From the NCBI GenBank assembly GCA_053919585.1, contig CM132827.1: a DNA stretch of 64,000 nucleotides; one strand, given 5' to 3'. Positions 1-64,000 of the stretch are shown here, piece after piece. The stretch is from Euprymna scolopes. Its lineage: Eukaryota. The notes under the pieces were generated by a model that was not told the DNA's origin, did no database searches, and saw only the letters and a program-made list of their open reading frames with translations. The position numbers were made by a program, and so were the translations under genes. Within the stretch, counting starts at the first letter, position 1, and each line of letters opens with the position of its first letter.

Positions 1-498
1 CATGCAACGAGGAAGCAAAATACTGTATATGTGGGATTGGGTAATGATTAGGTACCGTCATGGCATTGAGTCGTCGGTAGTCTCCAGTCGGATGCCAATC
101 TCCATCACGTTTTGGGACTATATGCAAAGGGGAAGCCCATGGACTGGACGAGGGGCGTATTATTCCCAACTCTAGCATATGATTGAATTCAGCCTTCGCT
201 GCTTTAAGTTTATCAGCAGGGAGGCGATGAGGGCAGGAGAACACAGGAGCACCAGTGGTCTCGATGTGGTGTTTTGTGGTGTGCCTGGGTTTGCTCACCA
301 CGAAATTTAAGTTTATTAACTCTGGGTAGGAGTGTAGCAACTCGTGGTAAGGATCATTTGAAGCGGCAATGAAAAATACTGGGTTGATAGATGGGACATT
401 TGGCACTATGCCAGGGACGGAAAGTTCTGTACTAGCGTCTATCAGCTGGCATGTGCGAATGTCTACCATTAAATTAAAATGATGCAGGAAGTCTGTGT

Positions 499-1570
499 CT
501 AGGATGGGGTAAGGTAAATCCGCAACGGTAAAACCCATGTAAAGTATCTCCGTAATTCCAAGTCCAGAGAACGTGAAATTTGACCGTACATGGGGATAGG
601 GGAGTGATTTACCGCTTGCAGTGTGATGGGTAAAACTGGCGGCTTCTCTGTGAGGAGTTTCAGAGGCCAAATGGTGCAAGCTGCTCTTGTATCAACCAAG
701 CAACGCGCTTGGGATAAGGAGTCAATGATAAAATAGGCATGGTTGTGGGTGGTCTGTGGAGAATGTGCCGTGCTCAGTTCTCCAGACAATTGTTTCCCTG
801 GTTCAAATACGAACAGGGCATTTTACAGCGCCGTGCATCCTTGCCAAAACGACTGTGATAAAAGCATAGTCCTGGCTTACTAGAGTGACGACGGTGATGT
901 AGGGATGGCGAACGGCTCTTGTAGTGGCGTCGGGGCGAATGTGGCCTGCTCATGTTCAGCTTATTCACCTCTCTGGTGAGGCGTTCGATGGCTGTAAGTA
1001 TAGCCACCGATGTTGCTTCTCACGTTACCTTTCTATCCACCGCAGGGTCCGCGGGTACTTCAGCCTGTTGCTGAGGGATCACCGCGGTGGTAGGCCCTCT
1101 CACAAAATCCATTACTTTATCCGCCGACGCTGCTACTATGTTGATGGAATGCTTCTCTATCATAGGCGCTGGTATTGCCTTTACTTGTGCCGGCATCCTT
1201 GAAAAGAAAAGCTGCTTTATTAGGGTACTGTTAGGGGGGACATCTTCTGCCAGCTCCCTCATTCTGCAGAGTAACTCTGTTGGTCTGTGGTCTCCTAAAT
1301 ACTCATCGTGTACTAACGTCTGGAAACATTTTTTTGTCGACACAGACACACAGACGTCCGGAGCAGAACCTCCCGCTTTATGCTGTCATATGTAGTGTTA
1401 AGAGGGGTGTCAGTTATTAAGTCCTTGACAACAGGAGTCAAAGACACAGGGAAAGCACTAAATAAAATATGTAATTGTGTTTGCTTCGAAACGTTGTTCG
1501 CAGCAAAATATGATTCGAGTTGGGCAAACCAAATTCGAACGTCACCGGCGAAGGCGGGCAATGTTGTCAT
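499..1570 (-). pseudogene. Gypsy gag and aspartic protease, frameshifted
   Basis: ORFs 1313-1570, 1020-1349, 774-1007 and 499-789 are colinear pieces of gag-pro. Confidence 0.85.
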
Positions 1571-1788
1571 TTTAAGAGGAAAATAGACAAAAATAAATAA
1601 ATAAACTATCCGGATACTAGAAGGACATTATCGGAGTACCATGTGAGAAAAACGGAATATATTTAGACAGAGGCAAAGACAAGAAAAATATTTAACAGGC
1701 TAAAAAGAGAGAGGAGAAAAAAAATTTTACAAGAAAATAAACTAGAAAAATGGTTCAAAGAGCAGTAGTAAAAAAAAAATGGACAATA

Positions 1789-1819
1789 TGTGTGTGTGGA
1801 TGTTTGTGTGTGTGTGTGT

Positions 1820-1863
<44 letters not shown>
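1789..1863. repeat. (TG)n microsatellite
   Basis: Direct read. Confidence 0.95.
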
Positions 1864-1865
<2 letters not shown>

Positions 1866-2384
1866 CCTATAACCTGGAGGTAAATGAATTCTTTAAACGG
1901 ATACTTACGTTTGGCCGATACGTGAAAGCAAGTTTTCTTTCATTTTTTTTTTTTAGTAAAAGTTCTTTCTTTTGTTTCGTGAAATTAACTGTCCCTCGAA
2001 TTACTTGTCTCCTGTTCGCATGTGTGTGCGTTCTAGCTTCGTTTTCCCCAAGAAGAGGGGGAAAAAAAACTTTTAGTCACTTTGGTTTTCAAGTCATTTA
2101 CTTCTATCCGTGTCTCTTGCGTTCTTTTTCCTAGGATATTTACCACGCGGGTCAAAGGAGTCTGGTGCAGGAAATAATGTCTTCTTTTTTTCGTTTTTTT
2201 TTATATGGTGATGAAGAAAAAAATGTTTCTGTGACGAATTTTTTTTATATATATCCTTCTCAGAGGTGTGAAATTTGTCCGTATTACTTTTCTTGAGGAA
2301 AGTATTTCAGGAATTTCTGCTCGCCGCCCCTTTCTTTGCTTAGACGGGGTAGAAGTCCAGCTCGCCATTCAGTAAATTTCTGTA

Positions 2385-2399
2385 CACGTCGGGTCACCA
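2385..2399 (-). promoter_or_regulatory. Primer-binding site complementary to the tRNA-Trp 3' end
   Basis: Minus strand TGGTGACCCGACGTG, complementary to the tRNA-Trp 3' end ...CACGTCGGGGTCACCA (one G fewer); directly next to the putative LTR. Confidence 0.75.
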
Positions 2400-2400
2400 T

Positions 2401-2818
2401 TTTAGAGAGTTGAGTTAATGCTTTTCTGGCACTCCCTAATAAAATAAATTTTTCAACACAAGCTACTGAATAAACGAACAAACGACTTCATAAAACATGC
2501 AAGGAAAAGATTTATTGAAGCAAAGGCGGGATGCCATTTAGATATAGCTAGGATAGAACTCGTCTGCCTTTGCCCGGTAGTTAATCCCCAGTGGGAATTG
2601 TAGATACCGGTGTAGGCAGAGAGAGAGAGAGAGTGTGAGGAAACAGGTCCGCTCTCTTTGACGTCTCACTGGAAAAGGGTAGAGTTTTTCTTGTCCGGGA
2701 CGGAAGCAGTTATAGTTCCTTAAGGGGGTAAGGAAGATCCCTGCACTATGCCTCTGATTGGTCAGTATGTGCCGTATCGCACAGTCACAAGAAAAGAGTT
2801 CTATTTGTTTCTGCTACA
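2401..2818 (-). repeat. 5' LTR of the first Gypsy element
   Basis: Minus strand begins TGTAGCAG at 2818, has AATAAA at about 2511-2516, and ends CTCTCTAAA (degenerate CTACA) just before the PBS. Confidence 0.6.
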
Positions 2819-3366
2819 AAAACTTTCCATTGATTATTTCTAAATATTTTAAAGTTAGAAGCATTTTTCACAACAGTTTCTTTTTTTTTTTTTAACTAAA
2901 ACGATCGATGAATTCAATATTTTAGCACTGGGCGTAATTTATTTTTTTGAAATTATTTAAAACTTAAAAGTTTTTGTTTGTTTTATAACATTTTATCTGT
3001 AAATAAGTTACATGATTGAAACGGGAAATGGAATAGGAAATTTTCTATCCTCTCCCGAGACATATGAACAACACGAATTAATTAAAAATTCATTAACAGT
3101 TTTAATTAAAGTTTTGATATGAACTTAAAAATAAAAAGTTCATTAAATTTTAGTTAACTTATTTTCTTGTGTTTTATCTTATAAATAAATTTTGTATGCA
3201 CTGTGCTGAATAACGTTATTTAGAAAGCCATTCTTAACAGGCTTTCTAACTATTCTGCACTTTCACGTAACAATTTAATGAAAAAAAGATGCCGTAAAAA
3301 TTTAATTTAACTTGAAAATCCTATATAAAATATAGCATGGTGTGTACACTGCACATGCACCATAAA

Positions 3367-3405
<39 letters not shown>

Positions 3406-3445
3406 AACAACAACAATAATAATAATAATGAGATGTTATATAACA

Positions 3446-6400
3446 AAGGCCCCTCAGATCTCAATCAGATTTGTAGTCTACGCTTGTTGAATGTCTTTAG
3501 TTCATGACAAAGTCCTTTAAGTGGGTGAGTCATCCTCTCGTTATTCATGCTGCGGGTGAAATTCTGTCCGTATTGCCTTCCTGTAATGTCGTGAGCTATT
3601 TGACGGCTGATGTGTGGTATGATCTTGGTGGTTGGTACATGGTGGGGAAGTGGGGGTCTACTGCATACATGTGGCGGTCGAGGGGCCAAGCGTCTGATAT
3701 GTGCGCGGTGGATCCAGGCTGTATCGCCCTTTTCACTTTGTACCTGGCACATCACATCATTTGATTTTATGTGAAATTTTCCACCCAAGGTAGATGAGAT
3801 GCTTGGGCCATTCCTGATTGCGGCCGATGGAGTAAGACCCTGTCGCCTCCTTGTAAATGGGGTGATGTGCATTCCTCTCAAGTTTGTGGTCAACCTCATC
3901 ATTGGCCAGAGTGACGTGGTAGTGAACCTGTCTCAACAGGGCATTGATCTTCATGCCACATGCTCCCAGATCGTCACCTCTGACTTCTTTTCTATGAAGT
4001 GTAGGTAGAACGATGTTTGGGTGATGGCAATGATTGCATAGTGGGGGGGGGGAGACAATGGTGGCACCGTTGGTCATGGCGTTCATAGACAAAATGATGG
4101 ATTTGAGGACATCTGTCCATTCTGAGCCTCTATCTTTGCGCAGCATGTATAGGGCATTCTTCATTGTGCAGTGTTGACGTTTGATGTTTCCTGAACTTTG
4201 TGGTCACCTTGTGCAGTAGATTTCCTGCATAATGGACATTTGGCTACAGAATTGTCTATAGACCTCTCCCGTGAAGTGTGTGCCTCAGTCAGAGGATACT
4301 ATGCGAGGAATCTCCCTATATCAAAGGAAGAACTGGTACAATCTGCAGGCGGCATCAATGGTGTGGTCCCTTGCACATGGTATGGCCATGAAGTATCGGA
4401 TGAAGCTATCCAGAATGGTCAGGATGTTTCGTTTTCCCTTTGAGTTTGGCATTGTAACAAAGTCTATGTAGATAACTTTGAATGATTTCTGTCACTATTT
4501 GAAATGACCGATGGGCCAGTGGGTGCATCTGACATAGTTCCCTTTACATTTTGCGCATGTGTCGCAAGAGTCAACATAGGCCTTAATGCTGCAGTTTTTG
4601 AATTGGCACCAATAGCTGAGCATGAGATCTTGCATGTGTGTGATGTCTGAGTGGTTGTTGCCCTCCTGTGCTTGGAAGACGTATCTGGCGCGGAGTTTAT
4701 ATGATACAACCAGCTTGGGGGAGTTTTTGCTTTCTCTTATCATCAGAACAGAGGTGCCTGATTCCAGAAAAAATTGCCGTAAGTGCTTTTTGAAGAACAT
4801 GGCTTGGTGTTCGCCAAGATGAATATGTGGCTCACTTGAGTTGGGTGACTGGAGAGAGCTGATGATCTTTGCTAGAGTTTCGTCCTTCTGTTGTTCGTTT
4901 GCAATGCTCAAGTGGTTGCAAACTCTGCCTGTAGGAATGGAGAACGAAGAGTGGAATGCGAAGAATGCATTGCTGACACGCTTTTCGGTGCAGGTATTTT
5001 GTGGTGTGTGAGTTTTAGGTATGAACTGTAGACTGTTAAACTTGCTGAGGTGCCATGATGGGATGTATATGCGTAATTCCGAACCACTTAGCTCGAATGT
5101 TTGGCCTACTGGGGTTGGGTCATACAGAGTTTTAATTTTAATTGTCGGCCCATATGTTTGATTTGTCTTCGAAGTATTCTAAGACAAACTTATAGCATGA
5201 GAATTCCTCTTGCCATCTCCATATTTTGGCATTGTTGAACTCTCTTTGGTCCAGGTCTGTCAATAATCGATGGTTAGTGAAGATAATGAAGGGGCGGTTG
5301 CATAGGAAATAGTCGAATTTTGTTATAGGCTATTTTACAGCGTATGCTTCTCGTTCCATCATACACCAGTTCTGTTCTGTCGAGTTGCATGTTTGGGAAG
5401 CGACTGCTATGATGTTTTTCTTCCTGTTGTCAGCTTCTTGCATCAAAATCACTCCACACGCAATATTGATGGCGTCAGTGATGAGAGCTTGGAGAAGTCC
5501 GAGAATGAGATAATGGATGGCAAGGATAGTCGTTCTTTGATCTTTCTGAAGGCTCTGTCGGCTTTCTCTGTCCAGGTGAATGGCTTATTGATCTTGTTGA
5601 GATCGTGTATGGAAGCCATTAGTTTTGAGAACGTGTTCGACTTGATTTGTTCCTGTAGACGTGTCTCGAGGAACTGTCTAATCCAGAGCAGTCGGCTGAT
5701 GAGGCTTTGTAACTTCTTTTTTGATGTTGGGATAATGCATTTCTCTGATTGTTCAAAAGTATTCAGGATCAGGCTTGAAACCTTCACTGCTTCCGATCCG
5801 TCCGAGAAATTTTGCTTTGGATGTGAGGAACAAGCATTTGTCTGGGTTTAATATGAGTGCAATGTTTTGGAGGTAAAGAGCTGCTCAAGAGTGCGTGTGT
5901 ACTTGTTAAATGTCCTTACATAAACCAAGTTGTCATCGATTTCAGCTGAAATGTTTTCATGTGACGTAACCGTGGCTAAAGCTTCTGCTACACAACGAGA
6001 AAGAATCTGCCCGGCAGAGGTAAGGCCGAAAGCCAAGCGAGTGTACTGGTAGCATTGATCCTTCCATGTAAATGCCATTTTGTGTCGGTCCTGCTTGTCG
6101 ATCTCGATTTGCCAGTAGCCACTATGCAGATCCAGGGAAGCCAAATAAGTATTGCCTTTGCCAATCTTATTAAATAGATGGTCAATTCTTGGTATCGGAT
6201 AAAGATCAAGATCAACTAAAACTTTGTTGAGTGTTCTTCTGAAGTTAGTGACTACGCGGATCGATCCATTCTTCTTGTGGATGGCAAACACCGGACTATT
6301 AAACCTTCTCAGGTCTCTACATTTCTCGATGATTCCCACATTCGCCATGTGTTTGATTTCAACATCAACGTCTGCTTTCAGGGCCTGAGTGACCGGGTGC

Positions 6401-7620
6401 TGTTTCTGACTGCAAGACTGGCCGTCTGTTGGTACCAAATGAATAATATCCAAATGAATAATATCCGAATGTGTCGGATGAATGTTCCCTCATTATTCGC
6501 TGTGCCAATTACGTTGGCGTATTTAATGAGAAGGTTTGCTGTGACCTCTAATTCGTCTTGGTTTGGGTGATTTGGCAATGTTATGCTTCAGCCAGGTTAG
6601 TTTTCCTCTAGCGCCAGGGTGTTGGGCTGAGGTTCCATCATGAACTCATTCTGGATTAGGGCGGATTGAGGGTTGTATATAGGATCATAGACTGATGATG
6701 TCGGTGGTGTGATAGTGGCTGTGTGTGTTGGATGACCTGAGAAAAGTGTGCATCTGAATTCTACAGTAGAATTCTGGTTGTCAATTAGATATGAGCTGAG
6801 CATACTGCGATGCAAGACATTTTAGTCAATCAAGGTCATCACCAGCACGTCACTTTTTCAAAAGTAGGGGAGTTCCAATTGCCGGTGGTGAAGTTACAGG
6901 TCAATTTGCCGAGGGAGGTGATACCTCTTACCCAGACGTCGGTGTAGGTCATATATTTCTTAGCTTCTCCGGGTAGCTGTGATATAGGTATGATGCATTT
7001 GGAGCATATAAAGTCTAGCATCGCAATCCCAGAGAAGTATACGTCATTTATGTTGAAGGTGGATTGTACGAGTGGTGATTGATGAGGGAGTCCCTGAGGT
7101 TGAAGACGTGATGGCTGGTGTAGGGATAGAGCAAACGGGGTATCACATCTCGTCTTGCCAAAAGTGAAAATCCCCTTTTATGGATGGTAGGTCATCACCT
7201 GTTGTTGCTATGTGGGCCTGTGCTTGAATGCGAGGTGGGTGACGATACGGGCAGTTGCATCTACGGAAACACGGTCGTCCTCTAAGGTAATTCTTGCACA
7301 ATGGGGTACGTGGCGTGTGTTGGCGGTCTTTGTGTGTCTGATGATGGTCATGTCTTGGTTGGTTGCTGGGGCTTGTCTGGTGTTGGCGGGGTGGTCGGTC
7401 TGTCCTTAGTGGCATGTCTCTTTGACTTGACTGCTGTGGTTTTTGTAATTTTATGAGCAGCACTGATGTCAGATTTTACACCACGATCGAAGTACCTTTG
7501 GGTTTCGCAGGCTATGCCGGCTACACTGTAGTGGTTGTTCACTGTCTTGACAAGATGGGGATAATGATTTGAATTCCAGACCTTCACCTTTCACTCATCA
7601 GCATCACATGCCTATGATAG
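3446..7620 (-). mobile_element. Degenerate Ty3/Gypsy internal region (gag with CCCH finger, PR, RT, RNase H, integrase); LTRs not recognisable
   Basis: RT 5848-6453 (LDLHSGYWQI, YTRLAFGL, EIDDNLV); connection/RNase H 5200-5787; integrase 3757-4911; protease remnant 6839-7021; PR-RT-RH-INT order; many stops and frameshifts. Confidence 0.9.
5848..6453 (-). pseudogene. Gypsy reverse transcriptase fragment
   Basis: FNSPVFAIHKKNGSIRVV, DLHSGYWQI, AFGL and degenerate xxDD motifs. Confidence 0.9.
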
Positions 7621-9839
7621 ATATAAGTCCATCCATGGTCAAATCCATGTTTTTGTCCTTTTGTATTTGGTTTTTATGTGGACAGCTGCTTCTCTCAACA
7701 ATAAACAAAATAATTTAATTTTTAAACAAAAAAAGTAAATTTGGTATCCCTTTTTTTTTTTTTTTGCATCAGTAAAATTCACCGTTCACATTGGAAATGT
7801 CGACTTTTATAGCTTTATGGGTATGCTTACAATGAATAACCTCAAACCTCCCAATGTTAAGAACAGTTTTTGAAATAGACACCCCAACATCGCCATGTTA
7901 ACAACGGCTTTGGGAAATACTTCATGTTCATTGAGAAACTTCCTACTTAAATCTTCTTGTTCTCAAAATTTTACTCTTGCATAAAAATTATTATATTTGC
8001 AACTTGTGCACATATCCATGGTCGTGCTATCCATTTTTAAAACTTAATTTTTATTATTTTATCAATTAGTTTCGATTTCGGGGGCCATCATGCGCGAAAA
8101 AAAAAAAAAAAAGAGTAAAATTTAAATTTCCATTCCATTTTTAAAACAACCGTAAAACAGCGTTCTCTCGAATTTTACCCAATTTATGATTAATTTATTA
8201 AAAAAAATAATTAAATGAATGCATATTTTTTTTTTTACTACTGAAAAACATAACTTTAGTACGATTTTTTTTTGTTTTAATAAAATCATAAATTTACACA
8301 ACGATTCAAATAAAAACAATGGTGCTAATGCATTTACTGGTCCGCGCTATTTTTTAAAATCGTATTTCCAAGTTTAATTAAAGTTTTATTATATGCTGTT
8401 TTATTCAATTGTAAGGTTAAAGTACAGAATAGGTACAACACTACAACACCCTCCCTTCCTCATGTTAAGAATGACTTTTTAAATAATAATGTTATTATTT
8501 CAGCACGGATCACTCTCTGCATGAGTACCAAAATAATGAGTTCAATATATTTTGTGATCATTATTTGATAAATAGTGAAAATTTCATTAAAACTGATTAT
8601 TTTTTCATTAAAATTGATTAATTTTAATGTTCACGATACTCTTCTGTCGCGAAGACAAAAAATCGAAGAAGGCGGTGATTGAATGAAAATCGTTACCATG
8701 CTTAAAAGTTCCGACTTGTTTCTTTTCATGTAATATTTACGTTTATTGATGATATATTGAAAACAAATATGAGATAATTTTTTCCCTGAATTGTTTCTTT
8801 TTAGCGACTTCTTCTTTATCTACTTTATGTATATTGAAAATGCATACACTAGATCATTTTATTATTATATTTTTTTAATATTAATTTGTTCAGCATAATT
8901 TCCTGTGTGCACATGATTATTGCAAAGATGTTTATAGGCACCGCCGAAACTGCGGGGGGGGGGTAAGTATTTTTTGACGGACCGTCTTTTTAAAAATCTA
9001 CCAAAAATCAGGTAATTATCCGATCAATACGAAATTTTCAGCGATTATTAAGAGAAGAATGAACTTTATAACAGTGTACTTATTTTTCATAAACGATATT
9101 TATATATATATATATATTTTTGCTTAACCCTCCCTTGTTTTGAGGGGGAACAATTATGCTTAAAATAATCATCTGAAACTGAACACAACATATTGTGTTG
9201 TTGTAAGGGACAGAATTATAGATTTAAAAAAAAAAAATTGTTTGCATACCTTATTTTGACGTCTGAATATCAGAACTTAAATTGTGTTTAATTATCCCGC
9301 TTTTGAGTTTTGAAGTGTGAAATTCGGTGAATATGTTAAGTAAAATAATTAATTTAAGTTAAACAAAACAAAAAAAAAATGTAATATTTATACGAAAAAA
9401 AGCCATTTTAAAATCTTTGATAAATAAATTAACAATTTTTTTTCAGCGAGCCGAATAATGCATGACCATTATTAAACAGGGCATGCTTTGAAGAATCGAT
9501 ACAAAAAAAAATTCGATAAATATTGTGGCCTTTGTGTTAAAAATAGCATCATTTTTTCGATCACGTTTGAAAACGTTTGCCGCCTTTCGACTACGGTGGA
9601 CCAAACGCGCTGAAATATTTTTTCTTTTAGTCTACTTTAAATTGCCCCCCCCCATTTTGGGGAGCCTGGCCCCCACACACATACACATTAAAAACCAAAC
9701 TCATACAAATGGTCACCCATCTGGTACTGGCCAGCCTCAGCGCTAATAATACATTGAAATTTTCGTCACTGAAAAATAAGTTTTTTGGACTGTTTGTTCT
9801 TCCATAGTTTCCTTTTTATCAAATACAAACGTAAACATT

Positions 9840-9869
9840 GTCGATCTAGAGTCTAGACTCTAGATCGAC
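9840..9869. repeat. Perfect 30-bp palindrome
   Basis: GTCGATCTAGAGTCT|AGACTCTAGATCGAC is its own reverse complement. Confidence 0.95.
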
Positions 9870-10291
9870 GGGAAGTAACTGGTTGCCTATATGAATAAGT
9901 GGAATTATTTGAAATCCAGGTACTTATATTATAATATTTTTGCATATTCTCATAGAAAATCATCCTAAATCAGAGTTAGACAACAAATAAATAAATTAAT
10001 TATTTCAAAACCCTTTTTTTTTGTTTAACTATTTAAGTACGTTTTTTGTGCAAGACAAAAAATGTCAATTGTTAACTTTTTGGGAAAATTTAACATTTAA
10101 AATTAAATTAAAAATAGTAGAAAAAGTTTTACATTATTTTGTTTTCTATATGATAAAATTCAGGGTTTTATCTTTCTGGAAAAAGAAAAGTTACTCAGAA
10201 ATAATGGATTTTAATAAATGTAATTTCGTTTTAAAAAACAACAACAACTTGATTTTTCGGCCATTTTTGACGGTGCCTATATTCATCAAAT

Positions 10292-10298
<7 letters not shown>

Positions 10299-10351
<53 letters not shown>
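10299..10351. repeat. (GT)n microsatellite
   Basis: Direct read. Confidence 0.95.
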
Positions 10352-10354
<3 letters not shown>

Positions 10355-10884
10355 AAACATAAAATATAATAGGAAATTTTATCAATTGTGTGCTTCCATA
10401 CCTAAATTGAGAGAGGTGGGTGCCAACTTCCTGTGTGTTTAAAAGTTAGTGTCTCCTTCCATGCACGATTTCCACCAAATAGCGTAGTGTTAAATATATT
10501 CTCCGACTCATGCCCGTTGTTGTGAATATGGATTATCTCCCTTGATAATCCAAGACTATAAAGCCTGTGCATTTCCGCTTTTTGAGTAGATAAGTAGTCG
10601 AATTGTTAATTGAATAATAAAGGTTACTAGACGGAAACTTCTGTTTTCATTACGATTTATTCAATTAAAGAATGGAACATTTTATACGACCGAAGCAATT
10701 TACAACAGATTCAGAAAGCAATTCAGCCGACAAGAAGTGCTGGAAACATTGGCGGGAGACCTTTACAAATTTTATCAAGGTTCTACATTCAGAAAGACTG
10801 GGACTTCCCATCAATAAGTGTGCCCTCCTAACCAACTCCTTGCCTCACACAGTCAACAAAATTATCTCGGATTGCATTACCTGC

Positions 10885-11065
10885 TGTTATGGAGTACGTA
10901 GCCGCGGCTACAACAAAGTATGTGGCTGTGACTACAACCTCCTGCGAAACTGAATATGAAAACACGACTAGCTTCACGAGCGAGGATTGATTCGGGCAAT
11001 AAAGCTGCGGCATATTCTTAACTCAATATCGGCTTTGTGTTCTCTCTGCTTCTCACTACTTAACA
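10885..11065 (+). repeat. 5' LTR of the nested Gypsy
   Basis: TG...CA termini, AATAAA, homologous to 14449-14605. Confidence 0.92.
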
Positions 11066-12579
11066 TGGTGTCAGAGGGATTTCTCTCTTCGGAATAACCC
11101 ATATACACTCAGTGAACACTTCCAACACATGATCGGCAAACCCCACGCAGTATAATACTCTAAACTCTAGTCTTACATACACCCTCGTCTCTGTACAAAA
11201 GAGACATCTATCGAACCACGTGGATTCAAACAAGCTCGGAATTTTGACAAAGCCTATTCATCAATAAACATGGCGTATGCAATTCCACCACCAGAAAAAA
11301 TGGAAATGGATGGCGATTTGTGAGAAAACTGGGCGCTTTTCAAACTAACACGGGAGAACTATGCAGCCGCAATGGAAATTGGGAAAAAAGCAGAAAATGT
11401 ACAGGTAGGCACACTTCTTTCACTAATCAGCAAGGAATGTCTGCAAATATATAAAAACCTGCCAAAGTCGGCAGAGGAACAAGCAGATACAAAAAATTTT
11501 TTGGAAAGACTGACAAATTACTTTGAACCCAAACAGAACATTATATATCAACGGCATACATTTAATTCCTGTACACAGGAACAGGGCGAAAAATTTGACG
11601 TGAATTTGATCAAACTAAGACACTTAATCAAAACGTGCGACTACGGTACCCTTGAGGATGAGCTACTGCGTGACCGAATAGTAACAGGCACCAGTAATAA
11701 TTATGTTCAGGCCAGGCTCCTCAGTGAATCTGGACTCACCCTAGACAGGGCGATAGATATTTACAGGAGCACTGAACAGGCTAAACAACAGCTCAGCAAA
11801 CTGAACAACCCAACAGAAACTATCCACTACACCAAGGGAGATAAGAGAAAGCCACGAGAATTCATAAAGGACTGCAAATTCTGTGGACAGAGCCACGACA
11901 AAGAAAGTGTCAGGCTTATGGACTCACATGTGCTATCTGCTTAAAGCGCAACCGTATTGCCAGAGTATGCCAATCACAGGTGCAACCCACCCCATCACAA
12001 TAGCAAAATAAATCCTCAACACAGCGAACTGCAAAGGTGCGCTTCATGGAAACAGAGGCAGTCAGCAGTGATGAAAGCATTTATGCCCTGAGAAGTCTCA
12101 CAGATCGCAAACATTATCAGGCACACGTTTGCATATTCACCCCAGGAGACAGCACAAAAACCTTATGCAAATTCCAAATTGACACTGAGGCCAACTGCAG
12201 TACCTTGGCCTTTACTGACTACAAACGCATTACTACAACCGTCTCTCACAAAGTTGAAGCTGTATGACAACTCTATACTTCAACCTTTAGGCTCAATAAC
12301 ATTCCACTGTGAAGTGAAGGGAATAAAAGAAAAGGGTCACCTCCAAGTCGTGGATAGCAGCTCACCATGAAAATGAAGAACGCCAGACTCTTCTCAGTTG
12401 TAGATGCCAAAGACGGCTTCCTTCAGGTCGTTCTAGACGAGCCATCCTCATATTTAATGACATGCTGGACCCCCTTTGGCATAATATGGTGGCTTCGAAT
12501 GCCATTTGGAATCAGCTCAGCCCCCGAAGAATGACAGTGACAACTTGACTCCTGTTTCGAAGGACTCCATAACATACAA

Positions 12580-13548
12580 GTGATGGCAGACGATACTATA
12601 CTCTACGGGTCCGGTGATAGCGATGCAGAAGTTGAAAAAAACCATGATGCTGCCCTTGTGGCACTTCTAGAAAGGTGCCGCAAACAAGGAGTAAAACTCA
12701 ACCCTAATAAGTTCAACTTCAAAAAAACCTCTGTTAGCTACATGGGACATACTTTCAGTGCACAAGGGTTGGCACCAGATTCGGATAAAGTCAAAGCAAT
12801 ATCAAAGATGCAATGCCCTACGGTTATCCAAGGCATTCAGCGATTACGAGGAGTCGTAAACTACCTCGCCAAGTTTGCACCCAAACTCAGTACAGAATGT
12901 GAACCACTGAGACGCTTACTGAACAAGGAATCTGTCTTTGACTGGCTGCCGCAACACGAAACAGCATTTATTCAGATTAAAAAGCTCATCACTGAAGCCC
13001 CTATTCTTCATTATTATGACCTCAATAAGGAGGTCTCACTTGAATGTGACAGCTTGGAAGTCGGTCTAGGGGCAGTCCTAACACAGGAAGGACATCCCAT
13101 TACATATGCATCCCGAGCACTCAGAAAAACGGAGCGAAACTATGCCCAGATTGAGAAAGAGTGTCTTGCCATCGTATTCGTCACAGAACGTTTTGAACAA
13201 TACATTCTCGGTAAAGAGAAAATCAAAGTATTCTCCGATCATAAACCACCGGAGACAATACTCGCAAAACCCATTCATGTGAGCCCAAAGAGACTCGAGC
13301 GGATGCGGCTAAGGCTTCACAAATACTCCTTAGATGTGAGATACAAGCCAGGACCCCAAATGTACATAAGCGATACCCTGTCTTGTGCCTCACTACCTAC
13401 TCATGAAGTCACGACAGAAGATAACTGCACCATATTCCAACTGCAAGAACAGGGAACTCACAAGAGACTTGGAAAACATCAATATGGAAAACAGCCTCTT
13501 TGTTACAGACCATCGCATCTTACAGATTCGAGAAGAGACCAGTCATGA
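12580..13548 (+). pseudogene. Gypsy RT C-terminus and RNase H
   Basis: MADD, CDSLEVGLGAVL, YASRAL, NYAQIEKECLAIVF, SDHKP motifs. Confidence 0.92.
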
Positions 13549-14448
13549 CACAACACTCAAAAAAGGCCTGAAGAAAAAACGACACCCCACTAAACATTAG
13601 AGAATACTGGTCATACCACGACAAACTGTGTTCTGAAAATGGTCTAGCATACCGAGGCACATGGCTTATCATTCCAACCAGCAGCAATGATAACTGACAA
13701 CACAACCAACTACACGAGCAGTGATTTCCGTAGATGTCTGGAATCATGGGACATTGAACACATAACTTCTAGTCCTCACCACCATCAACTGAATGGACGG
13801 GGCCGAAGCAGCAGTGAAATTGATGAAAGGCATTATAAAGAAATCGACAAAAGAAGGCACGGACATGTGGAAAGCTATACTAGAATGGCGCAATGCTACC
13901 CTGCAAAACCACAGATTACACACTGCAAGTGCAAGCAGAGGTACAAAATACCCTCATAAAAAAACGACAAACGGCAAAAACATATTATGACCGTCATACT
14001 AAGCCACTACCCAATCTCATCATAGGACAGCCTGTAAGGGTGAAATGCCACCCACATATCCCTAACAGCAACTGGGAATTGGGCACAGTCAGTTATGGAG
14101 TCGAAGTAAACGGAAGATGTGATAGAAGAAACAGAATCCACATCCGCCAACCAACCACTCTCCCAACGGATGTAGACTCCATACACAACATGCCTCCACA
14201 CCACAGCATCTGAAACAAAGATTATCAGGCAAACCCAGGACTACAACGATCCCCAACACATGAGAAACAACTTTGTAGGTCTAAGCGGGTGATCAAACCC
14301 CCAGCACGATTGAGAAACTACACACTCTAACACACACACACGCACACACACTCTAACACACACACGCACACACACACACACACACACCAACTATAATACA
14401 CCACACATCTCGTTCAGTCAAACCAAAACCAATGAGGAAGAAGAGTGA

Positions 14449-14605
14449 TATCATGGAGTACGTAGCTGCGACTACAACCTCCTGCGAAACTGTGCATATG
14501 AAAACACAACTAGCTCCGCGCGTCACCATTGATTCGGGCAATAAGTCTGCGGCATATTCATAACTCAATATCGGCTTTGTGCTTTCTGCTTTTCGCTACT
14601 TAACA
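14449..14605 (+). repeat. 3' LTR of the nested Gypsy
   Basis: Aligns to the 5' LTR but lacks a ~24-bp segment; preceded by a purine tract. Confidence 0.92.
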
Positions 14606-15721
14606 CCTACGAAGAAGCAATCGATGTACTGGATGTTACATATATAAAACTCAAAAATAAAATATTTTCTAGATACCTACTTGCAACTCACTGACAAGAA
14701 TCAGGCGAAACACTGGAGCCTAAAGAGCCTTCGGATACTGGGCAAAGATTGCAACTTCTACCCAATGACAGCATTAAAAACCCAAGAGTAACACATTTTG
14801 GACGCCTTCATTAATGGCTTACATAATGCTCAAGTAATGCAACATCTTTTTGAAAATAAAACTCTTACACTTAGAACAGCTTATGAGCAAGCCTATACCG
14901 TCAAATGTGCCATACAGCAGTCTACTTCTTATTTAAAGCCAGACACAATGGGCACTGCGCTAAACCCACCTGTTCCTACTGCCCCCCTCATGATGATAAT
15001 CTGACAAAGTTTCAAGAACAGTCAGTCACTGTCACTTTAATAAAGGACATCTGCTGTTTTTGTGGCTTATCTAAACATCTACAAGTTTCATGCCCTGCTA
15101 GAAATACTCGTTGTCATAAATGTAAAAAAACGTGGCCATTGTTCAAAGATATACAAATCTTCTAAAATTTGATACAAAGTCACGATCAAAATATATCTAC
15201 AACTTAAGCCACCACTCCAGACTGCCTTTAGAAACTTATTGTAAAAGTAAAAATTAACACAAGATCTGTGAATGCTTTGCTTGATACTGGAAGGTCGGAA
15301 AATTTTATTAAAGAAAGCTTGGTAAAAAACAAAAAATTGTATCTCGGCTCCAACTCCAGCAAAGTAACAATGACAAACGCTTCATTGTCTGCACAAGTAA
15401 GTAGTTATTGTTTAGTGGACTTATTATTTAATGACGTCTCCTGTAAAACCAGTAAATTATCTGTAATGAAATACCTTTGTTGCGATATAATACTGGGACA
15501 CAATTTTTGAAACAACACTCACAAATTGAAATTCCATTTGGCAGTTCAATGCCCGTATTAAAAATTTGTGGATTGGTGACAGCAAAAATCCAGTACCTGT
15601 CACTTTTTGAAAACTGTAAACACATAGCAGTGAGAAGTAGACGTTTTTCTTATAATGATAAAAAAAATTATTAACATGGAGGGACTGAAAAAGATATTGC
15701 AAAATCAGCAATTACAACAAT

Positions 15722-16110
15722 TACGGACACTTGGCCTTCGGGAAAAGATCAAAGTGTAGTATCTGTTCTTCAGATGCTGCACTTAAGATAATTTGTACCA
15801 GTCAATGGAGGGGAAACCCTCTATACTGGGACAATTATTATTTTTGGTAACCAGAGTGCCCCCTTTTTGCCTACTTTTAGGGGAGCTGGTTTTTACCTCA
15901 CATTAAAAACGGCCTTGTGCCTAATTTGCTCGGTGGGGGAGCAAATAAATACCATCTGTTCTTCAGATGCTGCACTTCTATTTCTTGTTCTCTTTCGGTG
16001 GAGGAGAAATCCTTCACGACTGAGACAATTTTTATTTTTGTACGTTTTCTCCACGTTAAAAAACGACCCTGGTGTCTAACTCTGTCCCGTGGGGAGGCAT
16101 TGTAAATAGG
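15722..16110 (+). ncRNA. U2 snRNA-derived dimeric insertion with 9-bp TSD (candidate SINE or retrocopy of a U2 variant)
   Basis: GGCCTT...AAGATCAAAGTGTAGTATCTGTTCTT (15733-15770) matches the invertebrate U2 5' core as I recall it, with correct spacing; Sm-type ATTTTTG at 15840 and 16034; TSD TACAACAAT at 15713-15721 and 16111-16119; host pol frame (KDIAKSAITT|IDQNIPLVVE) is restored on removal. Confidence 0.8.
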
Positions 16111-16737
16111 TACAACAATAGACCAGAATATTCCTCTTGTTGTTGAAATGGATGTGTCAGACTGTGATATTGCTGCTTCTTTGAGACAAGCTAATTGCCC
16201 TGTGGCTTTTTTTTTCAAGGACCCTCCCACGGGCTGAACCACAACATCCCGCAATTGAAAAGGAAGCCTACACCATAGTCGATGCATTAAGAAAAACTTA
16301 TTACTGACCAAAAATCAGTTACTTTTATGTTTAACTCTAAGACTACAAACAAAATAAAAAATGAGAAAATAGCGAGGTGGAGAATTGAACATATTTCTCT
16401 TTCGACGTCAGCTACCGACCCGGCAGAGAGAACTTAACAGCTGATACACTGTTCAGAGTATGCTGTATGGCATCAAGTGAGGACGAACTCCACACACTAC
16501 ATAACAATCTCTGTAACCCGGGAATTACTCAAATGATTCATGCTGTGAGGAATAGAAACTCTCTTTTCTCAGTGAAGGAGGTGAAAGGAATTACAAATTC
16601 ATGTCGAACGTATGCTGAAATAAAGCCTCGATTTTATAAACCCAAAACTGGCGTTTTAATAAAAGCAACACAACCGTTCAAAAGACTAAATCTTGATTTT
16701 AAAGGACCACTACCAAGTAAAACAAGGAACCGATATA

Positions 16738-18032
16738 CGAGGGGCGTGCAATAAGTAATACCCCTGACCCATTTCCCATAGCAGTAGAGTAACGAAACTT
16801 GGCACAGTTATTAGTCTTTCTCTACATAGGAACCACCCAGAGTTATGCATTTCTCCCATCGTTTGAACGCAGCTCTGGAGATCGTTTTTGTAGAACATCC
16901 CAGGTTGGTCCTCCAACCACGACGTGACTTCAGAAATCAAGACTGCATCATCTGGGAAACGCTTTCCTTTCAAAAACAACTTCATGACTGAGAAGAGGTG
17001 AAAATCAGAGGTTGCAAGGTCAGGAGAGTAAGGAGGATTGGGTAGGATTTCATAACCACACGCCCATGCTTCTGATCTGGCGACATGCGAGTTGTGAACC
17101 GAAGTGTTGTCTTGCAGGAGGAGAGTAGCTTTGCTGATCTTGCCCCGCCTCTTGATTTTGATAACTTCCCTTAATTTCCTCAAAAGTGAAGCATAATAGG
17201 CTCCTGTAATTGTGGTACCCTTTGCCAGGAAATCTGTCATCACTACTCCGTCCTGGTCCCAGAAGACTGTGAGCATGACCTTGCCAACGGAGGGCTGCAC
17301 CCTTGCCTTCTTTGGAGGTGGTGAGTCCAAGTGCTTCCACTGCATTGACTGGGCTTTGGTCTTTGGATCATAGTGATGGACCCAGGTTTCATCCTGTATA
17401 ATCAGTCTTTTGAAAAACTTTGACTCATCTTCTTGGCACATCTCCAAATTCATCCTCGAGCACTCAACGCGTTCTCACTTCTGGAATGGGGTGAGCAACC
17501 TGGGAATCCATCTGGCAGACACCTTATGCATATGCAAATGGTCATGAATGATAGTTTCTACAGGCCCTGTACTAATCTTGACATCTTGGGCTATTTGGCG
17601 AATAGTAATGCGTCGATCTTCCAAAATGGCAGCCTCAACTTGACGGACAGGTGCCTAATCAATGGCAGAAGAGAGGGGGCGATCAGGTCTGGGAGCTGTT
17701 TCCACAGACTTCCGGCCATGTTTGAATTCATGATGCCAGCATTTTACAAGGTCATATGATGGGGCATTATCACTATAAGTTTCTTTCATTTCATCAAGTC
17801 TCCTGTGGTGTGCGTCCTTTCAAATACAAAAACCGGATCACTGCTCAACATTCAACAGGCTCCATTTCACACCTGACTCAGTTCAAACATCTGTAAAACA
17901 GAAACCAGAATTAGTTCAGAACTGTAATGTGCCACATACCCCGTAGAGATATAAATCATTGCACAGGCAAAATTTCAGCTAGATCAGACAACTGGAAGTG
18001 GGTCAGGGACATTACTTATTGCACGCCCCTGG
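16738..18032 (-). mobile_element. Full-length mariner (DD34D) transposon with defective transposase
   Basis: TIRs CGAGGGGCGTGCAATAAGTAAT... / ...ATTACTTATTGCACGCCCCTGG; TA duplication (16736-16737, 18033-18034); QDETW...QDN-x34-D, PPYSPDLATSDF; ATG at 17865 followed by a stop and frameshifts. Confidence 0.96.
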
Positions 18033-18219
18033 TATATTAATTGTGGTCGAAGTTTCCTTATGCCTTCCCTTGTTCAGACATATCGGCTACTGCAATTATA
18101 CAATGCGCCTGTTCATTATTCGCTGTCTTTGGAGTCTCTGCCTATATACGTTCAAACCGAGGGGCTTCTTTCATGTCAAAGCAGCTTCAACAATTTTTGC
18201 AGGAATGAGGAGTAGCTTT

Positions 18220-18360
18220 ACTGTGGAGGCTGGGGTGATGGACTGGCCAAGCATATCTACAGACGTGAACTCAGTAGAACATATTTGGAGGATCCTCACA
18301 CAGTAGATGGAGGCGTGCAAAGTCTCAAATATCCACCAGCTCCGCACCATGAAGAAGTAA
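18220..18360 (+). mobile_element. Tc1-like transposase C-terminal fragment
   Basis: DWPSISTDVNSVEHIW resembles the Tc1 motif WPxQSPDLNPIEHxW. Confidence 0.65.
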
Positions 18361-18379
18361 AAAAGCATTCCAGGTTTAA

Positions 18380-18524
18380 CCAATCACAAACCAGCTCTCA
18401 ATCACGTGACCGAGTACATAAAAGGTGAAATCTCTCTAACTCCCTGGCTTCAGCTGACAGCAGACATTAGCTTGGGGCTTTGGCCTCAGGGCGAATGTAA
18501 ATACAACAAGCTTACATGGTGACC
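18380..18524 (+). mobile_element. Partial LTR plus PBS remnant
   Basis: CCAAT, CACGTG and CATAAAA promoter-like motifs; ends ...CTTACA followed by TGGTGACC. Confidence 0.4.
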
Positions 18525-19137
18525 TTCTAACTCCCATTTGTTTCCACATTCGGTTCCCAAACAAATTTGTTTATCATGCTAAAGAACTGCTTTCATCAAT
18601 ATACCGACACACGCACACGCATACTACAACACATAAACACACTGAATACCTTTTCCTTTCTTTCTTCTTTAACCAGCCTTCTTCGTCCTAACAACTACTG
18701 GATACGAACACGTGTAAACGGAACTATTCTCTCCTCCAACCAGCTAGCATGATATTAAATCTATCTTAACACTTCCACCTACTAATCTTTTTCTTTCTTG
18801 TATGCGCTACTAACGAAGATAACAAATAAAGTTGTTTATTAATATAGAATGAAAATCCATTTTGTTGTTTCTTATTCCATAGTTTCTTTTTCCTTTTTTT
18901 CTCTTTCAATTCGTTACCTAGGAAAACGGATTTTGATAACGACCCAAAATGCCATTATTTTAAGAAAAGGTAATTCAAACCATTCCAACGGTAAAGTTTT
19001 TGCAACAAATGTCCATCAGACAATCTTTGTTAATGAGTGTCGAGAAGAAAAGGCAAAACGTTTATGGTTATAGATTTTCATGTTGAGAGGGAACACATGT
19101 GGTTTCTGGAGGGAAAATTAAATCATTACTCACTTAA

Positions 19138-19389
19138 NNNNNNNNNNNNNNNNNNNNNNNNNNNNNNNNNNNNNNNNNNNNNNNNNNNNNNNNNNNNNNN
19201 NNNNNNNNNNNNNNNNNNNNNNNNNNNNNNNNNNNNNNNNNNNNNNNNNNNNNNNNNNNNNNNNNNNNNNNNNNNNNNNNNNNNNNNNNNNNNNNNNNNN
19301 NNNNNNNNNNNNNNNNNNNNNNNNNNNNNNNNNNNNNNNNNNNNNNNNNNNNNNNNNNNNNNNNNNNNNNNNNNNNNNNNNNNNNNNNN
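19138..19389. other. Assembly gap (252 N)
   Basis: Direct read. Confidence 1.
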
Positions 19390-20835
19390 TGCAAACAGCA
19401 GTTCAAAATAACTTGTTGAAAAGAATTAATTCTAGTTCAATATGGTACTTTCTATGCTGAGAATTTAGCTGCATGATGCGTGCAAAGTCATGTTGATGAT
19501 TTTATGCCCCACAAGACAGAGTCGAGCAGTTGTTGTTCGCAGAACTGTATCATACTGAACTGATTTGATTTACACACACAAGATCTTGTAACAGAGTTCT
19601 AGAATCTTCTGGACTATTTAGTGTATTATGGTGCACAAAGCGTAACAAATTATGACAATGTGTTTTTATGCATAGATGTGGGTTGAAAACCAGTGATTGC
19701 TATTAGAATGCCTCTACCAAAGATTTGTTCTGGCCATATATAGTGGTTGCTACAAATATATTGATTCGCTAAAAAAAATAGAATTCGAAATCTTACTGTC
19801 TAAATTACACTTATATGGAAAAAATTACAAAAAAAAAAATTATAATGTAATCTAAAAATTATAACGTATTCTAAAAATTACAAAAAAATTTGTTAACGTA
19901 TTCTAAAAATTACAAAAAATTTATAACGTATTATAAAAATTATATAAATTGATCAATTAACTTAGTTTTTATAAAAATAAAAAAAAAATTAAAGCAAATT
20001 TCAATTTTTCCGATACCCATTCCCCATTTTTCTGTTTTTTTCTAAAATTCAATATTTTGGAGTTACTCCCTTGTCTCTACAAACTGTTTTCAAAATGGTG
20101 TCGCAAAATTGTTTTTCGACGTTTAGCCATAAGTTTTGATTTTCTTATTTAAAAATAAATTATTTAATCAATTTAGATGGTTTTCATGTACGATATCTAG
20201 AAGTGTAAGCCATGTTTAGTTTCAGAACAGTTTCCGATGGTTCGTTGTTCTACACAAGTCCTGGAGGTGACTGGTTTGCAGTAGACAGTTCTCGAGTTGG
20301 AAGTCACAGAACCAAAAGATTTGGTATTATTTTACTTTAAGGCCCATTTCACGTTCGTATATAACAAAATATATTTTATAGCCTAGCCTTCGTTTATGCT
20401 GCACGCGGGCATAAACGAAGGCTGTTAAATGTGCACTCATGTACCAAACTTCCTTGTCACAGTGTAGTATTGGCAAAAAATAAATATTACACAAAAACAA
20501 GTAGTTTTCCAAATATTAAACCATGTAATTCTATGTTATGACGGGTGGCCATTTTGTATGTGCTGATCAAAAATTTAAAACCACTTAAAAATTTTTTTAA
20601 AAGAAAGTTTTTTTTAAGGATAGATTTTAAACTCTTCCGATTTAAGGTTACCAATGCTACAATCGAAACGATTATGGAAACAAAAAGCTACATTTCAAAG
20701 ATTTATTTTTAAAATTTACATTTTTATTAAAGTAGGCTTTTTACACATGATCAAAATTATAAAACCAGAGACAAAAATTCTATTAAATTGTACAAAAAGT
20801 GTAAAAAAGTGTATGAAAACATTCAACAATCAAAC

Positions 20836-21827
20836 TTAATAATGAGTTCTACCTCCACTGCTTTTGATAACTTCAAAAATTCTTTGGGGCATGCTAGAAA
20901 TAAGGGTTTCCATTAAGGTGCGGAGGATCCTACTCCAGTTTCCGAAGATGGCTTCATGAAGTTAATTTTTTGTTGAATATTGTTTGTCATTTCGATAAAT
21001 CGCTCTTGTCATCCATCCTCAAACATTTTCAGTTGGTTTCAAGTCCGGTGAGCATGCAGAATGTCCCAAGAGATAGACTCCATTTTCTTGTAGAAAGCTC
21101 AAGGTCCGTCTTGCAGTGTGGATTGCAGCATTACTCTGTTGGAATAACCATCCATCCCCACACAAACGATTACCCTCCATCATCAAATATGCTTTTTGTA
21201 GCATGCTAACATAACCAGCACTGATGACCCTACACCACCTGGAGCGCCATCGTCCCTCTGTGAGAAAAGGCATCCCATACCATTACGGACCCTCCACCAC
21301 TATGATGTGTGGAAAAACTCAAGGGGCATGTTATTGTCATGCCAATATCGCTGAAAGTCATCAGGACCATCTAAATTGAATTTTTTCTCATCAGAAAACA
21401 GGACTTTCTCCCAATTCTCAACGTCCAAGGTTTGGTATTCATGACCAAATCTTAAGCAGTCCACTTTGTGACATAGAAGCAATTAAGGAATTTGTTTACA
21501 CTTTGTATTTACCATGCTTTTTTTGTTGTGTCGTCTGATGGTTATTGGACTGCAATTAGCATCTGTAACCGCCTTAATTTGACTAGAAGAAAGTCCTCTG
21601 TCATTCATAACAACACGTCTGATTCTCCTACTCAATGAAGAATAAATTGGGGGGGGGCTACCAAAGGATTTTGCTTTTCCATAATTCTCAGTGTCCTTTA
21701 GAAAGTTGCAAATAATAGTTTTACTGTGATTTACCTTAGCTGCTATCGCTCACTGTGACAAACCTTGCTTATGGAATCCTAGAATGCGAGAGCGCTCAAC
21801 TTCGGTTAGTTTTCTTACTTTAGGCAT
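20836..21827 (-). mobile_element. Degenerate Tc1/Tc3-like transposase
   Basis: MPKVRKLTEVERSRI start at 21827; [15 protein letters not shown]; FQQSNAAIH; SPDLKPTENV; TIRs not clearly found. Confidence 0.88.
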
Positions 21828-22524
21828 GGTAACATCTTTGCACAGTGATTGCTAGAATTACCATAAATCTAACAATTTATACCCTTGGTCATAATAAGAA
21901 AGGAATTCTAAAGAAATGTTAAATGTATTCTACCATTTGTAAACGCATAAGGCAGGAAAAAATAAAAGCAAAATGTAGGGAAATTAATAGAAATGTCTTA
22001 TGCCATTTGTAAACGCATAAGGTATGGACGAATAAAGGCAAAATGACGGAATTTTGGATTCGTCAACAAAATCCGTTTTTTAAGAGTAACAAATTTAAAA
22101 CAAAAAAAATTTAAAAAAGAAAGCAAAAAGAAACAAGTAAAGCAAATTTTCCGGGAATGGGAAAGTAAAAAAAGAGCAAATGAAATACCGACCCGAAACG
22201 AGATTAAAATGATCCGAATTTATTTAAAAGAAAATAAAATGTTATGATTGCTTTCAATTTTCAAAGCTAAGGTTTTAAAAAGCCTTTAAGGTAACAAGAA
22301 AAAAAAACAAATATAAGAAAACAAATTTTACTTGAAATAAAGGTTGAAATAAAAAGCACATACAAAAAAAAAAAGAAAATACTTCTTTCAAGTCTTTAAA
22401 TATTCAACAAAAAGGTTCTTTTTCAGGAAAGAAAACATGCAAGGCTGAGTTGCAAAGTTTCTAAGTTTCTTCTCCCGTCCTTTTTTTTGACAAATAAAAC
22501 CTTCAAAAGTTTTTTTTTAAGATT

Positions 22525-22562
<38 letters not shown>

Positions 22563-22917
22563 TAGCATGGAGTGTCCAAATGGAAATCCTTTTCTCTGAA
22601 AAGGATTGACTTCTTCAATAAATAGTGTATTTTAAAACACCAATTTCAACCACTCAAAAAAAGGCTCTTTACCCGTAGTGAAGTCGTTGAATGTTTTTAT
22701 GTCGGTCTCCACGACGGAGCCCGGAAATCAAGATTTTTTCTCTCAATAAATCTTTTCCGGAACTAATTTGAAAAAGTCGCAAGAAAAAGTGATTTTTGGG
22801 ATTGTTCTCAGAACAGCCAATCATCATCAAGCAATGATGATGGAATACTACTAAGAAAATGGAAAGAGAGAGAGAGAAAGAAATGTCCACGAGGACTATA
22901 TGATAAAAAAGGGCGGA

Positions 22918-22949
<32 letters not shown>

Positions 22950-23461
22950 TGACACTTGCACACACACATTCACCAGCTGCAAAGGCCTCTTTTTCCATAT
23001 GACTACTTGACAGCGAGGTTCAAGATGAGAAGGGAAGGGGCTAAGATGAATGCTACAGGCTAACTGAAATGGCTGACCCCCTCACTTTCCTTTGCACTGT
23101 TGAAGGCGACGTCGATAAAAAAATAAAATTCTGACATCTTTTAATTCTATCATTCCATGCGCAACGTTTCTCAGGAAAAAGTAATGTTTTCTGGGTTGGA
23201 ATCTGCAGAAATGATGACAAGGATTCACGTTGTAGCATTAAATAACAACCTTATTTGTTATCTTCATTAGTATGACTTGTATAGAGAAAAAGTTACTAGT
23301 GGAAAAAGTTCCTGTGTAGACGTTGACGAATGATTATACAGGCCTGTTGAAAGAGAAAGTGTTCATGTATGTGTGTGTCTAAGTTTGTAGTAGTGTCATG
23401 GAGGAGAATTGGTTCTTTTTCTCTGCCGGAATCATTTCACCCGGAATCATTTCACCCGGAA

Positions 23462-24263
23462 GCAAGAAGCTGTGATGGACGAGACCTGCTGCAGACGTCC
23501 AAATAGTCATCATAACCCTTTTTTTGGTGCATTTTTGGCTTTGGGAAGTGTTGTAGATCTTCTCCAGTATTCAACCAGTGCAACCACTGTACCAAACATC
23601 GCCAGTTGTCATAGAGGACCAACTTCTCATTATACGTCACAATCCGCTCGAGATATGGGCCGATTTTGTAACGCAGAAGGAGCATAGAAGACACATCAGA
23701 ACAACAATGATTATCGTTCAATTTATATATCACCCATTTATCCAACTTTTTTGACTCCCCTATTTGCTTTATATGGCGAACAACTGTTAAGAGGTGGACC
23801 TCGAGTTTAACAACTTCACATGTGGTTTTGCAAGATTAAGGTTTTCAAATGTTTATCAACCGCAGTCAGCCAGTCGCCACTGTCTTTATCTTCACGGCTC
23901 TCATCGCCATTGCGGAATTTCTTTAACCACAGTTGTGCCACACGTTCATTATTGGTTTGTGGGCCAAATGCATCATTGATATCACGAGCTGTCTCAGTAG
24001 CTTTTCGGCCTAGTTTCAAGAAAATTGTGCAGATTTGAATTTTGCCCATGCTTTCAAAAAGCCTGCAAAAATGGATGGAGAGATAGAGAATGGTAACGAA
24101 TAACACGATTCGATAGAGCGAAAAACGTGCTTCAAAATTATGTATAACATTACTATGTATGATTTCTGAATTAATTCATTGATATATATCAATGAATTAA
24201 TTCAGAAATCATACATAAAAGTAACATATGTGAGAAAACGATATTGCTTTTGCAATAACCTAA
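23462..24263 (-). mobile_element. Truncated mariner (Hsmar1/cecropia-like), 5' half with one TIR
   Basis: ETARDINDAFG...WLKKFRNGD, IVTYNEKLVLYDN; TIR-like AAAACGATATTGCTTTTGCAATAACCTAA at 24235-24263. Confidence 0.85.
24154..24217. repeat. Perfect 64-bp AT-rich palindrome
   Basis: TATGTATGATTTCTGAATTAATTCATTGATAT followed directly by its reverse complement. Confidence 0.95.
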
Positions 24264-25382
24264 AAGAAACGTGTGTCCATGTTTATGGACAGGTACAAAA
24301 GATTAGAGGCAGCGCTGTTGGATGAGAATTCATTTATGTATTGAAATTTAATTGCAATGCTGGATTATTTGTATCTCGTCTTAGTTGAACCCCAGGCCTG
24401 AGTTCCGTTGAATCCCAAGAGAGAAGTTGAGGACAAGTCCGTGAAACATTGACATGTGACTGAGAGCTGGCTTCTGATTTGATCAAAAAGGAAGTATATT
24501 CGAAACCTCGAACCCCAATAATTTGAACCTGCTTGTGTTCCTTGCAATCCCATTTCTTACAAATATGTCCATGTACCTTTTATCATTGGATAGTTTTCCC
24601 GTGCCTTGAAATTGCCTTTTTATTAGCTCATTATATCAAATGGCTTCATGCTTTGTCTGGTCGATTTCCATTAAAAATAAGTCTGTGCGAGACTAGCATG
24701 AGTATATAAGCGCTAAATCTAACATTAACATGATATGCAAACATGTTTCATTCGAACAAAATAGAATTACCGTTTTTATCGATAGTAAATTTGTTCATGT
24801 GTTTAAACCAATAGTAATCTTGTTTGTAAGTTGATATGGATAGATTTTACGCATATTAATATTGCCTATTTATGTCTCTCATATCTTTACTGCTTACTAA
24901 TGGCCTACACTTCTCAAATAAAAAAAAAGTCACATAAATTATTTGTTTCCTATGATTTAATTCTAATCCCTCTCATATCGTCCCTATTTTCTAAGTACGT
25001 GCAAAATGAATAGCCAATGCTCAAAATGTATTTTGACCCCTCATTTTATTTAAAAAATCACCAAAAATCAGGAAATTAACCCATTTAACGAAATTATCAA
25101 ATAATGATAATGCAATAAAATAAGCTCATCATTTTTAATTAAATCTTAGTGGAAATGTTTTATTTTGGTTAAATAAAAATACCTTTACTAAAGTTATCGT
25201 TTTCAATAGTAAAACAAATGAATTTATTTGGGTTTTTATGATAATAAATCATTATAAATTGTAACAATAAAAAAGGGAAAATTTATTTTTTCAGGAAAAT
25301 TACGAAAAATAAAGCCCTTAAACTCTGTATTAATGAATTCGATATAACTCGAAGTAAAATTAATGTCTCAAACTACCAATAT

Positions 25383-26015
25383 TGTTACCATACATTTTCA
25401 TAAAAAAGGGGTGGAGGAATGTAAAAGAGCATCTCTCCCCCCCCTCTCTGGCTTTCTTACTCTTTCTATTTTCTCTCTCTGTGTCTCTATTAGAGAATAG
25501 AGAAAGAGAGAGGGAGGGAAAGAGAGAGAGGTGAATAACGTGGACAGTGGACACGTTTGCAGAAGAAGGGTCAGCTGACCAGATGACGTGGTGTCATGTG
25601 ATGAGGTTAGCTGATTCTTTCTTGGCAGTTTGGTTTCGAGTGTTCAAGACAGACAGACGGCTTTTCAGCTGCCCCCCCCCTGGGCTGGGGAGGACGCTGA
25701 CGTGTACCAAGCAAGCAAGCAAGGTTCACCTCTATTCTGTGTCGACCTCTGGAAGGTGAATAAAAACATAAAACCTTAATCTTGGAGTGAATTCTTCATC
25801 CAACAGGCCAACTCCCCTCCAAGAGACGATGAACACCAGAGGAACAACCGACGACACATGAATAAAGGTATGTTAAAAAATGCATGTACACAAACACACA
25901 CCCACGAAGACATGAACAATAAGATTAGAAACTAGACGATCACGTACACGAATCTCCTTCTTGACACTATTCCCTTTATGATATAATCTCCTTTATGACA
26001 CCCCACGATATAACA
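25383..26015. mobile_element. Solo LTR (633 bp)
   Basis: TGTTA...TAACA termini, ATAT on both sides (4-bp TSD), internal AATAAA motifs, higher GC than flanks. Confidence 0.7.
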
Positions 26016-26571
26016 ATATTATTATTAAATTAAGCATTGTTTATTTAATATATTCACAAAAAATATAATTGCAAAACAAAATATTTCTACTTTTTTTTAG
26101 TTTACATGTTATTTACATTCGTAAGATTGTAATATTTTCCTTGCTTGAATGAATGTTTAACTTTGTGCGTAACATAAATTTATTTTATCTTGAAAAATAA
26201 TTAAAAAGCAGAAACACAGAAAAATTATTAAAGTAAAAACTGGTAAAGATTATATAAACGTTCACGATAGGAATGTACGGATGCACAGCCAGAAAAAAAA
26301 AAAAAAAAAGAAAACCAGCACTCCATACCTGCATCTAATTACCTGACAAAGAAATGTATTTTTCATAATTTCATAATGTAGATATGTTGTTTACTCTGCT
26401 TATTCAAATGTATTGATTGCATACAATTTATTTTATCAACACTCCTTTGTATATGGGGGATTGATTATTTAATTTATATGGTGAATATTGTTCTAGGAAT
26501 AAAATTTGTCAATGATTGTGACTAGAACATGTAGTAGCCATACACTTTCCTTATTAGCCCTGTGTTTTATT

Positions 26572-26780
26572 TGTTAATAAGTATATATTTAATTATAATG
26601 TATTGTATATGCTAATAAATATATATTTAACTATAATATATTGTATATGCTAATAAATATGTATTTAACTATAATATATTTTATACGGTAATAAATATAT
26701 ATTTAACTATATTTTATATGCTAATAAAAATATATTTAACTATAATATATTTTATATGCTAATAAATATATATTTAACAT
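26572..26780. repeat. 38-bp AT-rich minisatellite (about 5 copies)
   Basis: Unit GCTAATAAATATATATTTAACTATAATATATTGTATAT. Confidence 0.9.
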
Positions 26781-28786
26781 ATGCTAAATTTACATGCTAG
26801 TATATAAAATACTGATATGATTGTTTAACTAAATACAACATAGGTTTCTTATGCGGAGACTAACCCAGAGATTAAGAAAATATGTTATCCGTACTTGAAA
26901 TTCAAACTGGACCATGGTAAAAGTGTTAAGGATCACGATAATGTCCATCTTTAAGCAAGTAATGGAGTCTCTATGTGAAAATCTATATTAAGGCAGACAA
27001 GTCTATTAAACTCATTTTCAAAATAAGTTCATAAATAAATTCAGAAACCTCTAAATTGACTGGATATACTCAAGAAAACTACACATATTTCCAACTTTTC
27101 ATAATTGTAGTTTCTAAAATTATGCCGACGAAAAAAAATGCAAGAATTAACTTTTGTTTAAAGTGTTCATTACACCATCTGTAACAGAATGTTTATTACA
27201 GATTATGAGAAAGCTGACACTTAATACAGCAGATGCCATCAACTATGCCATTCATGTCATGGTTACATTTTTATATTGTATATTGTGAGTATTGGCCTAT
27301 ACAGCAACTGCGATAAAATTATTGTTGCATAAAGGCATTTATCACACTTATATCACTGCAGTAGATACAATTCAGGAAATTAACTAGTATGTCTAGAATG
27401 CGTTTAACAATATAAAATTTATCCATTGTTAAGTCAAGAGTGCACCAACCAAAGAAGCATCAGTAAGTTGTTTTAAAAACCCTTCAAATATGAAAAATGA
27501 GAAATCAGCTGTTATGTTTTGTAATACAGAAAACTCATATAGACATTTTTATTATATTTTATTTAAAGGATAATTACATGGGCTGAAAAAAACATTCTTA
27601 CAAAAGTCGGATTAAGACGAGTTAAAAATATCTGTCGAACAAAAAAAAAAACAGTAGAGTGGCGTATTCCATGACAAAATATATCCTAAGACACCATATA
27701 TTAAAAATGTACAACCTCATCCATTCGAACAATATTAAGACCAAGGAAGGCTTTATATTGACATGTCGAATTTAGTTTCCTATTGACTTGTGGTGCGGAA
27801 AAACACCACCAAATCTGCTACATCTGATAAAAGATTCATGAGGTTTAATTCAGCAAGGCAAATTGCATGTAAATTACCATAAAACGGTGTCATTTCAGCA
27901 AAACTATTGAATTGAAGTCAACTCATTGAAATGAGGTCAACTCAATGATATACATGTGATATGTTTAGGTCATAACCAAAGCATTTTTAAAATTATTCTT
28001 CAATTATTAGAACAATCTATATTAATCATTTACACAGACGCAAACCTAAGAAAGCTGTATCATGATACATATCCAGTATTCGAGCACGCAATGATTAACA
28101 TTGATAACAATGCTTACATTATGATCAACAGTCAATCATGATTAACAATGATATTTTAATAAAAATACATGTATGAGGTTTTATCAGATGTTTCTGCATT
28201 ACAGAAGAAAACGATGTATCGTTCACAGTACACTAAAGTTTTGATAAATAGGTTGGAGATTTCCTTCTAAATTTCGTCCATTGAATTTGTATTCTACATG
28301 TGTGACAATATAATACAATTACAATCCTGATGTGGTTTTATCAAGTATTGATGCATGTTTTTTTGGTTTTATCAAGTATTGATGCATGTTTTTTTTAAAA
28401 TAAAATCTTTTTGCAAATGATGATTCACTAATCATGTTTTACTTTTTTTTTGCAACCGGATACAAAAAACATTCACTTGTCATTTCAGAGACTCAACTTT
28501 AAAATTTTTTGTAGGATTTTAATCCCATAATCAGTGCGTATCTGAATGGGTAGTTTTCTTGTGACTTTACTGAACATCATAAGTTTGTCCCTTTTTTTAG
28601 TTTTGCTCAGTAGGTTTTATGAAACCATGAGGACCATTTAAGATTTTATGTCTTCGTGATATTTACATCCGACTGTTCATGTAAGCATTGATTTCCCATG
28701 TAATAAAACTCAGATCAGCTTGTTTGTGCATTTAAATCGTCTATCAGCTTTGTGACTTCTGATTAAAAAAAAAATTCATCTGCTTA

Positions 28787-29150
28787 CCAAGATATGACTG
28801 TATTTACATAAAAATTTTTTGGGTATCTTCCTATCGGAAAGAAATATATATGTTCGTGTGTGTGTGAGTGTACTTTGCTAAAACTGGCTTTTTTATCTAC
28901 ATATGTGCGTTTATGTTTATTTTTAATGTATTCACTTAGTTAGAGAATTTTAAATCGGATTTTCCTCTTTTCAGCCGAATAAAGTTTTGCTTGATCCTTG
29001 TATGAAACAAATAGGCATATCCTTCGATTATGAGCTTTTTGCCTGTCAAACATTTAATAAAGAAATCATGTCTTATGTCCGATATTAAGTCACTGCTTCT
29101 ATTCAAAGCATACACAAAGGTCAAAAATATTTCATGTAAGCATTGTTTTC

Positions 29151-29191
<41 letters not shown>

Positions 29192-29705
29192 CTTTATGTA
29201 AACAGTTATATTTTGCTATGATGAGCAGCCCATTTCGATCATATTAGATATCATATCAGGCAAGAAAAATTAAGGTGCAAAAACTGAAAAGTTCCAGACC
29301 TTTACAAATTTTTCAATTGCCTGATATCTAACATGATTGAAACAGTCTGCACATTGTAGCAAGATATGACTGTATTTATATAAAAAATAAAAATATATAA
29401 TTTGCTCTCTTCGATTGAGCACTATCAACGACCCTTGTTGAAATTTAATTATTTTCAATTTTTGGGTATCTTCCTATCGGAAAGAAATATATATGTTCGT
29501 GTGTGTGTGTGTGAGTGTACTTTGCTAAAAACTGGCTTTTTTATCTACATCTGTGCGTTTATGTTTATTTTTAATGTATTCACTTGGGGAATTTTCAATC
29601 AGATTTTCCTCTTTTCAGCCGAATAAAGTTTTGCTTGATCCTTGTATGAAACAAATAGGCATATCCTTCGATTATGAGCTTTTTTGGCTGTCAAACATTT
29701 AAGAA
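28787..29705 (+). repeat. Local direct duplication (about 28787-29060 and 29360-29705)
   Basis: Shared CAAGATATGACTGTATTTA...GGGTATCTTCCTATCGGAAAG...CTGTCAAACATTTA. Confidence 0.85.
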
Positions 29706-29864
29706 AGAAATGAAAGCAAAAATTTTCCTCTCCAAAATTGATCAGGTAAATGTGACAGTATATATTTCTTGTCGTCTCATAGTCATACCAAATTTTAGAA
29801 TAAAAATCTATCTTGAAGAAGCCATTCCTTATATAAAACAGTTCTATTTAAGTTACTTTAAATA

Positions 29865-29934
29865 TTTCAAGGTTTGTATACAACAGAAATATTCTTATGT
29901 CTAAAAATATTTCTGTTGTATACAAACCTTGAAA
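29865..29934. repeat. 29-bp perfect inverted repeat with 12-nt loop, downstream of the ZNF stop
   Basis: TTTCAAGGTTTGTATACAACAGAAATATT ... AATATTTCTGTTGTATACAAACCTTGAAA. Confidence 0.95.
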
Positions 29935-30010
29935 GTTACAAAGAATACTTCAAAAGAATATTTCAAAATTTGAATATATCCTGATGTCTAAGAGCACTTA
30001 CAATGTAGCC

Positions 30011-31111
30011 TTAAACACTCCCTTGTTTTTTTCTAGTGTGAGTCAACATGTGTTTCTTAACATCGGACTTGGCTGAAAATGTTGAGTCGCAAACTTCACA
30101 ACCAAAAGGTTTTTCTCCAGTATGAGTACGTATATGTTTCGTTAACGTTGATCTCTCTGCAAAGGATGAGCCACATACTTGACAAGAATGAGGCTTTTCA
30201 CCCGTGTGCATTCGCAGATGTCTTTTCAAATTGGATTTGCCTGAAAAGCTGGCGGCACACACTCCACAAGAGAAGGGTTTTTCACCAGTGTGTATTCGAA
30301 CATGCTCTTGTAAATGAGATGTTCCTGAAAACGCTGATCCACACACATCGCAAGCATAAGGCTTTTCACCTGTGTGTGTTCGCCTGTGTTTTTTTAACGT
30401 GTATCTTTCTGTAAATGCTGCACCACACAAGTCACAATTATAAGGTTTTTCACCCGTGTGAATTCGCACGTGTTTCGTTAATTTTGATTTTGTTGAAAAT
30501 GCTGAGCCACACACATCACAAACGCAAGGTTTTTCGCCAGTGTGTGTATATCTGTGTATTTTTAGTGTTGAGTTTAGTGAAAATGCTGAGCCACACACGT
30601 CACAAACATAAGGTTTCTCCCCTGTGTGGGTTCGCATATGTATTTTTAGTGTTGCCTTTTCTGCAAATGCTGAACCACACACATCACAAGTGTGTGGTTT
30701 TTCTCCAGTGTGTGTTCGCATGTGTAACTTTAAAGAAGATTTCAATGCAAATGCAGAATCACACACATCACAACCAAAAGGTTTCTCCCCCGTGTGTGTT
30801 CGCATGTGTCTTTTTAGATCAATTTTACCTGTAAATGCCGCACCACAAACTTCACAACAATGTGATCTTTCAATTTTTGGACCTATATGTGTTCGAATGT
30901 GTCTAGTTAGATTGGATTTTTTTGAAAATGTTGAGCCACAAAATCCACAAAAAATGGGGGTTTTTTCAGTGTGTATATACTTGTCCTCTGCTAAAAGTGA
31001 ATTTGCTGAATATCTTGAGCCACACGACTTAGAAACATAAGATACTTCTGTAGTGTGTGCAGAGATATGTATTTTTGAATCTGATATTTTTGGAAATACT
31101 GAACTAGACAT
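30011..31111 (-). CDS. Kruppel-type C2H2 zinc-finger protein, 11 tandem fingers (probably the terminal exon)
   Basis: 366-aa open frame with 11 CxxC-x12-H-x3-H units, mostly joined by TGEKP linkers, plus one degenerate finger; frame stays open to a possible acceptor AG near 31143, so 5' exons may exist. Confidence 0.95.
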   Translation of the reverse strand: MSSSVFPKISDSKIHISAHTTEVSYVSKSCGSRYSANSLLAEDKYIHTEKTPIFCGFCGSTFSKKSNLTRHIRTHIGPKIERSHCCEVCGAAFTGKIDLKRHMRTHTGEKPFGCDVCDSAFALKSSLKLHMRTHTGEKPHTCDVCGSAFAEKATLKIHMRTHTGEKPYVCDVCGSAFSLNSTLKIHRYTHTGEKPCVCDVCGSAFSTKSKLTKHVRIHTGEKPYNCDLCGAAFTERYTLKKHRRTHTGEKPYACDVCGSAFSGTSHLQEHVRIHTGEKPFSCGVCAASFSGKSNLKRHLRMHTGEKPHSCQVCGSSFAERSTLTKHIRTHTGEKPFGCEVCDSTFSAKSDVKKHMLTHTRKKQGSV

Positions 31112-31759
31112 TTCAAAATTATTCAGGTCTTGTTTTCTAATGCTATTAAATTAAATTAAATTAAATTTAAAGTAAATTTATATCCATTAAAATGTAAAAA
31201 CAATTCAATTTTTTACCAGTATATTAATATGTACATTTTTGTAATTATGAGTCAAATAAAATGTTTTTCTCAAGTATATGTTTGCATAAATAAAGATTTT
31301 TATGAAAATGCTTTGCTACACACTTCATAAGAAAAAGCATTCAGTAAAGTGTGTTTGCATACTGTTTCTTGAATTTCATTTCTGTGTCCGGATTTTGAAA
31401 TAAAAATAATGAATCACTTCCACTGTGCTTTGTCGTGATTATGTTTATCATTTGTTCATATTTGTGTTCATTTTATTTCTCATTGTCTTCGAAAGAACAA
31501 ACTTTGTATTCCATATATATATTTACAAAATTTATTTTGATCCACTGTCCCTGTGAATAATAAAATTATTTCAATTAATTATGAATAAAAAATATGTGAT
31601 AATGCATGGAAAACAGATTACATCGTTTTACATTAAATATTTAAAACATCCATTATCATAAAGTCCATTTATGTATATATTAATACAATAGTGTGTGTTC
31701 TTTTATGTGTCACACTTACATCCGGGTCATTTAATTGTTATGTTCTTCTATGTCTTATC

Positions 31760-32110
31760 ATAAATAATTTTACCAAGAATTCTTCATGAGTTTTGGTTTC
31801 GGTTTTGATTATAACTGATGGCACTCCAGTAATCTATTTTTTTTTATAAATAATTTTAGCAAAAATTCTTCATAAGTTTTGGTTTCGGTTTTGATTATAA
31901 CTGATGGCACTCCAGTAATCTATTTTTTTTATAAATAATTTTACCAAGAATTCTTCATACGTTTTGGTTTCGGTTTTGATTATAACTGATGGCACTACAG
32001 TAATCTATTTTTTTATAAATAATTTTATCAAGACTTCTTCATAAGTTTTGGTTTCAGTTTCGATTATGGCTGAAGGAACTCAAGTTATTTTTTATTTCAG
32101 TTTCGATTCA
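31760..32110. repeat. ~85-bp tandem repeat (about 4 copies) upstream of the ZNF ORF
   Basis: Unit starts at 31760, 31846, 31931 and 32015. Confidence 0.9.
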
Positions 32111-33509
32111 AGCTGATGCACCCAGGTCGTATGGATATATTTTTTATTTTTGAAATCACAACTTAATAATATATAAAAATCGATAAAACATTAACTCTAT
32201 AATAATATATACAAAATCTGCAAGAATTAAAATATTATATTTAAGCGTATTTTATGACTGGGCTTTACTGGGCGTTCGTGATAGCTTAGATAAATAATTT
32301 GAAGTCTGAACGAAAAAAAAAACACAATAATATCAGAGCGTCTCCATTTACATTGAACATCTACAGAATGACAACATTAATATATTACATATGAATGTAT
32401 GCTCTGTGAAATTTTCACAGGTTCCTCTAGTTAATAATTATTTGATTATTATTATGTAATTTGATTAATTTATCACTTAATCTACATACATTTGTAGATT
32501 TATATGAGACTAAAAGAAAATCTCACATTTTGCTCTTTTATACATAAACTAAACCTAAAGTAAAACCTTTCAAATAAAAACACTTGTGCATATTATTTAC
32601 CTGTTAGAATAAAAGTATAAAGCATACAAAGCATTAAATATGCGACGTTGGGATGCAATATCTTGGAAATTTGCCATCCAATTATCTCATTTTGGAATAC
32701 TAAAAAACGAGTTCAATTTGGTCAAATTTATGATGAACCTTTCCAAAGATAAACTATATTTTAAGCTAATAATTCACAAAGTGACACTTTTGCTAAATCC
32801 ATGGTTGATTGATATAAACATTATAGCAAACTCAAATATTTATCTGATCTGCATTTGCAAACCTTCGACATGATGATGCATTTAATATCTGAATCAGCAT
32901 TGTACAAATAAATACTAATTTTTCTCAATTATTGTTAAAGGTCTCTAACATTCTATATAATCATAATTAATAATCCAAACTTATTCTCTCTTTAATCATT
33001 ATTAATAATCCTAAATGTTTCACATCTTTCTAGATGTGAAAGTCCAATCCTGCCCAAGACACATGCATGGTTTTACTTTTCTATAATAGAGGTATAATTA
33101 TTCAATCAATCTACCAAGATATGAACTTCATTTTCGCATTCCTTCCTTCCTCAATATTATTATTTATACTAGAATTATATTCTCTTAAGAAACTGCCTAT
33201 CATTAAGGGTATCACCTAAGTTATATTATGATCCTTTTTAATGAGAAATTGCAAAATGTACCATTCTGCATTAATTCCAAAATGTTTGGTTAAAGAATGT
33301 ACAAAGTTATAATTATATAGAGATGTAGCAGCGGTACAGTATCAAACTTAATTTTACCTTTCAGCTTTTTTACAATATTTTCCTCAAAAACATGGACTGT
33401 TAGTGTTATTTTTCAGATTATCTGATATAGCAAAATTAATGTTTCAACCAAATCTACACTTCTGCTGACTACTATGATATTGTCCCATTGACTACTGTAC
33501 ACGTTTAAC

Positions 33510-33565
33510 CCTTATCTTTCAGTGGCTTCTGGGCCTTGATAAGTGGTGACTCGTTTGTAAAAAAG
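33510..33565 (+). mobile_element. Short 3'-tail fragment of the same LINE family as 53557-54880
   Basis: CCTTATCTTTCAGTGGCTTCTGGGCCTTGATAAGTGGTGA matches the reverse complement of about 53581-53620. Confidence 0.75.
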
Positions 33566-34063
33566 ACACGTACCTAATGAATTGATATGCTTACTAAGGC
33601 TCTGCTTCAAAAAAATGAATAAAGGTGAACCTAGACGTTAAATAGTGCTATAAATGTAGTTGTACTAGATTCAGTGCCAAACATAAAAGTAGTTGATACC
33701 CAGGTGTGTAGCACTTAATGTATTTAGCTAGAAGAGTTTTCCCAGCAATCGTAACAACAACAGTCATGTGTGGATGTCATTAATAAGCAATTGTTATTCC
33801 TCAATGGGATCATCCGCTTTTAGCAGGTGCTGTTAACAGATAATAAGACTACCACAAGTAGAAAAAATTTTTAGGATGTTCACAGAGGAAAGAACATGAG
33901 CCTCAGATTTCTCTGTGAGTTTGAATTGAATGGTAATGGTTTAGCAGAGAAATGCCCATATACTGTCAAACAGATTTTGATTAGGATGTGGGGTTTTATT
34001 CAAAAAGTTGTATACTGGCACAATATGACTCCAGAAGAAAATAAATAACATTTGGATCCACAG

Positions 34064-37000
34064 TAGGCAAAGCAATTTACCATTATCATATGTGGGTAAA
34101 GCAATTTACCATTATCATATGTGGGTAAAGCAATTTACCATTATCATATAGGGGTAAAGCAACCTACCATTATCATATGTGGGTAAAACAACCTACCGTT
34201 ATCATATGTGGGTAAAGCAATTTACCATTAAAATATGTGGGTAAAGCAATTTACCATTATCATATGTGTGTAAAGCAATTTACCATTATCATATGTGTGT
34301 AAAGCAATTTATCATTATCATATGTGGGTAAAGCAATTTACCATTATCATATGTGGGTAAAGCAATTTATAATTATTATATGTGGGTAAAGCAAACTACA
34401 ATTATCATATGTGGGTAAAGCAATTTACCATTATCATATGTGGGTAAAGCAATTTACCATTATCATATGTGGGTAAAGCAATTTACCATTATAATATGTG
34501 GGTAAAGCAACCTACCATTATCATATGTGGGTAAAACAACCTACCGTTATCATATGTGGGTAAAGCAATTTACCATTAAAATATGTGGGTAAAGCAATTT
34601 ACCATTATCATATGTGTGTAAAGCAATTTACCATTATCATATGTGTGTAAAGCAATTTACCATTATCATATGTGGGTAAAGCAATTTACCATTATCATAT
34701 GTGGGTAAAGCAATTTACCATTATCATATGTGGGTAAAGCAATTTACCATTATCATATGTGGGTAAAGCAATTTAGCATTATAATATGTGGAAAAAGCAA
34801 TTTACCATTATCATATGTATGTAAAGCAACCTACAATTATCATATGCGTGTAAAGCAACCTACCATTATCATATGTGGGTAAAACAATTTACCATTATCA
34901 TATGTATGTAAAGCAACCTACAATTATCATATGTGTGTAAAGCAACCTACCATTATCATATGTGGGTAAAACAATTTACCATTATCATATGTATGTAAAG
35001 CAACCTACCATTATCATATGTGTGTAAAGCAACCTACCATTATCATATGTGGGTAAAGCAATTTACCATTATCATATGTGGGTAAAGCAATTTACCATTA
35101 TCATATGTGGGTAAAGCAATTTACCATTATCATATGTGGGTAAAGCAATTTACCATTATCATATGTGGGTAAAGCAATTTACCATTATCATATGTGGGTA
35201 AAGCAATTTAGCATTATAATATGTGGAAAAAGCAATTTACCATTATCATATGTATGTAAAGCAACCTACAATTATCATATGCGTGTAAAGCAACTTACCA
35301 TTATCATATGTGGGTAAAACAATTTACCATTATCATATGTATGTAAAGCAACCTACCATTATCATATGTGTGTAAAGAAACCTACCATTATCATATGTGG
35401 GTAAAACAATTTACCATTATCATGTGGGTAAAGAAATTTACCATTATCATATGTGGGTAAAGCAATTTACCATTATCATATGTGTGTAAAGCAATTTACC
35501 ATTATCATATGTATGTGGGTAAAGCAACCTACCATTATAACATGTGGTTAAAGCTATTTTCCATTATCATATGTGGGTAAAGCAAATTATCATTATCATA
35601 TTGTGTGAAAAGCAATTTACCATTATCATATGTGTGTAAAGCAATTTACCATTCTCATATGTGTGTAAAGCAATATACCCTTATCATATGTGGGTAAGGC
35701 AACCTACCATTATCACATGTGGGTAAAGCTATTTACCATTATCATATGTGGGTACAGCAAATTATCATTATATGTGTGTAAAGCTATTTACCATTATCAT
35801 ATGTGGGTGAAGCAAATTATCATTATCATATGTGGGTAAAGCAATTTACCATTATAATATGTGGGTAAAGCAATTTATCATTACCATATGTGGGTAAAGC
35901 AATTTATAATTATTATATGTGGGAAAAGCAATTTATCATTATCATATGCGGGTAAAGCAATTTACCATTATCATATGTTGGTAAAGCAATTTACCATTAT
36001 CATATGTGTGTAAAGCAACCTTCCATTATCATATTTGCGTAAAGCAAACTACCATCATCATATGTGGGTAAAGCAATTTACCATTATCATATGTGGGTAA
36101 AGCAATTTATCATTATCATATCTGGGTAAAGCATTTTACCAATATCATATGTGTGTAAAGCAATTTACTATTATCATATGTGTGTAAAGCAATTTACCAT
36201 TATCATATGTGGGTAAAGCAACCTACCATAATCATATGTGGTTAAAGCTATTTACCATTATCATATGTGGGTAAAGCAAATTATCATTATCATATGTGGG
36301 TAAAGCAATTTACCATTATCCTATGTGGGTAAAGCAATTTACCATTATCATATACGGGTAAAAGAAATTTACCATTATAATATGTGAGTAAAGCAATTTA
36401 TCATTATCATATGTGGGTAAAGAAACCTACCATTATCATATGTGGGTAAAGTAAATTATCATTATCATATGTGGGTAAAGCAATTTACCATTATCATATA
36501 TAGTTAAAGCAATGTATCATTATCATATGTGGGTAAAGCAATTTACCATTACCATATGTGTGTAAAGAAATTGATCATTATCATACATGGGTAAAGCAAC
36601 CTATCCTTATCATATGTGGGTAAAGCAATTTACCCTTATAATATGTTGGTAAAGAAACCTACCATTCTCACATGTGGTTAAAGCTATTTACCCTTATCAT
36701 ATGTGTGTAAAGCAATTGACCATTATCATATGTGGGTAAAGCAATTTTTCATTATCATAGGTGTGTAAAGCAATTTACCATTATCATATGTGGGTAAATC
36801 AATTCATCATTATCATATGTGGGTAACGCAATTTACCATTATCATATGTGGGTAAAGCAACCTACCATTATCATATGTGGGTAAAGCAACCTACCATTAT
36901 CATATGTGTGTAAAGCAACCTACCATTATCATATGAGGTAAAGCAATTAACTATTATCATATATGGGTAAAGTAATTTATTATTATCCTATATGGGTAAA

Positions 37001-40000
37001 GCAATTTACCATTATCATATGTGGGTAAAGCAATTTACCATTATCATATGTGGGTAAAGCAATTTATCATTATAATATGTGTGTAAAGCAATTAACCATT
37101 ATCATATGTGTGTAAAGCAATTTACCATTATCATATGTGGATAAAGCAATTTACCATTATCATATGTGGGTAAAGCAATTTAGCATTATCATATGTGGGT
37201 AAAGCAAACGACCATTATCATATGTTGGTAAAGCAATTTACCATTACATATGTGGATAAAGCAATTTACCATTATCATATAGGGGTAAAGCAATTTAGCA
37301 TTATCATATGTGTGTAAAGCAATTTGTCATTATCATATGTGTGTAAAGCAATTTACCATTATCATATGTGGGTAAAGCAATTTAACATTATCATATGTGG
37401 GTAAAGCAATTTATCATTATCATATGTGGGTAAAACAATTTATCATTATCATATGTGTGTAAAGCAATTTACCATTATCATATGTAGGTAAAGCAATTTT
37501 CCATTATCATATGTGGGTAAAGCAATTTACCATTATCATATGTGGGTAAAGCAATTTACCATTATCATATGTGGGTAAAGCAATTTACCATTATCATATG
37601 TGGGTAAAGCAATTTAGCATTATAATATGTGGAAAAAGCAATTTACCATTATCATATGTATGTAAAGCAACCTACAATTATCATATGCGTGTAAAGCAAC
37701 CTACCATTATCATATGTGGGTAAAACAATTTACCATTATCATATGTATGTAAAGCAACCTACAATTATCATATGTGTGTAAAGCAACCTACCATTATCAT
37801 ATGTGGGTAAAACAATTTACCATTATCATATGTATGTAAAGCAACCTACCATTATCATATATGTGTAAAGCAACCTACCATTATCATATGTGGGTAAAGC
37901 AATTTACCATTATCATATGTGGGTAAAGCAATTTACCATTATAATATGTGGGTAAAGCAATTTACCATTATCATATGTGGGTAAAGCAATTTACCATTAT
38001 CATATGTGGGTAAAGCAATTTACCATTATCATATGTGGGTAAAGCAATTTAGCATTATAATATGTGGAAAAAGCAATTTACCATTATCATATGTATGTAA
38101 AGCAACCTACAATTATCATATGTGTGTAAAGCAACCTACAATTATCATATGTGGGTAAAACAATTTACCATTATCATATGTATGTAAAGCAACCTACCAT
38201 TATCATATGTGTGTAAAGCAACCTACCATTATCATATGTGGGTAAAACAATTTACCATTATCATGTGGGTAAAGAAATTTACCATTATCATATGTGGGTA
38301 AAGCAATTTACCATTATCATATGTGTGTAAAGCAATTTACCATTATCATATGTATGTGGGTAAAGCAACCTACCATTATAACATGTGGTTAAAGCTATTT
38401 TCCATTATCATATGTGGGTAAAGCAAATTATCATTATCATATTGTGTGAAAAGCAATTTACCATTATCATATGTGTGTAAAGCAATTTACCATTCTCATA
38501 TGTGTGTAAAGCAATATACCCTTATCATATGTGGGTAAGGCAACCTACCATTATCACATGTGGGTAAAGCTATTTACCATTATCATATGTGGGTACAGCA
38601 AATTATCATTATATGTGTGTAAAGCTATTTACCATTATCATATGTGGGTGAAGCAAATTATCATTATCATATGTGGGTAAAGCAATTTACCATTATAATA
38701 TGTGGGTAAAGCAATTTATCATTATCATATGTGGGTAAAGCAATTTATAATTATTATATGTGGGAAAAGCAATTTATCATTATCATATGCGGGTAAAGCA
38801 ATTTACCATTATCATATGTTGGTAAAGCAATTTACCATTATCATATGTGTGTAAAGCAACCTTCCATTATCATATTTGCGTAAAGCAAACTACCATCATC
38901 ATATGTGGGTAAAGCAATTTACCATTATCATATGTGGGTAAAGCAATTTATCATTATCATATCTGGGTAAAGCATTTTACCAATATCATATGTGTGTAAA
39001 GCAATTTACTATTATCATATGTGTGTAAAGCAATTTACCATTATCATATGTGGGTAAAGCAACCTACCATAATCACATGTGGTTAAAGCTATTTACCATT
39101 ATCATATGTGGGTAAAGCAAATTATCATTATCATATGTGGGTAAAGCAATTTACCATTATCCTATGTGGGTAAAGCAATTTACCATTATCATATGCGGGT
39201 AAAAGAAATTTACCATTATAATATGTGAGTAAAGCAATTTATCATTATCATATGTGGGTAAAGAAACCTACCATTATCATATGTGGGTAAAGTAAATTAT
39301 CATTATCATATGTGGGTAAAGCAATTTACCATTATCATATATAGTTAAAGCAATGTATCATTATCATATGTGGGTAAAGCAATTTACCATTACCATATGT
39401 GTGTAAAGAAATTGATCATTATCATACATGGGTAAAGCAACCTACCCTTATCATATGTGGGTAAAGCAATTTACCCTTATAATATGTTGGTAAAGAAACC
39501 TACCATTCTCACATGTGGTTAAAGCTATTTACCCTTATCATATGTGTGTAAAGCAATTGACCATTATCATATGTGGGTAAAGCAATTTTTCATTATCATA
39601 GGTGTGTAAAGCAATTTACCATTATCATATGTGGGTAAATCAATTCATCATTATCATATGTGGGTAACGCAATTTACCATTATCATATGTGGGTAAAGCA
39701 ACCTACCATTATCATATGTGGGTAAAGCAACCTACCATTATCATATGTGTGTAAAGCAACCTACCATTATCATATGAGGTAAAGCAATTAACCATTACAA
39801 TATATGGGTAAAGTAATTTATTATTATCCTATATGGGTAAAGCAATTTACCATTATCATATGTGGGTAAAGCAATTTACCATTATCATATGTGGGTAAAG
39901 CAATTTATCATTATAATATGTGTGTAAAGCAATTAACCATTATCATATGTGTGTAAAGTAATTTACCATTATCATATGTGGATAAAGCAATTTACCATTA

Positions 40001-43000
40001 TCATATGTGGGTAAAGCAATTTAGCATTATCATATGTGGGTAAAGCAAACTACCATTATCATATGTTGGTAAAGCAATTTACCATTACATATGTGGATAA
40101 AGCAATTTACCATTATCATATAGGGGTAAAGCAATTTAGCATTATCATATGTGTGTAAAGCAATTTATCATTATCATATGTGTGTAAAGCAATTTACCAT
40201 TATCATATGTGGGTAAAGCAATTTAACATTATCATATGTGGGTAAAGCAATTTATCATTATCATATGTGGGTAAAACAATTTATCATTATCATATGTGTG
40301 TAAAGCAATTTACCATTATCATATGTAGGTAAAGCAATTTACCATTATCATATGTGGGTAAAGCAATTTACCATTATCATATGTGGGTAAAGCTATTTAC
40401 CATTATCATATGTGGGTAAAGCAATTTACCATTATCATATGTGGGTAAAGCAATTAAGCATTATAATATGTGTAAAAAGCAATTTACCATTATCATATGT
40501 ATGTAAAGCAACCTACAATTATCATATGCGTGTAAAGCAACCTACCATTATCATATGTGGGTAAAACAATTTACCATTATCATATGTATGTAAAGCAACC
40601 TACCATTATCATATGTGTGTAAAGCAACCTACCATTATCATATGTGGGTAAAACAATTTACCATTATCATATGTATGTAAAGCAACCTACCATTATCATA
40701 TGTGTGTAAAGCAACCTACCATTATCATATGTGGGTAAAACAATTTAACATTATCATGTGGGTAAAGAAATTTACCATTATCATATGTGGGTAAAGCAAT
40801 TTACCATTATCATATGTGTGTATAGCAATTTACCATTATCATATGTATGTGGGTAAAGCAACCTACCATTATAACATGTGGTTAAAGCTATTTTCCATTA
40901 TCATATGTGGGTAAAGCAAATTATCATTATCATATTGTGTGAAAAGCAATTTACCATTATCATATGTGTGTAAAGCAATTTACCATTCTCATATGTGTGT
41001 AAAGCAATATACCCTTATCATATGTGGGTAAAGCAACCTACCATTATCAAAAGTGGGTAAAGCTATTTACCATTATCATATGTGGGTACAGCAAATTATC
41101 ATTATATGTGTGTAAAGCTATTTACCATTATCATATGTGGGTGAAGCAAATTATCATTATCATATGTGGGTAAAGCAATTTACCATTATAATATGTGGGT
41201 AAAGCAATTTATCATTATCATATGTGGGTAAAGCAATTTATAATTATTATATGTGGGAAAAGCAATTTATCATTATCATATGCGGGTAAAGCAATTTACC
41301 ATTATCATATGTGGGTAAAGACACCTACCAATATCATATGTGGGTAAAGCAATTTACCGCTATCATATGTTGGTAAAGCAATTTACCATTATCATATGTG
41401 TGTAAAGCAACCTACCATTATCATATTTGCGTAAAGCAAACTACCATCATCATATGTGGGTAAAGCAATTTACCATTATCATATGTGGGTAAAGCAATTT
41501 ATCATTATCATATCTGGGTAAAGCAATTTACCAATATCATATGTGTGTAAAGCAATTTACTATTATCATATGTGTGTAAAGCAATTTACCATTATAATAT
41601 GTGGGTAAAGCAACCTACCATAATCACATGTGGTTAAAGCTATTTACCATTATCATATGTGGGTAAAGCAAATTATCATTATCATATGTGGGTAAAGCAA
41701 TTTACCATTACTCTATGTGGGTAAAGCAATTTACCATTATCATATGCGGGTAAAAGAAATTTACCATTATAATATGTGAGTAAAGCAATTTACCATTATC
41801 ATATGTGGGTAAAGAAACCTACCATTATCATATGTGGGTAAAGTAAATTATCATTATCATATGTGGGTAAAGCAATTTACCATTATCATATATAGTTAAA
41901 GCAATGTATCATTATCATATGTGGGTAAAGCAATTTACCATTACCATATGTGTGTAAAGAAATTGATCATTATCATACATGGGTAAAGCAACCTACCCTT
42001 ATCATATGTGGGTAAAGCAATTTACCCTTATAATATGTTGGTAAAGAAACCTACCATTCTCACATGTGGTTAAAGCTATTTACCCTTATCATATGTGTGT
42101 AAAGCAATTGACCATTATCATATGTGGGTAAAGCAATTTTTCATTATCATAGGTGTGTAAAGCAATTTACCATTATCATATGTGGGTAAATCAATTCATC
42201 ATTATCATATGTGGGTAACGCAATTTACCATTATCATATGTGGGTAAAGCAACTTACAATTATCATATGTGTGTAAAGCAACCTACCATTATCATATGAG
42301 GTAAAGCAATTAACCATTATCATATATGGGTAAAGTAATTTATTATTATCCTATATGGGTAAAGCAATTTACCATTATCATATGTGGGTAAAGCAATTTA
42401 CCATTATCATATGTGGGTAAAGCAATTTATCATTATAATATGTGTGTAAAGCAATTAACCATTATCATATGTGTGTAAAGCAATTTACCATTATCATATG
42501 TGGATAAAGCAATTTACCATTATCATATGTGGGTAAAGCAATTTAGCATTATCATATGTGGGTAAAGCAATTTACCATTATCATATGTGGATAAAGCAAT
42601 TTACCATGATCATATAGGGGTAAAGCAATTTAGCATTATCATATGTGTGTAAAGCAATTTATCATTATCATATGTGTGTAAAGCAATTTATCATTATCAT
42701 ATGTGTGTAAAGCAATTTACCATTATCATATGTGGGTAAAGCAATTTACCATTATCATATGTGGGTAAAGCAATTTATCATTATCATATGTGGGTAAAAC
42801 AATTTATCATTATCATATGTGTGTAAAGCAATTTACCATTATCATATGTAGGTAAAGCAATTTACCATTATCATATGTGGGTAAAGCAATTTACCATTAT
42901 CATATGTGGGTAAAGCAATTCACCATTATCATATGTGTGTAAAGCAATTTACCATTATAATATTTGTGTAAAGCAATTTACCATTATCATATGTGTGTGG

Positions 43001-46000
43001 AGCAATTTACCATTATCATATGTGGGTAAAGCAATTTACCATTATCATATGTGGGTAAAGCAATTTACCATTATCATATGTGGGTAAAGCAATTTACCAT
43101 TATCATATGTGGGTAAAGCAATTTACCATTATCATATGTGTGTAAAGCAATTTATCATTATCATACATGGGTAAAGCAATTTATCATTATCATATGTGGG
43201 TAAAGCAATTTACCATTATCATATTTGTGTAAAGCAATTTACCATTATCATATGTGGGTAAAGCAATTTAACATTATCATATGTGGGTAAAGCAATTTAT
43301 CATTATCATATGTGGGTAAAACAATTTATCATTATCATATGTGTGTGAAGCAATTTACCATTATCATATGTAGGTAAAGCAATTTACCATTATCATATGT
43401 GGGTAAAGCAATTTACCATTATCATATGTGGGTAAAGCTATTTACCATTATCATATGTGGGTAAAGCAATTTACCATTATCATATGTGGGTAAAGCAATT
43501 TAGCATTATAATATGTGTAAAAAGCAATTTACCATTATCATATGTATGTAAAGCAACCTACAATTATCATATGCGTGTAAAGCAACCTACCATTATCATA
43601 TGTGGGTAAAACAATTTACCATTATCATATGTATGTAAAGCAACCTACCATTATCATATGTGTGTAAAGCAACCTACCATTATCATATGTGGGTAAAACA
43701 ATTTACCATTATCATATGTATGTAAAGCAACCTACCATTATCATATGTGTGTAAAGCAACCTACCATTATCATATGTGGGTAAAACAATTTAACATTATC
43801 ATGTGGGTAAAGAAATTTACCATTATCATATGTGGGTAAAGCAATTTACCATTATCATATGTGTGTATAGCAATTTACCATTATCATATGTATGTGGGTA
43901 AAGCAACCTACCATTATAACATGTGGTTAAAGCTATTTTCCATTATCATATGTGGGTAAAGCAAATTATCATTATCATATTGTGTGAAAAGCAATTTACC
44001 ATTATCATATGTGTGTAAAGCAATTTACCATTCTCATATGTGTGTAAAGCAATATACCCTTATCATATGTGGGTAAAGCAACCTACCATTATCACAAGTG
44101 GGTAAAGCTATTTACCATTATCATATGTGGGTACAGCAAATTATCATTATATGTGTGTAAAGCTATTTACCATTATCATATGTGGGTGAAGCAAATTATC
44201 ATTATCATATGTGGGTAAAGCAATTTACCATTATAATATGTGGGTAAAGCAATTTATCATTATCATATGTGGGTAAAGCAATTTATAATTATTATATGTG
44301 GGAAAAGCAATTTATCATTATCATATGCGGGTAAAGCAATTTACCATTATCATATGTGGGTAAAGACACCTACCAATATCATATGTGGGTAAAGCAATTT
44401 ACCGCTATCATATGTTGGTAAAGCAATTTACCATTATCATATGTGTGTAAAGCAACCTACCATTATCATATTTGCGTAAAGCAAACTACCATCATCATAT
44501 GTGGGTAAAGCAATTTACCATTATCATATGTGGGTAAAGCAATTTATCATTATCATATCTGGGTAAAGCAATTTACCAATATCATATGTGTGTAAAGCAA
44601 TTTACTATTATCATATGTGTGTAAAGCAATTTACCATTATCATATGTGGGTAAAGCAACCTACCATAATCACATGTGGTTAAAGCTATTTACCATTATCA
44701 TATGTGGGTAAAGCAAATTATCATTATCATATGTGGGTAAAGCAATTTACCATTATCCTATGTGGGTAAAGCAATTTACCATTATCATATGCGGGTAAAA
44801 GAAATTTACCATTATAATATGTGAGTAAAGCAATTTACCATTATCATATGTGGGTAAAGAAACCTACCATTATCATATGTGGGTAAAGTAAATTATCATT
44901 ATCATATGTGGGTAAAGCAATTTACCATTATCATATATAGTTAAAGCAATGTATCATTATCATATGTGGGTAAAGCAATTTACCATTACCATATGTGTGT
45001 AAAGAAATTGATCATTATCATACATGGGTAAAGCAACCTACCCTTATCATATGTGGGTAAAGCAATTTACCCTTATAATATGTTGGTAAAGAAACCTACC
45101 ATTCTCACATGTGGTTAAAGCTATTTACCCTTATCATATGTGTGTAAAGCAATTGACCATTATCATATGTGGGTAAAGCAATTTTTCATTATCATAGGTG
45201 TGTAAAGCAATTTACCATTATCATATGTGGGTAAATCAATTCATCATTATCATATGTGGGTAACGCAATTTACCATTATCATATGTGGGTAAAGCAACCT
45301 ACCATTATCATATGTGGGTAAAGCAACTTACAATTATCATATGTGTGTAAAGCAACCTACCATTATCATATGAGGTAAAGCAATTAACCATTATCATATA
45401 TGGGTAAAGTAATTTATTATTATCCTATATGGGTAAAGCAATTTACCATTATCATATGTGGGTAAAGCAATTTACCATTATCATATGTGGGTAAAGCAAT
45501 TTATCATTATAATATGTGTGTAAAGCAATTAACCATTATCATATGTGTGTAAAGCAATTTACCATTATCATATGTGGATAAAGCAATTTACCATTATCAT
45601 ATGTGGGTAAAGCAATTTAGCATTATCATATGTGGGTAAAGCAATTTACCATTATCATATGTGGATAAAGCAATTTACCATTATCATATAGGGGTAAAGC
45701 AATTTAGCATTATCATATGTGTGTAAAGCAATTTATCATTATCATATGTGTGTAAAGCAATTTATCATTATCATATGTGTGTAAAGCAATTTACCATTAT
45801 CATATGTGGGTAAAGCAATTTACCATTATCATATGTGGGTAAAGCAATTTATCATTATCATATGTGGGTAAAACAATTTATCATTATCATATGTGTGTAA
45901 AGCAATTTACCATTATCATATGTAGGTAAAGCAATTTACCATTATCATATGTGGGTAAAGCAATTTACCATTATCATATGTGGGTAAAGCAATTCACCAT

Positions 46001-49000
46001 TATCATATGTGTGTAAAGCAATTTACCATTATAATATTTGTGTAAAGCAATTTACCATTATCATATGTGTGTGGAGCAATTTACCATTATCATATGTGGG
46101 TAAAGCAATTTACCATTATCATATGTGGGTAAAGCAATTTACCATTATCATATGTGGGTAAAGCAATTTACCATTATCATATGTGGGTAAAGCAATTTAC
46201 CATTATCATATGTGTGTAAAGCAATTTATCATTATCATACATGGGTAAAGCAATTTATCATTATCATATGTGGGTAAAGCAATTTACCATTATAATATTT
46301 GTGTAAAGCAATTTACCATTATCATATGTGTGTGGAGCAATTTACCATTATATTATGTGGGTAAAGCAATTTACCATTATCATATGTGGGTAAAGCAATT
46401 TACCATTATCATATGTGGGTAAAGCAATTTACCATTATCATATGTGGGTAAAGCAATTTACCATTATCATATGTGTGTAAAGCAATTTATCATTATCATA
46501 CATGGGTAAAGCAATTTATCATTATCATACATGGGTAAAGCAATTTATCATTATCATATGAGGGTAAAGCAATTTACCATTATCATATGTGGGTAAAGCA
46601 ATTTACCATTATCATATGTGGGTAAAGCAATTTATTATTATCATATGTGGGTAAAACAATTTACCATTATATTATGTGGGTAAAGCAATTTACCATTATC
46701 ATATGTGGGAAAAGCCAACTACCATTATCATATGTGGGTAAAGCAATTTACCATTATCATATGTGTGTAAAGCAATTTTCCATTATCATATGTGGGAAAA
46801 GCAATTTACCAATATCATATATGGGTAAAGCAAACTACCATTATCATATGTGGGTAAAGCAATTTACCATTATCATATGTGGGTAAAGAAATTTACCATT
46901 ATCATATGTGGGTAAAGAAATTTACCATTATCATATGTGGGTAAAGCAATTTACCATTATCATATGTGTGTAAAGCAATTAACCATTATCATATGTGTGT
47001 AAAGCAATTTACGATTATCATATGTGTGTAAAGCAATTTATCATCATCATACATGGGTAAAGCAATTTATCATTATCATATGTGTGTAAAGCAATTTACC
47101 ATTATCATATGTATGTAAAGCGATTCACCATTATCATATGTGTGTAAAGCAATTCATCATATGGGTAAAGCAATTCACCATTATCATATGTGGGTAAAGC
47201 AATTGATCATTATCATATGTGGGTAAAGCAATTTACCATTATAATATTTGTGTAAAGTAATTTACCATTATCATATGTGTGTGGAGCAATTTACCATCAT
47301 CATATGTGGGTAAAGCAATTTACCATTATCATATGTGGGTAAAGCAATTTACCATTATCATATGTGGGTAAAGCAATTTACCATTATCATATGTGGGTAA
47401 AGCAATTTACCATTATCATATGTGTGTAAAGCAATTTATCATCATCATACATGGGTAAACCAATTTATCATTATCATATGAGTGTAAAGCAATCTACCAT
47501 TATCATATGTGGGTAAAGCAATTTATTATTATCATATGTGGGTAAAACAATTTACCATTATCATATGTGGGTAAAGCAATTTACCATTATAATATGTGGG
47601 AAAAGCCAACTACCATTATCATATGTGGGTAAAGCAATTTACCATTATCATATGTGTGTAAAGCAATTTTCCATTATCATATGTGGGAAAAGCAATTTAC
47701 CATTATCATATATGGGTAAAGCAAACTACCATTATCATATGTGGGTAAAGCAAACTACCATTATCATATATGCGTAAAGCAATTTACCATTATCATATGA
47801 TGGTAAAACAATTTATCATTATCATATGTGAGTAAAGCAATTTACCATTATCATGTGTGGGTAAAGCAATTTTCCATTATCATATGTGGGTAAAGTAATT
47901 TATCATTATCATATGTGGGTAACGCAATTTACAATTATCATATGTGGGTAAAGCAATTTTCCATTATCATATGTGGGTAAAGCAATTTACCATTATAATT
48001 TGCGGGTAAAGCAATTTACCATTATCATATGTGGGTAAAGAAACCTACCATTTTCACATGTGGTTAAAGCTATTTAACCTTATCATATGTGTGTAAAGCA
48101 ATTTACCATTATCATATGTGTGTAAAGCAATTTATCATCATCATACATGGGTAAAGCAATTTATCATTATCATATGTGTGTAAAGCAATCTACCATTATC
48201 ATATGTGGGTAAAGACATTTATTATTATCATAAGTGGGTAAAGCAATTTACCATTATCATATGTGTGTAAAGCAATTTACCATTATCATATGTGGAAAAA
48301 AGCGATTTACCATTATCATATGTGGGTAAAGCAAACTACCATTATGATATGTGGGTAAAGCAAAGTACCATTATCATATATGGGTAAAGCAATTTACCAT
48401 TATCATATGATGGTAAAACAATTTATCATTATCATATGTGAGTAAAGAAATTTACCATTATCATATGTGGGTAAAGCAATTTACCATTATCATATTTGGG
48501 TAAAGTAATTTATCATTATCATATGTGGGTAACGCAATTTACAATTATCATATGTGGGTAAAGCAACTTACCATTATCATTTGCGGGTAAAGCAATTTAC
48601 CATTATCATATGTGGTTAAAGAAACCTACCATTATCATATGTGAGTAAAGCAATTTACCATTATCATATGTGGGTAAAGCAAACTACCATTATCATATGT
48701 GGGTAAAGCAATTTACCATTATCATATGTGTGTAAAGCAATTTATCATTATCATATGTGGATAAAGCAATTTACCATTATCATATGTGGGTAAGGCAATT
48801 TAACATTATCATATGTGTGTAAAGCAAGTTATCATTATCATACATGGGTAAAGCGATTCACCATTATCATATGTGTGTAAAGCAATTTATCATTATCATA
48901 CATGGGTAAAGCAATTTACCATTATCATGTGCGTAACGCAATTCACTATTATCATATGTGTGTAAAGCAATTTATCATTATCATATGTGGGTAAAGCAAA

Positions 49001-50590
49001 CTACCATTATCATATGTGGTTAAAGCAATTTACCATTATCATATGTGTGTAAAGCAATTATCCATTATTATATGTGTGTAAAGCAATTGATCATTATCAT
49101 ACAAGGTAAAGCAATTTGCCATTATCATATGTGGGTAAAGCAATTTATCATTATCATACATGGGTAAAGCAATTTACCATTATCATATGTGTGTAAAGCA
49201 ATTTATCATTATCATATGTGTGTAAAGCAATTTATCATTATCATACATGGGTAAAGCAATTTACCATTATCATATGTGTGTAAAGCAATTTACCATTATC
49301 ATATGTGTGTAAAGCAAATTATCATTATCATACATGGGTAAAGCAATTTATCATAATCATATGTGTGTAAAGCAATTTATCATTATCATATGTGTGTGAA
49401 GCAATTTACCATGATCATATGTGTGTAAAGCAATTGATCATTATCATATGTGTGTAAAGCAATTTATCATTATCATATGTGTTTAAAGCAATTTACCATT
49501 TTCATATGTGTGTAAAGCAATTTACCATTATCATATGTGGGTAAAGCAATTTCCCATTATCATATGTGTGTAAAACAAACTACCATTATCATATGTGTGT
49601 AAAGCAATTTATCGTTATCATATGTGTGTAAAGCAATGTATCATTATCATATGTGTGTAAAGCAATTTACTATTATCATACATCGGTAAAGCAATTTACC
49701 ATTATCATATGTGGGTAAAGCAATTCACCATTATCATATGTGGGTAAAGCGATTTACCATTATCATATGTGGGTAAAGCAATTTACCATTATCATATGTG
49801 TGTAAAGCAATTTACCATTATCATATGTGGGTAAAGCAATTTCCCATTATCATATGTGTGTAAAGCAAACTACCATTATCATATGTGTGTAAAGCAAACT
49901 ACCGTTATCATATGTGTGTAAAGCAATTTATCATTATCATATGTGGGTAAAGCAATTTACCATTATCATATGTGTGTAAAGCAATTTACTATTATCATAC
50001 ATCGGTAAAGCAATTTACTATTATCATACATCGGTAAAGCAATTTACCATTATCATATGTGGGTAAAGCAATTTACCATTATCATATGTGGGTAAAGCAA
50101 TTTACCATTATCATATGTGGGTAAAGCAATTTACCATTATCATATGTGGGTAAAGCAATTTACCATTATCATATGTGGGTAAAGCAATTTACCATTATCA
50201 TATGTGGGTAAAGCAATTTATCATTATCATATGTGGGTAAAGCAAACTATCATTATCATATGTGGGTAAAGCAATTTATAATTATTATATGTGGGTAAAG
50301 CAATTTACCATTATCATACATGCGTAAAGCAATTTACTATTATCATACATGGGTAAAGCAATTTACCATTATCATATGTGTGTAAAGCAATTTACCATTT
50401 TCATATGTCGGTAAAGCAATTTACCATTATCATATGTGGGTAAAGCAATTCACCATTATCATATGTGGGTAAAGCAATTTACCATTATCATACATGGGTA
50501 AAGCAATTTACCATTATCATGTGTGTAAAGCAATTTACCATTTTCATATGTGCGTAAAGCAATCTATCATTATCATATGTGGGTAAAGCA
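34064..50590. repeat. 29-bp satellite array (about 570 copies) with ~2.5-3.0 kb higher-order repeats
   Basis: Consensus GTAAAGCAATTTACCATTATCATATGTGG; variant TTGTGTGAAAAGC recurs at 35601, 38442, 40935 and 43980. Confidence 0.98.
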
Positions 50591-51051
50591 GGTTGATGTC
50601 ATGTTACCATCAGCTGTTATACACAACCTTTACCAGGTGTGTTTTTTCTTATTTTACCAGGTGTGTTTTTTTAATCACGTTCACCTCTAACAAGGCACAC
50701 ATCACCACTTGAATGTAAGGGGCTACTATTTAGGACCATGCCTTGGGAAGATGGCTGGCATTCTATTTGTCTGAAGGTTCACACTACCAAATAATTAAAT
50801 TGCTACAAATATTACTGTTGGCTTTATTGAAATATTTTGCCAGTGCAGAAATAATGTATCAATAAAAATCAATAATCCAGCAAAGAAGCAAACAAACTCA
50901 GAGATCGTCTCTTTGTATTCTCGATTACTTGCAATTACTTGATTAAGGTAAAACTAAAATATTTTAATGGAATCAAATTTTATAATATAAAATTAATACA
51001 TATTACACTAAAGTGAACAGTAAACAGCTCATTAAACTAGTATTTTTATTT

Positions 51052-52331
51052 GGCTATTTTGACCTAGAGCGTTTGAAAAAAAAAATGGCTGAAATCTCAT
51101 GGTAAATCAAAATTGCAAAATACGAAACGAAACACGTCTTCCGTCTATTGAAAGTGAATTGTTTATTTTATCTGAATTTGAATAAAAACAATGAAATAAA
51201 CAAATAAAATCCATTTTTTTTGGTGTTGTAAATTTTTTCCATCTTCTCTTTTCAGACTATGTATTATGTACAAAGGAGTGGTAAGAAAAAAGCAAACATA
51301 AAAAAGCAAATAAATGTTATCAATTAGCATATAAAATATCAAAGGCCAAATAAGTTACTCTTCTACCTATCTGAATAAGTTTTTAGTGATTTTACTCACT
51401 TTATGCCCAACAAATGGCCGCAACTGAACACTTAAATGTTTTTGTTTATTTACCTAAATCTTTATTTTTCCAAATAAAATAAATAAATAAAATCAACTGT
51501 TGTTTCTTTTACCGAAATATTTGGCATTTAATGAGGCGTTGAGTAAAATAAATAAAATATTGCAAACAAAAAGTTATGATTAAATTCTTTCGTTTGTTTA
51601 ATTTTAATTCTTGTAAAATAATATTTTTTTAATTATAAGTTCTTTTAGTTTTGCTATGGATAATATTAGCTACCTCCAACGTGCGCCACAGCTTTAACCG
51701 CCCCCCCATGTATATAACATGATGTAACTGTAACTTAATTCAATATTATTATCCTAACTTTTTAACCATTTAAAAGAAGCTTCAAATAAACCTAATATTT
51801 TAAAAAAATTTTTTACAACATACAAAAATAATAAAAATGCGAGACAGAAATTGTGTTTACATTATCAACGCTTTAAAATATTCCTATGTAATAACGTTTA
51901 TGAAGCCATAGACACACCCATGTTTTAAAAATCTAGCAAAAATCAAATAAGTCATATTTCCCTGAAATTTTCGATATTTATTCATTATTAAATAAATTTA
52001 CATAATAAAATTAGGTTTTGTTAAATATATAAGAGGAAATATATTTTTTTAGGTGTTCTACCCCCCCCCATATTTCATATTATGAAAATTAAACAAAATA
52101 AATATAGGTCGATAAAAATTTCAACATTTTTTAAAGCTGAAAAGATTAAATAATTAAAACACTAGTTATATATATATATATAGTAAAACTGGTAATTAGT
52201 AAAAACCTGAATAGAGTGCTCAGTACTATTGCAGAGCAAATATATGTTTTATTTTTTTATTACTGTTTTATCTATTTGGTTACATATGTTTCGGATGTTG
52301 GACCATGTTTACGATCCAAGAAAAAAAAAAC

Positions 52332-52374
<43 letters not shown>

Positions 52375-53253
52375 ATCCCGTCATTTTTTTTCACCTATCT
52401 TAAAGTTGTAAATAAAATTGGACATAAAATCAATATTATTCTGTTAAAAAAAAAATGAAATAAACAATTTTTCTTGATTTTTTTTTTGTCGGTAATATAA
52501 TTATTTTAATTACAATTAAAAAAAAAACAATTCTAAAAAATAATTATTTTTAAAAGGCTTTAAATGATATTAAATTCAAATATCATGTGATATGAAGTTT
52601 AAACAGATTTTTTTTCGAATAATAAAAAATATATTCATATAATAGAATATATGAGATAATAAAAATTACAAAAGCAACATCGACTAAAAAAATTTGTTTG
52701 GATTTGATTATTTAAAATGACAAAGGTAATAATCAAAATTTGTGCTCTTTTTTTTTCAAAAAAGTACGGAGGTCTGTAGCAACATCATCTTTGGATACAT
52801 GTATCACCAAAATAGCTTTAAATTAATTTTATCGTCTGTGTAGTTCGTTATTAAAAATCTGTTTTATAAAAGGTAAGTCTTATATTGTTTTTCATCCATT
52901 TTTTTATTGTACATTTTATTTATTCATAAATTTCTGCATGACTATAGTAAACACACGAAATGATGACGTCACTACTTAATATGTATAATGATGACGTGCT
53001 ACACAATGGTTTCGCGGTACCTAGATAACATTTTTTTTAAAAGTAGTTTCACATTTACAATTGCAAAAAAAAAGTCGATTTTATTTATTTACTTCATTAT
53101 TTTTATTCAAATTCCCGTTAAATGAACGATTCTCTTTCAACAGCCGGAATGTGTGTTTCGTTTCATTTACCCATTTCATATTTCGTAATTTTGATTCACC
53201 AGGTGATTTTATTTTATTTATTTATTTATTTTAATGCTTTCGGTCAAAATAGC
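51052..53253. mobile_element. Inverted pair of related non-coding repeats (51052-51212 and 53075-53253); foldback or MITE-like
   Basis: GGCTATTTTGACC...CGAAACAC...GAATTTGAATAAAAA is mirrored as its reverse complement. Confidence 0.6.
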
Positions 53254-53331
53254 CTTTTATTTTTATTATAAAGTCATTTTATTTATGCAACGTTCTCTAC
53301 ATTTTTTTGATATTCAAATTAAAAAAATATG

Positions 53332-55253
53332 GGGTTTGTATTACTATACACATAGATTAAAAAAAGTTGTCAAAAAACAAATATATAACAAATAAATGTT
53401 ATCAAAGGCAAGATAAGTTACTTTTCTACCAAAGTGGATATATTTTTTGTGTTTTTGTTCAATATAACATGTTTATTCAGCTCGAAAAACATGGTGTTTA
53501 CCGATGTATTGGAAAAGTCAAAATGGCGTCCTACTCTCATTTTAACACGGTAAGTTTTTTTGTTTTTTTTTACACAGTGATCACCACTTATCAAGGCCCG
53601 GAAGCCACTCAGGGATAAGGATTATTGCAAGTACATTACGTTAGTGTGGAGATTTGATGAAGTGTTTACTTAAGGGGCGGTTCATTAGGAATTTGTTAAC
53701 GTTGGACTTGAACACATCCAAGTTGTAGTCCGGTGGGAAGCAGGCAGACGGAACAGAGTTCCACAGGCGTGCAGTTCTAAGAAAGAAGCTTTGTTCATGG
53801 AATCCGCGTTTTGATTTAGGCACAGATATAGAGTGGGGGAAATTTTTCACAGTGGATTCAGCTAGATGGGTGTTTTTCGTGAAAGATTGGCGAGGGGGGA
53901 CCAGAGATTGGAGTTCAGACGAGCACGATAAAACAAGGATAGGCTCGCAACATCTCTTCTGTGGGAGAGACGTTGCAGGGTAGAGAAAAGGGCATTCCCC
54001 ACTAAGCCATGAAGTCTATTTTGTACTCTGTCAAGGCAGGATAGGCTGTTTTTAGCAGCTCCTGCCCAGATATGGCAACAGTATTCCATCCTTGGACGTA
54101 CTTGGCTTTTATATAGATAGAGAATTGCATCAGTAGTGAGATATCTTCTGGTGCGGTAGAAGGATCTCACCATCTTTCTAGCAACTTTGGCAACAGACTT
54201 GATGTACGTGTTCCATTTCAGATCAGGAGTAAAGGTCAAACCCAGAAGCTTGTCAAAACACGGAGCCTCATCCAGACAAGAGCCATCCATCACAATTGAT
54301 GCCAGATGGGGATCAGAGCGTTGATGATGTAAGGATAGGAGTTTGGTTTTGGATGCATTAAAGGTAACCAGCCACATCTTCCCCCACTGACCCACGCGCT
54401 CGAGATCAGAGGAGAGAGAATCAGAGAGAACTTTGTCATTTACAGCCTTTAATGTGTTGCCGTAGATGATTGTGTCATCAGCGTAGATGTCAATGAATGA
54501 TTTAAGTGTGTGTTTAGGGAGGTCATTGATGTAGATCAGGAAGAGAGTTGGGCCCAGGATTGACCCCTGAGGGACTCCAGCATTTATATTGCAGGCCTCC
54601 GATTTTTGTCCACCTACCACTACTCTTATGAGCCTATCAGAGAGAAATGATTTAATGATTGAGAAAACATTTCCAGTTATACCGTAGTTGGAATTCTTGT
54701 GAAGTAGACCCTTATGCCATACCTTGTCGAAGGCCTTTGATATGTCAAGAGCAATTGCCCTAGAAAGGAAGCCTTTGTCAAGAGATTCACTAATCCTGTG
54801 GGATATAACCGTCATCACATCTGCGGTAGATCTTGCAGAGCGAAAACCATATTGTGTGTCACTAAGAAGGTTATTCCTGCTTGGGAAAAGGTATTATAAA
54901 TAATAAACTAGACAAAATACTATTAAAAAACCATCGAATATATGTCAGCCTATGTCACGGTAATATATATTGAACGAGTTTTTAACAGTATTTTGTCTAG
55001 TTTATTATTTATAACACCTTTCCCCGAACTTACCGTGTTAAAGAGAGAGTAGGACGCCATTTTGAATTTTCCATTACATCGGTAAACACTGTATGCTTTT
55101 CGAGCTGAATAAACATGTGACATTGAATAAAAACACAAAAAATATATTCAGTTTGGTAGAAAAGTAACTTATCTTGCCTTTGATAACATTTATTTGTTAT
55201 ATATTTGTTTTTTGACAACTTTTTCGAATCTATGTGTACAGTAATACAAACCC
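53332..55253. mobile_element. Long palindromic MITE (~270-bp arms) split by a LINE
   Basis: 53332-53556 plus 54881-54930 is the reverse complement of 54980-55253; the near-identical spurious ORFs 53367+ and 55218- reflect this. Confidence 0.85.
53557..54880 (-). mobile_element. 5'-truncated non-LTR retrotransposon (CR1/jockey-like RT)
   Basis: ALDISKAFDKVWH, GVPQGSILGP, YADD, MEYCCHIW; frameshift near 53860; short 3' UTR and A-rich tail (T-run at 53555-53571). Confidence 0.93.
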
Positions 55254-56270
55254 AAAATATGTTGTATATATGGAAATAAACTTATGTTATTATATAAAAA
55301 AAATTCTCGCAATTAAATTATTTTTAGTTTTTAAATGTTTATGCTCGATTTAAATATTACACAAATTTATTTGATTTTATCTAGTGACCCAATATGGCGG
55401 ATAAGGCATTTGTAAAAAGAAAAACAAAACAAACAATATTTGTAATTTTAACTGATTCAGAAAAAATTGAAGGCAAATGTTTTTTTAATTTCGTATTAAA
55501 CTTTGTTGTTATGAACGAAAACATTTCTTTTTTTTTTTAATATTTCACGTTTTGCTAATAGTTATCTGCGCATTGCTTAATTCTTTAGAAATCGTTTCAA
55601 AACGTTAATAGAATAAATATCAGATTATCCTCTGACCAATTGAATCTAAAATTAATTTTCAATGTTTTTATCGTTCTAAAACAATTGTGTGTAATAATTA
55701 TGACTTTCTCTCATGAAAGGTTTGACGAAAATTACATGTAAAACTTGGAAAGGGTTTATGAATTTTTGGAATTATTAATTTTGGAAATCATTTAGTAATT
55801 TCATCTATAATTAAATCTTGAGAATGGATTTCATACATTATAAATCGAGTTTCAAATGTTTATGTTTATCTGAACTGACAAATTTCCTCCGAACAGCGAT
55901 TAAAGAATAAAATGTTAATTTTTTTCAGAAAACTAATAAAACCATATTTTATAAAAAATGTAAGTAACAATATACTTACTTTTACCGAATCTTCTTTTTT
56001 TAAAAAATTAAAACGAGTTAAAAATTTACGAATTTAATGATGTGATGATTTAAACGAACCCCGCAGTCAAAACTTAAAATGGTGACCTCGAAAAGCAGCT
56101 TCGCAGAAAATAATGAAAACTTTTGACAACTGTACAAATATGTTTGGAGATTAAAAACTATTTTAATTGACTTAATATTTTACTATTTTATTTTATTCAA
56201 ATTGAATTTCCGTAGTAAGTTTACTGTTTCATTTTTAGGTTTATTTTGGAATTTGTGTATTTTTCTTACT

Positions 56271-56324
56271 GAAGAAGAAGAAGAAGAAGAAGAAGAAGAA
56301 GAAGAAGAAGAAGAAGAAGAAGAA
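56271..56324. repeat. (GAA)n microsatellite
   Basis: Direct read. Confidence 0.95.
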
Positions 56325-57354
56325 TCCCCTCGAAACAGGGGGAGACAATTTTTTAGTTTTTCCAATATACTTCTGGGTAAATTCTCTAATAAACTTTGAT
56401 CGAGTAGAATTTTTCAAAGAGGAAAAAAAATATGGTGCTTATGATTGGCACTTATGGCGGCATTTAAAATTACAGAAAATACAGAAATATCCGTATGATG
56501 TACGTAACAGTCACGGGACGAAGATGAAAAATTCCAAAAATCACGTAATTTGATCAAGTAGTTTTTTTTTATTCAAGAAATTCCAATCTTATTCTGTTTT
56601 GATGAGGGTGAAAAAAGTATCTGACAAATCGGTGGACAAGAGCAGACAACTCTAATGCAGTGAAAACTGTCAAAATAATCCCTGATTATCTCCCCTTTCT
56701 CTAGTAAAAGATGGCCTCATCTGTCACTTATCGGTAAAAACAGCAACTTTGTTTTTTGTGATTTTTTGGAATATGAAATTTTCATTCCCTGATAAGTAGG
56801 TACAAATATAAAAGCACTAAAATATTCTCGACGCCTAAAACGCACAATAATAAGCCTTTTCTTAAATATACGAATTATGGGTTACAGCAAGCCGATAGTC
56901 ATACCTTCTAGTTTTCTGCGGAGCGCTACCGGAAGCAGTGAGAAAGCAAATCAGTTCCATCATTTTTATTGTTCTTTAGTATGTTTTATTGTGGACAGAT
57001 TTATTGAAATAAAATATAGGAAAATGGAATTACTGACAAGTACACAATAAAAATTAAAAATATACAGATAAAAAAATAACACTTTTGATCACAAAATTAA
57101 AAAAAAATAAAGTCGTTATTTTGTTTGAAATTTTATAAGAAATATATTTATGAAATTATAAAAAAAAGTTTTTCATTTGAATTTATATAATAAATATATG
57201 TTTATGAAATTATAAAAAAAAGTTTTTTATTTGAATTTATATAATAAATATATGTTTATGAAAGTATAAAACTAAAATTATTGAAATGAAATCAAAATAA
57301 ACGAAATTATTGAAATCAAAATAGCAACATTTCAAACATCATAAAAATGTATCG

Positions 57355-57560
57355 GATGGTGGCCGGAAAACTTGTCCCGGGAAAACTCGTCTCCGGAAAA
57401 CCCGTACCTGGAAAACTCGTACCCCCCCCCCCGTCCTTTGCTAGGTAGGAAAACTGGTCCCTTATTGAATAAATATCGATTTTATTGCCGTTCTTGAAGG
57501 AGATATTGTTTTTAAAAGAGACTATGCAATCCCATAATATTAAAAAAAAAGTATTTTTAA
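57355..57560 (+). mobile_element. Orphan terminal fragment of the Mutator-like element family at 57803-61672
   Basis: Same GGAAAACTCGT 15-bp repeats and TTTGCTAGGTAGGAAAACTGGTCCC subterminal sequence. Confidence 0.75.
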
Positions 57561-57802
57561 CTCTTGCTTAAAAAAATAAACTTTATCACGGAGTCAAGAT
57601 ACAAAAAACGAAACCAAATATTTATTTAAAAAAATACTCTAGTTTTAACACTTTTTGTGCCATTGCGAAACAAAAATAAAGGAAGGAAACACGTATTATC
57701 AAAGAAAGCAATTATTTTATTTAGAAGAATTAATTCAGTTTAAATAATTCTTGTGTTATTACAAAACAACAAAAAAGAAAACACGGTCTTATGTAATTTT
57801 GG

Positions 57803-60800
57803 GGATTTAGGAAAACTCGTTCCCGGAAAACTCGTCCCTGGAAAACTCGTCCCCTTTTGCTAGGTAGGAAAACTGGTCCCTTATTGAATAAATACGATTG
57901 AAAACACATTTTATGACCGTTCTTGAAGAAGATATTGTCTTTAAAATCACATCCTATAATATTTTTTTAAATATTTTAAATTGTTTACTGTTGTTTAAAA
58001 AAAATTAAATTAATTTTTCCAAGTTTTCGTTTTCTACCTAGCTTTGAAAGTTTTTGGTGTTTCAACTTATTTTAAAGAGTTTATTTAGTTTTAAAAAAAA
58101 AAGTAATGTCGAGTGTTACTTATGAACAACAAATGTTCGTTGCAGGACTGGTGTTGTAGCAAGAAAAGGAAATGTGTGTTCATCTCAAGTTTGGGTCACT
58201 ATTGTTTGTTTGCGCGTGGGAAGAGAAATGAGGGTTGTAGTGGAAATGAGAATGATAGTCCAGCGTGTAGACAAAGAAGAGGATATGAGAGTTGACATCA
58301 GTTAGTAGTCAGCAACGCGAAGATGTTCTCAAGGACCAGTAGTAGATAGAGAGAGAAAGAGTGTGAATGTGTACGTACGGTCTGTTAGCTCCTGCCCCAT
58401 ACATAGTAGTAAGTGGGCGTGACGCACGCGGTCGGTCCAAAGACCGACCGGCTTGAAAGCTCGGCCTAAAAAAAGGAGGAGCCGCTTGTCTTTTGCGCAT
58501 GCGTATATTTCCCTAGAAAGCGGAAGTGATGTCGTCCATGTGTTCGTTCGTGTGCACGTGTGTGAGTACATGTGTATACGTTAGCGTGTGTCTATATACA
58601 CATGAATGTGAGTGTATGTATGCGAACGTGAATATATGTACGTGTGTGGACGTGGGCGCGTATGTTTGTGTGCATATGTATATGACATAGCTTGAAAAGT
58701 GAACGTGTGTTTTTGTGCGAGACTAGAAAAGGCTCGCACAATACTCCCCTTCCTAGGAAAAAAAAATATATACGCAGTGTATATATATTTATATATATAT
58801 ATTTTTGTGAGTAATGTTTTCGGCAATTGATTTTTCATCCTGTTTTTTTTGTGTGTGTGCTGTTGGTGTGGTTGTTTGAAAAACATCAAAAGGAACGGAA
58901 TGTCAAAAATGGAGTGTGTTCGTAAAAAAAGGTATTTACTTACGCGTGGAAAATGCATTTACTGTTTTTTTTTGGGGGGGCTGACATTTGTTTGTTTGTT
59001 TTTTTTGTTGTTGTTGTGTGCTGACATGTGCAAAGAGTTACTTGGACAGAGAAGTGAATTGTTCGTTTGGAAGGAAAATTTTTGTTTCGTGTTGACGGTG
59101 TGTGTGCCCAGTGGATGGTATCTTCGCAAGTGAGTTGCGGTAATGTGTGCATCGCTTGGACTGGCGCTAGTTGCGCATTCGTTCTTGTTGAACAGGGTTT
59201 GGTTGCCTGCTGTCACCGAAACTTCCAAGTTTTGAGTTTATCAGCGTGCGTGGTGCATCTTAACTCGTATTATTAATTCAACTTCTTCTTATGTGTTGAT
59301 AGGGGTGTCCTGTTTCTTTGTTGTTGCGTCTGCTGTGTGGGAGGGAATTGCATAGGCCTATGTGATTTTGCTCCTCGTGTTTGTTGCAGGGTAATGTCAG
59401 GAAACCGTGAAAATGTTTGTCGAGCTTGAATTTTTTTTTTTATTCGCGGTAAAGTCAACAGCTCCATGTTTATTTTTCTGCCGAGTCTGACGAGTGGTTT
59501 CGTCATTGTAGTTCGTTGAGGTCCTTGTCGGTAGCAGTTTTCTTGTTGAAAAGTTCATTTTTTTCTTTATCGAATAAAACGGGCATCTCACTCAAAACAA
59601 TTAATTTCAAAAAAGGTAGGGTCGCCATGCTTGTTCGTTTTAGCGTCAGTTGGGCGCCAGTTTGTTGTGGACTTGTGGCATAGGAGGCAATGGTTGTTCC
59701 TCGCGCATTCGGTTGTCACCATTTTGTGGTGGTGGTGCGAAATATGGAAAATGAATTGTCTCGACGTGTTAAATTGAATTAAACAAACAGGAATTTCTTT
59801 TGTGAAAGAAACAAATGAAAGAAAAGCGTACCACACGTGGTTAGTTTGTCGTGCGTCTCTCGTTGTTTACTGGTGAAGAGGAAGGTCTAAAGTTTCGCGT
59901 GCGTCTCTCGTTGTTAGCTGGTGAGAAAAGTGTATTGTTTCGTGTGCGTCTCTTGCTGCTGGCTGGTGAGGAAAGTCTATATTTTGCCATGCGTCTCTCG
60001 TTGTTAGCTGGTTTATTTTTGTAGAGAGAGAGTCTGTGTGTGTATGAGTGCTTCGTTCAAAATCATCCATCTCATTTTAAAAATAACGGGGTCGCCATGA
60101 AATGTAGATAGAATGGACTGTATGGAAATAAAGACTCCAGTGTTGGATAGAATGAATGTTTTAGTTATAACATGTGTTCATGTCCGCGCATGTGTAACCA
60201 ATGTTCGTTGTGGGACTGGTGTTGCAGCAAGAAAAGGAAATGTGTGTTCATCTCAAGTTCGGGTCACTATAGTTTGTTCGTGCGTGGGAAGAGAAATAAG
60301 TGCTATAGTGGAAATGAGAATGATAGTCCAGCGTGTAGACAAAGAAGAGGATATGAGAGTTAACATCAGTTAGTAGTCAGCCACGCGAAGGTGTTCTCAG
60401 GGACCAGTAGTAGATAGAGGGAGAAAGAGTGTGAATGTGTATATACGGTCTGTTAGCTCGTGCCCCATACATAGTAGTAAGTGGGCGTGACGCACGCGGT
60501 CGGTCCGAAGACCGACCGGCTTGAAAGCTCGGCCAAAAAAAAGGAGGAGCCGCTTGTTGCTCTCTCTTTTATACTCGCTTCCGGTGGTCTTTTGCGCATG
60601 CGTATATTTCCCTAGAAAGCGGAAGTGACGTCGTCCATGTGTGCGTTTGTGTGCGCGTGTGTGAGTATATGTGTATACGTTAGCATGTGTGTATATACAC
60701 GTGAATGTGAGTGTATGTACGCAAACGCGAATATATGTACGTGTGTGGACGTGGGCGCATATGTTTGTGTGTGCGTATGTATATGACATAGCTTGAAATG

Positions 60801-61672
60801 TGAATGTGTTTTTGTGTGAGACTAGAAAAGGCTCGCACAATCTACCTCAGTATTTTTCTTTAATTTTTTTCGGACGTTTTTTGTTAAAAATTATTTTCTA
60901 AGTAATGTCGAGTGCGATATTACTTGTTATTTCTTTTTAATTAAATAAACTCTTTAAAATAAGTTTAAACACCAAAAACTTACAAAGCTAGGTAGAAAAC
61001 GAAAACTTAGAAAAAGCAATTTAATTTGTTTTAAACAATAAACATGTAAAAATATTTGTAAAAATATGATGGGATGTGCATTATTACCTAAAAATATATA
61101 AATTTTTTTTTCTTTTGGAGGTGGGGGGGTCGTTTTAAAACTATATCTACCTTAATATTTTCTTTAATTTTCTATTTTTGAGCAATTATCCTCCTAAAAC
61201 GTGATCCTCTTATGTCGGACATTTTTTGTTCATAAGTAACACTCGACATTACTTTTTTTTTTTAACTAAATAAACTCTTTAAAATAAGTTGAAAGACCAA
61301 AAGCTTTCAAAGCTAGGTAGAAAACGAAAAATTAGAAAAATAAATTTAATTTGTTTTAAACAACGTTTTCTACTTAGCTTTGAAAGTTTTTGGTCTTTCA
61401 ACTTATTTTAAAGTAAAAATATTTTTTCAACTTATTTTAAAGTAAAAATATTTTTTTAAAATATTATGGGATGTGTATTCTCTTTTAAAGACTATATATT
61501 CTTCAAGAACGGTCATAAAATGTGTTTTGAATCGATATTTATTCAATAAGGGATCAGTTTTCCTACCTAGCAAAAGGGGACGAGTTTCCCGGGGTCGAGT
61601 TTTCCGGGTACGAGTTTTCCGAAGACGAGTTTTTCGGAGACAAGTTTTCCGGGGACGAGTTTTCCTAAATTC
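57803..61672. mobile_element. Non-autonomous Mutator/foldback-like element with ~330-bp TIRs and 15-bp subterminal repeats
   Basis: GGATTTAGGAAAACTCG... at 57803 versus ...CGAGTTTTCCTAAATTC at 61672; 57803-58135 is mirrored at about 61220-61672; no TSD found. Confidence 0.75.
58131..60841. repeat. ~610-640-bp direct repeats (58131-58742 and 60200-60841) with promoter-like motifs
   Basis: Clear alignment by eye; GCGCATGCG, GGAAGTGACGTC and CCGGAAG motifs; TATAAAA on the minus strand at 60567-60573 in copy 2 only. Confidence 0.88.
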
Positions 61673-62023
61673 ATAAGGATATATACCTGTAATGCCCACG
61701 TCTGGGGATGCTTGAAAGAAGTGTTATTTTACTAAAAATTACACAGGGACAAGCCACTATGAGTACTGCAGTTGATTTAAAGAAAGAAAGAAAGAATGAA
61801 TGAATGAATGAATGAATGAAAGAAAGCTCAAAGGAAGTTACTCACTTCCGGAGAGCATGGTTTGTTCCTTAGAGAGGGGAAACTTGGCAATGTTGGTTAG
61901 GAGATGTAATTTCTAAGAAGAATTTGATATCTAGCTCATCCAAGATGAAGAAAGTCTTGAGGGGCAGGCAAATCCATCCTCTGAGCTGGTAAGAGTCTGG
62001 TTTTACCGAACCTTTGCTTATAG

Positions 62024-62225
62024 CAATGGTTTTCAACCTTCTTTTAATCATGACTTTCTTTTCTTCCTAATGTATTTTGGTAAACCCTTAAAGCTGATTT
62101 TATTTTTCAGTAATGTAAAGAAACCCAAAGAACATATATCAACAGTTTATCTTGAAGGTAGACTGAACCGATATTAACGTTACATGTACCATGGGGGTCC
62201 ACATGGACGCGGTTGAGAACCATTG
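62024..62225. mobile_element. hAT (Charlie-type) MITE, 202 bp
   Basis: TIRs CAATGGTTTTCAACC / GGTTGAGAACCATTG; 8-bp TSD GCTTATAG/ACTTATAG. Confidence 0.88.
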
Positions 62226-62699
62226 ACTTATAGTATACCCAAGTAAGTCTACAGAAGCAGGAGAGTAGAAACATTTGCTTTCATTCAGTGTAAGTTCATA
62301 CTTTGCCATAGCCTTTTAAAAATAATATCATGTTTAGCCTGACTTTCTCCACAAACTGTAACATTGTCGATGTAGGCGAAGATTCCTCAGAGGTCTTCTC
62401 ATTTGATGATATCATCGATGACCTATTTGGAAGCTTTCTACTCGGTTGGTTACTCCCAACGAAATCCAATGAAACTGGAAGAGGGATCCAGAAGCTTCAA
62501 CAGCTGTTTATTTTTGTTCTTCCAGTTTAATCGCAACTTTATGATAAGCACTGATCAAGAGTGCTAAACACTTGGTAGGTGGCCATCTCATTTTCCATGT
62601 CCTTCATTCGACAAAGAGGATATGTGATTCTGAAAAGACATTACCAGCGTTTAGGCTCGCCATCGAGACTGAGAGGGCTATATAATACCTTCCTTTAAT

Positions 62700-63300
62700 A
62701 AACAAATTATTTTTTATTTAAGAAATTCAGCATCAAGTATGGTACACACCTGGATTTAACTGCTATTGGGCGACAGTCTGAGACTAGGTTTGTAAAGAGT
62801 AAGGGACATTTTAATCGTGATCAGTCTAAAAATACTGAGAGGTGGAAGGAGTCCTCCGAAATGTATTTCTACTGTAGTGATGGGCTGGCTAAAATCGCTC
62901 ATCATGTAATCAGAGGAATTTATTCGGATGGAATTTATTAGTTTAAGGAACAATTTAATTTTGTTACCCTTTGCTCACACAATTAAGCACATAGAATTAT
63001 GGTTGTGATGCGACCTTTTTGCACACAAATCCATGAGACTAACTTTTTGTCTATTTGTGGATGTAGGCAGTAAACAGACTAGAACATTCCAGAAAATTAA
63101 TATAAAAGTCTTGACGCACCAAAGTGTTTCTACAAGTGATTTCGCCATTGTCCGTGGTATTCACACGTGTTTGACTTTGTCCGAAAGACAAAACTGCATC
63201 ACTAAGAATACCATGCTCAACCACAACGAATAAATTACTCATTTGCGGTGTTTCTTTATAAAATACGCTGACAATAACAATTTCCTGGAATGAGAGTTAT
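62700..63300 (-). pseudogene. Possible highly decayed MULE transposase fragment
   Basis: DYMMSDFSQPITTVEIHF resembles the MULE motif xxSDFExAIxxAVxxxF; CSSLFTAYIHK resembles C.SLFxQLxxIH; weak. Confidence 0.35.
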
Positions 63301-63710
63301 TTTCTAAAGTTGGCATAATTCATCTTTTTGATTATTTCATAGTAAGTCTATGCCACAATCCAAGGGAAATTAGTCCGCATGCTGATACCGATACTTGTTT
63401 GACATATTTATAGCAAACTCTTCCATGGAACAACTCTTGCGAAACATATAGCTTATGTTGAAATGTTTGCGACGTCACAACCAATGAACTGTCCCTGCAT
63501 AAATTAGAATTATTTCAGAATACCTAATAGAGGAAAACAATTGACTGAATTCTTCTCTTGTATGACAGCAAATCTACAGGGTAGAAGGATTAAATTGACG
63601 CCATGATTCGATTTCCGTTTGATGAAAACCGGGTTTCTGTTTTTTGTTGCAGACCATCTTCTAGTTGACCAGTTGTTTACAGATCCCAAGAGCGATAGGA
63701 ACTGTCTATC

Positions 63711-64000
63711 ATGTCTGAAAGTGACACAATGTTAAAAAAGCAAGATCAGAGATGCACAGCTGTACAACTCATGCTCTCTACCGACCCAAGTTATGACAAC
63801 AGGACCATTGCCAGCACCCTCAAAATGCAAATCTGAGAGGTTTAACGCTTCAGGGAACAACTTAATGAACTTTCTGGCCACGGTTATGGTGTTTGGTGTG
63901 GTTTCAAGTAAGGGCTACATCATACCATCTCACATCTTCGAAGTCAGCTTGAAAGTCAACACCAAAGTGTACCTGGATATGCTGAATAGTGTGGTGATCC
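63711..64000 (+). mobile_element. Internally deleted Tc1/mariner (DD37D/maT-like) transposase fragment
   Basis: N-terminal HTH-like start joined to ATVMVFGVVSSKGYIIPSHIFEVSLKVNTKVYLDML, resembling the maT motif SVMVWxxVSxxGxxxPxxF...VNxxVY. Confidence 0.7.

What the first reader, a model, noticed from the sequence alone, without database searches (positions are those of the whole stretch)
15722..16110. Mobile, dimeric U2-snRNA-derived RNA element with a 9-bp TSD (candidate new SINE or long U2 variant)
Seen in sequence: a 389-bp insert is flanked by exact TACAACAAT duplications, and removing it restores the Gypsy pol frame (KDIAKSAITT-IDQNIPLVVE). The insert starts about 10 nt before GGCCTT, the position of U2 +1. 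It contains AAGATCAAAGTGTAGTATCTGTTCTT, which includes the GUAGUA branch-point recognition sequence. Further U2-like traces follow: CCTCTAT...GGACAAT, an Sm-type ATTTTTG, and CTCCACG...CGACC(C)TGGT. It comprises two diverged units (about 15761-15953 and 15954-16110) that share an exact 24-mer. It has no TIRs and no poly(A). Established knowledge: snRNA-derived SINEs are rare (crocodilian SINEU from U1/U2), and ordinary U2 pseudogenes are colinear copies. Inference: an Alu-like dimer built from U2, or a retrocopy of an unusual ~390-nt U2 paralog that could bind Sm proteins.
Basis: partly seen in the sequence, partly recalled or inferred. Interest (0 to 1): 0.9.

Follow-up and report, generated by a model that had tools for sequence, protein, structure and literature searches.

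The report
U2-headed SINE dimer, LINE-dependent
The 389-bp insert is one copy of a very abundant mollusc retroposon: only its first ~40 letters come from U2 snRNA, its two body units resemble the ends of U2-homing LINEs, and it shows how snRNA "heads" and SINE dimers can arise.

Summary
A 389-bp insert (15722-16110) lies between exact TACAACAAT repeats. It carries a U2-like core and two units that share an exact 24-mer.

Only about 41 nt (15730-15770, U2 nt 8-48) are U2-derived. Neither unit body is detectably U2, so this is not a long U2 paralog.

The element belongs to a family with at least 25,000 monomers (head + unit B) and at least 7,000 composites in this 5.9-Gb genome. It is also very abundant in two other organisms.

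The genome's own U2 array holds full-length L1/Tx1-type LINEs. These carry the same 47-nt U2 leader, a similar first few bases after it, and a 3' tail with the same box and fold as unit A.

The internal unit junction (..AAATACC|ATCTGTTCTT) falls within one base of the U2 site published for Keno and Utopia. The dimer is therefore best read as an A-type element that homed into the U2-derived head of a B-type element. The composite was then retroposed as one unit: a sister copy on another chromosome shares its unique 8-nt 5' extension.

This scan has already met the family on other DNA of this genome, and earlier follow-ups reached similar readings. It is a SINEU-like variant outside crocodilians.

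The parts
15713..15721 (+). Left copy of the 9-bp target-site duplication TACAACAAT.
   Evidence: Exact direct repeat D3; sequence.
15722..15729 (+). 8-nt 5' extension (T+ACGGACA) that is not U2-like. Only one other copy in the genome shares it (L002/L122, C17:60504527-60504912).
   Evidence: The pattern ACGGACACTTGGCCTTCGGG has only 2 exact places in 5.9 Gb. The two copies are 98.45% identical over 387 nt and have different flanks.
15730..15770 (+). U2 snRNA-derived head (U2 nt 8-48). It includes a degenerate stem-loop I and the GUAGUA branch-point recognition sequence (15756-15761).
   Evidence: 87.8% identity over 41 nt to the genome's own U2. Rfam U2 alignment. Family members reach 51-58 bits, above the gathering score of 46.
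15761..15770 (+). ATCTGTTCTT (U2 nt 39-48), first copy of the internal 10-bp duplication.
   Evidence: Start of direct repeat D2. Published Keno/Utopia 3' flanks begin at U2 nt 39 (PMC4640811).
15771..15953 (+). Unit A body. It begins CAGATGCTGC (the LINE 5' UTRs begin CAGTGC or CAGCTGC) and ends in an A-type tail.
   Evidence: Modules mapped. LINE 5' junctions.
15911..15953 (+). A-type 3' tail: box hairpin GGCCTTGTGCC (15911-15921), terminal 8-bp stem-loop (15924-15946) and single-stranded AAATACC (15947-15953).
   Evidence: The box is shared with both U2-array LINE tails (z = 5.0 and 9.0 against shuffles). Unit A, LINE family 1 and LINE family 2 are predicted to fold in the same layout.
15954..15963 (+). 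Second copy of ATCTGTTCTT. The junction ..AAATACC|ATCTGTTCTT marks where unit A was inserted into the head of the B element.
   Evidence: 117 of 166 A-type tails sampled are followed by ATCTGTTC. This junction type occurs 7,289 times genome-wide.
15964..16110 (+). Unit B body and tail (..GGCATTGTAAATAGG). This is the body of the abundant monomer family (head + B).
   Evidence: The head-to-B junction occurs 25,131 times genome-wide. A and B are homologous throughout; A has a 39-nt extra segment.
16111..16119 (+). Right copy of the TSD TACAACAAT. Its first three letters (TAC) are also the terminal triplet specific to the B subfamily.
   Evidence: Triplet association: GCATA tails give 38 TAC and 0 AAC; GCATT tails give 15 AAC and 6 TAC. 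The TSD begins immediately after AATAGG in 19 of 22 cases.
16112..16304 (+). Downstream host sequence: a decayed RNase H-like stretch of an LTR-retroelement pol, with stops and a frameshift.
   Evidence: Translation. PF17919 E 8e-4 on the piece 16212-16304.

Best explanation
The insert is a retroposed copy of a composite ('dimeric') member of a very abundant, non-autonomous, SINE-like retroposon family in a mollusc genome.

Anatomy. A family member is a head of about 47 nt copied from the 5' end of U2 snRNA, followed by a non-coding body whose 3' tail has no poly(A).

Origin of the head. The head is not a promoter-bearing small RNA that a SINE picked up. It is the leader that U2-homing, L1/Tx1-type (Keno-like) LINEs carry. 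Those LINEs sit directly after U2 nt 1-47 and, inside the U2 array, can be co-transcribed with that leader.

Relation to the LINEs. The short elements keep three LINE features: the leader, the first bases of the LINE 5' UTR, and a LINE-type tail. That tail is a box hairpin, then a terminal stem-loop, then about 7 unpaired nt. Presumably this lets the LINE reverse transcriptase copy them by target-primed reverse transcription.

Origin of the dimer. A-type units go almost exclusively into U2-head sequence, mostly at U2 nt 38/39, which is the published Keno/Utopia site. Resident U2-headed elements are therefore their main landing pads. An A unit landed in the head of a head+B monomer, duplicated ATCTGTTCTT, and produced head+A+B.

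Origin of this copy. That composite was transcribed and inserted as one piece through the B tail into a decayed LTR-retroelement pol. It made the 9-bp TSD, which begins with the TAC that matches the element's 3' terminus.

Shown: family membership, copy numbers, the LINEs in the U2 array with the same leader and tail box, the junction statistics, and the sister copy.

Inferred: which LINE mobilises B, how the element is transcribed, and the homology-guided 5' joining.
For: Family and mobility:
- An own-genome search gives many copies with different flanks and TSDs of 8-25 bp.
- Head-to-B junctions number 25,131, head-to-A junctions 3,616, and A-tail-to-B junctions 7,289.
- In DNA runs of three organisms, depth over the element is 1e5-1e6 against 1e2-1e3 on the flanks.

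Head:
- The genuine U2 (199 nt, Rfam 161 bits) forms a 764-bp tandem array on C9.
- The element's head is 87.8% identical to U2 nt 9-49.
- Family members pass the Rfam U2 gathering score through the head alone.

Partner LINEs:
- Two LINE families lie in the U2 array directly after U2 nt 1-47. ORF1 has zf-CCHC; ORF2 has APE endonuclease, RT and zf-RVT. ORF2 resembles human L1 ORF2p at E 9e-64.
- Two LINE leaders carry the GGTCAAG variant found in SINE heads rather than the array's GGCTAAG.
- A LINE-like copy outside the array keeps the full leader.
- The tail box is shared with unit A (z = 5-9), and the predicted tail fold has the same layout.

Homing:
- 117 of 166 A-type tails abut ATCTGTTC and at least 13 abut other positions in the head.
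- Utopia's downstream U2 starts at nt 39, and its 3' flank is stated to be identical to Keno's (PMC4640811).
- Composites always end in B at the 3' side.
- B units of dimers are scattered among monomer B units on a tree: 10 changes for 11 dimers, against a shuffled mean of 10.2.

Unit insertion of this copy: only L002 shares the 5' extension ACGGACAC, and it is 98.45% identical.
Against: - The direct partner of unit B was not found. The B tail does not significantly match the two LINE tails (p = 0.16-0.32) and does not fold in the same way. Its link to them runs through its homology with unit A.
- The LINE insertions examined join U2 at nt 1 (family 1; three 99%-identical copies that may be one event) and at nt 22 (family 2), not at nt 39.
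- No A-type unit was found in a genuine U2 gene (0 hits). About 265 would be expected if U2 genes were hit as often as B heads. The target may therefore include SINE/LINE-specific bases after nt 48, or such insertions may be purged from the array.
- Placement of the LINEs in the Tx1/Keno clade was not tested by phylogeny.
- PolyA RNA reads cover the element on both strands about equally. 83% run on into unlike sequence and there are no defined starts. No unit-length transcript is shown.
- The B-unit tree is poorly resolved.
Confidence: 0.8

Rival explanations
1. Alu-like dimer of two U2-derived monomers: both units descend from whole U2 RNAs and keep stem IIb, the Sm site and the 3' stem-loops.
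For: A GAAA-loop hairpin followed by ATTTTTG(G/T) occurs in both units, in the same order as stem IIb and the Sm site in U2. Global alignment of unit A with the U2 body is borderline (p about 0.06). Rfam aligns the hairpin to stem IIb.
Against: Rfam gives unit 1 only 20.7 bits and does not hit unit 2. Unit B against the U2 body gives p = 0.13-0.66. Profile HMMs of 100 A and 55 B bodies find no hit in the U2 body. The 3' parts match LINE tails instead. Unit 2 lacks U2 nt 1-38.
Confidence: 0.07
2. The dimer arose in one reverse-transcription event by template switching: RT jumped from a B RNA to an A RNA. Alternatively it arose by unequal crossing-over between neighbouring elements. Neither route involves site-specific insertion.
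For: Template switching is documented for L1-type RTs and was invoked for the 5' additions in SINEU (PMC4494074). The shared 24-mer could support recombination. Long tandem arrays of A units exist.
Against: The switch point would have to coincide repeatedly with U2 nt 38/39, the published Keno/Utopia nick site (117 of 166 junctions; PMC4640811). End-to-end jumps should instead join at RNA 5' ends. A and B share only 77% column identity, so the dimer is not a recent duplication.
Confidence: 0.1
3. Retrocopy, or source gene, of an unusually long functional U2 paralog (~390 nt) that assembles with Sm proteins.
For: The branch-point recognition sequence is intact, and Sm-like U-rich sites are present in both units.
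Against: The family has tens of thousands of copies in variable unit architectures. The element sits inside a decayed retroelement pol with a TSD and has no U2 upstream region. It scores below the Rfam gathering score. RNA reads are two-stranded passenger reads with no defined ends.
Confidence: 0.01

Closest known systems
SINEU (crocodilian SINEs with U1/U2-derived heads; Kojima 2015, PMC4494074)
   Same: Both are short non-autonomous retroposons with a U2-derived 5' head. Both have dimeric and composite subfamilies. In both, the partner is inferred to be a Tx1-type LINE, some of which carry the same snRNA-derived 5' end. Neither has a recognisable internal promoter, and both contain internal oligo-T runs.
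   Different: Here there is no poly(A) tail; all SINEU have one. The head is exactly the LINE leader (U2 nt 1-47/48) and ends at the LINE's 5' junction. The tail box and fold are shared with LINEs that still sit in the U2 array; no LINE sharing the SINEU-1 tail was found. A-type units home into U2 heads rather than into a Mariner element. The host is a mollusc, and copy number is in the tens of thousands.
Keno (Tx1-clade, APE-type LINE specific for U2 snRNA genes; Kojima and Fujiwara 2004, as cited in PMC4640811 and PMC4494074)
   Same: The LINEs found here have an APE endonuclease, RT and a zinc-binding motif. They lie in U2 genes. The unit junctions of the short elements begin at the same U2 position as Keno and Utopia 3' flanks (nt 39).
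   Different: Keno is reported from vertebrates, lancelet and cnidarians, not from molluscs. Clade membership was not tested here. The two independent LINE insertions examined join U2 at nt 1 and nt 22.
Utopia (restriction-like-endonuclease LINE that targets U2)
   Same: It uses the same U2 target position and can insert in tandem within U2 genes.
   Different: Utopia encodes a PD-(D/E)xK endonuclease. The LINEs here have an APE-type endonuclease.
Alu (dimeric 7SL-derived SINE)
   Same: Both are two-unit SINEs that propagate as a unit.
   Different: Alu's two arms are both small-RNA-derived monomers, and it has a Pol III promoter and an A-tail. Here only the head is snRNA-derived, and the second unit was added by insertion into the head.
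Ordinary U2 retropseudogenes and L1-U2 chimeras
   Same: They contain U2 5' sequence and are flanked by TSDs.
   Different: Those are collinear or truncated single copies, usually with A-tails. This is a high-copy family with a constant non-U2 body.

Membership tests
SINEU | Short (<500 bp) non-coding retroposon, multi-copy, flanked by TSDs | tested here: met
   The insert is 389 bp with a 9-bp TSD. Independent TSDs of 8-25 bp occur at other copies. There are at least 25,000 copies.
SINEU | 5' head derived from U1 or U2 snRNA | tested here: met
   87.8% identity over 41 nt to the genome's own U2. Family members score 51-58 bits on Rfam U2.
SINEU | 3' poly(A) tail (all described SINEU have one) | tested here: not met
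   The element ends ..GTAAATAGG(TAC). A-type units end ..AAATACC.
SINEU | Sequence relationship to the crocodilian SINEU-1/-2/-3 consensus sequences | not testable with these tools
   Repbase and Dfam are not available here. The literature search found no SINEU outside crocodilians.
SINE in the strict sense (Pol III retroposon) | Internal Pol III promoter from tRNA, 7SL or 5S | tested here: not met
   Rfam finds only U2 in the element. U2 genes use an external Pol II promoter (established knowledge). T5 runs lie inside both units.
Non-autonomous partner of a stringent-type LINE | 3' tail shared with an autonomous LINE in the same genome | tested here: inconclusive
   Met for unit A: the box GGCCTTGTGCCTAATTT and the same fold layout. 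Not shown directly for unit B, the outermost tail of this copy (p = 0.16-0.32). B is homologous to A.
Keno / Tx1 clade (applies to the partner LINEs) | APE-type endonuclease plus RT, inserted in U2 snRNA genes | tested here: met
   Pfam Exo_endo_phos, RVT_1 and zf-RVT. The LINEs sit directly after U2 nt 1-47 in the C9 array.
Keno / Tx1 clade (applies to the partner LINEs) | RT phylogeny places the element in the Tx1 clade with Keno | not tested
   Only similarity to L1 ORF2p was shown (E 9e-64). No reference Tx1 sequences were at hand.
Keno / Tx1 clade (applies to the partner LINEs) | 3' junction at U2 nt 39 | tested here: inconclusive
   The LINE copies join at nt 1 and nt 22. The short A-type units join at nt 39 in 117 of 166 cases.
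U2 snRNA gene or paralog | Reaches the Rfam RF00004 gathering score over the full model, with an Sm site and stem-loops III and IV | tested here: not met
   20.7 bits against 46, with low posterior probabilities in the 3' half. The genuine gene scores 161 bits.
Retrozyme / hammerhead-bearing tandem retroelement | Self-cleaving ribozyme in each unit | tested here: not met
   No ribozyme family appears at E <= 10 on either strand.

The most novel reading that the evidence does not exclude
The snRNA 'head' of this SINE class is not a promoter module. It is the partner LINE's own target site, carried along as a leader. It would act as a homology arm for 5' joining and, once dispersed in more than 30,000 copies, as a decoy landing pad. 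About 22% of B elements have been hit by an A-type unit, yet none of the roughly 1,200 genuine U2 genes shows such a hit. If so, the SINE heads divert U2-homing retroelements away from an essential gene array.
Probability: 0.3. Interest if true: 0.75.

Novelty: new variant of a known kind. Interest (0 to 1): 0.55.

Why it matters
SINEs with snRNA heads have been described only from crocodilians. Their origin and their transcription were left open there (PMC4494074).

Here the short elements and full-length LINEs with the same U2 leader and tail box sit in one genome. The LINEs are still inside the U2 gene array. This gives a concrete origin for such heads: the leader of a target-specific LINE.

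It also gives a mechanism for SINE dimers and multimers, namely homing into the heads of resident copies.

The system is young and abundant enough to test. Copies are 88-99% alike and the family is present in at least three organisms. For genome annotators, it also explains why U2 covariance models will report thousands of false 'U2' hits in these genomes.

Tried and rejected
- Whole-genome Rfam U2 search: failed twice. Pattern searches replaced it.
- U2 origin of the bodies: rejected as unsupported by pairwise alignments with shuffles, by profile HMMs and by Rfam.
- Hammerhead or retrozyme reading of the tandem units: no ribozyme hit.
- Single dimeric master as the sole origin of all dimers: not supported. 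Dimer B units are scattered on the tree and include both the GCATA/TAC and GCATT/AAC subfamilies.
- Purely in-situ origin of this particular copy: disfavoured by the sister copy that shares the 5' extension.
- A-type units inside genuine U2 genes: none found.
- SINE master with a pristine U2 5' end behind a U2 promoter: only a LINE-like copy (L127) and a U2 variant were found.
- Empty-site check in paralogous copies of the host repeat: the left flank is a repeat of about 83% identity whose similarity ends near 15675.
- Literature search for U2-headed SINEs in molluscs or cephalopods: nothing found.
- RNA reads: no sign of an autonomous strand-specific transcript.

Full report
**1. What is there**

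The insert runs from 15722 to 16110 (389 bp), between two exact copies of TACAACAAT at 15713-15721 and 16111-16119. It has no inverted repeats and no A-tail. The exact 24-mer ATCTGTTCTTCAGATGCTGCACTT starts two homologous units at 15761 and 15954. These units share 77% column identity, and unit A carries a 39-nt extra segment.

The reading frames of the flanks are in phase across the insert. The downstream piece gives a weak RT_RNaseH_2 match (E 8e-4). The host sequence is therefore a decayed LTR-retroelement pol. The pieces were searched separately and were not joined.

**2. How much of it is U2**

The genome's genuine U2 is 199 nt and scores 161 bits on Rfam. It lies in a tandem array with a 764-bp period on contig C9, with at least 1,181 pattern matches.

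The element matches U2 nt 9-49 at 87.8%. Rfam scores the first unit at only 20.7 bits, below the gathering score of 46, and does not report the second unit. Other family members reach 51-58 bits, but the head carries that score and the rest aligns through large deletions.

The unit bodies do not resemble the genuine U2 body above chance:
- Pairwise alignments give p = 0.06-0.66.
- Profile HMMs built from 100 A units and 55 B units find nothing in the U2 body.

The first 8 nt of the insert (TACGGACA) are not U2-like either. Only about 41 nt (15730-15770) are demonstrably U2.

**3. It is one copy of a large family**

The own-genome search returned many copies. Nine full-length dimers are 89-98% identical and have different flanks and TSDs.

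The architectures found are:
- head+B, a monomer of about 195 bp;
- head+A+B;
- head+A+C+B;
- longer arrays such as head+A+A+A....

Genome-wide junction counts, allowing up to 2 mismatches in 35 nt, are:

| Junction | Count |
|---|---|
| head to B | 25,131 |
| head to A | 3,616 |
| A-type tail to B | 7,289 |

In DNA runs of three organisms, depth over the element is 1e5-1e6 against 1e2-1e3 on the flanks. Run labels point to a mollusc.

B-type 3' ends read ..GTAAATAGG followed by TAC or AAC. That triplet goes with an internal diagnostic base: GCATA tails give 38 TAC and 0 AAC, while GCATT tails give 15 AAC and 6 TAC. Yet the triplet is part of the TSD in 19 of 22 clear cases. This suggests that the target is chosen to match the RNA's 3' end, or that each subfamily uses an endonuclease with its own nick site. 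TSDs are 8-25 bp long.

**4. The partner**

This step followed leads from earlier notes of this scan.

Gaps in the periodicity of the U2 array led to full-length LINEs that start directly after U2 nt 1-47. ORF1 has a zinc knuckle. ORF2 has an APE endonuclease, RT and zf-RVT, and resembles human L1 ORF2p at E 9e-64. Two families were found, 74% identical to each other in the ORF2 region.

The LINEs and the short elements share four features:
- After the leader the LINEs begin CAGTGC or CAGCTGC, and the short elements begin CAGATGCTGC.
- Two LINE leaders carry the GGTCAAG variant typical of SINE heads, not the array's GGCTAAG. The leader therefore travels with the LINE RNA.
- A LINE-like copy on another chromosome keeps the whole leader.
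- Both LINE tails contain the box GGCCTT(T)GTGCCTAA.TTG that unit A carries (z = 5.0 and 9.0). All three fold into the same layout: box hairpin, terminal stem-loop, then 7 unpaired nt ending AAATAC(C/A) or AAATAAA.

Unit B's tail is a diverged homolog of A's tail. It does not match these two LINEs directly, so B's own partner remains unidentified.

**5. Why a dimer**

The published 3' flank of the U2-targeting LINEs Utopia and Keno begins at U2 nt 39 (PMC4640811). The internal junction of the insert..AAATACC|ATCTGTTCTT (15953/15954), falls at that position to within one base.

Among 166 A-type tails sampled, 117 are followed by ATCTGTTC. At least 13 more are followed by other positions of the head. 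Composites always carry B at the 3' end and A- or C-type units between the head and B.

The simplest reading is that A-type elements home into U2 sequence, and the dispersed heads of resident elements are by far the commonest such sequence. Each hit duplicates U2 nt 39-47/48 and leaves a single head upstream. A single head is expected if the new cDNA's head pairs with the resident head.

On a tree, B units of dimers are scattered among monomer B units: 10 changes for 11 dimers, against a shuffled mean of 10.2. They include both tail subfamilies. Composites have therefore formed repeatedly.

No A-type unit was found in a genuine U2 gene. About 265 would be expected at the rate seen for B heads. 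Either such hits are removed from the array, or recognition extends into the bases after nt 48.

**6. This copy**

Only one other place in the genome, C17:60504527-60504912, shares the 8-nt extension ACGGACAC ahead of the head. It is a head+A+B element, 98.45% identical, with different flanks.

The composite was therefore transcribed and retroposed as one unit. The window's 9-bp TSD belongs to that event. The start of the TSD (TAC) fits the B-type terminal triplet.

**7. Expression**

PolyA RNA reads cover the element at similar depth on both strands. 83% of them continue into unrelated sequence, and no preferred starts or ends appear. This looks like passenger transcription of many copies. 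It is not evidence of an autonomous RNA, and how masters are transcribed remains open.

**8. Comparison and novelty**

The closest described kind is SINEU, from crocodilians. SINEU have U1/U2 heads, composite subfamilies and Tx1-type partners, some of which carry the same snRNA-derived 5' ends (PMC4494074).

The differences here are:
- no poly(A) tail;
- the head equals the LINE leader;
- the tail box is shared with LINEs still resident in U2 genes;
- A-type units home into heads;
- the host is a mollusc;
- copy number is in the tens of thousands.

The held literature shows no such family outside crocodilians. Repbase and Dfam could not be checked.

This scan has already met the family in other windows of this genome, and earlier follow-ups reached similar readings. 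This report re-tested them independently. It adds the B-unit tree, the junction statistics, the covariation of the terminal triplet with the TSD, the tail folds and the sister copy.

Noticed in passing
L052, L078, L079, L100, L101 (G000:C9:168.86-168.97 Mb): The genuine U2 snRNA genes form a tandem array with a 764-bp period and at least 1,181 pattern matches. About 7-kb full-length LINEs of two families interrupt it. Three family-1 copies are 99% identical with identical junctions, as if one insertion had been spread by array homogenisation.
   Followed up: partly
L036, L041, L043, L044: A further U2-headed repeat family has a different body (it begins ACTACATGCTGTACTTATG). Heads and partial heads are repeated in tandem, so more than one lineage of U2-headed elements exists in this genome.
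   Followed up: no
L080, L084, L088, L092, L095, L099: Head+A2 copies (TCTGTTCTGCAGATG variant, tail ..GGGGAAGCAAATAAATACA) share similar flanks on both sides (..AAATAGAAAAGAGG..). They therefore seem to be parts of a larger composite repeat, not independent insertions.
   Followed up: no
L009, L011 heads (e.g. L011:1505-1525): In some subfamilies stem-loop I of the U2 head has become a perfect 6-bp stem with a UUCG tetraloop (CTTGGCCTTCGGGCCAAG). In the window copy this hairpin is degenerate (..GGGAAAAG).
   Followed up: no
window 12580-13548 (+): An open 322-aa frame carries the RT C-terminus and RNase H-like domains of an LTR retroelement (PF17919, E 1e-29). It lies 2 kb upstream of the decayed RNase H-like stretch that holds the insert, so two retroelement pol fragments lie close together.
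   Followed up: partly
window 15440-15675: The sequence left of the insert belongs to a repeat with several hundred copies at 81-85% identity. Its similarity stops about 46 bp before the insertion site, so the pol-like frame upstream of the insert is only about 14 codons long.
   Followed up: partly
window 15807-15822 and 16000-16017: A GAAA-loop hairpin is kept in both units with a compensatory change (GGG/CCC in unit A, GGA/TCC in unit B). The tail box hairpin also changes compensatorily between A (GGC/GCC) and B (GAC/GTC).
   Followed up: partly
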